DNA of 56,967 nucleotides from an uncultured Candidatus Saccharibacteria bacterium (GTDB lineage: Bacteria > Patescibacteriota > Minisyncoccia > Minisyncoccales > CAYZYK01). The DNA lies in assembly GCA_964507665.1 (NCBI GenBank), contig CAZDPT010000004.1, forward strand, positions 1 through 56,967, given 5' to 3'. The notes beneath the pieces were generated by a model. That model saw nothing but the letters and a program-made list of their open reading frames with translations, made no database searches and was not told where the DNA came from. Position numbers and translations under genes: made by a program. Below are positions 1 through 56,967 of this stretch, piece by piece (position 1 is the stretch's first letter; the number at the start of each line of letters is the position of its first letter).

Positions 1-137
1 ACGGAGAAATTACCTTAGCAAAAAATCAAAGCATTTATATGAAAAAAGACGAGATAAGGGGCATAAAAGCAATAGAAAATTTGGTTGTTCTTGGAATACA
101 AGACAGGCCAAAAAATTAAAATAATTATAGAAAAAAG

Positions 138-1088
138 ATGAATATTAAGCAAAACGGTCAAAAAGCCATTGAGGTTATCGGACTGACAAAAAAGTTTGGC
201 CAACTAAAGGCAGTTGACGAAATCTCTTTTAAAGTGAAAAAGGGGGAAGTATTTGGTTTTTTGGGCCCAAATGGCGCCGGCAAAACAACAACAATAAGAA
301 TGTTAACGGGATTAAGCAAGCCAACTGCCGGCCAGACAAAGATTTTTGGCTATGACGCCGAGAAAGAGACAATAAGAGCCAAAAAGAAAATCGGTATTGT
401 GCCGGAAACATCTAATATTTACGATGATTTATTAGCTTGGGAAAATTTAATTTTTACTGCTCAACTTTATCAAGTCGAAAAAAACAAAGCGCAAAGAAAA
501 GCAAAAGAGCTTTTAGAAGCATTTGGGCTTTTTGACCGAAGGAAAGATAAAGTTAAGGGTTTCTCTAAGGGCATGAAAAGAAGACTGGCAATTGCTATGG
601 GGCTGATAAATAATCCGCAACTTCTTTTTTTAGATGAACCCACTTCGGGGCTAGATGTAGAAAGTTCTTTAATTATTAAAAAAATTATTAGTGATTTAGA
701 GAGACAAAAAATTACTGTTTTTTTAACAACTCATAATATTGAGGAAGCTAATAGAGTTTGTAATCGAGTGGCGATTATTAATCATGGAAAGATTGCTGCT
801 ATTGACACGCCAGAAAACCTAAAAAACACAATCAGAAGCGCTCAATCTATAGAAATAGCTTTTAAAAAAGAGATTTCTTTCCAAAGAATCAGTTCTCTGG
901 AAAAGCTTTCTTTTATTAAGAGAATTCAGAAAATAGGTGATAAGTATAAAATATTTACTGATCACCCAGAGAAAACACTATCTTCTCTCTGGGATTTTAG
1001 CCGTAAAAACGGTTTAAGAATAACCAGCCTTAACACTCTTGGTCCTAGCCTAGAGGAAGTATTTATTAATCTAACCGAGACTAAATGA
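138..1088 (+). CDS. ABC transporter ATP-binding protein (ABC-2 type exporter)
   Basis: 316-aa ORF with Walker A GPNGAGKTT and Walker B LLFLDEPTSGLD. ATGA overlap with the downstream permease. Confidence 0.9.
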   Translation: MNIKQNGQKAIEVIGLTKKFGQLKAVDEISFKVKKGEVFGFLGPNGAGKTTTIRMLTGLSKPTAGQTKIFGYDAEKETIRAKKKIGIVPETSNIYDDLLAWENLIFTAQLYQVEKNKAQRKAKELLEAFGLFDRRKDKVKGFSKGMKRRLAIAMGLINNPQLLFLDEPTSGLDVESSLIIKKIISDLERQKITVFLTTHNIEEANRVCNRVAIINHGKIAAIDTPENLKNTIRSAQSIEIAFKKEISFQRISSLEKLSFIKRIQKIGDKYKIFTDHPEKTLSSLWDFSRKNGLRITSLNTLGPSLEEVFINLTETK

Positions 1089-1831
1089 GTAAAGAAAACA
1101 TTAAAAGCAATCTTTTGGCTGTTTGGGCGATTACAAAGAAAGACATTAAAATTTATTATCTTAAGCCCGGAACATTGATGTTTGGAGTAATGTTTCCTTT
1201 ATTCATGTTCCTTTCTTTTGCTGTCGGTAGAAATATATCTGCCTCTTCTTTAATCCCGGGCTTGATTTCCTTAACGGTTTTATTTTCCGCATCGTCAATC
1301 GGGCCGATAGCTATTCCCGTAGAAAGACGGATGAAAACTTTTGAACGGCTAATCTCTGCTCCAATTTCCTTTTATGCCGTAATTTTAGGCAAAGCTTTGG
1401 GCGGAATATTATTTAGTTTGTTTATCAGCTCGGTGGCTATTTTGGTAGCATGGTTATTTTTAGAAATAACCATCGCTAGTCCTGTGATTTTATTTCTAAG
1501 CTTAATTTTAGCTTCATTATGTTTTTCTTTATTAGGGATTATGTTTGCCATGTTCCCTACGGAAAATCCGGGCGATGTTATGATGATGCTTAATTTTATC
1601 CGTCTTCCCTTAATGTTTATCAGCGGTATTTTTATTCCGATAGAAACTCTGCCCTCTTGGGGTAAGATGGTGTCTTTTTTGTCGCCTTTAACCTACGCAA
1701 ACGATTTGTTTAGATTTGGAATAATAGGAAAAGCTCAGTTGAGTTTAGTTTCTAATTTTATAATTTTGTTAATTTTTGCCGGAGCATTTCTTTTTATCGG
1801 CATTTGGCTGGATAAAAAATTTCGTCAATAA
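1085..1831 (+). CDS. ABC-2 family transporter permease
   Basis: 248-aa multi-helix hydrophobic ORF, translationally coupled (ATGA) to the ABC ATPase. Confidence 0.8.
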   Translation: MSKENIKSNLLAVWAITKKDIKIYYLKPGTLMFGVMFPLFMFLSFAVGRNISASSLIPGLISLTVLFSASSIGPIAIPVERRMKTFERLISAPISFYAVILGKALGGILFSLFISSVAILVAWLFLEITIASPVILFLSLILASLCFSLLGIMFAMFPTENPGDVMMMLNFIRLPLMFISGIFIPIETLPSWGKMVSFLSPLTYANDLFRFGIIGKAQLSLVSNFIILLIFAGAFLFIGIWLDKKFRQ

Positions 1832-1840
1832 ATTTCTACT

Positions 1841-2047
1841 ATGAACAAAGAAACATCCAAACTAATAAAAATTTTGTGTATTTTAAGTTTTATTGTAGTT
1901 GCCCTTACTTCTGTTCCTTTACTTGTTAGTTACCTAAAAGGAGTTGCTCCAAAATATTCTGTTATTGTTGACTTGCATGTTTGGGCTGGAGTTATTTTTA
2001 TTGCTTTTGTTATTTTGCGAATAATAAAAACTAAATTTAAAAAATAA
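1841..2047 (+). CDS. small membrane protein, unknown function
   Basis: 68-aa ORF with two hydrophobic segments, packed between neighbouring genes on the same strand. Confidence 0.4.
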   Translation: MNKETSKLIKILCILSFIVVALTSVPLLVSYLKGVAPKYSVIVDLHVWAGVIFIAFVILRIIKTKFKK

Positions 2048-2049
2048 TT

Positions 2050-2391
2050 ATGAAAAACCAAAAACCAAAATTTCACGGCGTTGAGCGAGATAAAATTGAA
2101 TGGTATCCGACAGTAGATAAATCTAAATGTATTGGTTGTGGAATGTGTGCTACTACTTGTGGTAAGGGTGTATACAAATTTAATTACGAAAAGAAAAAGG
2201 CAACAGTAGCTAATCCAAAAAATTGCATGGTAGCTTGCCAAACTTGTGCTAATTTATGCCCAGTCGGAGCTATTTCTTTCGCTAAGAATGACGCTACCCG
2301 AGGAAAAGTACAAAAGATAGTTAAAAAATTTAAGTTACTTGCTAAAGCTAAAGAAGAATTAAAAGACAAAAAAGAAGACCTTGAAATATAA
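2050..2391 (+). CDS. 4Fe-4S ferredoxin-domain protein
   Basis: Two Cys clusters: CIGCGMCATTC and CMVACQTCANLCP. Confidence 0.75.
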   Translation: MKNQKPKFHGVERDKIEWYPTVDKSKCIGCGMCATTCGKGVYKFNYEKKKATVANPKNCMVACQTCANLCPVGAISFAKNDATRGKVQKIVKKFKLLAKAKEELKDKKEDLEI

Positions 2392-2404
2392 AAGAGATAT
2401 AATT

Positions 2405-3067
2405 ATGCAGAAAAAAACAATTATCTTAGTATTATTTTTTATAGGAAGCTTGATTGTTTGTGGTGGAATATTTTTAAATAAAAGCAACAATATTGATTCA
2501 AAATCAATTTCAGCTAATTTATCAGAAGTGAAGCAAAAAGCAATCAAAATTGCTACTTGCCCAACTTGTTTTGAAAAGGCTAAAAAAATAAATAATAAAA
2601 AGTATAATATTATTAAAACCGGATCTACTGCCGAAAGTGTAAAACTTTTAAAAAATGGGGAAGTGGATGCTATTTTAGCCGGTAGAACTTTAAAACCCAG
2701 CGAACCCCAGTTGAAAGATGTTTTAATAAAAGAAGGATATTCTTTTTTAAACGATCAAAGTAAAATAGTTTATCTTAATCAATTAAAAGATTATAAAGTT
2801 TATACGGATCTGGATCCAAAAGAACTTAAAAACATTTTTCCGGTCCATAAAATTGAACGAGTTGAAGATGTCTATAAGTATTTAAGCAATGGCATCATAA
2901 TTACTTCTTGGGAGAATACCGATTTTAGCAGAGCTAATACCGTTCATCTATTAGAAAGAAACGGGAAAAGAGTAAATTTATCAAGAAGAATTGCTCTTTA
3001 TTGTTTGGATGATTGCAATGAAGAAGTGCAAGACTTAGTCTTATTATTAAAAGAAAATAATAATTAA
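2405..3067 (+). CDS. secreted/lipoprotein-like periplasmic-binding-fold protein, unknown ligand
   Basis: N-terminal hydrophobic anchor ending in Cys. 'TGSTAESVKLLKNGEVDAILAGR' resembles type-2 substrate-binding proteins. Start moved to ATG 2405 to avoid overlapping the ferredoxin. Confidence 0.5.
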   Translation: MQKKTIILVLFFIGSLIVCGGIFLNKSNNIDSKSISANLSEVKQKAIKIATCPTCFEKAKKINNKKYNIIKTGSTAESVKLLKNGEVDAILAGRTLKPSEPQLKDVLIKEGYSFLNDQSKIVYLNQLKDYKVYTDLDPKELKNIFPVHKIERVEDVYKYLSNGIIITSWENTDFSRANTVHLLERNGKRVNLSRRIALYCLDDCNEEVQDLVLLLKENNN

Positions 3068-3084
3068 ATTTTAAATATTTAAGC

Positions 3085-4464
3085 ATGAAAAAACCTATTT
3101 TCTCTATATTGATTCTCGCTTTTTTGTTATTAGGAATAAGTTCTCTAATTACAGATCAAATCTCTATTGGAACAGAGCAGGCTTTAGCCGCCGAAGAAAA
3201 AGGGGAGTTGTGTTTACATTTCTTTTATCAAGATGATTGTCCTCAGTGTCAACAAATATTAGAAGAAGGTTTTTTAAAGAAGTTGGAAAAAGAATATAAT
3301 ATAGACATAAAAAGACATAATATAAACCTGGAAGGAGAAAATGAATTATATCAAAAGTTTAAAGAGACTTACGGCTTTTCTTCCGGAGCTTATCCCATTG
3401 TATTTTTAGGTGACAGCTATTATATCGGTGAAAGTTCCATCCGCAATAATTTGGAAACTCAGATTATTGAATGCCAACAAAAAGATTGTATTTGTCCTGC
3501 AGAAAAAATAGACGGAATTTCACCTTCTGTGCCTAAATCTTCTGATATTACTCCGGAAGCAAAACAGACAGTAGATATCTCTCTGTTGGGAGAAATTGAT
3601 CTTTCCGGGACCCCTCTTTTTGTGTCCACCGGCCTTGTTGCTTTTGTAGATGGGTTTAACCCTTGTTCTTTGTGGTTAATAAGTTTTCTTTTGGGAATAG
3701 TAATTCATACTGGCTCCCGAAAGAAAATCTTTTTAGTTGGAATAACTTTTCTCCTGGTCACTACCGCCGTTTACGGTTTATTTATAGCGGGATTGTTAAA
3801 TATTTTCTCTTACATTGGTTATTTAACGTGGATTCAAGTTGGAGTTGCTATTTTGGCCCTTCTCTTTGCTTTGGTCAACATCAAGGATTATTTTTGGTAT
3901 AAGAAAGGAATATCCTTTACCATTTCTGATAAATACAAGCCGAAAATCTTCAAAGATGTTCGTAATATAATGAAAGGTAAAAGATCAACCTGGGCTATGA
4001 TGGTTGGGACCGCCGGTTTGGCCTTGGGGGTAGTATTAGTTGAACTTCCCTGCACAGCCGGTTTCCCGGTTATTTGGACTAATCTTCTTGCTCAATACCA
4101 AGTAGCTACCACTACTTTCGTTTTGTTGCTGCTTACGTATCTTCTAATTTATATGTTAGATGAGATGGCAGTAATTTTAGTTGCTACTTGGACCTTAAAG
4201 GCTGGAAGATTTGAAGAAAAACATGGGCGAATACTGAAACTTATTGGAGGAATGATTATGTTAGCTCTAGCCACAGTAATGGTAGTTAATCCGGACTTGA
4301 TGAATGATATTGGAAATAGCTTACTAATATTTGTTGGAGCAATTGCCGTTTCTCTTCTAATAGTGTTTATTCACCGAAAGTTATTTCCTGACCTCGGTAC
4401 AGAATTTAAAGAAGAAAAAAGTTTAGATTCTTCAGAAAAAAATAATCAATTAATAAAAATATGA
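3085..4464 (+). CDS. thioredoxin-like domain fused to a DsbD/CcdA-like thiol-disulfide membrane transporter
   Basis: Signal/anchor, then a CPQC thioredoxin-type motif, then a polytopic domain with membrane-embedded Cys motifs FNPC and ELPCTAG. Confidence 0.6.
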   Translation: MKKPIFSILILAFLLLGISSLITDQISIGTEQALAAEEKGELCLHFFYQDDCPQCQQILEEGFLKKLEKEYNIDIKRHNINLEGENELYQKFKETYGFSSGAYPIVFLGDSYYIGESSIRNNLETQIIECQQKDCICPAEKIDGISPSVPKSSDITPEAKQTVDISLLGEIDLSGTPLFVSTGLVAFVDGFNPCSLWLISFLLGIVIHTGSRKKIFLVGITFLLVTTAVYGLFIAGLLNIFSYIGYLTWIQVGVAILALLFALVNIKDYFWYKKGISFTISDKYKPKIFKDVRNIMKGKRSTWAMMVGTAGLALGVVLVELPCTAGFPVIWTNLLAQYQVATTTFVLLLLTYLLIYMLDEMAVILVATWTLKAGRFEEKHGRILKLIGGMIMLALATVMVVNPDLMNDIGNSLLIFVGAIAVSLLIVFIHRKLFPDLGTEFKEEKSLDSSEKNNQLIKI

Positions 4465-4868
4465 CTAATAATAAATTTCCTGAAAATTTATTTTATAACA
4501 AAGATTATTCTTGGGTACGTATCGAGAATAACACCGCGGTGCTGGGGGTGATTAAACCTGCTGTAGATAAGGTAAAAGAATTCGTATTTATCAAACTTCC
4601 CCAGAAAGGACAGATGCTTAAAAAAGGAGATAATTATGTTTCTTTGGAAGCGCTTAAATGGAGTGGCCATCTGAGCAGTCCGCTTTCGGGAGAAGTAATT
4701 GAGGTTAACGATCCGCTATTTGATGAACCTTCTACCATTAACAAAGACCCTTACAGCCAGGGCTGGATTGCTAAGATTAAAATTTCAAATAAGGAAGAAA
4801 TTAAAGAGTTAATGAAGGCCGATGAAGCCCAAAAATGGGTCGACTTGGGTATGGATAAAAATAATTAA
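4461..4868 (+). CDS. gcvH: glycine-cleavage H-protein family lipoyl carrier (GcvH/LbpA-like)
   Basis: 135 aa. 'VSLEALKWSGHLSSPLSGEVIEVN' matches the H-protein lipoyl-lysine context (K66 = nt 4656-4658). ATGA overlap with the upstream DsbD-like gene. Confidence 0.85.
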   Translation: MTNNKFPENLFYNKDYSWVRIENNTAVLGVIKPAVDKVKEFVFIKLPQKGQMLKKGDNYVSLEALKWSGHLSSPLSGEVIEVNDPLFDEPSTINKDPYSQGWIAKIKISNKEEIKELMKADEAQKWVDLGMDKNN

Positions 4869-4883
4869 TTAATCATTAAAATT

Positions 4884-5426
4884 ATGAACAAAAATTACTT
4901 TATTATTGGTTTAATCGCAATTTTACTTTTAGGGGGAGGAATGTGGTTGTTAACTCAAAATAAATCTCCCGATCGGGTTAGTAATACTAATAATACTGAA
5001 AATACCATAGAGAAAGAAAATAACACGGCAAATTCTACTAATAGTGTAGGAGATAGCTCAAACAGAAAAAGTTACATTGATACGGAAGAAAATGACTCGG
5101 ATAAAGTAGTTGTTTATTTTTTCTGGGGAGATGGCTGTCCTCACTGCGCAAAAGAAAAACCTTTCTTGGAGGGCTTGGAACAAAAATATTCGAAACTTGA
5201 AGTAAAGATGTTTGAAGTGTATTACAACCAAGATAACCAGGAGTTGTTCAAGGAAGTGGCCCAAGCTTATGGAACCCAGGCCCGAGGAGTTCCGACAACA
5301 TTTATTGGAGACTTTGACCCGGTTGTTGGATACGGCAGTGACCAAACTACGGGAAAAGAAATTGAAGACATGATAAAACAATGTATAGAAGGTGGATGCA
5401 TTAATCCCGGTTCTAAACTTGAATAA
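4884..5426 (+). CDS. membrane-anchored thioredoxin-fold protein (CPHC)
   Basis: N-terminal TM helix, low-complexity linker, then 'FFWGDGCPHCAKEKPFL' thioredoxin/TlpA-type active site. Confidence 0.7.
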   Translation: MNKNYFIIGLIAILLLGGGMWLLTQNKSPDRVSNTNNTENTIEKENNTANSTNSVGDSSNRKSYIDTEENDSDKVVVYFFWGDGCPHCAKEKPFLEGLEQKYSKLEVKMFEVYYNQDNQELFKEVAQAYGTQARGVPTTFIGDFDPVVGYGSDQTTGKEIEDMIKQCIEGGCINPGSKLE

Positions 5427-5451
5427 AAAAACTTAAAATTTAACCAAAAAT

Positions 5452-5706
5452 ATGACTGAAGAAAAAAATGATTATCAAATTAACGAGAGTCTGGATGTTC
5501 GCGGAGAAATCTGTCCTTATCCAGATATTAAGGCCAGAAAAAAATTGAAAGAAATGTCCTCAGGCCAAGTTTTGGAAGTTTTAACCGATTACCCCTTGTC
5601 TTTAGAGCGCATTCCGCGAAATAGTGAAAAAGAAGGGCATAAAGTTTTAAAGTTAGAAAAAATCGACAACGGGCCGGATCATCGTATAATTATTCAGGTT
5701 AAATAA
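5452..5706 (+). CDS. tusA: TusA/SirA/YeeD-family sulfur carrier
   Basis: 84 aa with 'DVRGEICPYP' (CPxP active-site Cys motif). Sits immediately upstream of YeeE. Confidence 0.8.
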   Translation: MTEEKNDYQINESLDVRGEICPYPDIKARKKLKEMSSGQVLEVLTDYPLSLERIPRNSEKEGHKVLKLEKIDNGPDHRIIIQVK

Positions 5707-5712
5707 ATAATT

Positions 5713-6726
5713 ATGTCTTTGGTTTTTATGATAATCAGCGGTTTAGCAATAGGAATTTTATTTGGCTTTGCTTTGCAACGCGGGCGGTTTTGTATGAATT
5801 CCGCCTTTCGCGACCCGCTTGTATTTAAGGATTTTACTCTACTCAAAGCGGTTAGTTTGGCTATTGCGGTTGAACTGGTTGGTTTTTATGCTCTGGATTT
5901 TTTTGGTTTGATAGAGTTCAGTCCTAAAACTCTTTATTTATTAGCCGTACCTTTGGGTGCTTATATTTTCGGTATTGGAATGGTAATAGCCGGTGGCTGT
6001 GCCAGCGGCACAGCTTATCGGGTAGGGGAAGGCATGATAGGGTCCTGGCTAGCTTTGTTTGGGTTTGTTGGTGCGGCCTATCTGGCTAAGGATGGATTTT
6101 TATCCGGTTTAATATCAAAAATTCAGACCTATGATTTTGGAACACCGACGCTTTCTTCCATCAGCGGTTTACCAGAAATAATTTTTGCAATTATTTTTGC
6201 TGGTTTACTTTTTTGGCTTTTATTCCGACAAAGACCAAACAAAACCCCAGATTCTAAGCATCAGTCTATCGTAAAGAGGATTTTTAAAAAAGGTTGGTCG
6301 TGGAAGATGGCCGGGTTAGCTATTGGGTTGATTGGAGTATTGGCTTTTGTTTTTTCTGCACTTTCCGGCCGAAATTACCCGTTGAGTATTACTATGGGCT
6401 TTGAGACAATTGTAAAATCAATTATTTATTGGGAAAACTTTTTGACTTGGGAATCGTTTGAAGTTATTGGTTTGTTGATTGGTGCTTTTGTGGGGTCGTA
6501 TTTTGCCGGTGAATTTAAATTCCGATTTCCAAAGCCGAGGGTTGCTCTCCAATCTTTTATAGGAGGAGTCTTAATGGGGTCTGGGGCGATTATTGCCGGC
6601 GGGTGCAATATTGGTCATATTTTAAGCGGGGTTCCCCAATTGGCTATTTCCAGCTTAGTAGCAGGTATTTTTATAATTCTCGGAGGATGGACAACGGCTT
6701 ACTTTTTATTTATTAGAAATAATTAA
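5713..6726 (+). CDS. yeeE: YeeE/YedE family sulfur-compound (thiosulfate) transporter
   Basis: 337-aa polytopic protein with conserved Cys-bearing motifs (GRFCMNSAF, AGGCASGT, AGGCNIGH) typical of YeeE/YedE. Confidence 0.85.
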   Translation: MSLVFMIISGLAIGILFGFALQRGRFCMNSAFRDPLVFKDFTLLKAVSLAIAVELVGFYALDFFGLIEFSPKTLYLLAVPLGAYIFGIGMVIAGGCASGTAYRVGEGMIGSWLALFGFVGAAYLAKDGFLSGLISKIQTYDFGTPTLSSISGLPEIIFAIIFAGLLFWLLFRQRPNKTPDSKHQSIVKRIFKKGWSWKMAGLAIGLIGVLAFVFSALSGRNYPLSITMGFETIVKSIIYWENFLTWESFEVIGLLIGAFVGSYFAGEFKFRFPKPRVALQSFIGGVLMGSGAIIAGGCNIGHILSGVPQLAISSLVAGIFIILGGWTTAYFLFIRNN

Positions 6727-6741
6727 ATTTAACAAAATACT

Positions 6742-7086
6742 ATGAAATTAGGATTAATGGTTACTCGGCCGCCCTACACATATCAGGATATTGACACTCT
6801 ATATTTTTTAAGCAAGGCGGCGATTGCTAAAAAACACCAAGTAAAAATATTTCTTTATGTTGATAGCGTGATTGTTGCAAACAAAGATTTGAAGCCAGCT
6901 AATCAAAGGAATTTGTATAAAAAAATGGAAGAGCTGACTGATTTAGGGGTGGAAATAAAGATTTGCGGTGTTTGTGTGCAATTTCGCGGTATAAAACGTG
7001 ATCAATTACTGCCTTCGGGTGAACTGGAGGGTCTACCCGGGTTGGCAGATATGGTTGAGGAATGCGATAAATTTATAAATTTATAA
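6742..7086 (+). CDS. DsrE/TusD-like sulfur-relay protein
   Basis: 114 aa with an N-terminal 'KLGLMVTRPPY' Rossmann-like start and a 'KICGVC' Cys motif. First gene of a DsrE/F/H-type trio. Confidence 0.7.
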   Translation: MKLGLMVTRPPYTYQDIDTLYFLSKAAIAKKHQVKIFLYVDSVIVANKDLKPANQRNLYKKMEELTDLGVEIKICGVCVQFRGIKRDQLLPSGELEGLPGLADMVEECDKFINL

Positions 7087-7095
7087 TAAGATAAT

Positions 7096-7449
7096 ATGGC
7101 AAAAAAAGTTTTAATAATCGTAAATAATCCGCCATTTGGTACAATTTTTCCGGCTGAGGCGCTTCGAGCCGGTATCGCTTTTGCTGGTATGGATTTGGAT
7201 ACTTCGCTGATTTTTAGGGGTGATGGAGTTTTTTCTTTAATTAAAAACCAAAAGCCCAAACTTATCGGTGCAGGTAACATAAAAGAAGGGTTATCTAATG
7301 CAGAGGAATTTGGTTTGAAAATTTTTGCCGACAAGAAAAGCTTAAGAAAAAAGAAAGTTACCGAAAGCGAAATAGAAAAGGTAAATATATTAACCGAGCA
7401 AAAAATAAAAAATTTAGTCAGATCGGCTGAAGTTATTATTAATTTTTAA
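7096..7449 (+). CDS. DsrF/TusC-like sulfur-relay protein
   Basis: 117 aa. 'KVLIIVNNPPFGT..AEALRAGIAFAG' is DsrE/DsrF-like. Middle gene of the trio. Confidence 0.65.
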   Translation: MAKKVLIIVNNPPFGTIFPAEALRAGIAFAGMDLDTSLIFRGDGVFSLIKNQKPKLIGAGNIKEGLSNAEEFGLKIFADKKSLRKKKVTESEIEKVNILTEQKIKNLVRSAEVIINF

Positions 7450-7454
7450 TTTTT

Positions 7455-7730
7455 ATGCTTTTTATTATAAAATCCAACGAAAATAACCGTTGCGAGCAAA
7501 CTCTAAAGTTTATGAACAAGGACGATAAAATTATTCTTATTCAAGATGGAGTACTTTTGGCTCATAACAATAACAATAAATTTATTTCAGCGGTAAAAAA
7601 TAAAGGCGCAGAAATTTTAGTTTTAGAAAATGATTTGAACTTAAGAGGGATTAAAAATAATATTGACGCTAAAATGGTTGCTTATGAGGATATGATTGGT
7701 CTTATAGAAAAAAATAAAGTTTTTTCTTAA
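7455..7730 (+). CDS. DsrH/TusB-like sulfur-relay protein
   Basis: 91 aa. Its size, position and the 'ILIQDGV' motif fit DsrH/TusB. Confidence 0.55.
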   Translation: MLFIIKSNENNRCEQTLKFMNKDDKIILIQDGVLLAHNNNNKFISAVKNKGAEILVLENDLNLRGIKNNIDAKMVAYEDMIGLIEKNKVFS

Positions 7731-7733
7731 AAC

Positions 7734-8567
7734 ATGAAGTTACCCGATTGGATTAAGATAAGAAAATACGATAAAGAAAAATATTTAAAAACCTTGGACA
7801 TTATAAACAAGAACAAACTAAACACAGTTTGCCTGGAAGCTAATTGTCCAAATCGTTATGAATGCTTTGAAAAAAGGAAAGCTACATTCATGATTTTGGG
7901 TGATATTTGCACCAGAAATTGTCGTTATTGTAATATTAAAAAAGGACAACCAAAATCGGTTGATAAAGAGGAACCGAAAAGAATCGCGGTTGCTGTTAAA
8001 AAGATGGAATTGGATTACGTGGTGATAACTTGCGTCACCAGAGATGACTTACCGGATGGCGGAGCTGACCAATTTATAAAAACAATCGGAGAAATAAAAA
8101 AAATTAATTCGGACTGTAAAATAGAAGTTTTAATATCGGACTTAAAAGGAAACTGGGTGGCGCTAAAAGAAATAATAAAAGCCGGACCGGATGTTATTAA
8201 TCATAACCTGGAAGCAGTTAAAAATATTTTTACTTTAGTCAGGCCCAAAGGTGATTATGGATTATCTTTAGAACTTTTAAGAAAAACAAAAGAATTCGCG
8301 TCGGGAGTAAAAACTAAATCCGGCTTTATGCTTGGTTTGGGCGAAACCGATAAACAAATAAGAGAAACACTTGTTGATTTAAAAAAAAGTAATTGTGATA
8401 TTGTTACGGTAGGACAGTATTTAGAGCCGAGTCTGGCGCATTTCTCGGTAAAAAAATACTACAAACCCAAAGAATTTAAAAAAATTAAAGTAATTGCCAA
8501 AGAAATTGGTATTAAACAAACTTTTGCCGGCCCTTTGATTAGAAGTTCTTATAAGGCAATCTTTTAA
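7734..8567 (+). CDS. lipA: lipoyl synthase
   Basis: Auxiliary-cluster motif CLEANCPNRYEC (CX4CX5C), radical-SAM motif CTRNCRYC, and C-terminal RSSY. Confidence 0.9.
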   Translation: MKLPDWIKIRKYDKEKYLKTLDIINKNKLNTVCLEANCPNRYECFEKRKATFMILGDICTRNCRYCNIKKGQPKSVDKEEPKRIAVAVKKMELDYVVITCVTRDDLPDGGADQFIKTIGEIKKINSDCKIEVLISDLKGNWVALKEIIKAGPDVINHNLEAVKNIFTLVRPKGDYGLSLELLRKTKEFASGVKTKSGFMLGLGETDKQIRETLVDLKKSNCDIVTVGQYLEPSLAHFSVKKYYKPKEFKKIKVIAKEIGIKQTFAGPLIRSSYKAIF

Positions 8568-8591
8568 AAATAAAAATGTTACAATAAAAAT

Positions 8592-9347
8592 ATGACAACT
8601 TGGAGAATTATAAAAACAATTAATGATAGTGGGGCAAAACAGATGGCTGTTGATGAAGCCATACTAAAGGCGAGGATAAAAAATAAAGTTCCGAATACCC
8701 TGCGTTTTTTTACTTGGGAGCCACTTTGTGTAACCATAGGTTTCTTTCAATCTTTAAAAGAAGAGGTTGATATTGAAAAAGCTCGATCTATGGGCGTAGA
8801 CGTAGTTAGAAGATATACGGGAGGAGGAGCGGTTTTACATGAACATGAATTGACTTATTCTTTAGCTATTTCGGAAAAAGATGTTTCTTCTGATATAGTT
8901 AAGTCCTATAAAGATATCTGTGATGGAATAATTAAAGCTCTGCTTTCTCTTGGCATAAAAGCGGAATTCAAACCTATAAATGATATTATTGTCGGTAATA
9001 AAAAAATATCAGGTAATGCCCAAACCAGAAAGTCAGGCGTGGTTTTACAGCATGGAACAATACTTTTGGACTTGAATTTGGAAAAAATGTTTTCCGTGTT
9101 AAAGGTCCCTGACGAAAAAATTAAGGATAAGATAATAAAGGCGGCCAAAGAGCGAGTAACTTCATTAAAAAACGAATTAAGGCGAGCGATCACTTGTGAG
9201 GAAATAGAAAGGGCGTTAATCAGTGGATTTGAAAAAACGTTTAATATAAAAACTGGAGTCGGAGAACTAACTTCCGAGGAATTAAAGTTTGCCAAAAAAT
9301 TATATAAAGAAAAATACACAAACGATAAATGGAATAATTGGCGATAA
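8592..9347 (+). CDS. lplA: lipoate-protein ligase, catalytic domain
   Basis: 251 aa. 'RRYTGGGAV.HE' and 'KKISGNAQTRK' (catalytic Lys motif) are typical of the LplA/LipB/BirA fold. Confidence 0.85.
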   Translation: MTTWRIIKTINDSGAKQMAVDEAILKARIKNKVPNTLRFFTWEPLCVTIGFFQSLKEEVDIEKARSMGVDVVRRYTGGGAVLHEHELTYSLAISEKDVSSDIVKSYKDICDGIIKALLSLGIKAEFKPINDIIVGNKKISGNAQTRKSGVVLQHGTILLDLNLEKMFSVLKVPDEKIKDKIIKAAKERVTSLKNELRRAITCEEIERALISGFEKTFNIKTGVGELTSEELKFAKKLYKEKYTNDKWNNWR

Positions 9348-9351
9348 AATT

Positions 9352-9618
9352 ATGAAACAAAATATAGTTCACAAAGTTCCACAGGGAAAACTACTAAGAA
9401 TAGAGGTGGAAATTGAAAATTCTATGATTAAAGAAATTAAAATTACTGGAGATTTTTTTATTCATCCGGAAAAAGCAATCTGTGAGATTGAAGAATTTTT
9501 AGTAGATAAAGAAGTTCAAAAAGTAGAAGAAAAGCTTTTAAAATTATTAAAAGAAAAAAATATTAAAATAGTAGGTTTTACTCCAGAAGATTTACAAAAA
9601 AGTATAACAAAATTCTAA
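9352..9618 (+). CDS. separately encoded LplA C-terminal accessory domain (LplB-like)
   Basis: 89 aa from ATG 9352. Contains 'ITGDFFIHPE'. Sits directly after lplA, matching known bipartite lipoate ligases. Confidence 0.6.
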   Translation: MKQNIVHKVPQGKLLRIEVEIENSMIKEIKITGDFFIHPEKAICEIEEFLVDKEVQKVEEKLLKLLKEKNIKIVGFTPEDLQKSITKF

Positions 9619-9726
9619 TTTAATATTGCTTAAAAGTGTAGAATATCTATTAGTATAGAAGTTACGAACAAAAAAGAAATAAGAAATAGTGAGTAAGGGT
9701 ATGTTGTTAGTAATTATTTATCAAAG

Positions 9727-9787
9727 CAGTTCGAACGTCGTACGGTAAACGGAGCAGAGAAGCCCGAGATTATTTTCTTGGGTTTTT
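9727..9787 (+). repeat. intergenic repeat copy A (diverged), ending in terminator hairpin
   Basis: 'CAGTTCGAACGTCGTACGG..GGAGCAGAGAAGCCCGAGATTATTTTCTTGGGTTTTT' aligns with copies B-D. Confidence 0.75.
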
Positions 9788-9813
9788 GGTTTGTTGTTTT
9801 TTATGCTAAAATA

Positions 9814-10119
9814 ATGAGTATAGATATGAAAAACTTAAAACAATTAAAGAAAATTATAAAGGGCTGTGAGCCAACTCTTAAAGAAAAGTTTAAAGTTAAA
9901 AAGATTGGAGTATTTGGTTCTTATACCAAAAACAAAGCTAAACAAAATAGCGATGTTGATATTTTAGTTGAATTTACAGAACCAGTTGGGCTTTTTACTT
10001 TCCTTGAATTGGAAGAATTTTTGGAAGAAAAATTAGACTCTGGAGTTGATTTAGTAACTAAAAAAGCCTTAAAACCAGCTATCGGTAAAAGGATTCTTAA
10101 AGAAGTCTCTTATTTATGA
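9814..10119 (+). CDS. MNT-type nucleotidyltransferase (antitoxin of a HEPN/MNT pair)
   Basis: 'GVFGSY....SDVDILVEF' minimal NTase motif. ATGA overlap with the downstream HEPN gene. Start moved past repeat copy A. Confidence 0.8.
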   Translation: MSIDMKNLKQLKKIIKGCEPTLKEKFKVKKIGVFGSYTKNKAKQNSDVDILVEFTEPVGLFTFLELEEFLEEKLDSGVDLVTKKALKPAIGKRILKEVSYL

Positions 10120-10475
10120 CCGACAAAGTATACTTAGATTATATCCAAGATATTCTTAATTCTATTAAAGAAATAGAAGAGTTTACTGAAGATTTAAATT
10201 TTAATGATTTTATAGAAGACAGGAAAACTATTAACGCAGTAATTCGTAGTTTAGAAATTATAGGAGAGGCAACTAAGAATATTCCTAAATCGATTAGATC
10301 TAATTATCCTAAAATTCCTTGGAAATCAATGACAGGAATGAGAGATAAACTTATTCATGAATATTCTGGTGTTAATCTGGAGATGGTTTGGGAAACAATA
10401 AAAAAGGATATTCCAAAAGTTAAACCTTTAATTGAAAAAATAGAACAGGAATTCCAAAAGAAAGGTAGAGGTTAA
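10116..10475 (+). CDS. HEPN (DUF86) domain toxin
   Basis: 119 aa with the 'RDKLIHEY' R-x4-H-x-Y HEPN motif. Confidence 0.85.
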   Translation: MTDKVYLDYIQDILNSIKEIEEFTEDLNFNDFIEDRKTINAVIRSLEIIGEATKNIPKSIRSNYPKIPWKSMTGMRDKLIHEYSGVNLEMVWETIKKDIPKVKPLIEKIEQEFQKKGRG

Positions 10476-10482
10476 CTATACC

Positions 10483-10551
10483 AATATCCCAGTTCTAACA
10501 TCGTCCAGGCAGGGGAACAGAGAAGTCCGAGATTGTATTCTCGGGTTTTTT
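10483..10551 (+). repeat. intergenic repeat copy B with terminator hairpin
   Basis: 'AATATCCCAGTTCTAACATCGTCCAGGCAGGGGAACAGAGAAGTCCGAGATTGTATTCTCGGGTTTTTT'. Starts about 8 nt after the HEPN stop codon. Confidence 0.85.
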
Positions 10552-10618
10552 GAGTTTGAGTTTTCTTTCAAACAAAGTTAAACTGAAAATGATGGTATAA
10601 AAATAGTAAATATTATAT

Positions 10619-11113
10619 ATGAATCTGGTAAATTATTGCTTTATAGATGGAGTTAATTTATATAAAGGAATAAAGAAAATGGGGTGGTTTTTTAACAATG
10701 AGAAACTTGCTAAGTATCTGAAAGAAAAATATAAATGTAAAAAGATTTTTTATCATATTGGATATATTCCCAAGAATAATGACCTATATACACGTCTTCA
10801 AGAAGCTGGTTTTATTTTAAAGTTTAAACCTACCATTCCAGATGACGCTGGAAAACCCAAAGGAAACGTTGATGCCGATTTAGTATTAGAGGTGATGTTA
10901 AATTTAAATAAATTTAAGAAAGCAGTCATTGTGTCCGGAGACGGGGATTACTATTCGTTAGTGAAATATCTTTATAAACACGACAAACTTAAGCGCGTTT
11001 TAGTTCCTAATAAATCAGAATGCTCTGGTTTACTTGAACAAGAAGCAAGAGAAAAAATAGACTATATGGACTATTTAAAGAAAAAGTTAGCATTGAGAAA
11101 TAATTTAGAATAA
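10619..11113 (+). CDS. NYN/LabA-like (PIN-related) nuclease-domain protein
   Basis: 164 aa. 'GNVDADLVLE' and 'VIVSGDGDY' match NYN-domain acidic motifs. Confidence 0.7.
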   Translation: MNLVNYCFIDGVNLYKGIKKMGWFFNNEKLAKYLKEKYKCKKIFYHIGYIPKNNDLYTRLQEAGFILKFKPTIPDDAGKPKGNVDADLVLEVMLNLNKFKKAVIVSGDGDYYSLVKYLYKHDKLKRVLVPNKSECSGLLEQEAREKIDYMDYLKKKLALRNNLE

Positions 11114-11118
11114 AAAAA

Positions 11119-11157
11119 ACCACCCCTAGTCGACAAAACAACTAGCCGTGGTTTTTG
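11119..11157 (+). terminator. rho-independent terminator
   Basis: Imperfect hairpin ACCACCCCTAGT..ACTAGCCGTGGT followed by TTTTT. Confidence 0.55.
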
Positions 11158-11259
11158 TGACGATCTATTTTTATTTTAGCAAGTAATAGAAAGTTGTCAA
11201 GGGTATTGTCAAGAATTATATGTTAATAATTTTTTCAAGTAAAGGTTTTAAATTCTTCT

Positions 11260-11326
11260 AATATCCCAGTTCTAACATCGTCCAGGCAGAGGAGCAGAGA
11301 AGCCCGAGATTGTTTTTTTGGGTTTT
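11260..11326 (+). repeat. intergenic repeat copy C with terminator hairpin
   Basis: Nearly identical to copy B: 'AATATCCCAGTTCTAACATCGTCCAGGCAGAGGAGCAGAGAAGCCCGAGATTGTTTTTTTGGGTTTT'. Confidence 0.85.
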
Positions 11327-11364
11327 GTTGGTTTCTCTGTAAAATTATGATAATATTAATAAAT

Positions 11365-11544
11365 ATGAGAAACAAAAAAAACAAAAAACAAAAAACAGCT
11401 CAAGAAAGACAAGATGAGATTTTTCGGAAGATGTCAGCAGACAGGAAAGTAAAACTTACATCAGAGTTATCATCTTTTTGCTTAAAACTTAATTCTCTTA
11501 ATGAAAATAACAAGCCAAGAAAAACTTCTAGTCAAAATAGCTAA
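11365..11544 (+). CDS. small basic hypothetical protein
   Basis: 59-aa ORF from ATG 11365, overlapping the start of the next gene. No recognisable motif. Confidence 0.3.
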   Translation: MRNKKNKKQKTAQERQDEIFRKMSADRKVKLTSELSSFCLKLNSLNENNKPRKTSSQNS

Positions 11545-12067
11545 GATTCTTGACGATTTAGGAATAAAATATTTTGTTACTGGAGGATTTGCTGTTTCGG
11601 TTTGGGGAAGACCGAGAGCTACTTTTGATATAGATATTATAATTAAACTTGTTGAATCTAAGATAGTTCCTTTGATAAAAGCTCTTAGAAAAATTTCCAA
11701 AGCTGGCTATATTAACGAAAATATGATGAAAGAAGCAATTCGTCATAAGGGAGAATTTAATTTTATTGATCCAACTAGGGGTTTAAAAATAGATTTTTGG
11801 ATTTTGAAAGAAGGAAATTCGAGACCACCAGAGCTTAAAAGAAAGAAATTAAAAAAAATTAGCGATCAAAAAGTTTATTTTATATCACCCGAAGATTTAA
11901 TCTTAAGCAAATTACAATGGTATCAAAAGACACAATCTAGCAAACACCTTGAAGACGCTGAATCTGTTTTAAAAATATCCAAGGCAAAATTAAACACGAA
12001 ATATTTAAGACGATGGGCAAAGAAACTGGGGGTTTCCAGTATTCTTAATAAAGTAATGAAATCTTAA
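11501..12067 (+). CDS. nucleotidyltransferase-fold protein (AbiEii/MNT-like), function unknown
   Basis: 'YFVTGGFAVSVWGRPRATFDIDIII' resembles the G[GS]-x-D-x-D minimal NTase core. Confidence 0.5.
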   Translation: MKITSQEKLLVKIAKILDDLGIKYFVTGGFAVSVWGRPRATFDIDIIIKLVESKIVPLIKALRKISKAGYINENMMKEAIRHKGEFNFIDPTRGLKIDFWILKEGNSRPPELKRKKLKKISDQKVYFISPEDLILSKLQWYQKTQSSKHLEDAESVLKISKAKLNTKYLRRWAKKLGVSSILNKVMKS

Positions 12068-12075
12068 ATACTCAT

Positions 12076-12176
12076 AATATCTCAGCTCTAACAACATCGT
12101 CCAGTTACCGGAGCAAATCCAAACACGGTTCGAGAGACCAGTTTAATAAACCCCGAGATTGTTTTCTCGGGTTTTT
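12076..12176 (+). repeat. intergenic repeat copy D (expanded), with terminator hairpin
   Basis: 'AATATCTCAGCTCTAACAACATCGTCCAG...CCCCGAGATTGTTTTCTCGGGTTTTT'. Shares the 5' box and 3' hairpin with B and C but carries about 35 extra nt in the middle. Confidence 0.8.
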
Positions 12177-12250
12177 GTTTTTATTGCTATTTTGTATTAT
12201 AATTGAGATATAGCTGAGGTTCTTTAGAGAAAAAGAACCCTCTTGTTAAT

Positions 12251-13750
12251 ATGACCAAAAAAACTCCTAAAAAGACTTCAAGAGACAAAAAGCTTAAAGT
12301 TTTGTTTGTCGCTACTGAAGCAGCCCCTTTTGTTAAAGCGGGAGGGTTAGGAGATGTTATGTATTCTCTACCTGTGGCTTTAAAAGAAAAGGGCCATGAT
12401 ATTAGAGTAATGATTCCCCGCTATGGAACAATTGAGCCAGAGGAGCATAAATTAAGTAATGAGATAAAAGGATTAAGGGTTCCCACTGGTCAAAAAGAAG
12501 GCCCTCATAAATATTTGGTCTGTAATGTAAAAAAGTATAGCAATAAGAAAACAGTTACTACTTATTTCCTTGAAAATATGGAATATTATGAGAAAAGAGC
12601 TAATGTTTATGGATATTCAGACGATCATATAAGGTGGGCTCTTTTTTCAAAAGGAGTAATTGAATTTTTAAAAAAATCATCCTGGAAACCAGACCTTATA
12701 GTAGCCTCTGATTGGCAGGCTGGTCTTATTCCTGATTATCTTAAAACTATCTATAAGGAAGATGACATTTCTTCGATACCAGTGGTTTTTTGTATACATA
12801 ATCTTTCCTATCAGGGTATGTGTGACTTCAGATTCATAAAAGAAAGCGAGAAAGATTCAGGACAAGAAGCAATTCCTGGTTTTTTTAATTCCCGTTTAGC
12901 TAAGCTAAATTGGATGTTGAGAGGTATAATGTATGCTGATACGGTTGTTACTGTCTCACCAACTTATGCTAAAGAAATTCTTACTCCAGAATACGGAGAA
13001 GGCCTGGAGAAGATATTAGCAGAGAAACAACACCATCTTTATGGAATATTAAACGGAATAAATTATGAACATTATAGTCCTCAAGATTCACCTCACATTC
13101 CAGAACATTATAGTGTAAAGAACATAGAGATAAAAAAGAAAAACAAAAAGGAACTTCAGAAACGATTTGGACTTCCAAAAAGACCTGATGTTTTTGTGGC
13201 AGGCATGGTTTCTCGTTTGGCTCCACAAAAAGGATTTGATCTTTTGGAAAAAATGATTCACCCTTTACTTGGAAATCTTGATACTCAGATAGTATTTTTG
13301 GGAGATGGGGAGGGAAGATACAAAAAGATAATTGAAAAAGCAAGAGAAGAATATCCTCAAAAAGTAGGCTATATCTTTGAGTTTAATTTAGAGTTGCCTC
13401 ATCTTGTTTTTGCTGGATCTGATGTTACTTTTCTTCCTTCTAAATTTGAACCTTGTGGTGTGGTTCAAATGCAAGCTATGAAATACGGAGCTTTGCCTAT
13501 AGCAAGAAAGACCGGAGGCTTGGCAGATACTGTTAAAAGTTTTGACCTCAAGAAAAAAGAAGGAAATGGAATTCTTTTTGAAGATTATGATCCTTGGTCT
13601 TTTTATACAGCTATTATAAAAGCAGCAACAACTTTCCAATTTAAAGATACATGGAAAAAACTTATAAAAAATGCTATGAAGGAAGATTTTTCATGGGATA
13701 AGTCAGCCAAGAAATATGAGAAAGTTTTTAAGAAAACTTTAGAAAAATAA
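12251..13750 (+). CDS. glgA: glycogen/starch synthase (GT5)
   Basis: N-terminal 'EAAPFVKAGGLGDV' signature and C-terminal 'PSKFEPCGVVQM'. Confidence 0.9.
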   Translation: MTKKTPKKTSRDKKLKVLFVATEAAPFVKAGGLGDVMYSLPVALKEKGHDIRVMIPRYGTIEPEEHKLSNEIKGLRVPTGQKEGPHKYLVCNVKKYSNKKTVTTYFLENMEYYEKRANVYGYSDDHIRWALFSKGVIEFLKKSSWKPDLIVASDWQAGLIPDYLKTIYKEDDISSIPVVFCIHNLSYQGMCDFRFIKESEKDSGQEAIPGFFNSRLAKLNWMLRGIMYADTVVTVSPTYAKEILTPEYGEGLEKILAEKQHHLYGILNGINYEHYSPQDSPHIPEHYSVKNIEIKKKNKKELQKRFGLPKRPDVFVAGMVSRLAPQKGFDLLEKMIHPLLGNLDTQIVFLGDGEGRYKKIIEKAREEYPQKVGYIFEFNLELPHLVFAGSDVTFLPSKFEPCGVVQMQAMKYGALPIARKTGGLADTVKSFDLKKKEGNGILFEDYDPWSFYTAIIKAATTFQFKDTWKKLIKNAMKEDFSWDKSAKKYEKVFKKTLEK

Positions 13751-15226
13751 ATGTATTGGATTAACTTTTTACATATATATCAGCCAATTACCCAATCTGA
13801 CAAAATACTTGAAAGGGTAGTGAATGAATCATATCTCCCTTTATTTGAGGGGTTCTTGGGTTTAAAAAACATTAAAGTTAATTTGAATATTAGTGGGGCT
13901 TTAACTGAACTTCTGGTTAATAAAGGCTATAGGAAGGTACTGGAGATAATAAGGAAGCTTGCTGAAACCGGTAGATTAGAATTTACAGAAACTGCTAAAA
14001 ATCATGCATTTCTACCTTTATTGGATAAGAAATATATTAAACGACAAATAAGAAAGAATAACCAGACTAATTCTGAATATTTTGGTGAAAGTTACAATCC
14101 AATCTGCTTTTTTCCTCCTGAAATGGCTTACTCTGTGAAGATGGAGGAGACAGTAAAAGAAATGGGTTATAAGATGATAATATTAGATGAAATCTCTTAT
14201 CATAAAGAAAAGAAACCAAAAACAAATAGGATATATCAGAGTTCCAAAGGTCTTAAAATTGCTTTCAGGGAAAGAAGAGTCTCCAACTCAATTATGAGTG
14301 GAATTGTAAGAAGCAAAGAAGATTTCAGAGAGGTTTTAGGAGATGAAATTGAAAAAGAGAAGTATCTTTGTACCGCTATGGATGGGGAAACTTTCGGACA
14401 TCATCGGCCCGGACTTGAAAAATCTCTTTTTGAAATACTTTCCTCAGAACAGCCCAAGCAAATTTTTCTTTCTGAATTGCCAAAGTACTTCAAAAAAACA
14501 GAAAAGGTTATTCTTAATGAAGCAACCTGGGCCTCTTCTGTTGAAGAAATTCAAGAAGGAACCCAATTTTATTCCTGGAAAAACCCAGAGAACAAAGTCC
14601 AAAATGTTCAATGGGATTTTGTAAATTATCTTTTAAAATTAGCTAAAAAAAGAGAACTCTCAAATGAAACAGAAGAGAAAATAGACAGAGCTTTAGCTTC
14701 CGATCAATTTTTTTGGGGGTCAGGGGAGCCTTGGTGGAGTATTGAAATGATAGAAAAAGGAGCTTGGTCTATTCTTCAAGCCCTGAAAAGTTTGCCTGAT
14801 TTAACCAAGAAAGAATTAAAGAAAGGGGAGAATTACTACAAAGAGATTCTTTCTGTTGCCTTTTGGTGGCAGAGGAGTGGGAAAATAGAAGAGAAAGCTA
14901 AAAAGTATAAAGAAGCAGTAAGAATACCCTTTAAAGAAAGAACTCTCCAGGAAGACAAGCCCGAAGTCTATTATGCTTTTGTTGATCTTATGAGAGAAAA
15001 AATGGAAGAAGCAGTAGAGGAGAAAAACTTTGAAAAAGCTATTCTCTGGCGTGATGCTATCTGGAAACTTGAAACAAAGAATGATATTTATGATGCTATT
15101 CATGCAGTTGATCTTTTGAGATCTGAAGTTCCCAATGATAGAATTACTGAACTTATGGATAAATACAAAGAGAAGTATAAAAAGATAAAACCAGGTCAAC
15201 CAGAAATTAGAAAAATTCAAGATTAA
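13751..15226 (+). CDS. GH57-family glycoside hydrolase with C-terminal UVR-like motif
   Basis: 'NFLHIYQP' and 'MDGETFGHH' resemble GH57 signature regions. C-terminal 'EKNFEKAILWRDAIWKLE' resembles a UvrB/C (UVR) helical hairpin. Confidence 0.7.
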   Translation: MYWINFLHIYQPITQSDKILERVVNESYLPLFEGFLGLKNIKVNLNISGALTELLVNKGYRKVLEIIRKLAETGRLEFTETAKNHAFLPLLDKKYIKRQIRKNNQTNSEYFGESYNPICFFPPEMAYSVKMEETVKEMGYKMIILDEISYHKEKKPKTNRIYQSSKGLKIAFRERRVSNSIMSGIVRSKEDFREVLGDEIEKEKYLCTAMDGETFGHHRPGLEKSLFEILSSEQPKQIFLSELPKYFKKTEKVILNEATWASSVEEIQEGTQFYSWKNPENKVQNVQWDFVNYLLKLAKKRELSNETEEKIDRALASDQFFWGSGEPWWSIEMIEKGAWSILQALKSLPDLTKKELKKGENYYKEILSVAFWWQRSGKIEEKAKKYKEAVRIPFKERTLQEDKPEVYYAFVDLMREKMEEAVEEKNFEKAILWRDAIWKLETKNDIYDAIHAVDLLRSEVPNDRITELMDKYKEKYKKIKPGQPEIRKIQD

Positions 15227-16641
15227 TGAAAATAATACATCAAGCAGCAGAATACGGACCATTAGTTAAAGTAGGGGGTCTGGCGGATGTGGTAGGATCT
15301 CTTTCTAAGGCCTTAAAGAAAAAAGGCTTGGATGTCTCCGTTGTAATCCCTTTTTATGGCACAATAAAGATTAAGGAAAAAAACAAAGAGCTCATAAAAG
15401 AAAACCTGAAAATATCTTTTGGAGGAAAAGAAGAAACTTTTAACCTTTGGAAGGCTATTGTTCCGGGAGAGGAAGTCCCTGTTTTTTTAATAGAAAGTAG
15501 GTATTTTCAAAAAAAAGAAGTTTATTATAGAAAAGACGCCTCCTCGGGCGGAGGAAAGAAAGAAGCAGAAAAGTTTCTTTTTCTTTCAAAAGCAGGCCTG
15601 AAAGTAACTGAGATTCTTGGGGCTGACATTCTCCATTGTCACGACTGGCATGTTGGAATAACCCCTTTCCTTATTAAAGAAGAAAAGGGAGACTTGAGAA
15701 CTCTTTTAACTATTCATAATCTTAAATATCAAGGAGAATACCCCCCAAAAATTGTAAACTCTCTTTTGGGCACAAGTTTTAAAAAAGAAGTTAATTGTTT
15801 AAAATTAGGAATTAAAACAGCAGACCTTGTGAACACTGTAAGTCCCTCCTATGCAAGAGAGATTTTAACTGAAGAATTCGGTTCTGGTTTGGGGGAAGTA
15901 TTAAAAAGAAGAGAAGATGATCTTTTAGGGATTCTTAATGGATTAGATGTTACTTTTTTCAATCCCAAAAAAGATAAATTTTTGATTCAGAACTATTCTG
16001 TTGATAGTCTAGAAAAGAAAAAGGAGAACAAAAAGGAATTACAGAAAAGATATTTTAAAAAAGTAAATCAAAAAATTCCTCTTTTAGGAATGATAACTCG
16101 TCTGGCTCCACAAAAAGGAATTGATCTTGTAGAGAAAATATTCAAAGATCTTTTAGAAAGGGAAGTGCAGTTTATTCTTCTAGGAGAAGGAAGGGAAGAG
16201 TATGAAAACTTTTTTAGAAAAATGGATAAAGAATATGGAAATTTCTCCGCTCAGGTTGAATTTAACGAAGAACTTGCTCATAAGATATATGCGGGCGCTG
16301 ATATCTTTCTTGTACCTTCAAAGTTTGAACCCTGTGGGTTAGGTCAGATGATAGCTATGAATTATGGTACAGTTCCCATAGTAAGAGCGGTTGGTGGATT
16401 AAAAGATACAGTTTCTCCTGTTAAAAAAGAAAAAGAAAAAATTAATGGTACAGGTTTTCTTTTTGATGATTACAAAGCAGAATCTCTTTTTGAAACAATA
16501 GAAAGAGGACTCAAGTTTTTTAGAAATAAAAAGATCTGGATTGAAGTCCAGAAAAATGGAATGAAAAAGGATTTTTCATGGAAAGCTTCGGCTCAAAGAT
16601 ATATTGAAACCTATAAAAGACTTCTCTCTAAAAACAAATAG
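15226..16641 (+). CDS. glgA: glycogen/starch synthase, second paralog
   Basis: 'EYGPLVKVGGLADV' and 'PSKFEPCGLGQM'. 1-nt overlap (TAATG) with the GH57 gene. Confidence 0.9.
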   Translation: MKIIHQAAEYGPLVKVGGLADVVGSLSKALKKKGLDVSVVIPFYGTIKIKEKNKELIKENLKISFGGKEETFNLWKAIVPGEEVPVFLIESRYFQKKEVYYRKDASSGGGKKEAEKFLFLSKAGLKVTEILGADILHCHDWHVGITPFLIKEEKGDLRTLLTIHNLKYQGEYPPKIVNSLLGTSFKKEVNCLKLGIKTADLVNTVSPSYAREILTEEFGSGLGEVLKRREDDLLGILNGLDVTFFNPKKDKFLIQNYSVDSLEKKKENKKELQKRYFKKVNQKIPLLGMITRLAPQKGIDLVEKIFKDLLEREVQFILLGEGREEYENFFRKMDKEYGNFSAQVEFNEELAHKIYAGADIFLVPSKFEPCGLGQMIAMNYGTVPIVRAVGGLKDTVSPVKKEKEKINGTGFLFDDYKAESLFETIERGLKFFRNKKIWIEVQKNGMKKDFSWKASAQRYIETYKRLLSKNK

Positions 16642-16732
16642 GTTTTTTAATTTATAACTAAGAGAATATTTTATTTGACAAAAACAAAGACATTTGTTAT
16701 TATTAAGATAGATTGAGATTTATTTTTGAAAA

Positions 16733-17605
16733 ATGATTTTTTCTATCCGTTCACTTAAATTAATAATAACTTTAGTAGCAATAATTTTGCTTTTTTGGTG
16801 TTTGAGATATTATGCTCCTTTACCCACTATAGAAACATCTCTATTGGCGGTTTTGCTTGCTGTCTGTAGTGTTATTTTTAGTATTATTGGTGGTTTTTTT
16901 ATTTCTGCTTTATGGCACAAGTATGCCAGTTCTAGAGAGCTACAAGCCATCTGGAGTTCTAATTTAGAAGATATGATTTTCTATGCAGGATATTTTTTTG
17001 ACAGAAACCTGGAGTTCAAAAAGAAATTTACCAGAGCTATGGAAGAATATTGTATTGTTAATACGGCCATAAGATGGCAGGAGATAGAAAAAGAACAAAT
17101 TTATTTAAGAGAGATCGGCAAAACCTTTTCTATCCTTGATCTTAAAGAGGAAAATGATGCAGTTTACCGAAGAAAAATGATTGATTGTTGGCAGAAGGCT
17201 AGTGAGGCATTGGGAAGATTAGAGATTTTAGGGAAAGAAAAATTATTTCCTTCACAGTGGTTTATCCTTTTGGCTCTTTCTTTGATGATTAGTGGTTCTT
17301 TGTTGTTTTTAGAAAGAGCAAGCATTCTTTTTGATATTTTAACCTTAATTTTTCCTGTAATTATTTTCCTTATTTTATGGATGATGTACACTTACGATAC
17401 CATGCAATGGAATATAGGTGTTATAAGTTATGAGCAGACCCAAAGGATATTAGATGATTTGGGCATAAAAAGATTTTATTTAACAAAAATCCTCAAAAAA
17501 GGATTAATAAAACCAAAAGGAGATTATAGAACTGAAAAGGAGCTTGAGGGTAGATTAAAAAAATTGTATGAATCTGTTATAAAAGGTGAAGAACTTAATC
17601 CTTAA
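16733..17605 (+). CDS. membrane protein, unknown function
   Basis: 290-aa ORF with two N-terminal and two central hydrophobic helices. A TTGACA-17-TATTAT promoter-like site lies upstream (16675-16703). Confidence 0.5.
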   Translation: MIFSIRSLKLIITLVAIILLFWCLRYYAPLPTIETSLLAVLLAVCSVIFSIIGGFFISALWHKYASSRELQAIWSSNLEDMIFYAGYFFDRNLEFKKKFTRAMEEYCIVNTAIRWQEIEKEQIYLREIGKTFSILDLKEENDAVYRRKMIDCWQKASEALGRLEILGKEKLFPSQWFILLALSLMISGSLLFLERASILFDILTLIFPVIIFLILWMMYTYDTMQWNIGVISYEQTQRILDDLGIKRFYLTKILKKGLIKPKGDYRTEKELEGRLKKLYESVIKGEELNP

Positions 17606-17659
17606 AAAGTTTTACTAAACAAGAGTTATTAGTTTTTAGAAAAAAATATCCCTGTTAAT

Positions 17660-18589
17660 TTAAATGTGTATTTCAACTATATCTTTGTCTTTTAAAATGT
17701 AATCTTTGCCAATAATTTTTGGGTGTTCAGAACTAGAAGTAAACAATTTGGCGTATTTAAAAGAGGATTTAAAATCGTGATGAATTTTTCTTGCAAGTTC
17801 AATCAACTTGCTATTTTTTTTGATAATAAAAGGATGTTCAAAATCTGGAGGATTGTTTGATGATTTCGTGTAAACTCTAATTATTTCTAAGGTCTTAAAA
17901 ATTTTTTCTTTTATTTTTTTAATATTGCTCTTTTTAGAACAAGAAACAGGATATATTTTTTGTTTAATTTCAGATTTTATTTTTTTTAGATTTTTTTTAG
18001 ATTTTTTTAAATCAATTTTATTACCCACAAAAATTACTTTTTTATGGAAAAGATTCCAATCTTTTAATATTCTTTTAATTCTTTTAATGTCTTTTACTGG
18101 ATTTTTGGATAAATCAAAAACAGCTATTAAAGCGTCTGAGTTGTCTAAAATATTTTTTAGTAAGCTAGGAGAATCTTCAGTAAGGGGTGGGGTATCTATT
18201 AATTGGATTAGTATATTTTGGTAAGGCATCATTGCTGGTTTGAGTTCTTGAGTAGTGAAAGGGTAAGATCCAATTTTTGTTTTTGTGTTGGTTAAAACAT
18301 TTAATAAACTAGATTTTCCAGAATTAGCCCTTCCTACTAAAACAACTTGACCTGCACCCTGTTTAGGAATAGAATATGAAATCTCACTCTTGGCTGTTTT
18401 TGGTTTTTTTCTTTTTAATTTAGCTATCTTTGATTTAATTTCAGCTTGGACTTTTTCTGTTCCTTTGTGTTTGGGAGTTATAGCTAACAATTTCTCCAAA
18501 AGAGAAATTTTCTCTGCTGGAGTTTTTGCTTTTTTTATATCTTGAGATATTTTATGAAATTCTGGTGGTAAATTAGCTGGCATAATCAA
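17660..18589 (-). CDS. Obg/DRG-family GTPase with C-terminal TGS domain
   Basis: G1 'GRANSGKSS', G3 'DTPP', G4 'NKID', and a C-terminal TGS-like segment 'RVYTK...GKDYILKDKDIVEI'. Confidence 0.8.
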   Translation of the reverse strand: MIMPANLPPEFHKISQDIKKAKTPAEKISLLEKLLAITPKHKGTEKVQAEIKSKIAKLKRKKPKTAKSEISYSIPKQGAGQVVLVGRANSGKSSLLNVLTNTKTKIGSYPFTTQELKPAMMPYQNILIQLIDTPPLTEDSPSLLKNILDNSDALIAVFDLSKNPVKDIKRIKRILKDWNLFHKKVIFVGNKIDLKKSKKNLKKIKSEIKQKIYPVSCSKKSNIKKIKEKIFKTLEIIRVYTKSSNNPPDFEHPFIIKKNSKLIELARKIHHDFKSSFKYAKLFTSSSEHPKIIGKDYILKDKDIVEIHI

Positions 18590-18994
18590 TCTTTATTTTG
18601 GAGTTATTATAGCATAGATTTTTTTAATTTTTTAAAAAAAAGACGATGGAGTAAAAATGAATAATAAACACCAACAACAAAAATTATGAATGATTTTAGA
18701 AACATGTTTAATTTAAATTTCTCTAAAAAAGCAAATTAAATTTAGTTATAGTTAGCTTTAGTTGCGCGATTGTAGGTACTTTTTTTAGTCTAGGCGATGA
18801 CTATTTACAGACAGGACCGGTTAGGCTTATCCCAATATTATTTTTATTTAGTTTAATGTTTTCGATTTTTGCTTTTATCCAAACAATTTTTGCTATAATT
18901 TATGCTAACAGAAACAAAGAAAAACTAGTCGGGAAAATATAAAGACATCTCTCACTTTAAGCATTTTTAATATTCTTGTTTTTATTTTTTTTAT

Positions 18995-19022
18995 TTGACA
19001 CGATTTAATTATCCTTTATACT
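18995..19022 (+). promoter_or_regulatory. sigma70-like promoter (TTGACA-16-TATACT)
   Basis: Consensus -35 hexamer and near-consensus -10 hexamer about 140 nt upstream of the RRM gene. Confidence 0.4.
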
Positions 19023-19160
19023 ATCCATATAAACATTTTTTAGAAATGTCTCACTTTTCCTTGAATCAAACTTGAGAGTGGGTCGATAAATTTTTAAAGT
19101 TGTAATTATTTACTGGAAGGTATAATAATTATCTTATTAATTACAAACCTTTCATAGAAA

Positions 19161-19412
19161 ATGGCAAAAAAACTTTACGTAGGAAATCTTTCTTATGATA
19201 CTACAGAAGGTGCTTTAGAAAAGTTGTTTTCTGAAGCAGGAGAAGTCAGTTCAGTAAATATTATTATGGATAGAAATTCTGGTAGATCAAAAGGATTCGG
19301 TTTTGTGGAAATGTCTTCAGAAGAAGAAGCTAAGAAAGCTGTTGAAATGTTAAACCAGAAGGAATTTGAAGGAAGAACTCTAAAGGTTGATGAAGCAAGA
19401 CCAAAAAAATAA
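19161..19412 (+). CDS. RRM-type RNA-binding protein
   Basis: RNP2 'KLYVGNL' and RNP1 'KGFGFVEM'. Confidence 0.9.
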   Translation: MAKKLYVGNLSYDTTEGALEKLFSEAGEVSSVNIIMDRNSGRSKGFGFVEMSSEEEAKKAVEMLNQKEFEGRTLKVDEARPKK

Positions 19413-19441
19413 TTCAAAGAAAGAATTCCAAGTCCGAAAAC

Positions 19442-19468
19442 AAAGAGCCCTTTGGGGGCTTTTTGTTT
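19442..19468 (+). terminator. rho-independent terminator
   Basis: AAAGAGCCC-TTTGG-GGGCTTTTT hairpin plus T-run, directly after the RRM gene. Confidence 0.7.
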
Positions 19469-19614
19469 ATGGACATTTTTTAAATTATAAAAAAGGTAAA
19501 AAAGAGTAAAAAATTTGAGAGGAGATTTCTAAAAAGAGATATTAAGATGAAAGAAATCTTTGAGGATTATTTTTATTTTATGGTAAAATTAAAAAAAAGA
19601 ACTTATTTTTTAAT

Positions 19615-20157
19615 ATGTCTTTCTTATTAATAGTTTTTACGATATTAATAACTGTTATCTTTGGTTCTATTCTTTTTGTTTTTTTAATTTTTGGTGTTCT
19701 ACCTATTTTAAGAGGGGCTATTTTTGTTCCAACTTCAGAGAAGAGAATAGAAAGAAGTATTGAATTAGTTAATTTAACTGCTGGCCAGAAAGTTGCAGAT
19801 TTGGGTTCTGGAGATGGTAGAATTATAATTGCTTGTGCTGAGAAAGGAGCTGAAGCAGTTGGTTTTGAAATTAATCCATTCTTAGTCTGGATGGCCAAAA
19901 GAAAAATTAGAAAAAAAGGATTGAATAAAAAAACAAGTAAAGGAAAAGCTATTTGTGAACTGAAAAGTTTCTGGACTCAAGATTTTTCTTCTTTTGATGT
20001 TATCTTTATTTACGGAATAAATTATATTATGGGAGGTTTGGAGAAGAAACTTAAAAGAGAATTGAAACCAGGAGGAAGGGTAGTTTCTTTTATTTATAAA
20101 TTTCCAAACTGGGAATCAGATATAGAGGAAAATGGAATTTATATCTATCGGAAATAA
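19615..20157 (+). CDS. membrane-anchored class I SAM-dependent methyltransferase (FAM173/ATPSCKMT-like architecture)
   Basis: N-terminal TM helix, then 'FVPTSEKRIE...VADLGSGDGRIIIACAEKGAEAVGFEINPFLV' (motif I DLGSGDG). Confidence 0.7.
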   Translation: MSFLLIVFTILITVIFGSILFVFLIFGVLPILRGAIFVPTSEKRIERSIELVNLTAGQKVADLGSGDGRIIIACAEKGAEAVGFEINPFLVWMAKRKIRKKGLNKKTSKGKAICELKSFWTQDFSSFDVIFIYGINYIMGGLEKKLKRELKPGGRVVSFIYKFPNWESDIEENGIYIYRK

Positions 20158-20289
20158 CAAGGTAATAATTTAACTGTTATTTCAAGATATTTTTTAAAAA
20201 TTCTCTGTTTGTTAAGGGATATTTTTCGTGCTAAAATAAATCTTAGGAGATTAATAAAATCAATTACTATTAATATCTTTTGTTGATAT

Positions 20290-20679
20290 ATGTCCAAAAA
20301 GAAAAAAACAATTTTATTAATTGAAGATGATAAATATCTTTGTGAAATGTACAAAGAGAGTTTACAAGAAATAGGTTTTAAGGTAAGCATTGCCTATGAT
20401 GGGGTTGAGGGAATGAAAAAAATTAAATCAGAAAATCCTGACCTGATTTTACTTGATTTAGTTTTACCCAAAAAGAAAGGACTCGAAATATTAAGAGAAA
20501 TGAAAAAAGATAATAAATTAAAAGAAATTCCTGTAATTATCCTTTCTAATTTAGGGGAAGAAGAAGATATTAAGAAAGGAATAGACCTTGGAGCTGTAGA
20601 TTATATGGTTAAAGTTAAATTTACACCAAAGGAGGTAACAGAGAAAATAGAATCTTACTTTAATCAGTCTAGGGGTTAA
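20290..20679 (+). CDS. receiver-only response regulator
   Basis: CheY-like: 'ILLIEDD', phospho-acceptor 'LILLDLVLP', 'IILSN', K in 'DYMVK'. Confidence 0.85.
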   Translation: MSKKKKTILLIEDDKYLCEMYKESLQEIGFKVSIAYDGVEGMKKIKSENPDLILLDLVLPKKKGLEILREMKKDNKLKEIPVIILSNLGEEEDIKKGIDLGAVDYMVKVKFTPKEVTEKIESYFNQSRG

Positions 20680-20711
20680 TTTTACTCCCTTTTTTATTTC
20701 AAAAAAAGACT

Positions 20712-22397
20712 ATGGAGTTTTCAGATAAAAAACTAAAGCAATTGTTAGTTAAACCGGGATATGTCAGTCAGGAAGATTTTAAATTAGCTCAAAAAAAGAC
20801 TGAACAGGAAAATATTTCTCTTAAGGAGGCTCTGATAGAAGAAGACCTTATTTCTGACAGAGAATTAGGCCATATTATCGCTAATTATTTGGAATTTCCA
20901 TTTGTTGAATTGAGAAAGGAAGCTATTTCAAAACAAGTAATAGAGACTATTCCCAAACTTGTTGCTAAGAATCAAAAAATTATTGTTTTTGACAGAACTA
21001 AAGAAGGCCTGAGGGTGGCTATGGCAGATCCCACTAATATTGAAATGATTGACTGGCTGGAAAGGAAAACAGGAGAGAAGATAATTCCTTTTTATGCAAC
21101 AGAGAGAGATATTAAAGAAGCTCTTAAACATTACAGAGAGGAACTTAAAAAAGCTTTTGAGGATATTATTCAACAACAGGCAGAAAAAGCAGGAAAAGAT
21201 AAGGTTACAGCGGAAAACCTCCCAATTATTAAGATTATTGATACCTTAATTGAATATGCTTATGAAAATAGATCTTCAGATATTCATATAGAACCCTTGG
21301 AAGACAGAACCCAAGTCAGATTTAGAATAGATGGTGTTTTACATAATGTTTTAACTTTACCTAAGTCAATTCATGGTTTAATTGTTACCAGGATTAAAGT
21401 TCTAGCTAACCTTAGGACTGATGAGCATTTTGCTGCCCAAGATGGAAAATTCATTGTAAAACCAAATAAAGAACAATTTGATATCCGAATTTCAATTGTT
21501 CCTGTAACTGAGGGTGAAAATATAGTGATGAGATTGTTAGCGGAGAAAGCCAGAAGATTTTCTTTGGAAGAATTAGGTTTATCAAAAGAAGGATTAAAAA
21601 AAGTCAAAGCAGCCATTAGAAAACCCTATGGTATGATTTTATCTACAGGACCTACCGGTTGTGGGAAAACTACTACTCTTTATGCTATTTTAAAAATTTT
21701 GAATAAACCAGAAGTGAATATTGCTACTATTGAAGATCCAGTTGAATATGATATTCAGGGAGTAAGCCAGATTCAAGTTAATCCTCAAACCGATTTAACT
21801 TTTTCTAAAGGGTTACGCTCAATTGTGAGACAGGATCCTGATATAATAATGGTTGGTGAGATTAGAGACGAAGAAACCGCAGACATTGCTATTAATTCAG
21901 CTACAACCGGCCATCTTGTTTTATCAACTATGCATGCTAACACCGCAGCTACCAACCTGGTTCGGCTGATAGAGATGGGCATAGAACCCTTTTTGGTTGC
22001 CTCCTCAGTTAATGTAATTATTTCACAAAGGTTAGTTCGTAAAATATGTATGAAGTGTCGGGAAAGTTATGAGGTTACAAAAAAGGATTTACAGAAGTCA
22101 GGAATCCCAAAAAATTTAATCGAAAATTTCCTCAGAGAAGGAAAAAAAGTCAGAGTTTATCGAGGAAAAGGATGTAAATCTTGTAATGGAACTGGTTACA
22201 CTGGTCGGACAGGAATATTTGAAGTTCTGGAAATGGAAGATAATATAAAGAAACTTGTTATGGAAAAAGCTAACTCAGATCAGATTCAAGATAAAGCAAT
22301 TGAAAATGGAATGGTGACCATGATAGAAGATGGAATAAAAAAGGTCCTCCGAGGGCAGACTACAATTGAAGAGATAATTAGAGTAACAAGAGAATGA
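20712..22397 (+). CDS. pilB: type IV pilus assembly ATPase (GspE/PilB family)
   Basis: N-terminal GspE_N-like domain, Walker A 'GPTGCGKTT', Asp/His boxes, and C-terminal tetra-Cys 'CMKC...CKSC'. Confidence 0.9.
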   Translation: MEFSDKKLKQLLVKPGYVSQEDFKLAQKKTEQENISLKEALIEEDLISDRELGHIIANYLEFPFVELRKEAISKQVIETIPKLVAKNQKIIVFDRTKEGLRVAMADPTNIEMIDWLERKTGEKIIPFYATERDIKEALKHYREELKKAFEDIIQQQAEKAGKDKVTAENLPIIKIIDTLIEYAYENRSSDIHIEPLEDRTQVRFRIDGVLHNVLTLPKSIHGLIVTRIKVLANLRTDEHFAAQDGKFIVKPNKEQFDIRISIVPVTEGENIVMRLLAEKARRFSLEELGLSKEGLKKVKAAIRKPYGMILSTGPTGCGKTTTLYAILKILNKPEVNIATIEDPVEYDIQGVSQIQVNPQTDLTFSKGLRSIVRQDPDIIMVGEIRDEETADIAINSATTGHLVLSTMHANTAATNLVRLIEMGIEPFLVASSVNVIISQRLVRKICMKCRESYEVTKKDLQKSGIPKNLIENFLREGKKVRVYRGKGCKSCNGTGYTGRTGIFEVLEMEDNIKKLVMEKANSDQIQDKAIENGMVTMIEDGIKKVLRGQTTIEEIIRVTRE

Positions 22398-23122
22398 TTT
22401 CCAAAAAGAAACCTAAAAAGAATAAAAAGATTAGTAAACACAAATTAGCAGAAACAGTTTCTATTGTTTCTCATCAATTGAAAACTCCTCTTTCTGCAAT
22501 AAAGGGGTATTTGGAAGTTTTAATATCAGAAGATTTAGGTAAATTAAATAAAGAACAAAAAGAATATTTAAAAACGGTTTTAGAAAACACCGAAAGAATG
22601 AAAACATTAGTTAAAGATATTTTAAATGTTACTAGAATTGAAGCCAATAAAGTAGAAATTAATAAAAAACCAACCGATCTAGCCCAACTTGTAAAAGAAA
22701 CCGTTGATAACTATTCTTTATTTGCCCGAGCTCACAATTGTAAACTTTCTTTTGAGTCCCCAGATGATCTTCCTCTTGTCAAAACAGACCCCATTAAGAT
22801 AAAAGAAGTGGTTTCCAACTTTATTTCCAATGCTATTTTTTACAATAAAAAAAGTGGTGAAGTAAAAGTTACTTTATCTCAAAAAAAGAACAAAGTTGTT
22901 CTCTGTTGTAAGGATACTGGAATTGGTATATCCCAGAAAGCAAAAGATAAAATTTTCCAAAAGTTTTACAGAAGTGAAGAAGCAATATCAGTTACTCCAA
23001 AAGGTTCGGGATTGGGACTTTTTATCTCAAAAGCAATAATTGAGAAAAGTGGAGGTAAAATTTGGTTTAAATCCGAAAAGGGAAAGGGGAGTACTTTTTG
23101 TTTCTCTTTACCTACCAAATAG
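22394..23122 (+). CDS. sensor-less histidine kinase (HisKA + HATPase_c only)
   Basis: The H-box 'SHQLKTPL' begins about 27 aa from the N-terminus. N/G boxes 'NAIFYN' and 'DTGIGI', 'GSGLGL'. No TM or sensor domain. ATGA overlap with the pilB stop. Confidence 0.85.
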   Translation: MISKKKPKKNKKISKHKLAETVSIVSHQLKTPLSAIKGYLEVLISEDLGKLNKEQKEYLKTVLENTERMKTLVKDILNVTRIEANKVEINKKPTDLAQLVKETVDNYSLFARAHNCKLSFESPDDLPLVKTDPIKIKEVVSNFISNAIFYNKKSGEVKVTLSQKKNKVVLCCKDTGIGISQKAKDKIFQKFYRSEEAISVTPKGSGLGLFISKAIIEKSGGKIWFKSEKGKGSTFCFSLPTK

Positions 23123-23179
23123 AACCCCAAACTTTATAAAGAATAATTTGTAATCTGAATAATTGCCAATTTTCAAAAA

Positions 23180-23566
23180 ATGAAAATTGCTAAAATATTA
23201 ATTGTTGAAGAAGACAAGTTCTTGATAAAACTTTATAGTCAGAAATTAAAACGAGAGAATTTTGAAGTTGTGACAGCTATTTCTGGGGAAGAAGGACTTC
23301 ACAAAGCTTTAACAGAGGATCCGGACCTCATAATTTTAGATCTAATCTTACCTTATAAAAGCGGATTTGAAGTTTTAAGCGAAATAAAAATTAATTCAAA
23401 AACAAAGAACATTCCAGTTATTATCCTCTCTAATTTAGGTCAGGAATCTGACATTGAAAGAGCAAAAGAACTAGGAGCTGCCGCTTACCTTGTGAAACCT
23501 GATTTTTCAGTCACTCGCTTATCGGAGATAGTAAAAGAAGAGTTAGCAAAAAGTAAAAAGAAATAA
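23180..23566 (+). CDS. receiver-only response regulator
   Basis: CheY-like: 'ILIVEED', 'LIILDLILP', 'IILSN', 'YLVK'. Confidence 0.85.
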   Translation: MKIAKILIVEEDKFLIKLYSQKLKRENFEVVTAISGEEGLHKALTEDPDLIILDLILPYKSGFEVLSEIKINSKTKNIPVIILSNLGQESDIERAKELGAAAYLVKPDFSVTRLSEIVKEELAKSKKK

Positions 23567-23581
23567 TAATTATTTTAAAAT

Positions 23582-23962
23582 ATGAGAAAGAAAAAAGTTC
23601 TAATAATTGAAGATGATAAATTTCTAATAAAACTTTACGGAGATACTTTACGTAGGAATAATTTTGAGGTGGTGGATGCAGCCACTGGAGGGGAGGGTTT
23701 TCATAAGGCATTAAAGGAAAAGCCCGACCTCATAATTTTAGATTTGGTTTTGCCCCGAAAAAGTGGATTTGAAGTTTTAAGTGAAATAAAAACAAATTCT
23801 GAAATAAAAGATACTCCAGTTATTATCCTCTCTAATTTAGGTCAGGACTCTGACATTAAGAGAGGTAAAGATTTAGGGGCTGTTAGTTATCTTGTGAAAT
23901 CAGATTTTTCAGTAAATAAATTACCAGAAATAGTTAAAGAAGAAATAGCGAAGTCAAAATAA
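23582..23962 (+). CDS. receiver-only response regulator (tandem paralog)
   Basis: CheY-like. Shares identical nucleotide blocks with the 23180 gene. Confidence 0.85.
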   Translation: MRKKKVLIIEDDKFLIKLYGDTLRRNNFEVVDAATGGEGFHKALKEKPDLIILDLVLPRKSGFEVLSEIKTNSEIKDTPVIILSNLGQDSDIKRGKDLGAVSYLVKSDFSVNKLPEIVKEEIAKSK

Positions 23963-23981
23963 TAATTTTAAATCATCAACA

Positions 23982-25049
23982 ATGAGATTTAGTATCCCTT
24001 TTATCAATAGAGTTTCCTTTTTGGATAAGGTGCTTTTTGCAAGACATTTAGCTTTAATGATTAGAGCGGGGTTGCCACTTCGAAGTTCGATTTTAGCGAT
24101 TAAAGAACAATCAAAAAACAAGAAGTTTAGAAGAGTATTAGAGGATGTTGTTAAAAACATTGAAAGAGGGCAATCTTTGGCGGCCTGTCTTTCTCGGCAC
24201 CCCGGTGTTTTTGGCTCTTTGTACACAAATATGATTAAAGTTGGGGAAGAGTCAGGAACCTTACAACAGAATTTAGAAAACTTAGCTCAGCAACTTGAGA
24301 AGAATTATCAGTTAAGAAAGAGGGTTAAAGCAGCTATGATTTACCCTTCAATTATTGTAATCGCAATCATTGCTCTGAGTATTGGTCTTGTTTTTTTTGT
24401 TTTACCTAAAATTACTCCTATTTTTGAATCCTTTAAAATTCAACTACCATTAACAACTAGGATATTAATTAAAACTACTTTTTTGCTTCGTAATTACGGC
24501 CTATTTATTTTAATTGGCGCTTTTGGTTTTGGAATTTTTTTGTTTTTTCTTTCCCGAATCAAACCAATTAGAATGATTTTAGATAAAATAATCTTAAAAG
24601 TTCCGATAGCAGGGAAAATTTCTCGAGATGTTAATATTTCTCATTTTAATCGTACTTTAGGTGTCCTTTTACAGAGTGGAGTGTCGGTTATTGGGGCTTT
24701 GGAGATAACTAAAACTACATTAGGAAGTCTAGTTTACAAAAAGGAATTGGAAAGATTAACAGAAGAAATTAAGAAAGGTAAATCAATTTCTAACTATTTG
24801 AATAAAAAAGAGAAACTTTTTCCTTTGATAGTCTCTAGAATGATTGGAGTTGGTGAAAAAACAGGCAAGTTAGATGAGACTCTTTTATATGTAAGTGATT
24901 TCTATGTTACTGAGGTAGATAGAACAACTAAGACTCTTTCTTCTATTTTGGAGCCAGTTTTGTTAGTAGTAATTGGATTGATAGTAGGTTTTATAGCTTT
25001 AGCAATTATTTCTCCAATATATGAAATTACCAGAGGGTTGCAATTTTAA
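23982..25049 (+). CDS. pilC: type IV pilus platform protein (GspF/PilC family)
   Basis: 355 aa with two T2SSF-type repeats ('ARHLALMIRAGLPL', 'NRTLGVLLQSGVSV') and three TM helices. Confidence 0.85.
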   Translation: MRFSIPFINRVSFLDKVLFARHLALMIRAGLPLRSSILAIKEQSKNKKFRRVLEDVVKNIERGQSLAACLSRHPGVFGSLYTNMIKVGEESGTLQQNLENLAQQLEKNYQLRKRVKAAMIYPSIIVIAIIALSIGLVFFVLPKITPIFESFKIQLPLTTRILIKTTFLLRNYGLFILIGAFGFGIFLFFLSRIKPIRMILDKIILKVPIAGKISRDVNISHFNRTLGVLLQSGVSVIGALEITKTTLGSLVYKKELERLTEEIKKGKSISNYLNKKEKLFPLIVSRMIGVGEKTGKLDETLLYVSDFYVTEVDRTTKTLSSILEPVLLVVIGLIVGFIALAIISPIYEITRGLQF

Positions 25050-25473
25050 AAAAGGTTTTACCTTTATTGAGTTGATAATAGTTTTAGCTATTTTAGGAAT
25101 TCTTATTGCTTCCTCAACAACCGTTGCTGTTAGATTTTATCAAACAAGAGCTCTTGATATACATTTAAATGGTATTGTTCAGGTTCTGAGACGGGCTCAA
25201 TTGAAAGCGATGTCAGTTGAAAATGATTCTTCTTTTGGTGTTTATATCAATTCAGATAAATATGTTTTGTTTAAGGGAGATTCCTATAGCACTCGAGACC
25301 AAAGCTATGATGAAACCTATAACTTACCAGATAATTTTAAAACATCAGGTCTTTCTGAAGTTGTTTTTAGTAAGATAAGAGGCAATACTTCCGATACGGG
25401 CAATATTATTCTAACTGTTACTGGTAAATCAAAAACTTTGAACATTAACAAGGTTGGTAGAATTAATCATTAA
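25021..25473 (+). CDS. prepilin-type (pseudo)pilin
   Basis: Class III signal 'KKG/FTFIELIIVLAILGIL' with Glu at +5. Confidence 0.7.
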   Translation: MKLPEGCNFKKGFTFIELIIVLAILGILIASSTTVAVRFYQTRALDIHLNGIVQVLRRAQLKAMSVENDSSFGVYINSDKYVLFKGDSYSTRDQSYDETYNLPDNFKTSGLSEVVFSKIRGNTSDTGNIILTVTGKSKTLNINKVGRINH

Positions 25474-25488
25474 CAAAAAGAAAGAATT

Positions 25489-25974
25489 ATGAATCAGGAA
25501 AAGGGACAATTATTAATTGAATTATTAGTTGCGATGGCAGTTTTTGTATTGGGAGTTTCAGTTACTTTGTTTCTAATTTTAGATAGTTTTGTAGCTAGCA
25601 GGGTGGGTCGGGAGAAAATGACAGCCTCTCTTTTGTCAAAAGAAGGGTTGGAGGCTGTAATTTCAATAAGGAATAATGACTGGGATGACTTAACTGTTGG
25701 AGAGCATGGCCTTGCGATTTCCGGGGGTAATTGGGTTCTTCAGGGTTCTGAGGATGATATAAGCGGAGAATTAAGGGAAGGCATCAGGAAAATAATTGTT
25801 GAAAATATTGATAGTGATAGAAAAAAAGTTATTTCTAAAGTAACCTGGAGAGTAACAGAAGGTCGCGCCCAAGATGTTACATTAATCACTTATTTAACTA
25901 ACTGGCAAAAGCCAGCCCCTCCTTTTGTGGTTCAATCTCATTATCGCTGGCGTAATGATGATGGAGGGCAATAA
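25489..25974 (+). CDS. pseudopilin with C-terminal HYRWRNDDGG tag
   Basis: 'EKG/QLLIELLVAMAVF' prepilin-like N-terminus. Ends '...VVQSHYRWRNDDGGQ*'. Confidence 0.65.
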   Translation: MNQEKGQLLIELLVAMAVFVLGVSVTLFLILDSFVASRVGREKMTASLLSKEGLEAVISIRNNDWDDLTVGEHGLAISGGNWVLQGSEDDISGELREGIRKIIVENIDSDRKKVISKVTWRVTEGRAQDVTLITYLTNWQKPAPPFVVQSHYRWRNDDGGQ

Positions 25975-25991
25975 TATTAAATTTGTTTAAA

Positions 25992-27512
25992 ATGTCAAAA
26001 AAATATTACTTTAAAAAAATATCTCTTTTTTTAACCATAACTCTTGTTTTGTTTTTAAGTGGTATATTTTTGTTTTCAAAGATTGAATTGTCTGGAGCTC
26101 AGAATGATATTGAGGTTTTAAGACCAACCAATCATACTGATTATCGGGGACAAACCACAAATCCAGAACTTGCTTACGATTCAAGCAACGGCACTACTTT
26201 TTCTACTACAGATTTTTCTGATACAGGTAATCCCTCAATTTCTTTTCATACCTGGCAGCTAGCAACTAAAAGTTATACAAGTTTATTTTTAAAGTATCGT
26301 TATCATGCAGACACGGCAACTGATGACACTTACGGGGTGGCTTTTTCAACTGATGGAGGTTCAACCTGGACAGATTTAGTTTCACCCACCTCAAACGGAG
26401 CAGACGATAGTACAGTTACAGCAACTCTTTCCCCGAGCCAGGATTTATCTCAACTCCAAGTTAAAATTTACACCTCAAAAGAGAGACGTCCCGACAGAAA
26501 AAATCTCTATACCAGAGATATTTGGACAGAAGGAACTTATGAGATTACCCCCACTGTTACTGTTGGTAGTACCGGTTCCCAAATAGAAAATATGTTAATT
26601 CCTTCAAGCGACAATTATGTTGGGGGCGCTTTTACTTTCACTCGCAATACGGGGACTTGTGATGTAACCCAAATTGTTATTACAGAAACAGGCACAGTTA
26701 ACGCCAATCAAAACCTTTCCAATTTGAAATTGTATTATGAAGTTTCAGATAGTTGTGATTTTGAAGGAACAGAAAACCTTTTTGGTTCCGCTGATTCTTT
26801 TGATACTTCAGAGAAAGCAGTAGTTACAGGAACGATGCCCGTTGGCACTTCTCAAGTTTGTGTTTATCCAGTAATAGATGTAGGAGCGGGGGCTCTGGAA
26901 GATAGCACTTTGGAAATTGAAATTTCTGAGCCCTCAACTGAGGTTTCGGTTACGGAGGGTGTGGTTTCTCCTTCAACTCCAGTTGCTATTTCGGGCACAA
27001 CTACTCTTACTGTTGCTTTTCCTCCCGCTACCTGGAAAGCCCCAGAAGATACTCCTATCAGCGGAGTTAATAAGTTAGAAAATATAAGGTTAAGGCTCCA
27101 GGTAAAAAACAGCGGCGGGGAAACCCCAGATTATGATTATCAATTAGAATACGCTGGCAAGGTGGGAGATTTTTGTGGCGATGATGAATCCTTCAGCGCT
27201 GTTCCTGTTACTGCCACAACAGAACCATTTGAGATTACAGACAGCACTTATGTTTCGGATGGTGATCCAACTACCGCCAGATTAACTGTTCCCGAAGAAT
27301 ATAGTTTTGTTTCTGGGAATATGGTTGAGGACCCCTCTAATTCTTCTGGGATTTTAAATTTATCTTTTGAAGAATACACTGAGATTGAATTTGTTTTTCA
27401 AGCAACCAATAATGCTGTTGACGGGGAAAATTATTGTTTTAGAGCAAGTAACAAAGGTACCAGTTTAAATGAATATTCGGTCTATGCTGAATTACAAGTA
27501 GCTACTCCTTAA
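25992..27512 (+). CDS. secreted multi-domain pilus-locus protein (possible adhesin/tip factor)
   Basis: N-terminal signal/anchor, not prepilin-type. Asp-box 'STDGGSTW'. C-terminal module 'ATWKAPEDT..NIRLRLQVKNSGG...YCFRASN'. Confidence 0.6.
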   Translation: MSKKYYFKKISLFLTITLVLFLSGIFLFSKIELSGAQNDIEVLRPTNHTDYRGQTTNPELAYDSSNGTTFSTTDFSDTGNPSISFHTWQLATKSYTSLFLKYRYHADTATDDTYGVAFSTDGGSTWTDLVSPTSNGADDSTVTATLSPSQDLSQLQVKIYTSKERRPDRKNLYTRDIWTEGTYEITPTVTVGSTGSQIENMLIPSSDNYVGGAFTFTRNTGTCDVTQIVITETGTVNANQNLSNLKLYYEVSDSCDFEGTENLFGSADSFDTSEKAVVTGTMPVGTSQVCVYPVIDVGAGALEDSTLEIEISEPSTEVSVTEGVVSPSTPVAISGTTTLTVAFPPATWKAPEDTPISGVNKLENIRLRLQVKNSGGETPDYDYQLEYAGKVGDFCGDDESFSAVPVTATTEPFEITDSTYVSDGDPTTARLTVPEEYSFVSGNMVEDPSNSSGILNLSFEEYTEIEFVFQATNNAVDGENYCFRASNKGTSLNEYSVYAELQVATP

Positions 27513-27566
27513 AATTTATTGTTTTTAAATTATTTCTCAAAACCTGCCTAAAATTTTTATAAAATT

Positions 27567-28151
27567 ATGAGATTTAAAAAACCAAAAGTTTGCCAGGGGT
27601 TTACTTTAATTGAGTTTATAGTTTATATCGCAATTGTGGTGGTAATTTTAGTGGTTTCTTTACAGTTCGGATGGGAAATAATTTTTGGCAACATCAAGGC
27701 TCAAGCTCAAAGAGAGGTTCAACAGAATTTGAGAGTAGCCATGGAGAAAATGGCCAGGATTATAGAAGAGGCAAGTTCAATAAACAGTCCCGCTCCTGGA
27801 AATTCGGCTGGTTCTTTAAGTTTAGAGATAGCAGATTTAAATCGGAACCCCACTGTTTTTGAAGTAGTAAATGGTAAACTTTACTTAAGGACGGGGGTAG
27901 AGGAGCCCTATGAATTAACTAACAACAGAGTGAAAGTTAGCAATCTTCAGTTTACAAATCTTTCTTATCCTGATAATCCGGGCGTGATTCAGGTTAAACT
28001 TAAGATAGAACACATTAATTCCGAGCAAAGGAACGAGTATGCTGTTTCTTTAAATTCCCAATCAACTGTTTCTTTGCCTGCTGCTGGAGTTGCTCCCCCG
28101 GTTGTGGTTCAATCTCATTATCGTTGGCGTAATGATGATGGTGGAGAATAA
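27567..28151 (+). CDS. pseudopilin with C-terminal HYRWRNDDGG tag
   Basis: 'CQG/FTLIEFIVYIAIVV' prepilin signal. Ends '...VVQSHYRWRNDDGGE*'. Confidence 0.7.
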   Translation: MRFKKPKVCQGFTLIEFIVYIAIVVVILVVSLQFGWEIIFGNIKAQAQREVQQNLRVAMEKMARIIEEASSINSPAPGNSAGSLSLEIADLNRNPTVFEVVNGKLYLRTGVEEPYELTNNRVKVSNLQFTNLSYPDNPGVIQVKLKIEHINSEQRNEYAVSLNSQSTVSLPAAGVAPPVVVQSHYRWRNDDGGE

Positions 28152-28203
28152 AGTGTTTTTAAAAAAAATATAAAAAGTTTTATTATAAAAAGAGAGAAAT
28201 AAA

Positions 28204-28626
28204 ATGAACCCCAATCAAAAATTAGATAAAAATATTAATCAAAACGGTTATATAGCATTGATTTCAGTTTTTATTATTTCTGCTCTCACAATACTTATTG
28301 CTTCTTCTGCTTCTTTGGTTGGCATTGGGGAATCAAATGTTGGATTACAAGAAAGCCAAAGTTGGGGCGCTTTTTACCTTGCTAATCTTTGTGCTGAACA
28401 AGCATTGATGAAGTTAAAGGAAAACTCAAATTACACAGGGAACGAAACTTTAACTTTTGAGAACGGGAGTTGTGAAATTTATGAGGTTTTGGGAGGTGGC
28501 AATGAAAACAGAGAAGTGAGAGTTTTTGGTAGCGCTTTTGGACAAATTAGGAAAATTAGAATTGAAATAAATTTAATTAACCCCGAAATGCAGATAAAGT
28601 CCTGGCAGGAAGTAACAAAAATTTAA
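28204..28626 (+). CDS. minor pilin-like protein (PilX-like, no Glu+5)
   Basis: N-terminal hydrophobic helix 'GYIALISVFIISALTILIASS'. Located within the pilin cluster. Confidence 0.45.
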   Translation: MNPNQKLDKNINQNGYIALISVFIISALTILIASSASLVGIGESNVGLQESQSWGAFYLANLCAEQALMKLKENSNYTGNETLTFENGSCEIYEVLGGGNENREVRVFGSAFGQIRKIRIEINLINPEMQIKSWQEVTKI

Positions 28627-28630
28627 AAAT

Positions 28631-29917
28631 ATGATTTTTGATTTTATTAAAAAATTTCCATTTGGAATTGACATAAGTGATTTTTCTATTGAAATCTTAG
28701 AATTGAAAAAAAGTTTTGGTAAAGTCTATCTTAGAAGTTACAGTAGAACTAAGCTGGAAGAAGGGATTGTTAGGGATGGGAAGATAAAAGATAAAGGAAA
28801 ATTGAAACAAAAAATAAGTTACTTATTGAAAAACGCTTTTCCTAAAAAACCAAGAACAAAAAAGGTGGTTCTTTCTTTGCCAGAATCTAAAGTTTTCTTT
28901 CAATTTTTAGAATTACCTACTGATCTTTATGGTAAGAAATTAAAAGATGCTGTTGAAAATGAAATTTTAAAGGCAGTTCCAATAGATTCCTTAAACCTTT
29001 ATTTTGATTTTAGAGTAATTTCAAGAACAAAAGATTCCCAGAGAGTTCTTTATACAGCAACTATGAAGAAAATTGTTGATGAATATTTGGAGATTCTTGA
29101 AGGTGTGGGCTTGATTCCTTTTGTTTTAGATATAGAATCTGCTAGTTTAGCTCGAGCTTTAAAAAGACAAATACCAAAAGAAGGGTCTGCTCTTTTAATA
29201 GATATTGGAGCTCGAACTACTATTTTGACTGTAGTTGATAAAGGCAAGATTCAACAGAGTGCTATTGTTTCTGTGGCCGGGGAGCATTTTACAGAAGCAA
29301 TTGCTGAAAAAATGGAAATCTCAGAGGAGAAAGCAGAGAAATTAAAAATAACTTGTGGCATTGATCCCGAGAAGAAAGGGGGTAGAATTATGTTTATCTT
29401 ACAGAATCTTATTCAGGAAATTTTAGATAAAGCAGAAGATGTTATTAATTTTTATAAAAAGAAAACTGGTAAAGAAGTGAAAAAAATTATACTTTGCGGG
29501 GGTTCCAGTTTTATGCCTCATCTTCCTCTTGATTTTGAATCAAATCTTAATATTAAAACTGAGTTTGCAGATCCTTGGAAAGGAATTCAGATAAAAAAGA
29601 GATTTAAAGAAACAAAAAAACCTATTTTATCTGAACCAGACAAATCTTCCAAAATTAAAGATGTTATTGAACAAAGACTTCATCCTGGACTTTTCACTAA
29701 TGTTATTGGTTTAGCTAAAAGGGGACTTGAAGATGATCCTGAAATGAGTGGAATAAATTTAATACCAAAAGAAAAAAGAGAGAAACCTGCTTTTGTCGGT
29801 GGGAAACTAAACAAAAGCAAAACCTTTGCTGTTTTTGTTGTTTTATTTACCACAAGCACTGTTGGTTTTTTAGGGTGGATTATTTATACTTATATTTTAA
29901 ATCCTTTTCTGTTATAA
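28631..29917 (+). CDS. pilM: PilM-like actin-fold pilus assembly protein with C-terminal TM helix
   Basis: 428 aa. Actin/HSP70-like motifs ('LLIDIGARTT', 'IILCGGSS') and a C-terminal TM segment (PilM-PilN-like fusion). Confidence 0.7.
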   Translation: MIFDFIKKFPFGIDISDFSIEILELKKSFGKVYLRSYSRTKLEEGIVRDGKIKDKGKLKQKISYLLKNAFPKKPRTKKVVLSLPESKVFFQFLELPTDLYGKKLKDAVENEILKAVPIDSLNLYFDFRVISRTKDSQRVLYTATMKKIVDEYLEILEGVGLIPFVLDIESASLARALKRQIPKEGSALLIDIGARTTILTVVDKGKIQQSAIVSVAGEHFTEAIAEKMEISEEKAEKLKITCGIDPEKKGGRIMFILQNLIQEILDKAEDVINFYKKKTGKEVKKIILCGGSSFMPHLPLDFESNLNIKTEFADPWKGIQIKKRFKETKKPILSEPDKSSKIKDVIEQRLHPGLFTNVIGLAKRGLEDDPEMSGINLIPKEKREKPAFVGGKLNKSKTFAVFVVLFTTSTVGFLGWIIYTYILNPFLL

Positions 29918-29987
29918 TATTAAAAGATAATAACTTAAAATTATTAAAGGTCGGAACTTAAGAATTTGAAAATTAAACTTTAAAAAT

Positions 29988-30452
29988 ATGTCCAAACAAG
30001 GTTTTACTTTAATCGAAATATTAATTGTTATTGGAATGATTGCTATTTTGGCTGCAGCAGTAATTATTGCTATTAACCCTGCTCGTCAGTTCGCCCAAGC
30101 CAGGAATACTCAAAGGTGGTCTGGAGTTAATTCTATCTTAAATGCTGTTCACCAGAATATGGTGGATAACCACGGCCAGTGGACTTGTGATGTTGATGGT
30201 GATGGAACCAATGATGATATCCCTTCAACAGCAACAAATATGGGAAGCGACACTGAGGGCGGTGACTATGATATTTGTGATTGTTTGGTTCCAACCTATA
30301 TTGCTACTTTACCTTATGATTTAAATGGTGGTTATTATACTGATTGTGCAGATTATGATACTGGATTTACTATTTTAGAGGATGCTAACGGAAGAATAAC
30401 TGTAGATGCTCCCAGTGCTGAATTGGATGCTACTATTAGCGTAACCAGATAA
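29988..30452 (+). CDS. type IV major pilin
   Basis: Short leader 'MSKQG/FTLIEILIVIGMIAILAA' and a C-terminal Cys pair. Confidence 0.85.
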   Translation: MSKQGFTLIEILIVIGMIAILAAAVIIAINPARQFAQARNTQRWSGVNSILNAVHQNMVDNHGQWTCDVDGDGTNDDIPSTATNMGSDTEGGDYDICDCLVPTYIATLPYDLNGGYYTDCADYDTGFTILEDANGRITVDAPSAELDATISVTR

Positions 30453-30528
30453 AACCCTCTTCAGGGGAGGTTATCTTTCAAGGGTCGACTTATATTTTAA
30501 TAAGTCTTAATATTTAATGATCTAAAAT

Positions 30529-30669
30529 ATGAATAAGATCAGTCGTGGTTTTGTTTCGAATGAACAAAGGCAATTTAAGTTTAAATTAGGGAACACTCTT
30601 GCCTCTGCTTTATCTGGTTTTATTGCGGGATTGATTGCTGCTTTAATTGTAGTTTTGGTAGCTTTGTGA
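30529..30669 (+). CDS. possible 46-aa tail-anchored membrane peptide
   Basis: ATG-to-TGA ORF not in the track. C-terminal hydrophobic helix 'LSGFIAGLIAALIVVLVAL'. No clear RBS. Confidence 0.25.
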   Translation: MNKISRGFVSNEQRQFKFKLGNTLASALSGFIAGLIAALIVVLVAL

Positions 30670-30695
30670 AATATTCTTTCTGGTTTTGGTAATCT

Positions 30696-30720
30696 AAAAA
30701 CGCCGTTTTGGGCGTTTTTA
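30696..30720. terminator. bidirectional rho-independent terminator
   Basis: AAAAACGCC-GTTTTG-GGCGTTTTT, flanked by an A-run and a T-run, between convergent genes. Confidence 0.75.
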
Positions 30721-30752
30721 GGTTAGAGATTAATTTCTTCTTGGGTTTGTAA

Positions 30753-32162
30753 TTAGTATAAATCCTTGTAAAGGTATTTATCAACAACTAAACCGTTTTT
30801 ATCCTTTAGGTAAAATATATCAATTCCTTCACCGACAATATTTTTTCCCATATAAATATGCCATTGGCTTTGTAGAAAGTCTTCTTCATTGGAGTAATTT
30901 TTGAAACAACCAGAATAATTAAAGTTTTCTGTTATATAATCTACGCAATCTGGATCTGTTACAATTTGGGAATTCTCTTCATAATCTGGTATTTCACATC
31001 TTCTGATATCTAAAATATATTGTTGGCAATAATCACTTAAATCTAAAATTTCTTCTGTAAAATCTTCCTCCCCCCATCTTGGTGAAGGACAGTACCTTGG
31101 AATTCGAATGGGGAAGTCATAAAAATTAGTTAAATAACCCATACATCTGTTAAGTTTAAAATTGTTGTCTCTTCCTTTTGGATTCTCACCCCCTGATAAA
31201 TAAATTCTGTCACCAGACTTCACAAAGATATCTTCAAGGTGTTCTCGACGGTGAGGATCATATCTTTCTATTCCTTTGGGAATCACAAAACTTCTGTTTT
31301 CCCCTTCAATTTTCCAACCGGTAATATTAATTTCTTCTTCACCTCTGAGGCGAGAAGAAAGGGTTATTAAACAAGGCTCTGAAGAAGTTTTTGATTTCAT
31401 TTGAGATATTCTTATTTTATTGAAATAGGGAGAAGTATTTATTTTAAATTTTCTTTTTGCTGGCGTTGTATCAATGAAAGTTTCATATTTTCTATCAATC
31501 CTGAGTCCGATTTTGGCTCTAACTTGGAATTCATATTCTTTGGGTCCTGCAGGTAATCTTACTTTTCTTTGATTTGAATAACTTGTTCTCCAATCTTCCT
31601 CAAATCCTTCAATTTTTGTCTCAAACCATATTCTCCCTTCGCTGTCTTTTGGGGTAATATTAGCTTCAAACTGGAATTCAACTTGATTTGTCTCAGTTAT
31701 AATTTCATTCTGTTGAGGACCTGAAATTATTTTAGTATCAACCAGAACAACTGTTTCTTCTTTTTTAGTTTGTGGTGGAGAATAGTGATAAGAGATAGTT
31801 TGTTGTTCTTTTTTATCTTTGTTTGATTCAAGAACAGGGTAAGGATAAGTTGGGGGAGGAGTAGATGGGTTTTCAAATCCAGAATCAGTTTCTGTTGGTT
31901 TCTCTTTTTCTTCTGGGGGGTGTTGGGTTTCTTTTTCTTCTGGTTCAGAATAAGATATTTCTTTTTCTGTTGGATAGATCTTGGGAGTTCTACCAAGTAA
32001 AGAATTTATTCTAGCCAGAAATGAACTTTCTCTGATTCTTATTCTAGCTTTCTGCCATTCCAAAGATTGATCTGTAATGTCTTGCCAGATCAAAAACACC
32101 ATCGCAGAACAGATTCCCAAGCCAACAACAATCATAACCAGTAGGATATAGATAAGTCGCAT
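30753..32162 (-). CDS. membrane-anchored surface protein with lamin-tail-like (LTD) domain and Cys-rich C-terminus
   Basis: N-terminal TM helix, Pro/Glu/Lys-rich linker, and 'INITGWKIEGENRSFVIPKG' LTD-like motif. Start set at ATG 32162 because the TTG at 32201 forms a -35 box. Confidence 0.6.
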   Translation of the reverse strand: MRLIYILLVMIVVGLGICSAMVFLIWQDITDQSLEWQKARIRIRESSFLARINSLLGRTPKIYPTEKEISYSEPEEKETQHPPEEKEKPTETDSGFENPSTPPPTYPYPVLESNKDKKEQQTISYHYSPPQTKKEETVVLVDTKIISGPQQNEIITETNQVEFQFEANITPKDSEGRIWFETKIEGFEEDWRTSYSNQRKVRLPAGPKEYEFQVRAKIGLRIDRKYETFIDTTPAKRKFKINTSPYFNKIRISQMKSKTSSEPCLITLSSRLRGEEEINITGWKIEGENRSFVIPKGIERYDPHRREHLEDIFVKSGDRIYLSGGENPKGRDNNFKLNRCMGYLTNFYDFPIRIPRYCPSPRWGEEDFTEEILDLSDYCQQYILDIRRCEIPDYEENSQIVTDPDCVDYITENFNYSGCFKNYSNEEDFLQSQWHIYMGKNIVGEGIDIFYLKDKNGLVVDKYLYKDLY

Positions 32163-32172
32163 ATACTTTATA

Positions 32173-32201
32173 ATTCTACCATTATAATTTAATAATGTCA
32201 A
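32173..32201 (-). promoter_or_regulatory. sigma70-like promoter TTGACA-17-TAGAAT, very short leader
   Basis: On the minus strand: TTGACA (32201-32196), 17-nt spacer, TAGAAT (32178-32173). The ATG lies 10 nt downstream of the -10 hexamer. Confidence 0.45.
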
Positions 32202-32292
32202 ATAATATTGTTTAAGGTTGAGTATTAGATTACAACCAACACTTTTTATTATGGTTGACTCCAGTCTTTAAAAAATAGTAAAATTAAGAAAG

Positions 32293-34083
32293 ATGACTCA
32301 AAACAAAAGGAATAAAAAATTAAAATTTTTTAATTTATCTTTTTTGTATTCAGATAGATTCTGGATTGAGGTATTAACCTTAATTTTTATTGTAACAATA
32401 ACAATATTCGGTTTTTTCATTTTAAGAGAATCGTTTCAAGTTTTAGCTGCTACCAGTACTGTCCGTCCCAATGGAGATTATGAAACAATGGATTGGACGG
32501 ATTGTGGTCAAACTTATCATTATGAATGTATTGATGAAGCTGTGAGTGAACCAGACTCTGGTGGAAGTGATTATATCTCAGCTGGCTCTGTGAGGTTTAG
32601 TGATGAGTTTGAAATGGGAACTGTTGATATGGGTGGTGGTTCAGCAAGCAGTGTTGAAGTTTGGGTTTTAGGTTATGGTTCAAAGCCAGCAGAGACAGAT
32701 GTTACTCTTTATTGGAGTGGGGGAAACACTAGCGCTCAAATTGTAACTTTACCAACTAGTGAGGGGTGGGTTAGTACGACTTTCACTGGCTTATCTTTAA
32801 GTCAAGATGATCTTAATAGTTTAAGAATAAGATTGACAACAACTCAAGGGGGAAGATCCTATCTTGTTAACGTTCTATACGCTGATGTAACTTATACCAG
32901 CCCTCCCACAGTAACCACTAGTTCAGCTAGTGATATTGGAACAACTAGTGCTACTGGAAACGGGGAAATAACTGATACGGGTGGGGAGGATTGTGATGAG
33001 AGAGGTTTTGTTTGGGACACTACCTCACGTGGTGATCCTGGTAATACTTCCCCAGATAATTCTAATTATCCTAATTCTACTAATGAAACAGGAACTTTTG
33101 GTACAGGGACTTTCAGTTTGACTATGAGCGGTTTATCTTCTGGTACAACTTATTATTATCGAGCTTATGCTCATAATTCTACAGGATATTCTTATGGAGG
33201 AGAGGTTAGTTTCACTACTGTCTCTATTGCTATTTCAATAACTGATGGAACAGTAGGTTATGGAACTTTAGGTCTTAACAGTACTGCAGATACAGTCTCT
33301 ATGACAGGTTATGTTGATCCAGATGGGGATGGTGCAACAATAGAGTGGAATTGTACTGATGGTAGCGGATCAGATGGTGATTGTTCAACAGGACATTACA
33401 CAACAATTGATGAAGGAACGAGAGATCCCAATACTCCAAATACTGATGGTTATATCTCTGTGGCCAATAATGGTTCCAGTGACTATTTAACTATGGGGAC
33501 TCTGACGAACCCTGATTCTGTAAGTCAAATTGATGTTTATGTCTACGGGAAAATAGAGGATACAGCAGAAGATGTTAATGTAGATATTTCCAAAGATGGA
33601 AGTAACTGGGAGGGAGCTCAGAGTCTCTCTTTGGGAACCACAAACGCTTGGAAAAGTTCTTCTTTTACGGGTTTGAGTTGGAGTAAAACGGACTTGGATG
33701 GTCTCCAGGTTAAATTAACTAAGACAGGAGGGGGTTCTTATACTGCTTATATTTATTCTATGTATGCTAAAATTAGTTATAATCAGAGTCAGACTGTAAG
33801 CAATGATGGTGATGCTGCAGAGGACTTTAATATTAAAGGTCAAAACAGTGATTCTTGGACTTTAGCTGGAACAGCAGGAAATGAACAATACAAACATGAA
33901 TTTTCCTCAGATAGTGGTTCAACCTGGACTGCTCTGACAACTTCCTATCAAGACCTGGCTTTAAGTATTGCTTCGGGTGCTACTGTCGGGTTAGATTTAA
34001 GAATCACTACCCCAACTAGTACTTCTGTGAGTAGTCAACAAAATGTTGATGTAACAGTTCAAGCAGTGGAATCTGGTTCTTAA
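32293..34083 (+). CDS. membrane-anchored multi-domain surface protein (two jelly-roll-like modules, Fn3-like module, split beta-sandwich domain)
   Basis: N-terminal TM helix, internal repeat ending 'GLS.S..DL..L...LT.T', 'TYYYRAYAHNSTGYSYG' Fn3-like module, and a C-terminal domain homologous to the 36670 protein. Confidence 0.7.
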   Translation: MTQNKRNKKLKFFNLSFLYSDRFWIEVLTLIFIVTITIFGFFILRESFQVLAATSTVRPNGDYETMDWTDCGQTYHYECIDEAVSEPDSGGSDYISAGSVRFSDEFEMGTVDMGGGSASSVEVWVLGYGSKPAETDVTLYWSGGNTSAQIVTLPTSEGWVSTTFTGLSLSQDDLNSLRIRLTTTQGGRSYLVNVLYADVTYTSPPTVTTSSASDIGTTSATGNGEITDTGGEDCDERGFVWDTTSRGDPGNTSPDNSNYPNSTNETGTFGTGTFSLTMSGLSSGTTYYYRAYAHNSTGYSYGGEVSFTTVSIAISITDGTVGYGTLGLNSTADTVSMTGYVDPDGDGATIEWNCTDGSGSDGDCSTGHYTTIDEGTRDPNTPNTDGYISVANNGSSDYLTMGTLTNPDSVSQIDVYVYGKIEDTAEDVNVDISKDGSNWEGAQSLSLGTTNAWKSSSFTGLSWSKTDLDGLQVKLTKTGGGSYTAYIYSMYAKISYNQSQTVSNDGDAAEDFNIKGQNSDSWTLAGTAGNEQYKHEFSSDSGSTWTALTTSYQDLALSIASGATVGLDLRITTPTSTSVSSQQNVDVTVQAVESGS

Positions 34084-34108
34084 GGAATTTTTACTTAGAA
34101 TCATAATA

Positions 34109-36535
34109 ATGTATCAAAAATTAGAAAACCTGAGCCTTTGGGTGATAAAAATAGGAGTGGTTTTGTGTCTTTTTGTTCCTTTGATAATTTATGTTGGGGT
34201 TCCTTATCCAAATATTTTTCCCAAAACAATATTTTTTAGAACCGTAGTTGAGGTTCTTTTTGTTTTTTATATTTTTTTAATTTTATTTAAACCCAAAACC
34301 TATTTACCTAAATTTTCTTTTCTTTCTTTGTCTGTTTTAGTTTTTATAAGTGTTCTTACTGTCTCTAGTATCTTGGGAATAAATCCTTATCGTAGTTTTT
34401 GGGGTACATTAGTCAGGGGAGAGGGTTTGATTACTTATTTTCACTTACTCTGGTTTTTTATAATAGTGATGGGTGTTTTTGATAATAAAAAGTCACATTC
34501 TTGCGGTTACAAATCCCTCTCTGATTTAAATGGTTTTTTTAGTTCCAGAAATTCATTATTTTCTAACTTTAAATCTTTCATATCTCAAGTTCCATTAAGA
34601 TTAACGAAACTGAGAAAAAAAATTGACTAGTTCTTTCTTTTTTCAATTACAGCCTTTGTCAGTTTTTTAGTTTCTGTTACTCTTTTAGTTCAGAAGTTTG
34701 GGATTTTTTCTTTTTACAGCCAAGACCCCAGCCGACCTAGTGGAACCTTGGGCAATCCAGATTTTGTTCCGGGAGTTTTAATTTTCGGTATATTTTTGGG
34801 TATCTTTTTAATTAAAAAGAGTAAAAAAAAGATAACAAAAGCAATATTTGGATTAATTATTTTAATGAATCTTTTTGTTTTGTTTCTTACCAAAACAAGA
34901 AGCGGCTGGATAGGAGCGGGCTTGGGTTTTTCTTTTTTAATTATCTCTTTTCTGGTATATTCTTTTAAACAAAATAAATTTTCTTTTTTTAGAAAACTAA
35001 TCCTTTCTTTGGTTTTAATTCTATTATTGTTATTTTTTGGAATATCTTTAATGCAAAATATTCCAGAAATAGAAGAGAACCCTTATTTCATAAGAATTTT
35101 CTCTCTTCTGAATTATAAGAAGGTTTTGAAAACAAGGTTAGTTGCTTGGGAGACTGCAATTGATGGCTTCCGGGAAAGACCAATAATTGGTTGGGGCCAG
35201 GAAAGTTTCAATTTTGTTTATGATAAACATTTTAAAACAAAACACCTTTCTGTTTTTCCAGACGGGAGGGCTTTTGATAGGGCTCACAACAAAATCCTTC
35301 AATTGTTAGTAGTGAGTGGAATTTTGGGGGCTTTGAGTTATATTTTAATTTTTGTACTTATTTTTTATTATCTCTTTCGTTCCGGTTCTCGGTTTAAAAA
35401 TTTTGACTCTTTCTGCCTGGGAGCTTTGTTCTTGGGTTATTTTGTTCAAAATCTATTTATTTTCGATATTCTCTCAAGTTATATTTTCTTTCTTTTAGTT
35501 TTAGGTTTTATTAATAATTTTGTAACCAAAGAAAAAGAAGAAAGAGAGAAAGAAGAAAAATTGAAATTAAAAAAGCTAAAAACAGTAATTATTTTTTTAA
35601 TTATTGTTTTTGTTGGTTTTACCTTTTATGAAGTTAATCTGAAGCCTTTTCTTTCTGCTTCTTTGTTTATTGAAGGGGTTAATCAAACAGGAAGAAATTG
35701 TACTCTTTCCTCTGAGAACTTCCAGAAATCTTTTAAGTACAACACCTACTTGAATCCGGAACTTGGAGGAATAGGAGCTAGACATATCTTTTCTGTTTTC
35801 AACGAAATTAAAGACAAAGAATGTAGAGAAATTATGTTTAATGACTCTCTTCTTTTCAGGGACGCAATAAAACAGGGAGTTCAAACTCCGAACATTAAAT
35901 ATGCTGGTTTTTTAAGGGTTTTGGGAAGATTAAATGAAGACCTTTATTTATTAAGTGGTGATCTACAATATTTAACAGAAGCAGAGAAAATCTTAAAGAA
36001 AGCTTTAAAATTTAAAAACCAACAAATCTTAGTTTATCGTTCTTTGGGTAGATTAAAAATGTGGCAAAACAAAGAGAAAGAAGGGTTAGAATTTTACAAA
36101 AAAGCATTATTTTTGAATCTTAACTTGGGTTCTCTTTTTAAATTTCATAAAAGATTAGCTACAGTTTATCGAGAATTGGAAAAACCAGAAAAAGAAGAAT
36201 ATCATTTAAAAAGGGCCAAGAGAGTAAGTTATGTTAAAAATTATCCAGATCTCTATTCTATTTTCCGTTTAGCTGAAATTCAGAGAAAGGCAGGAAATAT
36301 TAAAGCTCAAGATAGGTTATTTAAAGAAGCAACAGAACAATACAAAAAAGCAATAAAGATTAGAGAAGAAAAAGGTCAAGAATTTAAACTCAATCTTTAT
36401 GCTGATTTAGCATCAATTTACAACATAATGGGCAAAAAAGAGGAAGCAGAAAGAGTAGTTCGTGAAATCTTAAAAAAAGCCCCCCATTTAGAATCGGATG
36501 TACAAAGAATGCTTAAAACTATTGAAGAGAACTGA
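34109..36535 (+). pseudogene. O-antigen ligase-like (Wzy_C) polytopic protein with C-terminal TPR repeats, interrupted by one in-frame TAG (34628-34630)
   Basis: ORFs 34109-34630 and 34748-36535 are in the same frame. The stretch 34631-34747 is open and encodes TM-like sequence ('FFLFSITAFVSFLVSVTLLVQKFG...RPSGTLGNPDF'). 'TKTRSGWIG' is a Wzy_C-type motif. Confidence 0.65.
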
Positions 36536-36669
36536 AAGATAGGAAAGTTATCCACACCCCTCTCTTGATATTTACTCTTTTTTCTTGCTAAAATGAGTCA
36601 ATAGTATTAAAATACTATAAAGGCCGAAAGTTAAAATTTTAAATAATTAAATAAAATATTTTGATTCGC

Positions 36670-37155
36670 ATGGATAGTTCTAGAATAACTATTTTAGTAT
36701 TAGCTTCCCTCTCTTTGTTAATAGCCATAGCTGTTATCGCAGCAGAAGGTTCAGTCACAGCTACAGTTACTATTGAAAATGTTGCTGTTTCAGTAACAGA
36801 TGGTGAAGTAGTTTACGGTACATTGGGATTGAATACTTCAACTGACACTGTGGCTTTGGGAGACAGTCAGACCGTAAGCAATGATGGTAATGTAGACGCA
36901 GATTTTACTACTGCAGGTCAAGATAGTGCTACTTGGACATTGGCTGGAACAGCAGGTAGTGATCAATACAAACATGAATTTTCCTCAGATAGTGGTTCAA
37001 CCTGGACTGCTCTGACAACTTCCTATCAAGACCTGGCTTTAAGTGTTGCTACATCTGCTACTGTCGGGTTGGATTTACAGATAACTACTCCAACAGCTAC
37101 TTCCAGTTACGAAGAACAAAGTGTTGATGTAACAGTTCAGGCTACTGCCTCTTAA
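36670..37155 (+). CDS. secreted single-domain beta-sandwich protein (possible fibre subunit; Asp-box SSDSGSTW)
   Basis: Signal peptide ('...VIAAEG'). The whole mature part is homologous to the two halves of the split domain in the 32293 gene. Confidence 0.7.
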   Translation: MDSSRITILVLASLSLLIAIAVIAAEGSVTATVTIENVAVSVTDGEVVYGTLGLNTSTDTVALGDSQTVSNDGNVDADFTTAGQDSATWTLAGTAGSDQYKHEFSSDSGSTWTALTTSYQDLALSVATSATVGLDLQITTPTATSSYEEQSVDVTVQATAS

Positions 37156-37172
37156 TAAATCAGATAGAGATT

Positions 37173-37769
37173 ATGCGTAAGTTTGCTCTGATTTTGTTGG
37201 CACTTGCTTTGCTATTTCCTTTGATTAGTTTTGGGAAACTGGGGGTAGGAGTAGGTGCTGGTAAAATAAAAGTGGATAAGGATTTAAAACCGGGAGGTGT
37301 TTATAACCTCCCTTCTGTGCCTGTTTTAAACACGGGAGATGAACCCGCAGATTACGGAATGGAGATTGCCTATCATGAAAAGCAATCTCAATTCCGACCC
37401 TCCAAAAGTTGGTTTGAATTTATCCCTTCTCAATTTCATTTAGAGCCAGGAAAAATAAAATCAGTTAAAATAAAATTAACTTTACCAGTAAAAGCCAGAC
37501 CAGGGGATTATTTTGCTTATCTTGAAGCTCATCCTATCCAAGAAGAAACAGGCGGGGCTACCATTGGAATAGCAGCAGCAACTAAGCTTTATTTTACAAT
37601 AGTTCCTACTAATATATTCTCTGCTGTTTTTTGGAGATTAAAATCTCTTTATGAAATTTATTATCCTTGGCCACCGATTGTACTAATTCTTATAATCGGA
37701 GCTGTGGCTGTGGTTTTGTTTAGGAAGCACTTTAGATTCAACGTCAGTATCAGAAAGAAAAAAGAATAA
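37173..37769 (+). CDS. secreted Ig-like protein with C-terminal TM anchor
   Basis: Signal peptide, beta-rich region ('EPGKIKSVKIKLTLPVKARPGDYFAYLEA'), and C-terminal helix 'PPIVLILIIGAVAVVLF' followed by a basic tail. Confidence 0.6.
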   Translation: MRKFALILLALALLFPLISFGKLGVGVGAGKIKVDKDLKPGGVYNLPSVPVLNTGDEPADYGMEIAYHEKQSQFRPSKSWFEFIPSQFHLEPGKIKSVKIKLTLPVKARPGDYFAYLEAHPIQEETGGATIGIAAATKLYFTIVPTNIFSAVFWRLKSLYEIYYPWPPIVLILIIGAVAVVLFRKHFRFNVSIRKKKE

Positions 37770-37785
37770 TTATTATTTTGTTAAA

Positions 37786-38958
37786 ATGGATGAAACCAGA
37801 AATTTTCTAATTTTTTGTTTGATAGTAATGGTAACTGTCGTTTCTACGACAGTTTTTATTTTTAATGAAGTTGGAGCTCAATCTTCAGCAGTTACAGCAA
37901 CAATAAAAATAAGTGTTTGTGGTAATAATGTTAAAGAAACAGGTGAGGAGTGTGATAATGATGATTTAGCAGGAGAAACATGTCTTAGTTTAGGTTATAC
38001 TGGTGGTAGTTTAAGTTGTGCAGCAGACTGTACTTTTGATGAATCCCAGTGTACAGGACCTGTTTGTGGTAATGGGGTTGTGGAAACAGGGGAGGATTGT
38101 GATGGAAGTAACCTGAACGGGCAAGATTGTCAAAGTTTAGGTTATGCTTCGGGAACTTTAAGTTGTAATTCTAATTGTAGTTTTGATACTTCCCGTTGTT
38201 TGAAAGGAGGGAGATTGGAGCCTATTCCAGTTACACCTCCAACAAAGATGATTATTAAAGGTAAAGCTTATCCTGCAGGCAGTATTATTGTTTTAAGGGA
38301 TGGTAAAAAAATTAAAACAATAACAGCTGATTCTGAAGCAGACTTTGAAGCAGATATTGATGCTAACGGTGGCACTTGGACCTTTGGTCTGAGAGCAAAA
38401 GACAAACAAGGAAAAGAATCGCCTGTTTTTAATTTCACAGTTACTCTGGAGTGGCAAAAAACAACTATTGCCAGGGATATTCTTTTAGCCCCAACTATTG
38501 AAGTTGGAAAGACTTTTTTGAAAAAAGGTGAAGAACTTAACATATTTGGCCAAACTGCTCCAGGAAGCAAAGTTTCAATTTATATTAATTCTGAAAAAGA
38601 GATAGTCAAAGAGACAGAAGCAGACCAGGACGGAATCTGGTTTTATACTCTGGACACTTCTAGTTTATCTTCTGGGGGACATACCATTTACGCTAGAGCT
38701 GTATCTTCTGATAATTTAATTTCTTCATTTTCTCGAAGTTTAAACTTTTTTATCGGAGAAAAAGCTCCGAAAGAAGAATTACCCCCAGAATTCCCTTATT
38801 TAACCACCGATTTAAATAAGGATGGTAAGGTGGATATAGTTGATTTTTCAATCTTGCTTTATTGGTGGGGGGAAGATAACCCTGATGTTGATTTAAATGA
38901 GAATGGAATAGTAGACCTACCTGATTTCTCAATTTTAATGTATTATTGGACAGGTTAA
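37786..38958 (+). CDS. secreted Cys-rich-repeat protein with C-terminal dockerin
   Basis: Two 'CGNxVxETGExCD...C' repeats, Ig-like middle region, and C-terminal duplicated Ca-loop motif 'DLNKDGKVDIVDFSILL...DLNENGIVDLPDFSILM'. Confidence 0.7.
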   Translation: MDETRNFLIFCLIVMVTVVSTTVFIFNEVGAQSSAVTATIKISVCGNNVKETGEECDNDDLAGETCLSLGYTGGSLSCAADCTFDESQCTGPVCGNGVVETGEDCDGSNLNGQDCQSLGYASGTLSCNSNCSFDTSRCLKGGRLEPIPVTPPTKMIIKGKAYPAGSIIVLRDGKKIKTITADSEADFEADIDANGGTWTFGLRAKDKQGKESPVFNFTVTLEWQKTTIARDILLAPTIEVGKTFLKKGEELNIFGQTAPGSKVSIYINSEKEIVKETEADQDGIWFYTLDTSSLSSGGHTIYARAVSSDNLISSFSRSLNFFIGEKAPKEELPPEFPYLTTDLNKDGKVDIVDFSILLYWWGEDNPDVDLNENGIVDLPDFSILMYYWTG

Positions 38959-38981
38959 AATTTCTATAAGATTTAATTTTT

Positions 38982-39917
38982 ATGGTGAAAATAAAATTTC
39001 TAAAGCACAAGAAAATTAAGATTTTGGTTCTAATTTTAATCTTTATTTTTTATCCAGTTTTTGTTTTTGGAGCCAAATTATATTTTAAACCAGCTCAGGC
39101 TGAATATTATCAAGGCCAAACTTTTATTGTTGAATTGAGAATTAACACCGAGAAGGATTGTATTAATGCAATAGAAGGTAATTTAGTTTTTTCTAAGGAT
39201 GCTCTTTCTGTAATTGATTTCAGCCAGGGTAATTCTATTTTAACTCTGTGGACAAAAACTCCCGAGATAAACCAAAAAGAAGGATTAATTTCATTTGCTG
39301 GAGGAATACCAGCTGGTTTTTGTGGCCAAATACCAGGTGATCTTAAAGAAAGTAATTTATTGGGTAAAATAATATTTGAAGTAAAAGAGGGTTCTGGGAG
39401 GAAAGCGGAAGTTAGATTCAATAACACCTCCCGTGTCTTTTTGAATGATGGTTTGGGAACTGAGGCTGATTTTAATACAAGTAAAGCTGTTTTTAATATT
39501 CTGAAGAGTGAAAAACCCCCAGAGAATGAATGGCAACAACAGATTCAAGAAGATAATATTCCCCCCGAGGCCTTTCAAATAGAGATTCAACAAGAAGCCG
39601 ATGTTTTTGATGGAAAATATTTTATTGTTTTCTCAACTACAGATAAACAAACTGGAATTGATTATTATGAGGTAAAAGAAGGGGATAGAGATTGGAAAAG
39701 AGGTCAGAGTCCGTATTTGTTGGAAAATCAAACTTTAAGCGATATAATAAAAGTTAGAAGTTGGGATAAAGCAGGCAACAAAACAATTGCAGAATATAAT
39801 TCCTCTCAAGTAAAGAAAAGAGACCAGGTTTTGTTAATATTAATTTCAGTTGGTATTTTAATAAGCGGAATTGTAATTTGGATAATTAGGAGAAAATATA
39901 ATGAGAAATACAAATAA
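38982..39917 (+). CDS. cohesin-like domain surface protein with C-terminal TM anchor
   Basis: N-terminal 'LYFKPAQAEYYQGQTFIVELRINT..INAIEGNLVFSKDAL' cohesin-like module. C-terminal TM helix. Confidence 0.6.
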   Translation: MVKIKFLKHKKIKILVLILIFIFYPVFVFGAKLYFKPAQAEYYQGQTFIVELRINTEKDCINAIEGNLVFSKDALSVIDFSQGNSILTLWTKTPEINQKEGLISFAGGIPAGFCGQIPGDLKESNLLGKIIFEVKEGSGRKAEVRFNNTSRVFLNDGLGTEADFNTSKAVFNILKSEKPPENEWQQQIQEDNIPPEAFQIEIQQEADVFDGKYFIVFSTTDKQTGIDYYEVKEGDRDWKRGQSPYLLENQTLSDIIKVRSWDKAGNKTIAEYNSSQVKKRDQVLLILISVGILISGIVIWIIRRKYNEKYK

Positions 39918-41253
39918 AAATTTATCTAAAAGTCACCCTTTTCCTTTAAAAATACTCTATATATTAGTGTTTGGGTTAATATTAAGTTTCTGTTTTCTAC
40001 CTCAAACAACTGAAGCAAAGGGAGCTTCTTTGTATTTATCTCCCTCTTCTGGGACTTTTAAAGTGGGAAGCACTTTTGATGTTTCTATTTTTGTTAACAC
40101 CGGTGGGGAAAGTATTAATGCAGTTGAAGTTAATCTAAAATTTGACCCTAAAAAGGTTCAGATAACAACTCCTAGTACTGGAAAATCATTTGTTTCAGTT
40201 TGGATTTCCCAGCCCACCTTCTCTAATATTAGAGGAACAGCAAGTTTTAGAGGCGGGGTTCCTTCTCCGGGAATTAATACTTCCTCTGCTTTAGTTTCGA
40301 CTGTTACCTTCCGGACTATTTCTCCGGGTGATACTGCCATTTCTATTGAGAGGTCCTCTCGGGTTCTATTAGATGATGGTAAAGGAACTGATATTTTAAC
40401 TTCTTTAGGAAAAGGGAATTACAAAATTATTATACCTCCAGCTATGGGACCTTTGGTTTCATCTTCTACTCATCCTGATCAAAATGAATGGAGTAAAAAT
40501 AATAGTCCTTGTTTTCAGTGGCAAAAAGAAAGCAGAGTAACAGATTTCAGTTATAGTATAGATAATGATTTTGGAGGAATACCAGATAATATTTCAGAGG
40601 GAGATGAAACTTCTGTTTGCTTCTCTGACTTGGAAGATGGAATGTGGTATTTTCATATTAAAGCTAAAAGAGGCGGTAACTGGGGTGGGGTTACTCATTA
40701 TCTGGTTCAAATAGATACTACCCCGCCAGCTTCTTTTTATCCTAAATTTGAGCCTCTTTTTGATAGTACTGAAACCACTCAAGATCCAATAATTTATTTT
40801 GATACCACCGATGTTCTTTCTGGAATAAGCTATTATGCTTTAAAGGTTATTAATCTTAAAGGAGCTTTAGAAAAACAAGAAACAGGACTTTTTACAGAAG
40901 TTCAAAGTCCTTATAAATTATCCTCTCTTGATCATGGGGGATATGAAGTAGTAATCAGAGCTTACGATAAAGCTATGAATTGGACCGATGGTTCAGCAAA
41001 AATTGATGTTATTGCTTCTGGTAAGTCAGTTTTTGTTACAAAAAAAGGAATTAATATCTGGATGATTTTTCTCGATTGGTGGAAAATAACTTTGGTTTTA
41101 GGGGGATTATTATTCTTCATTTTAATAATTGCTTTCTTCTATTGGAGAAGTTATAAAAATGCTCACCGAAAAAGAGAAACCCTTAAAACTTTTAAAAAGA
41201 ATACAGAAAAAGAGAAAGAAAAAGTAAAAGGTAAATTAAAGGAAGTTAAATAA
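39901..41253 (+). CDS. cohesin-like domain surface protein, paralog 2, C-terminal TM + Lys-rich tail
   Basis: 'LYLSPSSGTFKVGSTFDVSIFVNTGGESINAVEVNLKFDPKKV' plus the shared 'THPDQNEW...WYFHIKA...IDTTPP' domain. Confidence 0.65.
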   Translation: MRNTNKNLSKSHPFPLKILYILVFGLILSFCFLPQTTEAKGASLYLSPSSGTFKVGSTFDVSIFVNTGGESINAVEVNLKFDPKKVQITTPSTGKSFVSVWISQPTFSNIRGTASFRGGVPSPGINTSSALVSTVTFRTISPGDTAISIERSSRVLLDDGKGTDILTSLGKGNYKIIIPPAMGPLVSSSTHPDQNEWSKNNSPCFQWQKESRVTDFSYSIDNDFGGIPDNISEGDETSVCFSDLEDGMWYFHIKAKRGGNWGGVTHYLVQIDTTPPASFYPKFEPLFDSTETTQDPIIYFDTTDVLSGISYYALKVINLKGALEKQETGLFTEVQSPYKLSSLDHGGYEVVIRAYDKAMNWTDGSAKIDVIASGKSVFVTKKGINIWMIFLDWWKITLVLGGLLFFILIIAFFYWRSYKNAHRKRETLKTFKKNTEKEKEKVKGKLKEVK

Positions 41254-41258
41254 TTTTT

Positions 41259-42992
41259 ATGAAAAAAACTAACAAAAAGATTAAAATAATAATTTCTTTT
41301 TTGAGTTTGTTGTTAGCAGTTTTTTTAAATCTCATCTTATTCCAACAAATAGAAGCTGGAAATGGCGCTCTCCTTATTTCACCTTCAAGTGACACTTTTA
41401 TTATTGGAAAAAGTTTTCAGGTTCAGGTTCAGGTAGACACAGCAGGGGTTCCAATTAACGCTGCTACAGTTACTATTTATTTTCCTGAAGATAAATTAGA
41501 AGTTTTGGATATTTCCAAAGAGAATTCTATTTTTTCTCTCTGGACAGAAAAACCTTCCTTTTCTAATTCAGCTGGAGAAATATCATTTTCTGGAGGATTA
41601 CCTCATCCTGGTTTTACCGGAACAGGAAATTTAATTACTATTAATTTTAAATCTAAGAATAAAGGAACTTTTAAAATCAATTTAGGTGAAGGTCAAGTTT
41701 TAGCTGATGATGGTAAAGCAACAAACATTTTATCTATTTTAAAAGAAGGCAAATATTTAATTAAAGAGGAAAGACTCACTTCCGAAAAAAAAGAGAGTGC
41801 CAGAGGAGAGATTCCTTCATCTCCTGAAGTTTTCTCCCCCACCCATCCTCAAGAAGAGGAATGGTACAGTAACAATTATGCTAGCTTTGGCTGGGAAGTG
41901 GGGGATGATATAACTGGAGCAAGTTTTATTTTTAACAAAACTCCCGACAGTATACCTGATGTTATTTCAGAAGGTAAGATGAACTCTAAAATCTATTGGG
42001 ATATTGAAGATGGAGTTTGGTATTTTCACCTTAGAGTAGTAAACGAAACAGGATGGGGTAAGACCTCACATTACAAAATCCAAGTTGATACAAAGACCCC
42101 CGAGTCACCGAATATATTAATTGATAATCAGGGAGACTCAACTAACCCTAACCCTAATTTGTATCTTGAAACAAAAGATAATACTTCGGGTGTAAGTCAT
42201 TACCAAGTTAGAATTGGGGAAGAAAGATTCTCTGATTTAACAACAGCTAAAGTTAACCCCTTTCCTTTGTCTGCTTTGTCTCCTGGAATTCATTCGATTG
42301 TGGTGAGAGCAGCAGATAGAGCAGGGAATAATATTGAATCAGGAACAGAACTAGAAATAGAACCAATTGAGAGTCCCAAAGTTACTGTCTGGCCAAAGAA
42401 ATATATTTCTGGGGAAGAAATATTCTATATTGAAGGTGTCTCTTTGCCCGAAGTTGAAGTTTCTATCTTTTTGGAAAAGGGGAGTGAAACAATTAAAAAA
42501 TGGAAAACTACCAGCAACGAAAAAGGAGAGTGGTTCTTCTCCACAAAAGAACTATTTGAACCTGGAACTTATTATTTATCTGCTAAAGCTCAAGATGAAA
42601 GAGGAGCGGTGAGTGATTTCTCAGAAAAAAGAGAAATTAAAATTTCTCTAAGTGGTATATCTTTGGGCCCCCTTATAATCTCCTTTAAGACAATAATTCT
42701 AATTTTAATCTCCCTTGTTCTTTTAGGTATTGTGGTGATAACCTACTTTATTTACAGAACTAAAAAAGAAAAGGAGATATTAAGAAAAGAAACCAAGGAA
42801 GTAAGAGAGACTTTAGCTGATTCTCTGGCTGATTTGAAAAAAGAAATTGAACAAAAAATTGAAATGTTTGATTCCCAGCCCGGTTTCAGTGAAAAAGAAA
42901 GAAGAGTTTATGAAAGTTTGAAAAAGGTTCTGGAGAGAACCGAAAGTAAAGTAAACAAAGAAATTGAGGACATAGAAAGAGAACTAGGATAA
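41259..42992 (+). CDS. cohesin-like domain surface protein, paralog 3, C-terminal TM + coiled-coil cytoplasmic tail
   Basis: 'LLISPSSDTFIIGKSFQVQVQVDTAGVPINAATVTIYFPEDKL' plus the shared 'THPQEEEW...WYFHLRV...VDTKTP' domain. Confidence 0.65.
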   Translation: MKKTNKKIKIIISFLSLLLAVFLNLILFQQIEAGNGALLISPSSDTFIIGKSFQVQVQVDTAGVPINAATVTIYFPEDKLEVLDISKENSIFSLWTEKPSFSNSAGEISFSGGLPHPGFTGTGNLITINFKSKNKGTFKINLGEGQVLADDGKATNILSILKEGKYLIKEERLTSEKKESARGEIPSSPEVFSPTHPQEEEWYSNNYASFGWEVGDDITGASFIFNKTPDSIPDVISEGKMNSKIYWDIEDGVWYFHLRVVNETGWGKTSHYKIQVDTKTPESPNILIDNQGDSTNPNPNLYLETKDNTSGVSHYQVRIGEERFSDLTTAKVNPFPLSALSPGIHSIVVRAADRAGNNIESGTELEIEPIESPKVTVWPKKYISGEEIFYIEGVSLPEVEVSIFLEKGSETIKKWKTTSNEKGEWFFSTKELFEPGTYYLSAKAQDERGAVSDFSEKREIKISLSGISLGPLIISFKTIILILISLVLLGIVVITYFIYRTKKEKEILRKETKEVRETLADSLADLKKEIEQKIEMFDSQPGFSEKERRVYESLKKVLERTESKVNKEIEDIERELG

Positions 42993-43004
42993 AGATTAAT
43001 TATT

Positions 43005-43379
43005 ATGAGGGAAGATAAATTTGAGAAAATAGTAAGAGAAGCAATTGAAGGAATTCCAAAGAGGTTTTTGGAGAAGTTGAATAATGTAGATATTTGTATT
43101 GAAAAGGAACCTACTCCTTACCAATTGAAGAAAATTAAAAAAAGGAAAAACTCTTTAATTTTTGGATTATATCAAGGAGTACCCAAAACAAAAAGAAGGA
43201 ATTATGGGGGAGTGTTGCCAGATAAAATAACTATTTTTAAGGACCCCGTTGAGAGAATAGCACGAAACAGGAAAGAAGTTAAAGAAATTGTTAAAAACAC
43301 AATCTGGCATGAAATAGCTCATCATTTTGGAATGTCAGAGAAGAGGGTGAGAATTGCTGAAACAAAAAGAAATAATTGA
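43005..43379 (+). CDS. small zincin-like metallopeptidase (Zincin_1-type)
   Basis: 124 aa. HExxH in 'TIWHEIAHHFG'. Contains 'LPDKITIF'. Confidence 0.65.
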   Translation: MREDKFEKIVREAIEGIPKRFLEKLNNVDICIEKEPTPYQLKKIKKRKNSLIFGLYQGVPKTKRRNYGGVLPDKITIFKDPVERIARNRKEVKEIVKNTIWHEIAHHFGMSEKRVRIAETKRNN

Positions 43380-43449
43380 TAATCTTCTTTAATAAAAGAT
43401 ATAATAGAAATATAAAGGTTAAAATTAAACTAATTTTTACTAAATTGTT

Positions 43450-45357
43450 ATGTTTAAAAAAATAACTTTAATTTCACTTTCTTTGTTATTAACTTTTACT
43501 CTTGTTGGAAATGTAGGGGCTCAGTTTGACTGGTTGCCAAGAGCAGGTATTACTCCTGACAGCCCTCTTTATTTCTTAGATAAAATGGGAGAGAAAATAG
43601 GTATGTTTTTTGCTTTCCGAGCAGAAAGCAAAGTAAAAAAAGCCTTAAAATACGCAGAAGAAAGATTAGCTGAAGCTCGAGAGATAGCAGAGAAGGGAAA
43701 GACAGAGGAGGTAAAAGGGACAACCCAGAACTATGAAGAATATCTCAGTTTAGCTCAAGATAAAATTGAAGAAATCAAACAAAAAGGCAGGTCAGTGGAA
43801 GATATTTCCTCTCAGGTAGCAGGAGCTACCTCAAAACATTTAGCTGTTTTAGAAGGCATGTTAGAAAAAGTTCCAGAAGAAGCAAAATCAGCAATAGAGA
43901 AAGCTAAACAAAAATCAAAAAAGGGACATCTAACTTCTGTTGAAATGGTGGCTGGAGAAAAACCAGAAAAAGCAGTTCAAATTAACGCAGAGGCAATAAG
44001 AGAAAGATTAAAGAAAGCAAAACAAGAAGCAAAGAAAAAAAGAGAAGAAAAACTCAAAAAAGTATTGGCAGACTATGAGGAGTTTAAAGATTTTCAAGAA
44101 GAAATGACAGAAAAATACAAAACTTTAGGAACTTTAATAGCAGAAAAAAACGTAGAAGAAATTGATGATTTGGATGAAATTGAAGATGAAGCTGAAGAAA
44201 TTTCTCTTGAAATGAAAGAAAAAATAAAAGAGATTAAATCTGAATTCCAAGAAAATATTAAAGAATCCTTAAAAGGTGTAACTGAAGAAAATCCAGAGAA
44301 AGCAGCTAAAATTAATTTAAATATTTCAGATAAAAAGTTAACTGAGATTAAACAAAAAGGAGAAAAGTTACAAGAAAGAGAAAAGAATTGTCAAACTAAA
44401 TGCTCTGAAATTTGTAAACAAGAAGAAATTGAACCTTGTATTTCAGAATGTGTTGAGACAGCAGAATGTCTAGACGAAGATGAGGAATGTCAAAAAGAAG
44501 TCCAGAATAGATGTAAGGGGGCTTGTCACTCCAAGATAGTTCTTGGGGAGTGTGTCAATGAATGTACTCGTGTTTGTACTCAAAGACAGCAACAAGAAAT
44601 GGAAAGAAGAGTTAATGAGTTTGAAAATCAACACAGATTTGGAGAAGAGATTTCAGCGATTGCTCAGGGTCTCGGCAAAGATACAACTACTATTGAGGAA
44701 TTGGTGGAGCAAGCAAACTCTATCCATTTAGTAATTTTAGGTAGAGTTTATGAGAAAGTTCCAGAGGAAGGAAAAGAATCTATTGAGAGAGCAATGGAAG
44801 CGTCAGCTAAAGGATACCAGGAGGCAGTTCAGAGATTAAAACAAAAAGGAATTCAAAAAGAAGAAAAGGAAATTCCTTTTCCGGCAGGAGTTCCCGAGGA
44901 AACAAGAGAAAGAGTAAAAAACAGAGTTTATCAGAGAATAAGAGAAGAGCAAAGGAACAAAGAAAGAGATTGTATAAATTCTGGAGGTAAAGTTACAGAA
45001 AGAATGTGTTGTAAAGCAGTGGATGATTTTCCCAACCTTTGTTTAGAGGGTCCTTGTGGCTGTGCTCCAGAACACAGTTATTCTGTAAAAGTTTGTGATT
45101 GTGGGGAAGGAATGTGCTTTAATGGTACGGAGTGTGTTTCTTTTGGACAGACCAACGGAAAGGGAGAAAAGCAGGGTGAACAAAAAAGAGAACAAAAACA
45201 GGTTTGTATTCAGGTAATTACCCCAGCTTACAACCCAGAAACAGGGGAATGTAAAGAGTTTCCAACTCCTTGTGATGTCCCAGAAGATTGGGAGAAGGGA
45301 TGTCCCCAAGAAGATACTCCAGTAATGGAAAGAAAAAGAGGAGCGCCCAACCAGTAA
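43450..45357 (+). CDS. secreted coiled-coil / Cys-rich protein with DUF5667-like N-terminus
   Basis: Signal peptide, 'PRAGITPDSPLYFLDKMGEKI', long Glu/Lys-rich helical repeats, and two Cys-rich blocks. Confidence 0.6.
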   Translation: MFKKITLISLSLLLTFTLVGNVGAQFDWLPRAGITPDSPLYFLDKMGEKIGMFFAFRAESKVKKALKYAEERLAEAREIAEKGKTEEVKGTTQNYEEYLSLAQDKIEEIKQKGRSVEDISSQVAGATSKHLAVLEGMLEKVPEEAKSAIEKAKQKSKKGHLTSVEMVAGEKPEKAVQINAEAIRERLKKAKQEAKKKREEKLKKVLADYEEFKDFQEEMTEKYKTLGTLIAEKNVEEIDDLDEIEDEAEEISLEMKEKIKEIKSEFQENIKESLKGVTEENPEKAAKINLNISDKKLTEIKQKGEKLQEREKNCQTKCSEICKQEEIEPCISECVETAECLDEDEECQKEVQNRCKGACHSKIVLGECVNECTRVCTQRQQQEMERRVNEFENQHRFGEEISAIAQGLGKDTTTIEELVEQANSIHLVILGRVYEKVPEEGKESIERAMEASAKGYQEAVQRLKQKGIQKEEKEIPFPAGVPEETRERVKNRVYQRIREEQRNKERDCINSGGKVTERMCCKAVDDFPNLCLEGPCGCAPEHSYSVKVCDCGEGMCFNGTECVSFGQTNGKGEKQGEQKREQKQVCIQVITPAYNPETGECKEFPTPCDVPEDWEKGCPQEDTPVMERKRGAPNQ

Positions 45358-45530
45358 CAATTTAATTAAATTGTTATTTAAACTTAGGTCAAGAGAGAGT
45401 TAAAAGAAACTTGAGAGGCTTCTTAATTTTGTTAAACTTAAAATATCTTTAAAAACTATTAAAACCTGTGAGTCAGGTCCCCTTCTATCTTTGTGGATGG
45501 TAATATAGATTGATTTCTAATGGGGATTGG

Positions 45531-45737
45531 GCCTGATGAGGTGGCTTTTGCGGAAGTGAAAGCTCGGCTTCCTCCGTAATCAAAGGATAACCGAAGACAC
45601 CATGAAGGGTGGTAGAGTCGGTGAAAGTAGTTTTCAAGAGAAATAATAATCTTGGAAGAAACAGGGTGGTACCGCGGAGAACCCTCCGTCCCTGTAGCAT
45701 AACTTAGATTATGCTCCAGAGATGGGAGGTTTTTTTG
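45531..45737 (+). promoter_or_regulatory. T-box leader (tRNA-sensing riboswitch) with intrinsic terminator
   Basis: K-turn-like TGATGAG (45534-40), distal-loop 'AGTGAAAGC', T-box core 'AGGGTGGTACCGCGG...CGTCCCTG' (45663-45694), then terminator CCTCC..AGCATAA/TTATGCT..GGAGG + T7 (to 45736). Confidence 0.8.
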
Positions 45738-45804
45738 TTTGTTTCTTGCAATCAGGTTTTAACAGTACCTTAACAGAAAGATTCCAACAAGGAGAGAAAA
45801 GAAA

Positions 45805-45990
45805 GTGACAAAAAAAAGAGAAGAAAGAGGTTTTAGTACTGAGATGTTAAGAGTGTGTCCCCGGTGTGGAAAAAAGCACCCTCTTTTTAATAGAGAAGGG
45901 GGACATAATTTTATTCCTTCTGTTAGAGGAGATGGAGAAATAGAGAGTATTTGTATTAAATGTAAAGTAAAACAAGAAAGCAGGAAATAA
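45805..45990 (+). CDS. 61-aa zinc-ribbon protein
   Basis: GTG start 8 nt after AAGGAGAG. CPRC...CIKC pairs. Followed by a strong terminator. Confidence 0.55.
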   Translation: MTKKREERGFSTEMLRVCPRCGKKHPLFNREGGHNFIPSVRGDGEIESICIKCKVKQESRK

Positions 45991-45994
45991 TAGT

Positions 45995-46020
45995 AAGCCC
46001 CGTTTTCGGGGCTTTTTGTT
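45995..46020 (+). terminator. rho-independent terminator
   Basis: AAGCCCCG-TTTT-CGGGGCTT followed by TTTGTT. Confidence 0.8.
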
Positions 46021-46058
46021 GACTTGAAAGGTGAAATAATATATCTTAAATAAAAACT

Positions 46059-46340
46059 ATGACAAAAAAAACAAGAATTCATATTTTTGTTTCAGGAAGA
46101 GTCCAGGGAGTTATGTTCCGTGCCAGCACAAAAAAGAAAGCAAAAAAACTGGGTTTGACCGGCTGGGTTCGTAATTTATCAGATAGCAGGGTGGAGGCAA
46201 CTATTGAGGGAGAAAAGCAAAAAATAGAAAAGATGACCGAATGGTTAAAGAGAGGATCTTTTTTAGCTAAAGTTAAAGATATTGATATTGAGAAGCAAGA
46301 GTATAAAGGGGAATTTGAGGGGTTTGAAATAAAGTATTAA
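46059..46340 (+). CDS. acyP: acylphosphatase
   Basis: 'VSGRVQGVMFR' and 'GWVRNLSDSRVE' signatures. Confidence 0.85.
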   Translation: MTKKTRIHIFVSGRVQGVMFRASTKKKAKKLGLTGWVRNLSDSRVEATIEGEKQKIEKMTEWLKRGSFLAKVKDIDIEKQEYKGEFEGFEIKY

Positions 46341-46349
46341 AGATAAAAC

Positions 46350-46823
46350 TTGAAAATGAAAAAATTAACCCTTTGTTTATTAACCAGAAAAAAGAACAAA
46401 GAAGTTCTTTTGGCTATGAAAAAGAGAGGTTTTGGGGCTGGGAAATGGAATGGAGTTGGTGGGAAATTTGATTCAAATAAAGGAGATAGGAATGTTGAAG
46501 ATGCTGCCAAAAGAGAGACTGAAGAGGAAATCGGAGTTAAAATAAAAAAGTTTGAGGAAGTTGGTTTTTTAAATTTTCGTTTTCCCAAAAAACCAGAATG
46601 GGATCAAGATGTTCATGTATTTTTGGTAAAAGATTGGAAAGGAACTCCCACAGAAACAGAGGAGATGAAACCAAAATGGTTCTTAAGAAAAGAGATTCCT
46701 TTTAATAAAATGTGGGATGCAGATAAATTCTGGTTGCCCCATATCTTGAAAGGTAAAGAACTTAAAGCTGAGTTTGTTTATGAGAAAGATAAAGTTTCAG
46801 AAAAGAAAATTGAGTTTGTGTAG
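46350..46823 (+). CDS. NUDIX hydrolase (MutT-like)
   Basis: Nudix box 'GGKFDSNKGDRNVEDAAKRETEEEIGV'. Confidence 0.8.
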   Translation: MKMKKLTLCLLTRKKNKEVLLAMKKRGFGAGKWNGVGGKFDSNKGDRNVEDAAKRETEEEIGVKIKKFEEVGFLNFRFPKKPEWDQDVHVFLVKDWKGTPTETEEMKPKWFLRKEIPFNKMWDADKFWLPHILKGKELKAEFVYEKDKVSEKKIEFV

Positions 46824-46941
46824 AAAATAAGGAAAATATATTTTAAAACCCGCTTTTAAAAGCGGGTTTGACAAAAAAGAAAACTTTAATTAAGATTAGC
46901 CACAGTTCTTTGTCTGAAAACAACCAGAGAGGAGGGGAAAA

Positions 46942-47367
46942 ATGAGAGTAGTAATGTATAGTTTGGGTGCTTCTTTCTTGATAGGTGTCAGCATTTTCCT
47001 TTACCGAATAGCTATGCTTAATATTAAAGAACCTTTAGTTGGGGCTGCAATACGTCTTTTTATCAGTTTTTTTGTTTGTCTGCTCGCTTTAGGACTAGGC
47101 AAAGATAATTTTATCAAGTCTTTTTCTAGACTTAACTGGAAAGGCTTGATTGCTATGGTAAGTGCTGGACTGTTGATGGGGGTAGGATCTTGGCTCATTA
47201 TGAGTGCTTACAAATACGGAGAGGTTAAACTAGCAACTCCAATAATAGCAATATATCCTCTTTTTGCTGTCATATTGGCTGTTCTCTTTTTAGGAGAACA
47301 GTTGACTCTTCAGAAGGCAATAGGAACCATCGTTATACTCTGTGGCTTGGTATTGGTTGTTAAGTAA
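46942..47367 (+). CDS. EamA-domain (DMT superfamily) small membrane transporter
   Basis: 141 aa with 4-5 TM helices and a C-terminal 'LGEQLTLQKAIGTIVILCGLVLV' EamA-like end. Confidence 0.65.
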   Translation: MRVVMYSLGASFLIGVSIFLYRIAMLNIKEPLVGAAIRLFISFFVCLLALGLGKDNFIKSFSRLNWKGLIAMVSAGLLMGVGSWLIMSAYKYGEVKLATPIIAIYPLFAVILAVLFLGEQLTLQKAIGTIVILCGLVLVVK

Positions 47368-47383
47368 TTTTTGGTAAAGAAAG

Positions 47384-47410
47384 GAGCGTTTTTGGAACGC
47401 TCTTTTTATT
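47384..47410 (+). terminator. rho-independent terminator
   Basis: GAGCGTT-TTTGG-AACGCTC plus a T-run. Lies inside the 5' extension of the track ORF 47371, supporting a later start for the next gene. Confidence 0.6.
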
Positions 47411-47436
47411 TTAAAAAAAGGCTATTTTCTGATAAA

Positions 47437-48201
47437 ATGAAATATATTATGAGTAAAAACATAGTTAAAGTTAAAAATGTAAAAATAGGAAAAGGTTTTT
47501 GTGTAATTGGAGGGCCTTGCGCTATAGAATCAGAAAAACAGTTGTTGAAAACAGCAAAAGCAATAAAAGGCAATATTGATATTTTAAGGGGTGGTGCTTT
47601 CAAGCCCCGAACTTCACCTGAGAGCTTTCAGGGGTTAGCTGAGAAGGGCTTGAGGATTTTAAAGAAAGTAAGTCAAAAATTAAATATTCCTACCGTAACT
47701 GAAGTTATGGATACAAGAGATGTCGAGTTGGTAAGTAAATATACAGATATACTGCAAATTGGAGCAAGGAATATGCAGAACTATCCTTTGTTGCGTGAAG
47801 TAGGGAAAAGTAAAAAACCTGTTTTATTGAAAAGACATTTTGGATCTAAAATAAAAGAGGTTCTTTCTGGGGCAGATTATATTTTAAAAGAAGGAAATGA
47901 GAAGATAGTTTTATGTGAAAGAGGAATAAGAACTTTTGAGGATTCTTTAAGGTTTACTTTAGATTTTGCTGGAGCTTTATTTCTTCAGCAAAACTCAAAA
48001 TTTCCTGTAATAATTGATCCCTCACATGCCACTGGCAGTCCTGATTTAATTGTACCTTTAGTTAAAGCAAGCAGAGCAGCAGGGTTGGATGGGGTAATGG
48101 TTGAAGTTCATATTGCTCCAAGAGAAGCTAAAAGTGATGCAGAACAACAATTAACCCCCGAGCAATTTAATAGTATTTTTAAAGGTCGAAATAATTTTTA
48201 A
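47437..48201 (+). CDS. 3-deoxy-7-phosphoheptulonate (DAHP) synthase, type I-beta, no regulatory domain
   Basis: 'GGPCAIES' and 'LRGGAFKPRTSPESFQGL' signatures. Start set at ATG 47437. Confidence 0.8.
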   Translation: MKYIMSKNIVKVKNVKIGKGFCVIGGPCAIESEKQLLKTAKAIKGNIDILRGGAFKPRTSPESFQGLAEKGLRILKKVSQKLNIPTVTEVMDTRDVELVSKYTDILQIGARNMQNYPLLREVGKSKKPVLLKRHFGSKIKEVLSGADYILKEGNEKIVLCERGIRTFEDSLRFTLDFAGALFLQQNSKFPVIIDPSHATGSPDLIVPLVKASRAAGLDGVMVEVHIAPREAKSDAEQQLTPEQFNSIFKGRNNF

Positions 48202-48220
48202 TTAAGATTATCTATTTTCA

Positions 48221-48661
48221 ATGAAACTTACTAGTTCAGTTTTTGAGAACAAGGGTTCGATTCCTTCCAAATATACCTGTGATGGGGAAGATATAAATCC
48301 ACCCCTTAATTTAAGTGATGTTCCAGATGATACTGAGAGTTTGGTTTTAATTGTTGACGATCCTGATGCACCCGGTAAAACCTGGGATCATTGGATAGTT
48401 TGGAATATTCCAGCAACAGTATCTGAAATTGAAGAAGATTCTGTTCCAGAAGGCGCTGTTCAAGGAATGAACGATTTTGGCAAACAACCTTATGGTGGTC
48501 CTTGCCCACCCAGCGGAACCCACAATTATCACTTTAAACTATATGCTTTGGATGCTGAGTTGAATCTTGATTCCTCAGTAAAAAAACAAGATGTTTTTAA
48601 AGCAATGGAAGGACATATTTTAGAAGAAGCAGAATTGGTTGGTAAATATCAGCGCCAATAA
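48221..48661 (+). CDS. YbhB/YbcL family PEBP-like protein
   Basis: 'DDPDAP' and 'WDHWIVWNIP', 'GPCPPSGTHNYHF' motifs. Confidence 0.85.
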   Translation: MKLTSSVFENKGSIPSKYTCDGEDINPPLNLSDVPDDTESLVLIVDDPDAPGKTWDHWIVWNIPATVSEIEEDSVPEGAVQGMNDFGKQPYGGPCPPSGTHNYHFKLYALDAELNLDSSVKKQDVFKAMEGHILEEAELVGKYQRQ

Positions 48662-48713
48662 AAGTTAAAAAAGATAAAAAAAGCTCAACAGTTTGAGTTT
48701 TTTGGGGGAATTT

Positions 48714-49574
48714 ATGTCTGATATTAATTTTTCAAAAATTTTTTCTTTTTCAAAGTTAAAACTGTTTGATAAATGTAAAAAACAGTATTATTTTAATTAT
48801 TTAGATAAAGAAATTGCTCCTATTAAAAAAGAATTGAAAAAACCCAGAGATTATAAAACGAAAGGGAGTGCTGTTCATGATGCAATTACTTTGTTTTATT
48901 ATCTCCCAGAAAAAGAAAGAACTTTTAAAAATCTTAAAGAGTGTCTTAAGAAAGCTTGGTTTTCAGAAAAAAATCCAGATAAGAAGCCACCATTAGGAGA
49001 ATTAGGTGGATTCTCTGATTTAAATCACGAGAGAAAAACATACAAGGAAAGTCTGGAATTACTCGGTAATTTTTTTAAAATGTCGGATTCAAATCCTTCT
49101 CTTTTTCTTTTACCCACAGAGAAAATTAAGGATTCTTTCTGTGATTATGAGGATTTAATAACTTCTCTTAATAATAATTTTTCTATTTCTGGGAAGTTTG
49201 ACAGAATCGATAAACTTGAAGATAACAGTTTAAAGATAATTGATTTTAAAACTTCAAAAAATAATCAAGATTTTTTTCAACTTAAATTCTATAAACTTTT
49301 AGCAGAACTCAATTTTAAAAAGAAAGTTAAGAAAGTTGCTTTTTACTATCTTCGAAATAAAAAAATTAAAAAATTTGATGTTAGTGATACCGGAAAACAA
49401 AAAATTAAGAAAGGAGTATTAAGTAAAATTAGAAAAATTAAAAGTAGCAAAAAATTCCCTCCCCAACCCAGTAGATTATGTGATTATTGTGATTTCAGAG
49501 AAGTATGTCCGGTGTTTGCTTCTGTTACAGAAAAGAAAAGATTGATTAAAGAGGTAAAAAGTAGGATTAATTAA
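48714..49574 (+). CDS. PD-(D/E)XK (RecB/Cas4-like) nuclease with C-terminal Cys cluster
   Basis: 'GKFDRIDKLEDNSLKIIDFKTSK' (D..D/ExK core) and C-terminal 'CDYCDFREVCP'. ATG 48714 is preceded by GGGGGA. Confidence 0.65.
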   Translation: MSDINFSKIFSFSKLKLFDKCKKQYYFNYLDKEIAPIKKELKKPRDYKTKGSAVHDAITLFYYLPEKERTFKNLKECLKKAWFSEKNPDKKPPLGELGGFSDLNHERKTYKESLELLGNFFKMSDSNPSLFLLPTEKIKDSFCDYEDLITSLNNNFSISGKFDRIDKLEDNSLKIIDFKTSKNNQDFFQLKFYKLLAELNFKKKVKKVAFYYLRNKKIKKFDVSDTGKQKIKKGVLSKIRKIKSSKKFPPQPSRLCDYCDFREVCPVFASVTEKKRLIKEVKSRIN

Positions 49575-49590
49575 AATAATAAATAATAGA

Positions 49591-50043
49591 ATGAATAAAG
49601 AAAAATCAACCCCTAAAGTAGTTATAGATACTAATCTTTTAGTGGCTGGCTTCTTTAATAAAAAGAGTCATTCTGCTAAAATTTTAAAGATGGCAAAAAA
49701 GGGAGAAATAAAGGTTTTTTGGACAAGAAAGATTAAAAAAGAAGGCAAATTTATTCTGGGGAATATTACAAAATCTTTGTCTTCGAAGAGACGTTTTAAA
49801 AGAAGAGCAAGAAGATTTAAGAAAGACTTGAAAAAAATATTTCAGAATGAGAATAAGATTAAATATCCTCCAAAAATTAAAATAGTAAAAGAAGACCCAG
49901 ACGATAATAAGTTTTTATCTTGCGCTAAGAAAGCAAAAGTTGATCTAATAATTTCTAACGATAGCCATCTTCTTAATATAGGAAAATTTGATAATATTCC
50001 TATCTTAACTTCCAAACAGGCTTTTAAAAAAATATCCACTTGA
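49591..50043 (+). CDS. PIN-domain protein
   Basis: 'VVIDTNLLVAG' N-terminal acidic motif and distal 'IISNDSHL'. Confidence 0.7.
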   Translation: MNKEKSTPKVVIDTNLLVAGFFNKKSHSAKILKMAKKGEIKVFWTRKIKKEGKFILGNITKSLSSKRRFKRRARRFKKDLKKIFQNENKIKYPPKIKIVKEDPDDNKFLSCAKKAKVDLIISNDSHLLNIGKFDNIPILTSKQAFKKIST

Positions 50044-50067
50044 CAATTTTCTTAAGTTTGTTAAATT
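50040..50067 (+). promoter_or_regulatory. sigma70-like promoter TTGACA-16-TAAATT
   Basis: The -35 hexamer overlaps the PIN stop codon. Would start a transcript about 15 nt upstream of the mini-ORF. Confidence 0.35.
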
Positions 50068-50088
50068 TAAAACATAATAATAAAAAAG

Positions 50089-50181
50089 ATGATATTTATT
50101 AACCTCTTAACTAACTTACTGCTTCTTAACTTACTACTTCTCAGATCAGAGGAGCGGTTAAGAGGTTCAATTTCTATCTAA
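50089..50181 (+). CDS. 30-codon Leu-rich mini-ORF (leader peptide or small hydrophobic toxin-like peptide)
   Basis: MIFINLLTNLLLLNLLLLRSEERLRGSISI. It has 11 Leu codons of five synonymous types and overlaps an 11-bp long-range stem. No strong SD. Confidence 0.35.
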   Translation: MIFINLLTNLLLLNLLLLRSEERLRGSISI

Positions 50182-50211
50182 AAAATAAGTAAAAATAGAG
50201 TAAACTAAAGA

Positions 50212-50240
50212 GCCTCTTAACCAAGAGGCCTTTTAGTTTG
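50212..50240 (+). terminator. rho-independent terminator (arm shared with an alternative pairing)
   Basis: GCCTCTT-AACC-AAGAGGC followed by CTTTTAGTTTG. Confidence 0.55.
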
Positions 50241-50282
50241 TTTTGTTGCTCTTTAACAACCACAGCAGAAAGGAGGCAGAGA

Positions 50283-50468
50283 ATGGGAACAGAAGAATTT
50301 CCTGACAGAGAACAGACAGAACTCACCCAAGAGGAAGATTCAAAGGATGAAGAAGAAAAGACCAGAGAAGAAGATTCAGAAAAAGATTCTTCTACTAATA
50401 GGTTTTTTCCACCAAATGCCCATGGAGAGATAAGAATTAAACCCAAAGATGGAAGAATTCCGTTTTGA
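50283..50468 (+). CDS. 61-aa highly acidic protein
   Basis: ATG 50283 is preceded by AAAGGAGGCAGAGA. Glu/Asp-rich with C-terminal 'NAHGEIRIKPKDGRIPF'. Followed by a terminator. Confidence 0.5.
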   Translation: MGTEEFPDREQTELTQEEDSKDEEEKTREEDSEKDSSTNRFFPPNAHGEIRIKPKDGRIPF

Positions 50469-50501
50469 TCTTTGTTGTTTTTCCTTCTTAGTAAGCGTAG
50501 G

Positions 50502-50530
50502 GTCCAAGAGATAACTCTTGGACTCTTTTA
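50502..50530 (+). terminator. rho-independent terminator
   Basis: GTCCAAGAG-ATAA-CTCTTGGAC followed by TCTTTTATT. Confidence 0.7.
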
Positions 50531-50606
50531 TTATATTTAATAATTTGAATTTATTCTTGAATAAACTTAGAATGAATTAGTGTAAAAAGTAATTTTTAAG
50601 TCTAAA

Positions 50607-51476
50607 ATGAGTAAAGTAGCTTTAATAAAAGGTAATAATCGTTATCAGAATGTATTTTTAGCTTTAAAAGAAATTGAAAAAGAAGTAGAAGAGAAAGTAA
50701 AGAGTAAAGATAAAATTATTATCAAGCCTAATTTTACTACAGTTAGTAATCAATTGGCAGCAACTCATGTTGAGGCTGTAAAAGCTGTTTTGGATTTTTT
50801 AAAACCTTTAACCTCCCAGAAGATTATTGTAGCAGAAGGAGCATCAATGGGAAAGACGGAACAAGGTTTTAAAAATTATGATTATTTAAAATTAAAAAAA
50901 GATTACAATATTGATTTCTTTGATCTTAATCAAGATAATTTTACAGAGAAAGAAATTTTTTCAAGAAATTTAAAACCCTTAAAAGTTGGAGTAGCTGAAA
51001 CAATTTTGAAAAGCGATTTTATAATTTCTGTTTGTCCTCCCAAGACCCATGATGTTGTGGTGGTAACTTTATCTTTAAAAAACCTTTTGGTTGGAAGTTT
51101 GGAGCAAAAAAGCAAAATTCACCAAGGTTATAAAGCGATAAATTTAAGTTTAGCTAAATTGACAGAAACTTTTTCTCCTCATTTAAGTGTTATTGATGGT
51201 TTTTTGGGAATGGAAGGGGAGGGACCTGTTCACGGAAGTTCTGTTAAAATGAGAATTGCTTTGGCTGGGACTGATTTTTTGAGTACAGATATAGTTGGAG
51301 CTAACTTAATGGGTTTTAATATTTCCCAAATAGGATATCTTTATTATTGTAATCAAAGAGGATTAGGGGAGGGAAACTTAGATAATATTGATGTTTTAGG
51401 AAATACTTCTTTGGATAAAGTAAAAAAGAAATTTAAACCACACTCTACATTTGAACAACAACTGGATTGGAGATAG
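50607..51476 (+). CDS. DUF362-domain protein
   Basis: 289 aa. 'IIIKPNF' start motif and overall layout typical of DUF362. Confidence 0.6.
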   Translation: MSKVALIKGNNRYQNVFLALKEIEKEVEEKVKSKDKIIIKPNFTTVSNQLAATHVEAVKAVLDFLKPLTSQKIIVAEGASMGKTEQGFKNYDYLKLKKDYNIDFFDLNQDNFTEKEIFSRNLKPLKVGVAETILKSDFIISVCPPKTHDVVVVTLSLKNLLVGSLEQKSKIHQGYKAINLSLAKLTETFSPHLSVIDGFLGMEGEGPVHGSSVKMRIALAGTDFLSTDIVGANLMGFNISQIGYLYYCNQRGLGEGNLDNIDVLGNTSLDKVKKKFKPHSTFEQQLDWR

Positions 51477-51548
51477 AATAAGTTATAATGAAGGGAGTAA
51501 AAATAACTTTTAAAAGTCGGCTATAAAATATAAAAAATACAAAAAATT

Positions 51549-51830
51549 ATGTTATCTCAATTACCAATAAATCTTAAAAAAATAAAAAAAGAGAATATAG
51601 ATAAAGAGATTTTAAGGGCAGGCCTTATTGCTGAACTAGATGCTATTTCTCTTTATGAGCAGTTAGCTGCTATGACAGACAACAAAAATATTAAAAAAGT
51701 TCTCTTGGATATAGCAAAAGAAGAAAAAACTCATGTCGGAGAATTTGAGACACTTTTGCTTAAATTAGATAAAGAGCAAGTTCAAGAACAGAGAAAGGGA
51801 AAAGAAGAAGTTGATGAGATTACAGGATAA
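51549..51830 (+). CDS. small ferritin-like (rubrerythrin-fold, EncFtn-like) protein
   Basis: 'AELDAISLYEQL' and 'IAKEEKTHVGEFETLL' (E...ExxH metal-binding pattern), about 93 aa. Confidence 0.6.
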   Translation: MLSQLPINLKKIKKENIDKEILRAGLIAELDAISLYEQLAAMTDNKNIKKVLLDIAKEEKTHVGEFETLLLKLDKEQVQEQRKGKEEVDEITG

Positions 51831-51922
51831 TTTCAGAGAAAGTTTTCGGAAGTGGTTTTCTTGAAAGTGACTTTCTTTATTCTTTGAAGATTTAATAAAT
51901 AAAAACTAAACAAAAATAGATT

Positions 51923-52585
51923 ATGATAGATTTAAAAGCTCTTAAAAAAAATAGTCAAATTTTGGAGTTTATTAAAAAGAGCGACATGGTATTGGAAACA
52001 ATGGGTTATACGAATCACGGATTAAATCATTTGAATTTAGTTGCTTCAAGAGCAAGAACAGTTGCCAGAGAAATCGGGCTTTCAAAAAGAGAACAGGAAT
52101 TAGCAGCTATTGCCGGTTTTTGTCATGATATGGGAAATTTTATTAGCCGAACCAATCACCATTATTTTGGAGCCTTGCTTTTTCATCAGATTTTTAAAGA
52201 TGAAATGAAAAATGGGGAATTAACAATAATTATGCAAGCGATCGCAAATCATGATAAAGACGAAATGGAGTTTATTCATCCTGTTTCAGCGATAGTTGTC
52301 TTAGCTGACAAATCGGATGTAAGAAGAGAGAGAGTTAAAACTCGAAAAATTAGAGAAATAAGAAAAGATATCCACGATAGAGTTAATTTTGCAACAAAAA
52401 AATCTAAATTAGGAATTAATAAAAGAAAAAAAAGAATTATTTTGGATTTAAAAATTGATAAGTCATTTGTTAAAGTAATGGAATATTTTGAGATTTTTAC
52501 AGAAAGAATGGTGTATTGTCGAAAGGCTGCCAAATACGTAGGATATGATTTTGGGTTAGTTATTAATAATTTTAAATTATCATAA
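51923..52585 (+). CDS. HD-domain phosphohydrolase
   Basis: 'HGLNH' and 'GFCHDMGN' HD motifs. Confidence 0.75.
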   Translation: MIDLKALKKNSQILEFIKKSDMVLETMGYTNHGLNHLNLVASRARTVAREIGLSKREQELAAIAGFCHDMGNFISRTNHHYFGALLFHQIFKDEMKNGELTIIMQAIANHDKDEMEFIHPVSAIVVLADKSDVRRERVKTRKIREIRKDIHDRVNFATKKSKLGINKRKKRIILDLKIDKSFVKVMEYFEIFTERMVYCRKAAKYVGYDFGLVINNFKLS

Positions 52586-52609
52586 ATTAACTGTTATGAA
52601 ATTAATGAA

Positions 52610-53434
52610 ATGAAGCAGTGTCCCTTTTCGGTTTTTGATAAATATTTGTCTTTACAACAAGGAGTTAATAAAAGAATTGGCAAAAAGATTACCAAAAGAA
52701 TTACTAAAGAATCTGATAAGAGAACTTTAATTTTAACTGTTTCTGAGGTGAGCGATGGTTCAATGAAATTTATAGGAAAAGAGAAAGAAGACAAAATAGT
52801 TTTTAAAAACAGAAAAAGATTTTTAAAAAAATTAAAAATTGTTCCTAATCAACTTGTTAATGCTGGTTTAGTTCATGGAAGTAAAGTTAAAATTGTAAAT
52901 AAGAAAGACAAAGGAAAAAAAATTAAGAAAACAGATGGATTGACAACCGAAGATAAAAATGTTTTTTTAGCAATAACGGTGGCAGATTGTCTGCCCATTT
53001 TTATTTTTGCTCCACCTTGTAGAGTTATCGGTTTAGTTCATGGTGGTTGGAGAAGTTTAGCAAAGAATATTTTAAAAGAATCTATTGAAAAGTTTAAAAA
53101 AGAATTTGAAACAAAGCCCGAAAATATTTTAGTGGGGATAGGACCTGGTATAGGGAAGTGTCATTTTGAAGTTAAAGAAGATGTTGCTGATAAATTCAAA
53201 TCTTTTGATTCTGTTTTAGAGAAAAGAAACAACAAGACTTTTCTTGATCTTAAAAAAACAGCAAAAATTCAATTGATAAAATTAGGACTTAAAGAAAAAA
53301 ATATTGAAATTAATCCAGAATGTACTTTTTGTGAAGAAAACAAATATTTTTCTTATAGAAGAAATAATTCTGATGATTTAATAGGAAAAACTAAAGTAAA
53401 GAAAGCGATGTTAGCTGTTTTTGGTCAAAGATAG
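52610..53434 (+). CDS. pgeF: YfiH/PgeF (DUF152, laccase-domain) protein
   Basis: 'TVADCLPIF', 'VHGGWRS', and a C-terminal 'CTFC...YFSYRR' pattern. Confidence 0.75.
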   Translation: MKQCPFSVFDKYLSLQQGVNKRIGKKITKRITKESDKRTLILTVSEVSDGSMKFIGKEKEDKIVFKNRKRFLKKLKIVPNQLVNAGLVHGSKVKIVNKKDKGKKIKKTDGLTTEDKNVFLAITVADCLPIFIFAPPCRVIGLVHGGWRSLAKNILKESIEKFKKEFETKPENILVGIGPGIGKCHFEVKEDVADKFKSFDSVLEKRNNKTFLDLKKTAKIQLIKLGLKEKNIEINPECTFCEENKYFSYRRNNSDDLIGKTKVKKAMLAVFGQR

Positions 53435-53440
53435 TATTTT

Positions 53441-53473
53441 AAAATAAAAAGTCCCCGAGAGCCTAATCGGGGA
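53441..53473 (-). terminator. rho-independent terminator for the minus-strand purM remnant
   Basis: TCCCCGA..TCGGGGA hairpin, followed on the minus strand by CTTTTTATTTT. Confidence 0.5.
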
Positions 53474-53487
53474 TCGAAAGTCCTCCT

Positions 53488-53697
53488 TTACCAGGTGAAA
53501 TTTACCCTATTTTCCTCCTCTTTAGAGGAGGTTTTTCTTCTTGCAATAATTGTGTGTCCTGGTTTTAAATGAGAAAGTTTTTCTCTTGTCTCTTCAATTG
53601 TGTCTTTGGAGATAACCAATACCAGTCCTATGCCTAAATTGAAAACTCTTCTCATTTCTTTATCAGCTTTCTTGTGAGCTCCTCCTTCTTGCTCCAT
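53488..53697 (-). pseudogene. purM: C-terminal remnant of purM (AIR synthase)
   Basis: The 69-aa ORF 'QEGG...EMRRVFNLGIGLVLVISKD..' matches only the last ~55 residues of PurM. Preceded by AAAGGAGGTGAAGTA. Confidence 0.6.
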
Positions 53698-53884
53698 TAC
53701 TTCACCTCCTTTTTGTTAGGTTGACAAGGTTCAACACATTTATCTTATATCTTGATAATAAGTTCAGTCAAGAACCTGGTTACTGCCTTGCCAAACTTGA
53801 CTACTGAGGTTTGACATTATTGAATCTAAACATTAAGATTAAGTTGCTCTTTGCTCTTTGTCAGTTTGTAAGGAAGAGGAAGAA

Positions 53885-54013
53885 ATGAAAGACTTTAACA
53901 AAACAGAGATGATTGTTAGGGGCTTGTTTCTTTTGGCTGTCCTCGCAGGATTTTTCTGGGGCTTGTGGGAATGGGTCACGAACTTTCCACCCCCCGGTGT
54001 TTTTGGTTCTTAA
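53885..54013 (+). CDS. possible 42-aa membrane peptide
   Basis: ATG preceded by AAGGAAGAGGAAGAA. Sequence 'MKDFNKTEMIVRGLFLLAVLAGFFWGLWEWV...'. Not in the track because it is under 60 aa. Confidence 0.3.
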   Translation: MKDFNKTEMIVRGLFLLAVLAGFFWGLWEWVTNFPPPGVFGS

Positions 54014-54031
54014 GATAAGAGGGGAGAGAAG

Positions 54032-54670
54032 ATGTACAAGACAGAGGAGGAGTGGATGGATTGTTTTCGGGCAATGGGCGCGCTCTGGATTCACGATGGT
54101 AATCCAGAGAAACTTCATGCCTTGCTTACTTCAGGTAATCATTCAGATGGATATTTCAATGGCAGCTTTATAATACAGAACCCTTTTGCTTTACAGCAGG
54201 TGTGTTCAGATCTTGTTGAAAGGTACAGAGAGGAAATTAATTTAGTATCAACTCAGGGAGTCATAACAGTTGTTGGTTCTGCTATGGGCGCTGTTACCAT
54301 AGCCTATGAGATGGCTCGCCAATTGGGATATTATACTGCTTTTACAGAACCTACTCCCGATAAAGAACGAATGATATTGAAACGTTTTGATATCGAAGAT
54401 AATGAAATTGTTCTGGTAGTGGAGGATGTAATAACAACAGGAGGTACCACTCTGAAAACCATTAGTTCTTTAGAGAAAGTGGGTGCTCAAATCTTGCCAG
54501 TAATTCCAGTTATTTTCAATCGTTCAGGCAAAGAGAAACTTGATGGTAGAGAAATCATTGCTTTGATTGATCAGCCTTTGTCTGTTTGGACTCCCGAGGA
54601 TTGTCCTCTTTGTGAGAAAGGTTCAGAACCAGTTCGACCAAAGGCAAATTGGCAGGCTTTAACCGCTTAA
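54032..54670 (+). CDS. pyrE: orotate phosphoribosyltransferase-like PRTase
   Basis: PRPP motif 'VLVVEDVITTGGTT'. Adjacent to pyrF. Confidence 0.7.
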   Translation: MYKTEEEWMDCFRAMGALWIHDGNPEKLHALLTSGNHSDGYFNGSFIIQNPFALQQVCSDLVERYREEINLVSTQGVITVVGSAMGAVTIAYEMARQLGYYTAFTEPTPDKERMILKRFDIEDNEIVLVVEDVITTGGTTLKTISSLEKVGAQILPVIPVIFNRSGKEKLDGREIIALIDQPLSVWTPEDCPLCEKGSEPVRPKANWQALTA

Positions 54671-54701
54671 TGTTGAAGAAACCAGAGAGAGGAGGCGGAA
54701 G

Positions 54702-55436
54702 ATGCAGGAGATGCAGGAGCAAGAATGGATCAAACCCGTAATTTTAGCTTTAGATGGAATGGATCCACATACTGCTATTCATACTGCAGACATTCTCCAA
54801 GATGTTATTGGGGGTGTAAAAGTCAATGATCTTCTTGATCTCCGTGGTATAAGTATTATCCGGACTCTTAAAAGAATAAAACTTATGGTAATGGCAGACC
54901 CTAAGATAAAAGACATTCCAAGAACTATCACAAGGAGAGTTAATCATTATGTTGATGCTGGAGCGGACTTTGTGACAGTAATGGCTGATAATTCCAGGGA
55001 TTCTTTAGAAGCAGCAGTAGAAGCTACAGAAGGTTCAGATACGAGAGTTGTAGCTGTTACTGTTCTTACTTCTATCGGTGAAGAAGAATGCTCCAAGATT
55101 TATGGAATTGATCCAGTAAATGGTGTTTATAGGTTTGCTAGAAAAGCAGTTCAAACAGGAATATCTGCTGTTGTCTGTTCTCCTCAGGAATTGGAAATAT
55201 TCAGTGATCCTTGTCTGAGAGGACTCGTTAAAATTACTCCGGGAATTCGTCTGGCTGATCAAGATAAAGAGGATCAGAAACGAGTGACAACTCCTAATCA
55301 AGCAATAGAGGCAGGCGCTAATCTTCTGGTAATCGGTAGCGCTATTCTTAAAGCAGGAGATAGAAGCACAGGAGCAAGAAAAGAAGCTGCAAGGAAGATT
55401 TTACAGCAAATTGAAGAAGCTAGAAAAAAGAGATGA
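54702..55436 (+). CDS. pyrF: orotidine 5'-phosphate decarboxylase
   Basis: 'ILALDG', 'GGVKVN', 'MADPKIKDIPRT' (DxKxxD-type) and 'LLVIGSAI' motifs. Confidence 0.8.
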   Translation: MQEMQEQEWIKPVILALDGMDPHTAIHTADILQDVIGGVKVNDLLDLRGISIIRTLKRIKLMVMADPKIKDIPRTITRRVNHYVDAGADFVTVMADNSRDSLEAAVEATEGSDTRVVAVTVLTSIGEEECSKIYGIDPVNGVYRFARKAVQTGISAVVCSPQELEIFSDPCLRGLVKITPGIRLADQDKEDQKRVTTPNQAIEAGANLLVIGSAILKAGDRSTGARKEAARKILQQIEEARKKR

Positions 55437-55456
55437 TTTCTAGAAGTTGAATCTTT

Positions 55457-55528
55457 AGGCAGGAGTTATCAGGGTGTTTTCCCTGGAGGAGGTGATGACA
55501 CCTTGCTCTGATTCCTGCCTCTTTTTTA
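55457..55528 (+). terminator. long composite terminator hairpin
   Basis: AGGCAGGA(gtt)ATCAG ... CTGATTCCTGCCT followed by CTTTTTTATT. Confidence 0.6.
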
Positions 55529-55529
55529 T

Positions 55530-55557
55530 TTGACCTTGAGAGGTTTTTGTGTAAAAT
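55530..55557 (+). promoter_or_regulatory. sigma70-like promoter TTGACC-16-TAAAAT
   Basis: Lies about 300 nt upstream of the dapB start. Confidence 0.4.
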
Positions 55558-55865
55558 AAAAATATCTTTGTTCTTTTTAATTTAATAAGAGGAGGAAGAA
55601 TGAGATAGAAGTAAAGAAGGTGTTTCCTGGAGATGTTGGTCTTGTCTACTTTCTAAGTGAGACAACATTCGGAGAAATAAGGACAAATGGATCGAAGCAA
55701 TGACAGACCTCGAGGGAATGTTTACATAAACGGTGGTCCGATGATAGGTTTTCATCCAGCTCACAATACTGGAAGGAGAACCTTTCCAAGACATAGAGTT
55801 CGGGCCCCTCAAAAAAGACATTCCTCAGGCCCCAAACGAATGAAAGCAAAGGAAGGAGAAGTAAG

Positions 55866-56672
55866 ATGGAGATAGCAAGAGTGATGATTGCGGGATTGCC
55901 AGGCAACATGGCAACTTTAGTTGCCTCTCAGGTAGCTCAAGCTGAGGATATAGAACTTCTTCAAATAGGTCTTGCTGAAAGAGAAGGGGATATAGAGGTA
56001 GAAGGCATTTCTGTAGGTTATGTTCCTCTGGATCAGCACGAAGAGGAAATCGGGAGATTTCCTCCCGATATCATAGTTGATTTTACTGGAGGGGAAGCAG
56101 TTAATCGAAACGCTGAAATGTATTGTAGAACAGAAACTCCCTTTGTGATGGGAACTACTGGGGGAGATAGAGAAGCACTTCAAGCAGTCGTAGAAAAATC
56201 AAACATCTCAGCTGTGATTGCTCCTAATATGGCAGCTCAAATAGTTGCTCTCCAGGCAATGCTGGAGTTTGGAGCAGAAAATTTCCCTGGAGTTTTTGAG
56301 GGTTATACTTTAGAGGTGGTGGAGAGTCACCAATCCTATAAAGAATCAACAAGCGGCACAGCAAAAGCTATGGTTGGTTACTTCAATACTTTGGGAGCTC
56401 CGTTCTCAAAAGGGGATATTGTTAAGATAAGAGACCCAGCCAGTCAAGAGAAACTCTTGGGTGTGCCCAAAGAACACCTGAACGGTCACGGTTGGCATAA
56501 ATACACCCTGAGATCTCCCCAAGGAGATGTTCTTTTTCAAATTGTACATAACGTAAACGGAAGAGATGTTTATGTTCGGGGAGTATTAGATGCTATTCGC
56601 TTTTTGTATCCTAGGAGAGAGGAACAAGGTAGAGTTTACAGTATGATTGATGTTCTCCGAGGTGGAGAATAA
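55866..56672 (+). CDS. dapB: 4-hydroxy-tetrahydrodipicolinate reductase (plant/chlamydia-type DapB)
   Basis: 'IAGLPGNMA', 'VMGTTGG', 'VVESHQSYKESTSGTAKAM', and the C-terminal 'GRDVYVRGVLDAIRFL' pattern. Confidence 0.75.
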   Translation: MEIARVMIAGLPGNMATLVASQVAQAEDIELLQIGLAEREGDIEVEGISVGYVPLDQHEEEIGRFPPDIIVDFTGGEAVNRNAEMYCRTETPFVMGTTGGDREALQAVVEKSNISAVIAPNMAAQIVALQAMLEFGAENFPGVFEGYTLEVVESHQSYKESTSGTAKAMVGYFNTLGAPFSKGDIVKIRDPASQEKLLGVPKEHLNGHGWHKYTLRSPQGDVLFQIVHNVNGRDVYVRGVLDAIRFLYPRREEQGRVYSMIDVLRGGE

Positions 56673-56691
56673 ATTTCTTTTTTCCTTTAAG

Positions 56692-56719
56692 GGGCGTCAT
56701 TTCTGGCGCCCATTTTTTA
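56692..56719 (+). terminator. rho-independent terminator
   Basis: GGGCGTCA-TTTC-TGGCGCCC followed by ATTTTTT. Confidence 0.7.
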
Positions 56720-56784
56720 TTTCAATTGAAGGTTTACCTTTATTTTGCTATATTAAAGCAACAAATACTCTATTTAGATTAAAA

Positions 56785-56967
56785 ATGCCTACTGAAGAAA
56801 TAGGAAAAAAATCAAAAAAGGGATTACTTTTAGCTTTTGGAGAATTATTTCTTAAATCAGAAGGAGTTAAAAAAATCTTTAAGAGAAAGTTGAGAAATAA
56901 TATTTCTTTTTTTCTTAAGAAAGAAAGAGTAAAATTTGAAATTCATTCCCAAAGAGGAAGAATTTTT
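56785..56967 (+). CDS. 5' part of a ThiI-like (THUMP-type) gene, truncated by the window end
   Basis: Open frame from ATG 56785 to the window end. 'LLLAFGELFLKSEGVKKIFKRKLRNNI' resembles the ThiI N-terminus (GE-x-x-LK). Confidence 0.4.
   Translation, partial: MPTEEIGKKSKKGLLLAFGELFLKSEGVKKIFKRKLRNNISFFLKKERVKFEIHSQRGRIF

Follow-up and report, generated by a model that had tools for sequence, protein, structure and literature searches.

A divergent CcdA/DsbD-like thiol relay encoded beside a lipoyl-GcvH protein in ultra-small bacteria and archaea

Introduction

Why would a lipoyl carrier be encoded between two parts of a pathway that passes thiol reducing power across a membrane? The closest known relays of this kind belong to the CcdA/DsbD/ScsB group (E. 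coli DsbD; Thermus CcdA, PDB 5VKV; pneumococcal CcdA-Etrx), in which cytoplasmic thioredoxin is the electron donor. In published accounts, these relays hand electrons to exported thioredoxin-fold domains, as is proposed here (PMC3322552, PMC3914529). A 56,967-nucleotide stretch of DNA from an uncultured Candidatus Saccharibacteria bacterium of a microbial mat (contig CAZDPT010000004.1; hereafter, the window) holds another arrangement: a gene for a glycine-cleavage H-protein (GcvH)-type protein lies between a gene for a DsbD-like membrane protein and a gene for an exported thioredoxin. The original prediction for this locus raised the possibility that dihydrolipoyl-H-protein is the donor. A literature search for a link between GcvH and CcdA found no description of one.

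Results

An operon combines a membrane relay, GcvH, sulfur-transfer genes, and lipoylation genes

All features described here lie on the forward strand of the window. The tightly packed operon opens with a 2x[4Fe-4S] ferredoxin-like gene (2050..2391; Pfam Fer4 families), which is not kept in the cassettes of relatives and has tblastn matches in some Chloroflexota loci only. It is followed by a gene (2405..3067) for an exported or anchored protein that has no Pfam match and was assigned to no family; its Cys52 and C-terminal CxxxC are conserved. Orthologues of this protein are encoded directly 5' of the relay gene in five genome loci (L003, L005, L006, L007, and L009) and four metagenome loci, and an atlas match to PBP_like_2 (0.87-0.89) gives a lead toward an anion-binding, PBP-like fold. 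The core of the cassette consists of the relay gene (3085..4464), the GcvH gene (4461..4868), and the gene for the exported thioredoxin (4884..5426). Pfam then identifies TusA (5452-5706), YeeE/Sulf_transp (5713-6726), and DsrE/F/H-like genes (6742-7730), and NCBIfam identifies a lipoylation toolkit of LipA (7734-8567), the LplA large subunit (8592-9347), and LplB (9289-9618). Relatives, too, close their cassette with LipA-LplA-LplB on the 3' side. A terminator-like hairpin with a T-run 3' of LplB (9758..9787) is likely the end of the operon.

The relay is an exported thioredoxin fold fused to a seven-helix membrane domain

The relay gene encodes a 459-aa Thioredoxin-CcdA-like fusion, described here from its open reading frame, its motifs, an AF2 model, and profile alignments. 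It had been predicted to join an exported CPQC thioredoxin fold to a polytopic domain with two mid-membrane cysteines, and this was confirmed. A signal/anchor occupies residues 5-22, the CPQC motif occupies residues 52-55 (nt 3238-3249), and the exported fold also carries a Cys130/Cys135 pair. Residues 32-134 match many thioredoxins at Z about 10 (VIA-align). The 7-TM domain spans residues 176-433 and includes the motifs FNPC, with Cys194 (nt 3655-3666), and ELPCTAG, with Cys323 (nt 4042-4062). In the AF2 model (pLDDT 80.7), the thioredoxin fold (~residues 40-135) is followed by seven TM helices; TM1 has a break exactly at Cys194 and TM4 has one exactly at Cys323, with both cysteines mid-membrane. 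These two residues and their surrounding motifs are invariant in 44 homologues. There is no lysine or arginine in the predicted outer loops, and there are ten in the 271-301 loop; these counts fit an N-out, C-in topology. Two cytoplasmic-loop lysines, K274 and K287, are specific to GcvH-linked relays; at these positions, a Chloroflexota relay clade that has no GcvH alongside carries E and G.

Remote-homology methods relate the membrane domain to CcdA/DsbD

Pfam and NCBIfam scans found no family match for the relay membrane domain. PF02683 and PF13386 had no match in the relay protein, in its TM part, or in 44 close homologues; weak SfLAP matches in six of these 44 were the sole family matches seen, and a PDB sequence-profile search with the relay returned thioredoxins only. 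A bridge was provided by ~230-aa CPR relatives with NPC and ELPCTG motifs, which match the relay domain (E 1e-14 to 1e-20) and also match PF02683 above cut-off (39.5 bits). When a diversified relay alignment was compared by hhalign with 20 PF02683-positive CPR CcdA proteins, the two aligned over 217 columns (Prob 96.5%, E 8.7e-10), with Cys194 and Cys323 both aligned to CcdA Pro-Cys motifs; a narrow relay alignment had reached a Prob of 8.5% only, and the comparison succeeded after distant relatives were added. Foldseek and VIA-align searches with the complete model mostly reflected the thioredoxin domain, so the TM part was folded alone and compared with the six-helix 3+3 inverted-repeat fold of CcdA. 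VIA-align placed this model against CcdA 5VKV at Z 8.2 (rmsd 4.9, 206/224 residues), level with unrelated transporters at Z 8.3-8.8, a range where helical bundles may match through arrangement alone. In Foldseek, 5VKV had the best TM-score among the matches listed (TMt 0.50, E about 1). The predicted DsbD/CcdA-like character is borne out by remote-homology methods only, which support a divergent CcdA/DsbD homologue.

GcvH is an orphan lipoyl protein

The 135-aa protein matches GCV_H (PF01597; E 2.9e-35) and exceeds the cut-off of an NCBIfam GcvH subfamily model; against the gcvH equivalog model it scores 102 bits, below the cut-off of 115.85. Its motif, EALKWSGH, contains lipoyl-Lys66, which is invariant in 15 orthologues, and the protein belongs to a dedicated KWSGH subfamily. 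It contains no cysteine and no signal peptide, and its gene is the only GcvH gene in the genome. A search of this 96.5%-complete genome for GcvT, E2, and Pyr_redox_dim/Lpd gave no match; nor was an HdrB CCG domain found in it. Since GcvT, E2, Lpd, and Hdr are all without a match, GcvH is an orphan lipoyl protein. We therefore rejected a canonical role in glycine cleavage (no GcvT or Lpd match), a role as lipoyl-relay intermediate for E2 (no E2 match), and a role as the LbpA of an sHdr system (no cysteine in the protein, no HdrB CCG domain in the genome). We looked for longer proteins that include a fused GcvH, and for fusions of GcvH to its cassette partners, and found none, a weak indication against GcvH as partner of the relay.

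The gene 3' of GcvH encodes a 180-aa thioredoxin/glutaredoxin-like protein (Pfam Redoxin, Thioredoxin_2) that is membrane anchored and exported, as had been foreseen, with a CPHC motif (residues 85-88) and, near its C-terminus, a CxxxxC pair. In relatives, its orthologue is a separate thioredoxin gene 3' of GcvH; the conservation of that gene led us to reject the idea that the 180-aa protein is a relocated N-terminal domain of the relay. Both exported domains, CPQC and CPHC, are small Trx/Grx folds that lack the DsbA helical insert.

Adjacency of relay and GcvH genes is conserved across CPR and DPANN

A survey of neighbouring genes found the pairing conserved in relatives. In 17 of the 80 closest genome loci, GcvH stands directly 3' of the relay gene (CPR and DPANN). 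We then considered metagenome GcvH genes by type, those with a KW[ST]GH motif after the lipoyl-lysine being classed as KW type: the relay gene lies directly 5' of GcvH in 37 of 40 evaluable loci of this type and in none of ten canonical-type loci (0/10). The adjacency is far beyond chance. CPR and Woesearchaeota loci share the order [(Trx)-Trx-TM]-GcvH-Trx-flavoprotein-LipA-LplA-LplB. The relay stop codon and the GcvH start codon overlap in ATGA at 4461-4464, as read in the sequence; this overlap, which suggests translational coupling, is a local feature, and the spacers in relatives range from overlap to ~180 nt. Of 400 sampled genomes of the phylum, 115 have a relay homologue and only six have GcvH, and the two never share a contig. 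The association belongs to one subfamily and not to the whole phylum.

A second relay in the genome is encoded with thioredoxin

A paralogue of the relay on another contig (C8) is encoded in one operon together with an AhpD/CMD-like protein and a thioredoxin of the cytoplasm. Gene context points to lipoyl-GcvH as the partner of the 3085..4464 relay and to thioredoxin as the partner of the C8 paralogue. Elsewhere in the relay family, the members of a large Chloroflexota clade have no GcvH next to them and work without one there, an observation that counts against GcvH as a partner.

Sulfur-transfer genes fill the slot of a flavoprotein

The cassettes of relatives usually add a single-Cys flavoprotein of the CoADR/Nox/CoA-persulfide-reductase class, such as that at L010:4611-5939. 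Here, its slot is filled by TusA-YeeE-DsrEFH, a set seen elsewhere only at L082 and L042 among 80 genome loci and at none of 80 metagenome loci (0/80); it adjoins LipA here and in L082. A search of the genome for a reductase of lipoyl-GcvH found no flavoprotein, no DUF169, and no Lpd match, and DsbB and VKOR gave no match either. Flavoprotein-like matches near Chloroflexota homologues are unrelated (22-27% identity, 7-9 kb off). The genome carries thioredoxin and a TrxR-like gene, which could supply the relay in the ordinary way.

Discussion

We lean toward the view that the relay uses lipoyl-GcvH of the KWSGH subfamily as its cytoplasmic dithiol partner, within a conserved cassette with its core at 3085-5426. 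The domain anatomy and topology, the CcdA homology with its aligned cysteines, the orphan status of GcvH, and the conserved gene order are established by the analysis; from them we infer physical thiol exchange between GcvH and the relay, as well as a direction of flow, clients, and a reductant. Dihydrolipoyl-Lys66 of GcvH would reduce the intramembrane Cys194-Cys323 pair, which would reduce the fused exported CPQC domain; this domain would pass electrons to the separate membrane-anchored CPHC thioredoxin and from there to extracytoplasmic clients. LipA and LplAB of the operon would serve to lipoylate GcvH alone. The CoADR/Nox-type single-Cys flavoprotein of most relatives would draw on NAD(P)H to recharge lipoyl-GcvH; for the present genome, the candidates are sulfide/sulfane-sulfur chemistry, the operon ferredoxin, and the Trx/TrxR system. 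Comparative support for the H-protein as cytoplasmic partner is strong: the relay loop lysines K274 and K287 that are specific to the GcvH-linked group, the conserved TM-GcvH-Trx order across CPR and DPANN, the dedicated subfamily, the lack of matches to glycine-cleavage and 2-oxoacid partners, the NAD(P)H-type flavoprotein of relatives, and the thioredoxin-paired paralogue all speak in favour, and the absence of that flavoprotein from this genome speaks against it.

It is also conceivable, though we think it unlikely, that the two proteins are neighbours without direct exchange. Cytoplasmic thioredoxin would then feed the relay, as the Trx and TrxR-like genes of the genome would allow, and lipoyl-GcvH would merely be co-regulated while taking part in separate cytoplasmic thiol or sulfur chemistry. 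It might serve TusA/DsrEFH and YeeE-imported thiosulfate as reductant or sulfane-sulfur acceptor, or else be a lipoyl-based antioxidant working with the flavoprotein of relatives. Aquifex TusA interacts with a lipoate-binding protein (PMC11094781), and TusA-YeeE-DsrEFH stands beside LipA both here and in L082. Against this, the tight TM-GcvH order recurs in 37/40 KW-type loci and in two domains of life, most KW-type loci are without any sulfur-relay genes, and the thioredoxin gene of this genome lies with the C8 relay paralogue instead. GcvH also lacks the two cysteines that define LbpA (PMC6067878).

The cassette might instead run in reverse, a reading that we consider improbable. The CPHC and CPQC thioredoxins would oxidize secreted proteins in the manner of DsbA, and electrons would flow inward through the membrane cysteines to lipoyl-GcvH, which would be re-oxidized here by TusA/DsrEFH persulfide sulfur and in relatives by their flavoprotein, making a quinone-free substitute for DsbB/VKOR. 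CPHC is the active-site motif of oxidizing DsbA, and the genome has no DsbB or VKOR match; therefore, the flow could have this direction. No enzyme that reduces lipoyl-GcvH was found here, and persulfide carriers could take its electrons. However, the lipoyl couple, at about -0.29 V, is a poor oxidant of protein dithiols, and the exported domains lack the DsbA helical insert. The CcdA/DsbD/ScsB relays covered in one source (PMC3322552) move electrons outward. Finally, it is scarcely credible that an ordinary glycine-cleavage H-protein or E2 lipoyl-relay intermediate is here by chance: the protein does match GCV_H and exceeds the NCBIfam subfamily cut-off, but it stays below the equivalog cut-off, its distinct KWSGH motif is tied to the relay gene, and no GcvT, E2, or Lpd match was found in the 96.5%-complete genome.

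How does lipoyl-GcvH as partner of the relay compare with known systems? Like CcdA/DsbD/ScsB, the relay has two membrane-embedded cysteines, one each on TM1 and TM4 in a Pro-Cys motif, within what may be a 3+3 helix core, and like DsbD it places an N-terminal periplasmic domain before TM1. It differs from them in having diverged beyond the reach of PF02683, in its seventh helix, in its conserved cytoplasmic loop of basic character, and in being encoded with an orphan lipoyl-GcvH and lipoylation enzymes. A second comparison is the Lpd-DlaT-AhpD-AhpC peroxidase relay of Mycobacterium tuberculosis, reportedly described by Bryk et al. in 2002, where a CxxC protein is likewise reduced, outside classical metabolism, by a dihydrolipoyl group that is bound to a protein and recharged by an NADH flavoprotein. 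There, the components are soluble and cytoplasmic, the carrier is an E2 lipoyl domain, and the flavoprotein is a true Lpd; here the carrier would be GcvH, the flavoprotein (in relatives) of single-Cys CoADR/Nox type, and the acceptor a membrane relay. Third, sHdr-LbpA systems share a GcvH-like lipoyl carrier, its own LplA-type ligase, and TusA and DsrE-family neighbours (PMC6067878, PMC11094781). LbpA is recognized by two conserved cysteines near the N- and C-termini and by association with hdr-like genes (PMC6067878). The present carrier lacks these cysteines, no Hdr was found (no CCG domain in the genome), and most relay-GcvH cassettes are without sulfur transferases. Fourth, the GcvH-L/SirTM/macrodomain operons of Firmicute pathogens (PMC4518038) reportedly also pair an extra GcvH-type carrier with a dedicated ligase outside glycine cleavage; unlike those operons, the cassette has no sirtuin or macrodomain gene, and the partner would be a membrane thiol relay.

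A broader and doubtful possibility is that, in many CPR bacteria and DPANN archaea, lipoyl-GcvH took over from thioredoxin on the cytoplasmic side of a CcdA-type relay and that here and in L082 the relay became tied through TusA-YeeE-DsrEFH to sulfide, thiosulfate, or persulfide chemistry instead of NAD(P)H. The redox state of cell-surface thiols would then depend on sulfur compounds in the environment.

The recurrent pairing of relay and lipoyl-GcvH in ultra-small bacteria and archaea suggests an undescribed route for thiol redox power across the membrane. Its compact cassette, which lends itself to reconstitution in E. coli or proteoliposomes, makes the idea directly testable. If true, it would give the DsbD/CcdA paradigm, so far thioredoxin based, a second kind of cytoplasmic donor, and would explain what lipoylation genes, a puzzle in ultra-small organisms without lipoate-dependent metabolism, are for. 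It would also reveal how surface thiols, at the interface with the host, are managed in cells that have neither quinones nor respiratory chains.

Organization of the redox operon

The three genes that had been predicted were all found at their assigned positions on the forward strand: a Trx-TM protein of 459 aa (the relay; 3085-4464), GcvH (4461-4868), and a membrane-anchored thioredoxin (4884-5426). The relay has a hydrophobic N-terminal anchor, CPQC at residues 52-55, FNPC (Cys194), and ELPCTAG (Cys323), and the TGA stop of its gene shares an ATGA with the start of the 135-aa GCV_H gene. After a 15-nt gap follows the 180-aa thioredoxin, in which a low-complexity linker separates an N-terminal anchor from a CPHC thioredoxin/redoxin fold. 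The genes from 2050 to 9618 are joined throughout by 3-25 nt spacers or overlaps, and a terminator-like hairpin (9758-9787) lies 3' of the operon.

At the head of the operon is a gene for a 2x[4Fe-4S] ferredoxin (2050-2391), which overlaps the start of the next gene and is found in this place only in the window's genome. This ferredoxin could conceivably supply electrons to the conserved gene set around the relay and GcvH (the cassette). Directly upstream of the relay gene is the gene of an exported protein (2405-3067) that matches no Pfam family and is conserved at the same place in nine related loci. Its Cys52 is invariant, and its C-terminal end carries a CxxxC; its language-model neighbors are anion-binding PBP_like_2 proteins (0.87-0.89), which we take as a lead only. 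It might serve the exported thioredoxins as a client or bind ligands in partnership with them. Right after the operon is a toxin-antitoxin-type module, a nucleotidyltransferase (MNT) and HepT-like RNase pair (9778-10475), followed by an NYN-domain gene. Further along (12251-16641), a GH57 gene with a UVR motif lies between two starch/glycogen-synthase paralogs (Glyco_transf_5).

The membrane domain belongs to the DsbD/CcdA superfamily

An AlphaFold2 model of the relay, built with 44 homologs (pLDDT 80.7), showed a thioredoxin fold at approximately residues 40-135, followed by seven TM helices, with the conserved cysteines at the breaks of TM1 and TM4. The thioredoxin part matched many thioredoxins (Z about 10). 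In the homolog alignment, Cys52, Cys55, Cys130, and Cys135 are nearly invariant, and Cys194 and Cys323 do not vary at all, nor do the motifs around them. No lysine or arginine lies in the three predicted outer loops and ten lie in the 271-301 loop, a distribution that fits a topology with the thioredoxin domain outside and the tail inside.

Family HMMs assigned no family to the membrane domain. A transitive search linked it (E 1e-14 to 1e-20) to TM-only proteins of 221-242 aa from other CPR genomes, which share the NPC and (E/F)(L/F)PC motifs of the relay and several of which match PF02683 above the cut-off with full-length coverage. With these proteins added, hhalign against 20 PF02683-positive CPR CcdA proteins gave a probability of 96.5% (E 8.7e-10, 217 columns) and paired both relay cysteines with the CcdA Pro-Cys motifs; the narrow alignment alone gave no link. 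A TM-only model of the relay (pLDDT 79.3) superposed on the CcdA NMR structure 5VKV over 206/224 residues (Z 8.2), a match tied statistically with the top rows and, for a helical bundle, not decisive by itself. 5VKV likewise ranked first by TM-score in the Foldseek list, and language-model neighbors carry SfLAP and DsbD_TM. We conclude that the membrane domain represents a divergent branch within the DsbD/CcdA superfamily, one without its own Pfam model; the CcdA-like assignment of the original prediction is thus borne out via remote homology.

The relay-GcvH adjacency is conserved in a distinct cassette

We surveyed the adjacency of relay and GcvH genes, and it proved to be conserved. Among the 80 closest relay loci, drawn from species-representative genomes, GcvH lies directly 3' of the relay in 17 (L003-L015, L018, L019, L025, and L082). 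Across a 400-genome sample of the phylum, relay homologs occur in 115 genomes and GcvH in 6, never on the same contig. The record titles of GcvH-linked loci name CPR bacteria (Moraniibacteriota, Falkowbacteria, Patescibacteria) or Woesearchaeota archaea. Several MAG records with the closest cassettes (within L004-L014, L018, and L082) are titled Gammaproteobacteria, Pseudomonadales, or Methanosarcinales, although their cassettes and small genomes look CPR/DPANN; these titles may be placeholders, and our conclusions do not depend on them. In a quick ML tree, GcvH-linked relay proteins form a basal CPR/DPANN grade, and GcvH does not adjoin the relay gene in a large and well-supported Chloroflexota clade.

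A metagenome scan from the GcvH side, for which 15 GcvHs from cassettes served as seeds, yielded 80 loci. We grouped these by GcvH motif and counted them by neighbor gene. The relay gene is directly upstream of 37/40 evaluable GcvHs (at least 900 nt of upstream sequence) with KW[ST]GH after the lipoyl-lysine, a type for which the sample is enriched because the KW motif was in one of the two scan patterns, and of 0/10 with the canonical ESVK(A/S)(V/I)S(D/E). A full-text literature search found no description of a GcvH link to a CcdA-type relay, or of this cassette.

The window carries a sulfur-relay variant of the cassette

The usual order is PBP-like Cys protein, (Trx)-Trx-TM, GcvH, anchored Trx, flavoprotein, LipA, LplA, LplB. 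The flavoprotein of the relatives (440-457 aa) has Pyr_redox_2 and Pyr_redox_dim domains, and the solved structures nearest to it are NoxA-3 (6PFZ), CoA-persulfide reductase (8A56), and CoADR. We propose that it would be a natural candidate for an NAD(P)H:lipoyl-GcvH reductase. A DUF169 (PF02596) gene, placed after GcvH or Trx and before the genes for lipoylation, accompanies the flavoprotein in L003 (12837-13595) and L025 and replaces it in L012 (12034-12816), L013 (12060-12830), and L082 (11845-12603).

Neither the flavoprotein (Pfam, tblastn) nor a DUF169 protein was found in the window's genome, and TusA, YeeE, and DsrE/F/H-like genes fill the flavoprotein slot. The window carries a rare sub-variant, with this sulfur relay present and the flavoprotein not found, since the only other cassette with the set is L082 and it is missing from all 80 metagenome loci. 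The flavoprotein is also absent from the L082 genome; control genomes of L003 and L010 were positive. The L082 cassette (2575-13633) is in two parts, TusA-Trx-YeeE-DsrEFH-LipA-LplA-LplB and TM-GcvH-DUF169-LplA-LplB, and therefore has two LplA/LplB pairs. By analogy, a direct TusA/DsrE-lipoyl link would be chemically reasonable, because TusA is documented to interact with LbpA in Aquifex (PMC11094781). LbpA is defined by two cysteines, and the window's GcvH, which contains no cysteine, has neither.

Electron flow through the relay is probably outward

Inward flow would make the relay part of a quinone-free oxidative-folding system, and we keep this as a rival: the exported thioredoxin carries CPHC, the DsbA motif, neither DsbB nor VKOR gave a match in the window's genome, and no lipoyl reductase was found there. 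Against it, the members of the DsbD/CcdA superfamily described in PMC3322552 carry electrons outward. In addition, lipoyl is as reducing a couple as thioredoxin. On both grounds, we favor outward flow through the window relay.

GcvH is an orphan lipoyl carrier and a probable partner of the relay

The window's genome (734 kb, 96.5% complete) has one GCV_H gene, and searches of it for GCV_T, the 2-oxoacid_dh E2 core, Pyr_redox_dim (Lpd), and HdrB CCG gave no match. LipA and a split LplA/LplB ligase are encoded in the same operon as GcvH, the only lipoyl acceptor for them found in the genome.

A second Trx-TM paralog (387 aa, CPHC), 28% identical to the window relay, is encoded on another contig of this genome, in an operon (G000:C8:7189-9151; L118:1669-3652, minus strand) together with an AhpD/CMD-like protein and a cytoplasmic thioredoxin of the classical type (PF00085, 97 bits; CPPC). 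The sole thioredoxin-reductase-like gene of the genome (G000:C2:28785-29684; L002) falls short of the TIGR01292 cut-off (320 against 343 bits). Thioredoxin is thus encoded beside one relay and lipoyl-GcvH beside the other, as would be expected were each relay gene grouped with that of its cytoplasmic partner. K274 and K287 in the cytoplasmic loop of the relay are specific to the GcvH-linked group, which is weak evidence. Comparative genomics strongly supports a putative functional coupling of the window relay to the orphan lipoyl-GcvH, a possibility raised from sequence alone.

What the first reader, a model, noticed from the sequence alone, without database searches (positions are those of the whole stretch)
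45531..46020. T-box riboswitch controlling a 61-aa zinc-ribbon ORF instead of an aminoacyl-tRNA synthetase or amino-acid gene
The leader has these elements:
- a K-turn-like TGATGAG;
- a Stem I distal loop AGTGAAAGC;
- a specifier-loop candidate 'CCGAAGACACC' (45591-45601);
- the canonical T-box core AGGGTGGTACCGCGG..CGTCCCTG;
- a terminator with a T7 run.

The only gene before the next strong terminator (45995-46020) is a GTG-initiated CxxC...CxxC mini-protein with a good SD.

The specifier is ambiguous. GAA-GAC-A would read Asp, while AAG-A would read Lys. The T-box bulge reads UGGU, implying a tRNA with discriminator A73. That fits Lys better than Asp or Glu. The downstream gene is non-canonical, and T-box leaders are mainly known from Firmicutes and a few other phyla, so both points merit a second look.
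Basis: partly seen in the sequence, partly recalled or inferred. Interest (0 to 1): 0.65.

Follow-up and report, generated by a model that had tools for sequence, protein, structure and literature searches.

The report
Tryptophan T-box switch driving zinc-ribbon mini-protein
This is a real tRNA-sensing RNA switch (T-box) in an ultra-small (CPR/Patescibacteria-type) bacterium, but it reads tryptophan tRNA, not lysine or aspartate tRNA, has a trimmed architecture that standard annotation misses, and switches on a conserved 61-residue zinc-ribbon protein of unknown role, an arrangement repeated in every relative examined.

Summary
The T-box is real. Rfam RF00230 matches 45459-45696 at 52.8 bits, E 9.6e-9 for the whole window, which is below the curated cut-off of 93.

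Stem I lies at 45465-45541, mostly upstream of the given start. The specifier is UGG (45528-45530, Trp), followed by G, in a 3' side bulge between two covarying helices. UGGU pairs with G73 of tRNA-Trp by a G·U wobble, which is typical of Trp T-boxes.

The ORF belongs to a rare family of about 60-residue zinc ribbons. All seven family loci with DNA, this window included, carry the same T-box upstream. A motif scan found 63 more leaders of this class, nearly all in CPR genomes. They drive trpS, trpB, TrpB2, TrpD-like genes and, in about 40% of loci, Cys-rich mini-proteins.

The architecture is Class IV-like (side-bulge specifier, no elbow platform) but acts through a terminator.

The protein's function is unknown. 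The nearest analogy is anti-TRAP of Bacillus, in regulatory logic only, not by homology.

I rate it a new variant of a known kind, of moderate to high interest.

The parts
45411..45438 (+). Promoter-like site TTGAGA-16 nt-TAAACT with a TG extension. It would start the transcript about 10-20 nt before the T-box.
   Evidence: Consensus scan. The region is conserved in the closest relative, L062. This is inferred, with no transcript data.
45465..45541 (+). Stem I. It comprises the C-stem CC/GG (45465-66 with 45540-41) and the K-turn strands UGUGAG (45467-72) and UGA (45537-39). The lower helix is UCAGG/CCUGA (45473-77 with 45532-36). The upper helix is UCCCC/GGGGA (45478-82 with 45522-26), capped by a 39-nt non-conserved loop.
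   Evidence: Rfam alignment. The same helix-bulge-helix parse holds in 61 of 69 leaders, with 50 distinct lower-helix sequences. In the pair count 98.7% of cells are paired and 14 pairs show double changes, matched by 0 of 500 shuffles.
45527..45531 (+). Specifier side bulge UUGGG. The specifier is UGG (45528-45530, Trp), followed by the purine G45531.
   Evidence: UGG is the only codon, apart from the overlapping GGG, that is shared by the bulge variants UUGGG, CUGGG, UGGG, AUAUGGG and GAAUGGA across the class. Cargo genes are trpS, trpB and TrpB2. tRNA-Trp(CCA) genes lie nearby.
45543..45564 (+). Stem II hairpin (GGCUUUU / GAAAGCU) with the conserved loop GCNNNAGU.
   Evidence: Five of seven pairs show compensatory changes. 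It aligns to Stem II of RF00230.
45565..45587 (+). Stem IIA/B pseudoknot. IIA is CGG/CCG (45565-67 with 45574-76). IIB is loop UCCU (45570-73) paired with AGGA (45584-87). It includes the F-box-like CCGUAA (45574-79).
   Evidence: Rfam alignment. The IIB pairing covaries in L003 (C-G to U-A) and in L006 (GCUGU/ACAGC).
45590..45622 (+). Extra hairpin (ACCGA...UCGGU) between the pseudoknot and Stem III.
   Evidence: Folds at -12 kcal/mol. The closing helix changes on both sides in relatives: CCGA/UCGG, CUGA/UUAG, GUCAA/UUGGC, ACUG/CAGU (read).
45631..45658 (+). Stem III.
   Evidence: Rfam alignment and fold.
45661..45695 (+). Antiterminator carrying the T-box bulge UGGUACC (45667-45673). UGGU pairs with the 3' GCCA end of uncharged tRNA-Trp, with a U·G73 wobble.
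45679..45736 (+). Intrinsic terminator. The folded hairpin spans 45679-45732 and its core is CCCUCC...GGGAGG. It runs into the U7 tract at 45730-45736 and shares its 5' strand with the antiterminator.
   Evidence: Folds at -25 kcal/mol, z -5.2. An equivalent hairpin plus T-run is present in 50 of 65 leaders of the class.
45805..45990 (+). Gene for the 61-aa zinc-ribbon mini-protein (GTG start, AGGAG at 45790-94). The zinc ligands are C18, C21, C50 and C53, and it carries the family motif G-HNF-x-P.
   Evidence: phmmer finds 47 relatives among 1.8 billion representatives. Invariant columns are C18, C21, N35, C50 and C53. The model has pLDDT 82 and shows a four-stranded zinc ribbon plus a C-terminal helix. 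There is no Pfam family.
45995..46019 (+). Terminator closing the mini-protein transcription unit.
   Evidence: -15.7 kcal/mol, z -4.7. The closest relative L062 also has a terminator at this point.

Best explanation
Window 45459-45736 is the leader of a T-box riboswitch that terminates transcription and senses tRNA-Trp.

**How the switch is built**
- Stem I is of intermediate length and has no tRNA-elbow platform.
- The codon UGG, followed by G, sits in a 3' side bulge between two helices and pairs with the CCA anticodon of tRNA-Trp.
- A K-turn, a short Stem II and the IIA/B pseudoknot sit alongside. By analogy with solved ileS T-boxes they clamp the codon-anticodon duplex.

**How it switches**
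- When tRNA-Trp is uncharged, its free 3' end GCCA pairs with UGGU of the T-box bulge (U·G73 wobble). This stabilises the antiterminator (45661-45695).
- When tRNA-Trp is charged, the terminator (45679-45732 plus U7) forms and transcription stops.

**What is switched on**
- Readthrough gives a short, essentially monocistronic mRNA for a 61-residue zinc-ribbon protein (45805-45990), closed by its own terminator. The protein is therefore made when Trp-tRNA charging falls.
- Its molecular role is not known. My best guess is a trans-acting starvation effector that binds a protein or RNA partner linked to Trp or aromatic amino-acid supply. That is the logic of Bacillus anti-TRAP without homology to it.

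**Shown versus inferred**
- Shown here: the RNA anatomy, the covariation, the Trp assignment, and the conserved link between T-box and mini-protein.
- Inferred: tRNA binding, antitermination, zinc binding and the effector role.
For: **The T-box itself**
- RF00230 matches at E 9.6e-9 over the window.
- The antiterminator and terminator are mutually exclusive and both fold well.

**Stem I and Stem II**
- A helix-bulge-helix Stem I with (U/C)UGGG or UGGG is found in 61 of 69 related leaders, with 50 different lower-helix sequences.
- On a 21-sequence alignment, 98.7% of cells are paired and 14 pairs show compensatory changes. None of 500 shuffles reach this, and slid controls give 41-58% paired.

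**Trp assignment**
- The same class sits before trpS (TIGR00233, 264-268 bits), trpB (TIGR00263, 552-569 bits) and TrpB2 (NF009057, 370-725 bits).
- Six neighbouring tRNA-Trp(CCA) genes all have G73.
- U opposite G73 is the known peculiarity of Trp T-boxes (PMC7778990).

**The mini-protein**
- It is a real family: 47 hits with an invariant Cys4 and Asn, and a confident zinc-ribbon model.
- All seven family loci with DNA, this window included, carry the T-box upstream (35.9-70.1 bits for the six others).
- Thirteen further T-box-linked members turned up in the scan for the T-box motif.
- A terminator follows the gene here and in about half of the relatives.
Against: - There are no transcript data. 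Only three DNA metagenome runs hold the stretch, so neither antitermination nor the 3' end of the mRNA has been observed.
- The Rfam score is below the curated threshold.
- The closest relative, L062, has UGA instead of UGG in the bulge. This is unexplained.
- Transcriptional T-boxes are thought to need the Stem I elbow platform for fast tRNA capture, and this one lacks it.
- The protein's role is a guess. Fold search gives only insignificant ribosomal zinc-ribbon matches (E about 0.2), and there is no hit to anti-TRAP.
- This member lacks the C-terminal Trp that 26 of 37 relatives have.
Confidence: 0.85

Rival explanations
1. This is a Lys- or Asp-specific T-box whose specifier lies in CCGAAGACACC (45591-45601), and UGGU in the bulge demands a tRNA with A73.
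For: GAC and AAG triplets occur in that stretch. U in the bulge would pair with A73 by Watson-Crick pairing.
Against: - That stretch is 3' of Stem II and the pseudoknot, inside a separate covarying hairpin. It is not conserved in sequence among relatives.
- The true Stem I lies upstream and carries a conserved UGG.
- The cargo genes of the class are Trp genes.
- tRNA-Trp with G73 coexists with UGGU leaders, as is known for Trp T-boxes.
Confidence: 0.02
2. The mini-protein is incidental. The physiologically relevant targets are the downstream genes (acylphosphatase, NUDIX, EamA, DAHP synthase at 47371-48201), reached by readthrough of the 45995-46014 terminator.
For: - DAHP synthase, the first step of aromatic amino-acid synthesis, lies 1.4 kb downstream on the same strand.
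- In relatives the mini-gene sits directly before TrpB2 (L007, L008) or tyrS, without a detected terminator in between.
Against: - The terminator after the ORF is strong (8 bp, 6 G-C, U-run; -15.7 kcal/mol).
- A promoter-like site (TTGACT-17-TATCTT, 46019-46047) precedes the next gene.
- The downstream genes differ from locus to locus, while the T-box plus mini-protein pair is constant.
- Three unrelated genes separate the ORF from DAHP synthase.
Confidence: 0.1
3. The ORF acts mainly in cis, as a translated leader in the manner of a Trp-codon attenuation peptide, or the unit is a decaying relic. Either way there is no functional protein product.
For: - Many mini-ORFs behind CPR Trp T-boxes carry Trp codons near their C-terminus and precede trpB2.
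- The protein evolves fast: 42% identity to L062 against 73-76% for the neighbouring genes.
Against: - This ORF has no Trp codon at all and nothing downstream to regulate before its own terminator.
- The four Cys, N35, G32, F36, P38 and K54 are invariant or nearly invariant over 37 diverse members. That is selection on a folded protein.
- The structure model is confident.
- The leader RNA is intact in every element.
Confidence: 0.05

Closest known systems
Class IV T-box riboswitches (for example Actinomyces odontolyticus ileS), as classified in PMC10482949
   Same: - Stem I is of intermediate length and has no interdigitated T-loop (elbow) platform.
[quoted passage not shown]
- A K-turn, Stem II and the IIA/B pseudoknot are all present.
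   Different: [quoted passage not shown]
- This one has an intrinsic terminator (50 of 65 class members do), reads Trp, and comes from CPR/Patescibacteria genomes.
Canonical transcriptional (Class I) Trp T-boxes, Rfam RF00230, such as the Firmicute trpS and trp-operon leaders
   Same: - The T-box sequence and the antiterminator/terminator switch.
- The UGG specifier followed by a purine.
- UGGU opposite G73 of tRNA-Trp.
   Different: - There is no distal Stem I platform and no S-turn specifier loop.
- There is an extra hairpin before Stem III.
- The score is 52.8 bits against a gathering score of 93, so routine annotation misses it.
Bacillus subtilis rtpA (yczA) leader and anti-TRAP (PMC11255114)
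   Same: A tRNA-Trp T-box switches on a zinc-binding protein of about 55-60 residues instead of an enzyme. The output of the tRNA-charging sensor is a small trans-acting protein.
   Different: - No sequence or fold similarity was detected. The family profile does not hit anti-TRAP chains in the PDB at E up to 10, and Foldseek does not list them among its 50 best matches.
- No CxxCxGxG motif.

Membership tests
T-box riboswitch (RF00230) | Conserved T-box sequence forming an antiterminator with a 7-nt bulge that begins UGGN | tested here: met
   AGGGUGGUACCGCGGAG..CUCCGUCCCU at 45661-45695, with the bulge UGGUACC.
T-box riboswitch (RF00230) | A competing terminator (or sequestrator) that shares a strand with the antiterminator | tested here: met
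   Hairpin 45679-45732, -25 kcal/mol, z -5.2, followed by U7.
T-box riboswitch (RF00230) | A specifier trinucleotide in Stem I that matches the anticodon of the tRNA for the regulated pathway, followed by a purine | tested here: met
   UGG-G at 45528-45531. It is conserved in 61 of 69 leaders. Class cargo genes are trpS, trpB and TrpB2. tRNA-Trp(CCA) genes lie nearby.
T-box riboswitch (RF00230) | K-turn at the base of Stem I, plus Stem II and the IIA/B pseudoknot | tested here: met
   Rfam alignment. The C-stem, Stem II and IIB show compensatory changes (L006).
T-box riboswitch (RF00230) | Score at or above Rfam's gathering threshold (93 bits) | tested here: not met
   52.8 bits, although E is 9.6e-9. 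Relatives score 35.9-70.1 bits. The shortfall comes from the missing distal Stem I.
T-box riboswitch (RF00230) | Binds uncharged cognate tRNA and antiterminates | not testable with these tools
   Needs in vitro transcription or binding assays.
Class I T-box | Long Stem I with a distal interdigitated T-loop platform that stacks on the tRNA elbow | tested here: not met
   - The model's 47 distal positions are skipped in the Rfam alignment.
- Most relatives have only a 3-7 nt apical loop on the upper helix.
- The window's 39-nt loop is largely absent from its closest relative.
Class IV T-box (PMC10482949) | [quoted passage not shown] | tested here: met
   The definition was read.
Class IV T-box (PMC10482949) | Acts on translation initiation (anti-sequestrator); stated as 'mostly' for Classes III and IV | tested here: not met
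   An intrinsic terminator with U7 lies here, and the SD is 55 nt further downstream. 50 of 65 relatives have the same arrangement.
Anti-TRAP (RtpA) | Sequence or fold homology to the anti-TRAP / DnaJ-type zinc domain | tested here: not met
   There is no anti-TRAP chain among the PDB profile hits at E up to 10, nor among the 50 best Foldseek matches.
Anti-TRAP (RtpA) | A small zinc protein under tRNA-Trp T-box control | tested here: met
   61 aa with Cys4, behind a Trp T-box. Zinc binding itself was not measured.
Anti-TRAP (RtpA) | A TRAP (MtrB) partner present in the genome | not tested
Unnamed CPR zinc-ribbon mini-protein family (alignment A1) | CPxCGK...G-HNF-x-P...CxxCK pattern in a protein of about 50-75 residues | tested here: met
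   The window protein has C18, C21, G32, N35, F36, P38, C50, C53 and K54. Its profile E-value is 1.3e-16.

The most novel reading that the evidence does not exclude
CPR/Patescibacteria carry their own widespread clade of tRNA-Trp T-boxes. These work as transcription attenuators without the Stem I elbow platform, using a Class IV-like side-bulge specifier.

The commonest first cargo of these T-boxes is a set of fast-evolving zinc-ribbon mini-proteins. The window's unit (promoter, T-box, mini-gene, terminator) would then be a self-contained sensor-effector module. Its only output is a trans-acting protein that re-tunes Trp or aromatic amino-acid supply or translation during Trp starvation. That would be an independent invention of the anti-TRAP logic in organisms thought to be amino-acid scavengers.
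Probability: 0.35. Interest if true: 0.75.

Novelty: new variant of a known kind. Interest (0 to 1): 0.62.

Why it matters
1. T-box riboswitches are textbook elements of Firmicutes and Actinobacteria. I found no paper in the searchable library that links them to CPR, Patescibacteria, Parcubacteria or Saccharibacteria. All members seen here fall below Rfam's threshold, so genome annotation misses a whole regulon in these reduced genomes.

2. The architecture combines features held to belong to different classes: a platform-less, side-bulge Stem I together with an intrinsic terminator. It therefore tests the idea that co-transcriptional T-boxes need the elbow contact to capture tRNA quickly.

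3. The regulated product is a conserved zinc-ribbon mini-protein with no known function. It is repeatedly placed under Trp-starvation control, and sits next to trpB2, tyrS, DAHP synthase and prephenate enzymes in relatives. This gives a concrete, testable entry point into how ultra-small symbionts respond to amino-acid limitation.

Tried and rejected
**Searches that gave nothing**
- An Rfam scan at gathering thresholds found nothing. Only the E-value mode showed the T-box.
- No tRNA gene lies in the window.
- The word-index protein search found only the query itself. The exhaustive phmmer search was needed.
- Sequencing runs: only three DNA metagenomes (microbial mat) hold the stretch and there is no RNA.
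As a result I could not read the window genome's own tRNA-Trp, its other T-boxes, or whether it has TRAP, TrpB or TrpS.

**Function leads for the protein**
- Pfam and NCBIfam give only sub-threshold generic zinc-ribbon hits.
- The family profile against the PDB gives nothing significant. LysW (E 0.39) was considered as a C-terminal-tail carrier-protein analogy and rejected, because the match covers only the CxxC knuckle and this protein has no acidic or Trp tail.
- The best Foldseek matches are eL24-type ribosomal zinc ribbons at E about 0.2, which is not significant.
- Net charge across the family is only mildly basic (median pI 8.5). It does not decide between an RNA and a protein partner.

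**RNA readings rejected**
- The second GGGUGGUA at 45606-45613 was considered as a tandem or decoy T-box. It forms the inner stem of a hairpin whose sequence is not conserved in relatives.
- Other reading frames of the bulge were rejected: AUU (Ile), UUG (Leu) and GGG (Gly). Only UGG and GGG survive all bulge variants. GGG fails in the GAAUGGA members and does not fit the Trp cargo genes.
Full report
**1. The observation**

The default Rfam scan of the whole window reports nothing. With E-value thresholds the T-box model RF00230 matches 45459-45696 over its full length at 52.8 bits. E is 1.4e-10 in the local search and 9.6e-9 for the whole window, where it is the only hit below 0.01. The match is therefore far beyond chance, yet well under the curated cut-off of 93 bits.

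It is formally met, but for a structural reason: the model's distal Stem I positions have no counterpart here.

**2. Anatomy of the RNA**

Coordinates read:

| Element | Position |
|---|---|
| C-stem of Stem I | CC 45465-66 with GG 45540-41 |
| K-turn strands | UGUGAG 45467-72 and UGA 45537-39 |
| Lower helix | UCAGG 45473-77 with CCUGA 45532-36 |
| Upper helix | UCCCC 45478-82 with GGGGA 45522-26 |
| 3' side bulge | UUGGG 45527-31 |
| Stem II | 45543-64 |
| IIA/B pseudoknot | 45565-87 (loop UCCU pairs with AGGA; F-box-like CCGUAA) |
| Extra hairpin | 45590-45622 |
| Stem III | 45631-58 |
| Antiterminator | 45661-95, bulge UGGUACC |
| Terminator | hairpin 45679-45732, running into U7 at 45730-36 |

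The antiterminator folds at -17 kcal/mol. The terminator folds at -25 kcal/mol (z -5.2) and reuses the 3' strand of the antiterminator.

- 'K-turn TGATGAG' is only the 3' half of the K-turn.
- The 'Stem I distal loop AGTGAAAGC' is Stem II.
- The 'specifier CCGAAGACACC' lies in the extra hairpin.

A promoter-like TTGAGA-16-TAAACT site sits at 45411-38.

**3. Is the ORF a gene, and is the link to the T-box conserved?**

A word-index search found only the query. An exhaustive phmmer search of 1.8 billion representatives found 47 hits, mostly proteins of 50-75 residues. The alignment of 37 of them has invariant C18, C21, N35, C50 and C53, and near-invariant G32, F36, P38 and K54. The consensus is CPxCGKxLPxF...G-HNFCP...CxxCK.

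A profile search gave named members from Candidatus Staskawiczbacteria and Nealsonbacteria, which are CPR/Patescibacteria lineages.

I fetched every member for which contigs could be read. All six distinct loci with DNA (L002, L003, L004/L005, L006, L007, L008/L010) carry an RF00230 match directly upstream of the mini-gene, at 35.9-70.1 bits. With the window that makes seven of seven. Two further contigs without DNA on file show 389- and 483-nt gene-free gaps ahead of the gene or gene pair.

The pairing of a T-box with this mini-protein is thus a conserved unit, not a local accident.

**4. Which tRNA?**

In all these leaders the 3' side of Stem I reads (G/A)U-UGG-G, G-UGG-G or AUA-UGG-G just before the lower helix.

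I scanned 185,579 species genomes for the class-specific pseudoknot motif CGGCTTCCTCCGTAATCANAGGAT. This gave 63 further loci, nearly all labelled Parcubacteria, Staskawicz-, Falkow-, Doudna-, Kerfeld-, Uhr- or Vogelbacteria, 'Patescibacteria group', or uncultured TPA bins.

A simple parser found the same helix-bulge-helix Stem I in 61 of 69 leaders. The bulge is UUGGG, CUGGG or UGGG, and the lower helices have 50 different sequences. The few exceptions mostly have a classical GAAUGGA specifier loop.

On a MAFFT alignment of 21 K-turn-type leaders, my structure gives:
- 98.7% of cells paired;
- 14 of 26 pairs with compensatory double changes;
- 0 of 500 shuffles reaching the observed values;
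- 41-58% paired when the partners are slid.

The genes behind these leaders are:
- trpS (TIGR00233, 264-268 bits);
- trpB (TIGR00263, 552-569 bits);
- TrpB2-like enzymes (NF009057, up to 725 bits);
- TrpD-like paralogues.

Six loci also contain a tRNA-Trp(CCA) gene within a few kilobases, and all six have G73. Four of those genomes have UGGU and two have UGGC in the T-box bulge, so U·G73 wobble is used. This is exactly the peculiarity recorded for Trp T-boxes in TBDB, where 46% have U opposite G73 (PMC7778990).

The specifier is therefore UGG (Trp).

**5. Class**

[quoted passage not shown] It describes Classes III and IV as mostly translational, and the examples named are ileS leaders from the genera Nocardia and Actinomyces.

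The window's leader has that Stem I. Its 39-nt apical loop is not conserved even in the closest relative, L062, whose leader is 84% identical overall. Most relatives have apical loops of 3-7 nt.

Yet the leader ends in an intrinsic terminator, as do 50 of 65 class members by a strict hairpin-plus-T-run test. It also has an extra covarying hairpin before Stem III.

I therefore file it as a T-box (defining features met, Rfam threshold not met). It resembles Class IV in Stem I but acts transcriptionally, is Trp-specific, and comes from CPR genomes.

Literature searches combining T-box with candidate phyla radiation, Patescibacteria, Parcubacteria or Saccharibacteria returned no paper. That is a limit of the library, not proof of absence.

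**6. What is regulated here**

The mini-gene is followed by an 8-bp, G+C-rich terminator. A promoter-like site precedes the next gene, an acylphosphatase. NUDIX, an EamA half-transporter, DAHP synthase and a PEBP protein follow.

The closest relative, L062, has the same layout: DUF5667 protein, T-box, mini-gene, terminator, acylphosphatase, NUDIX.

In other relatives the cassette sits in three kinds of context:
- before TrpB2 (L007, L008);
- in a conserved murC / T-box / mini-gene / tyrS / aspS arrangement (seven Staskawiczbacteria-type loci; the aaRS is TyrRS, TIGR00234, 324-375 bits);
- alone, with its own terminator.

DAHP synthase, prephenate dehydratase, prephenate dehydrogenase and TyrRS recur nearby.

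The constant part is T-box plus mini-protein, so I take the mini-protein to be the regulated product here. Partial readthrough to downstream genes remains a minor rival.

**7. The protein**

AlphaFold with the family alignment gives a confident zinc ribbon (pLDDT 82) of four strands plus a C-terminal helix. The function searches gave the following:
- Foldseek against the PDB gives only eL24-type ribosomal zinc ribbons at E about 0.2.
- The family profile against PDB sequences gives nothing significant. It does not find anti-TRAP, and LysW appears only at E 0.39.
- Pfam gives sub-threshold generic zinc-ribbon hits.
- The family is mildly basic, with median pI 8.5; the window's member has pI 9.7.
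- 26 of 37 members have a Trp, usually just after the last CxxCK. The window's member has none.
- The protein is 42% identical to L062's, against 73-76% for the neighbouring acylphosphatase and NUDIX genes and 84% for the leader RNA. It evolves fast outside its invariant core.

The only known precedent for a small zinc protein under a tRNA-Trp T-box is Bacillus anti-TRAP (PMC11255114). The resemblance is one of circuit logic, not of descent.

My working model is a trans-acting effector made when tRNA-Trp charging drops. I put the odds of this at roughly one in three. Its partner is unknown.

**8. A wider pattern**

Across 68 leaders, 24 of 62 small ORFs lying just after the T-box carry two or more Cys pairs, against 5 of 325 small ORFs elsewhere in the same loci. 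Two of the 24 look spurious, and two of the 5 are further members of this family.

Besides this family there are unrelated Cys-rich minis, several with GW or GWG motifs near the C-terminus and often preceding trpB2.

Notes from other agents of this scan describe the same theme in other genomes. They are not independent evidence. One of them led me to the Class IV definition, which I then checked in the paper.

**9. Limits**

The window genome's own tRNA-Trp, its other T-boxes and its Trp genes could not be examined.
- Only DNA metagenome runs hold the region, so there is no transcript evidence.
- tRNA binding, antitermination, zinc binding and the protein's function are all inferred.

**10. 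Verdict**

This is a new variant of a known kind, combining a Class IV-like Stem I with a terminator in CPR genomes and carrying an uncharacterised, conserved mini-protein as cargo. Interest 0.62.

Noticed in passing
L062:2230-2240 (aligned to window 45522-45536): The closest relative of this locus has GGGGG-UGAG-CCCGA where the window has GGGGA-UUGGG-CCUGA. Its specifier therefore reads UGA, not UGG. Its neighbouring genes are open under table 11, so UGA does not look like a sense codon there. It could be a mutation, an assembly error, or tolerated mispairing.
   Followed up: partly
L012, L014, L016, L017, L018/L024, L025, L036, L039, L056 (first ORF after each T-box): Other, unrelated Cys-rich mini-proteins of 50-80 aa follow CPR Trp T-boxes, often just before trpB2. 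Many carry GW or GWG motifs near the C-terminus. 24 of 62 post-T-box small ORFs have two or more Cys pairs, against 5 of 325 elsewhere in the same loci.
   Followed up: partly
L040:3948-4682, L026:3293-4090 and similar ORFs in L030, L032, L033, L035, L038, L063: The same Trp T-box class drives two protein families with no NCBIfam hit. One is about 250 aa with the motif 'ELSACQLEDR'. The other is about 266 aa with 'CPDYPNDG'. It also drives TrpD-like paralogues that score below the trpD cut-off (L046, L050).
   Followed up: partly
L011, L020, L035, L042, L050, L057: A tRNA-Trp(CCA) gene with G73 lies within a few kilobases of the Trp T-box in six of 63 loci.
   Followed up: yes
for example L023, L048, L061, L071 (Stem I region): A second sub-architecture of the class has no K-turn. 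A 7-9 bp lower helix is followed by an additional hairpin before Stem II, which looks like a three-way junction.
   Followed up: no
window 45805-45990 compared with L062:2500-2694: The mini-protein is only 42% identical between the two closest loci. The leader RNA is 84% identical and the flanking acylphosphatase and NUDIX proteins are 73-76% identical. The protein evolves fast outside its invariant zinc-ribbon core.
   Followed up: partly
P0003, P0006, P0034; L055 about 1.8 kb downstream of its T-box: Tandem two-domain versions of the zinc ribbon exist (119-159 aa). One family member sits further downstream of a T-box, behind another gene.
   Followed up: no
L002:2044-2271; also the 75-aa ORF on the ERZ1305449 contig: In the Staskawiczbacteria locus a conserved 68-75-aa ORF with no Cys and no family hit lies between the T-box and the zinc-ribbon gene. 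This suggests a two-mini-protein operon.
   Followed up: no
window about 53800-56700: The predicted proteins (PRTase, OMP decarboxylase, DapB) look compositionally different and richer in G+C than the rest of the AT-rich window. The base composition was not measured here.
   Followed up: no
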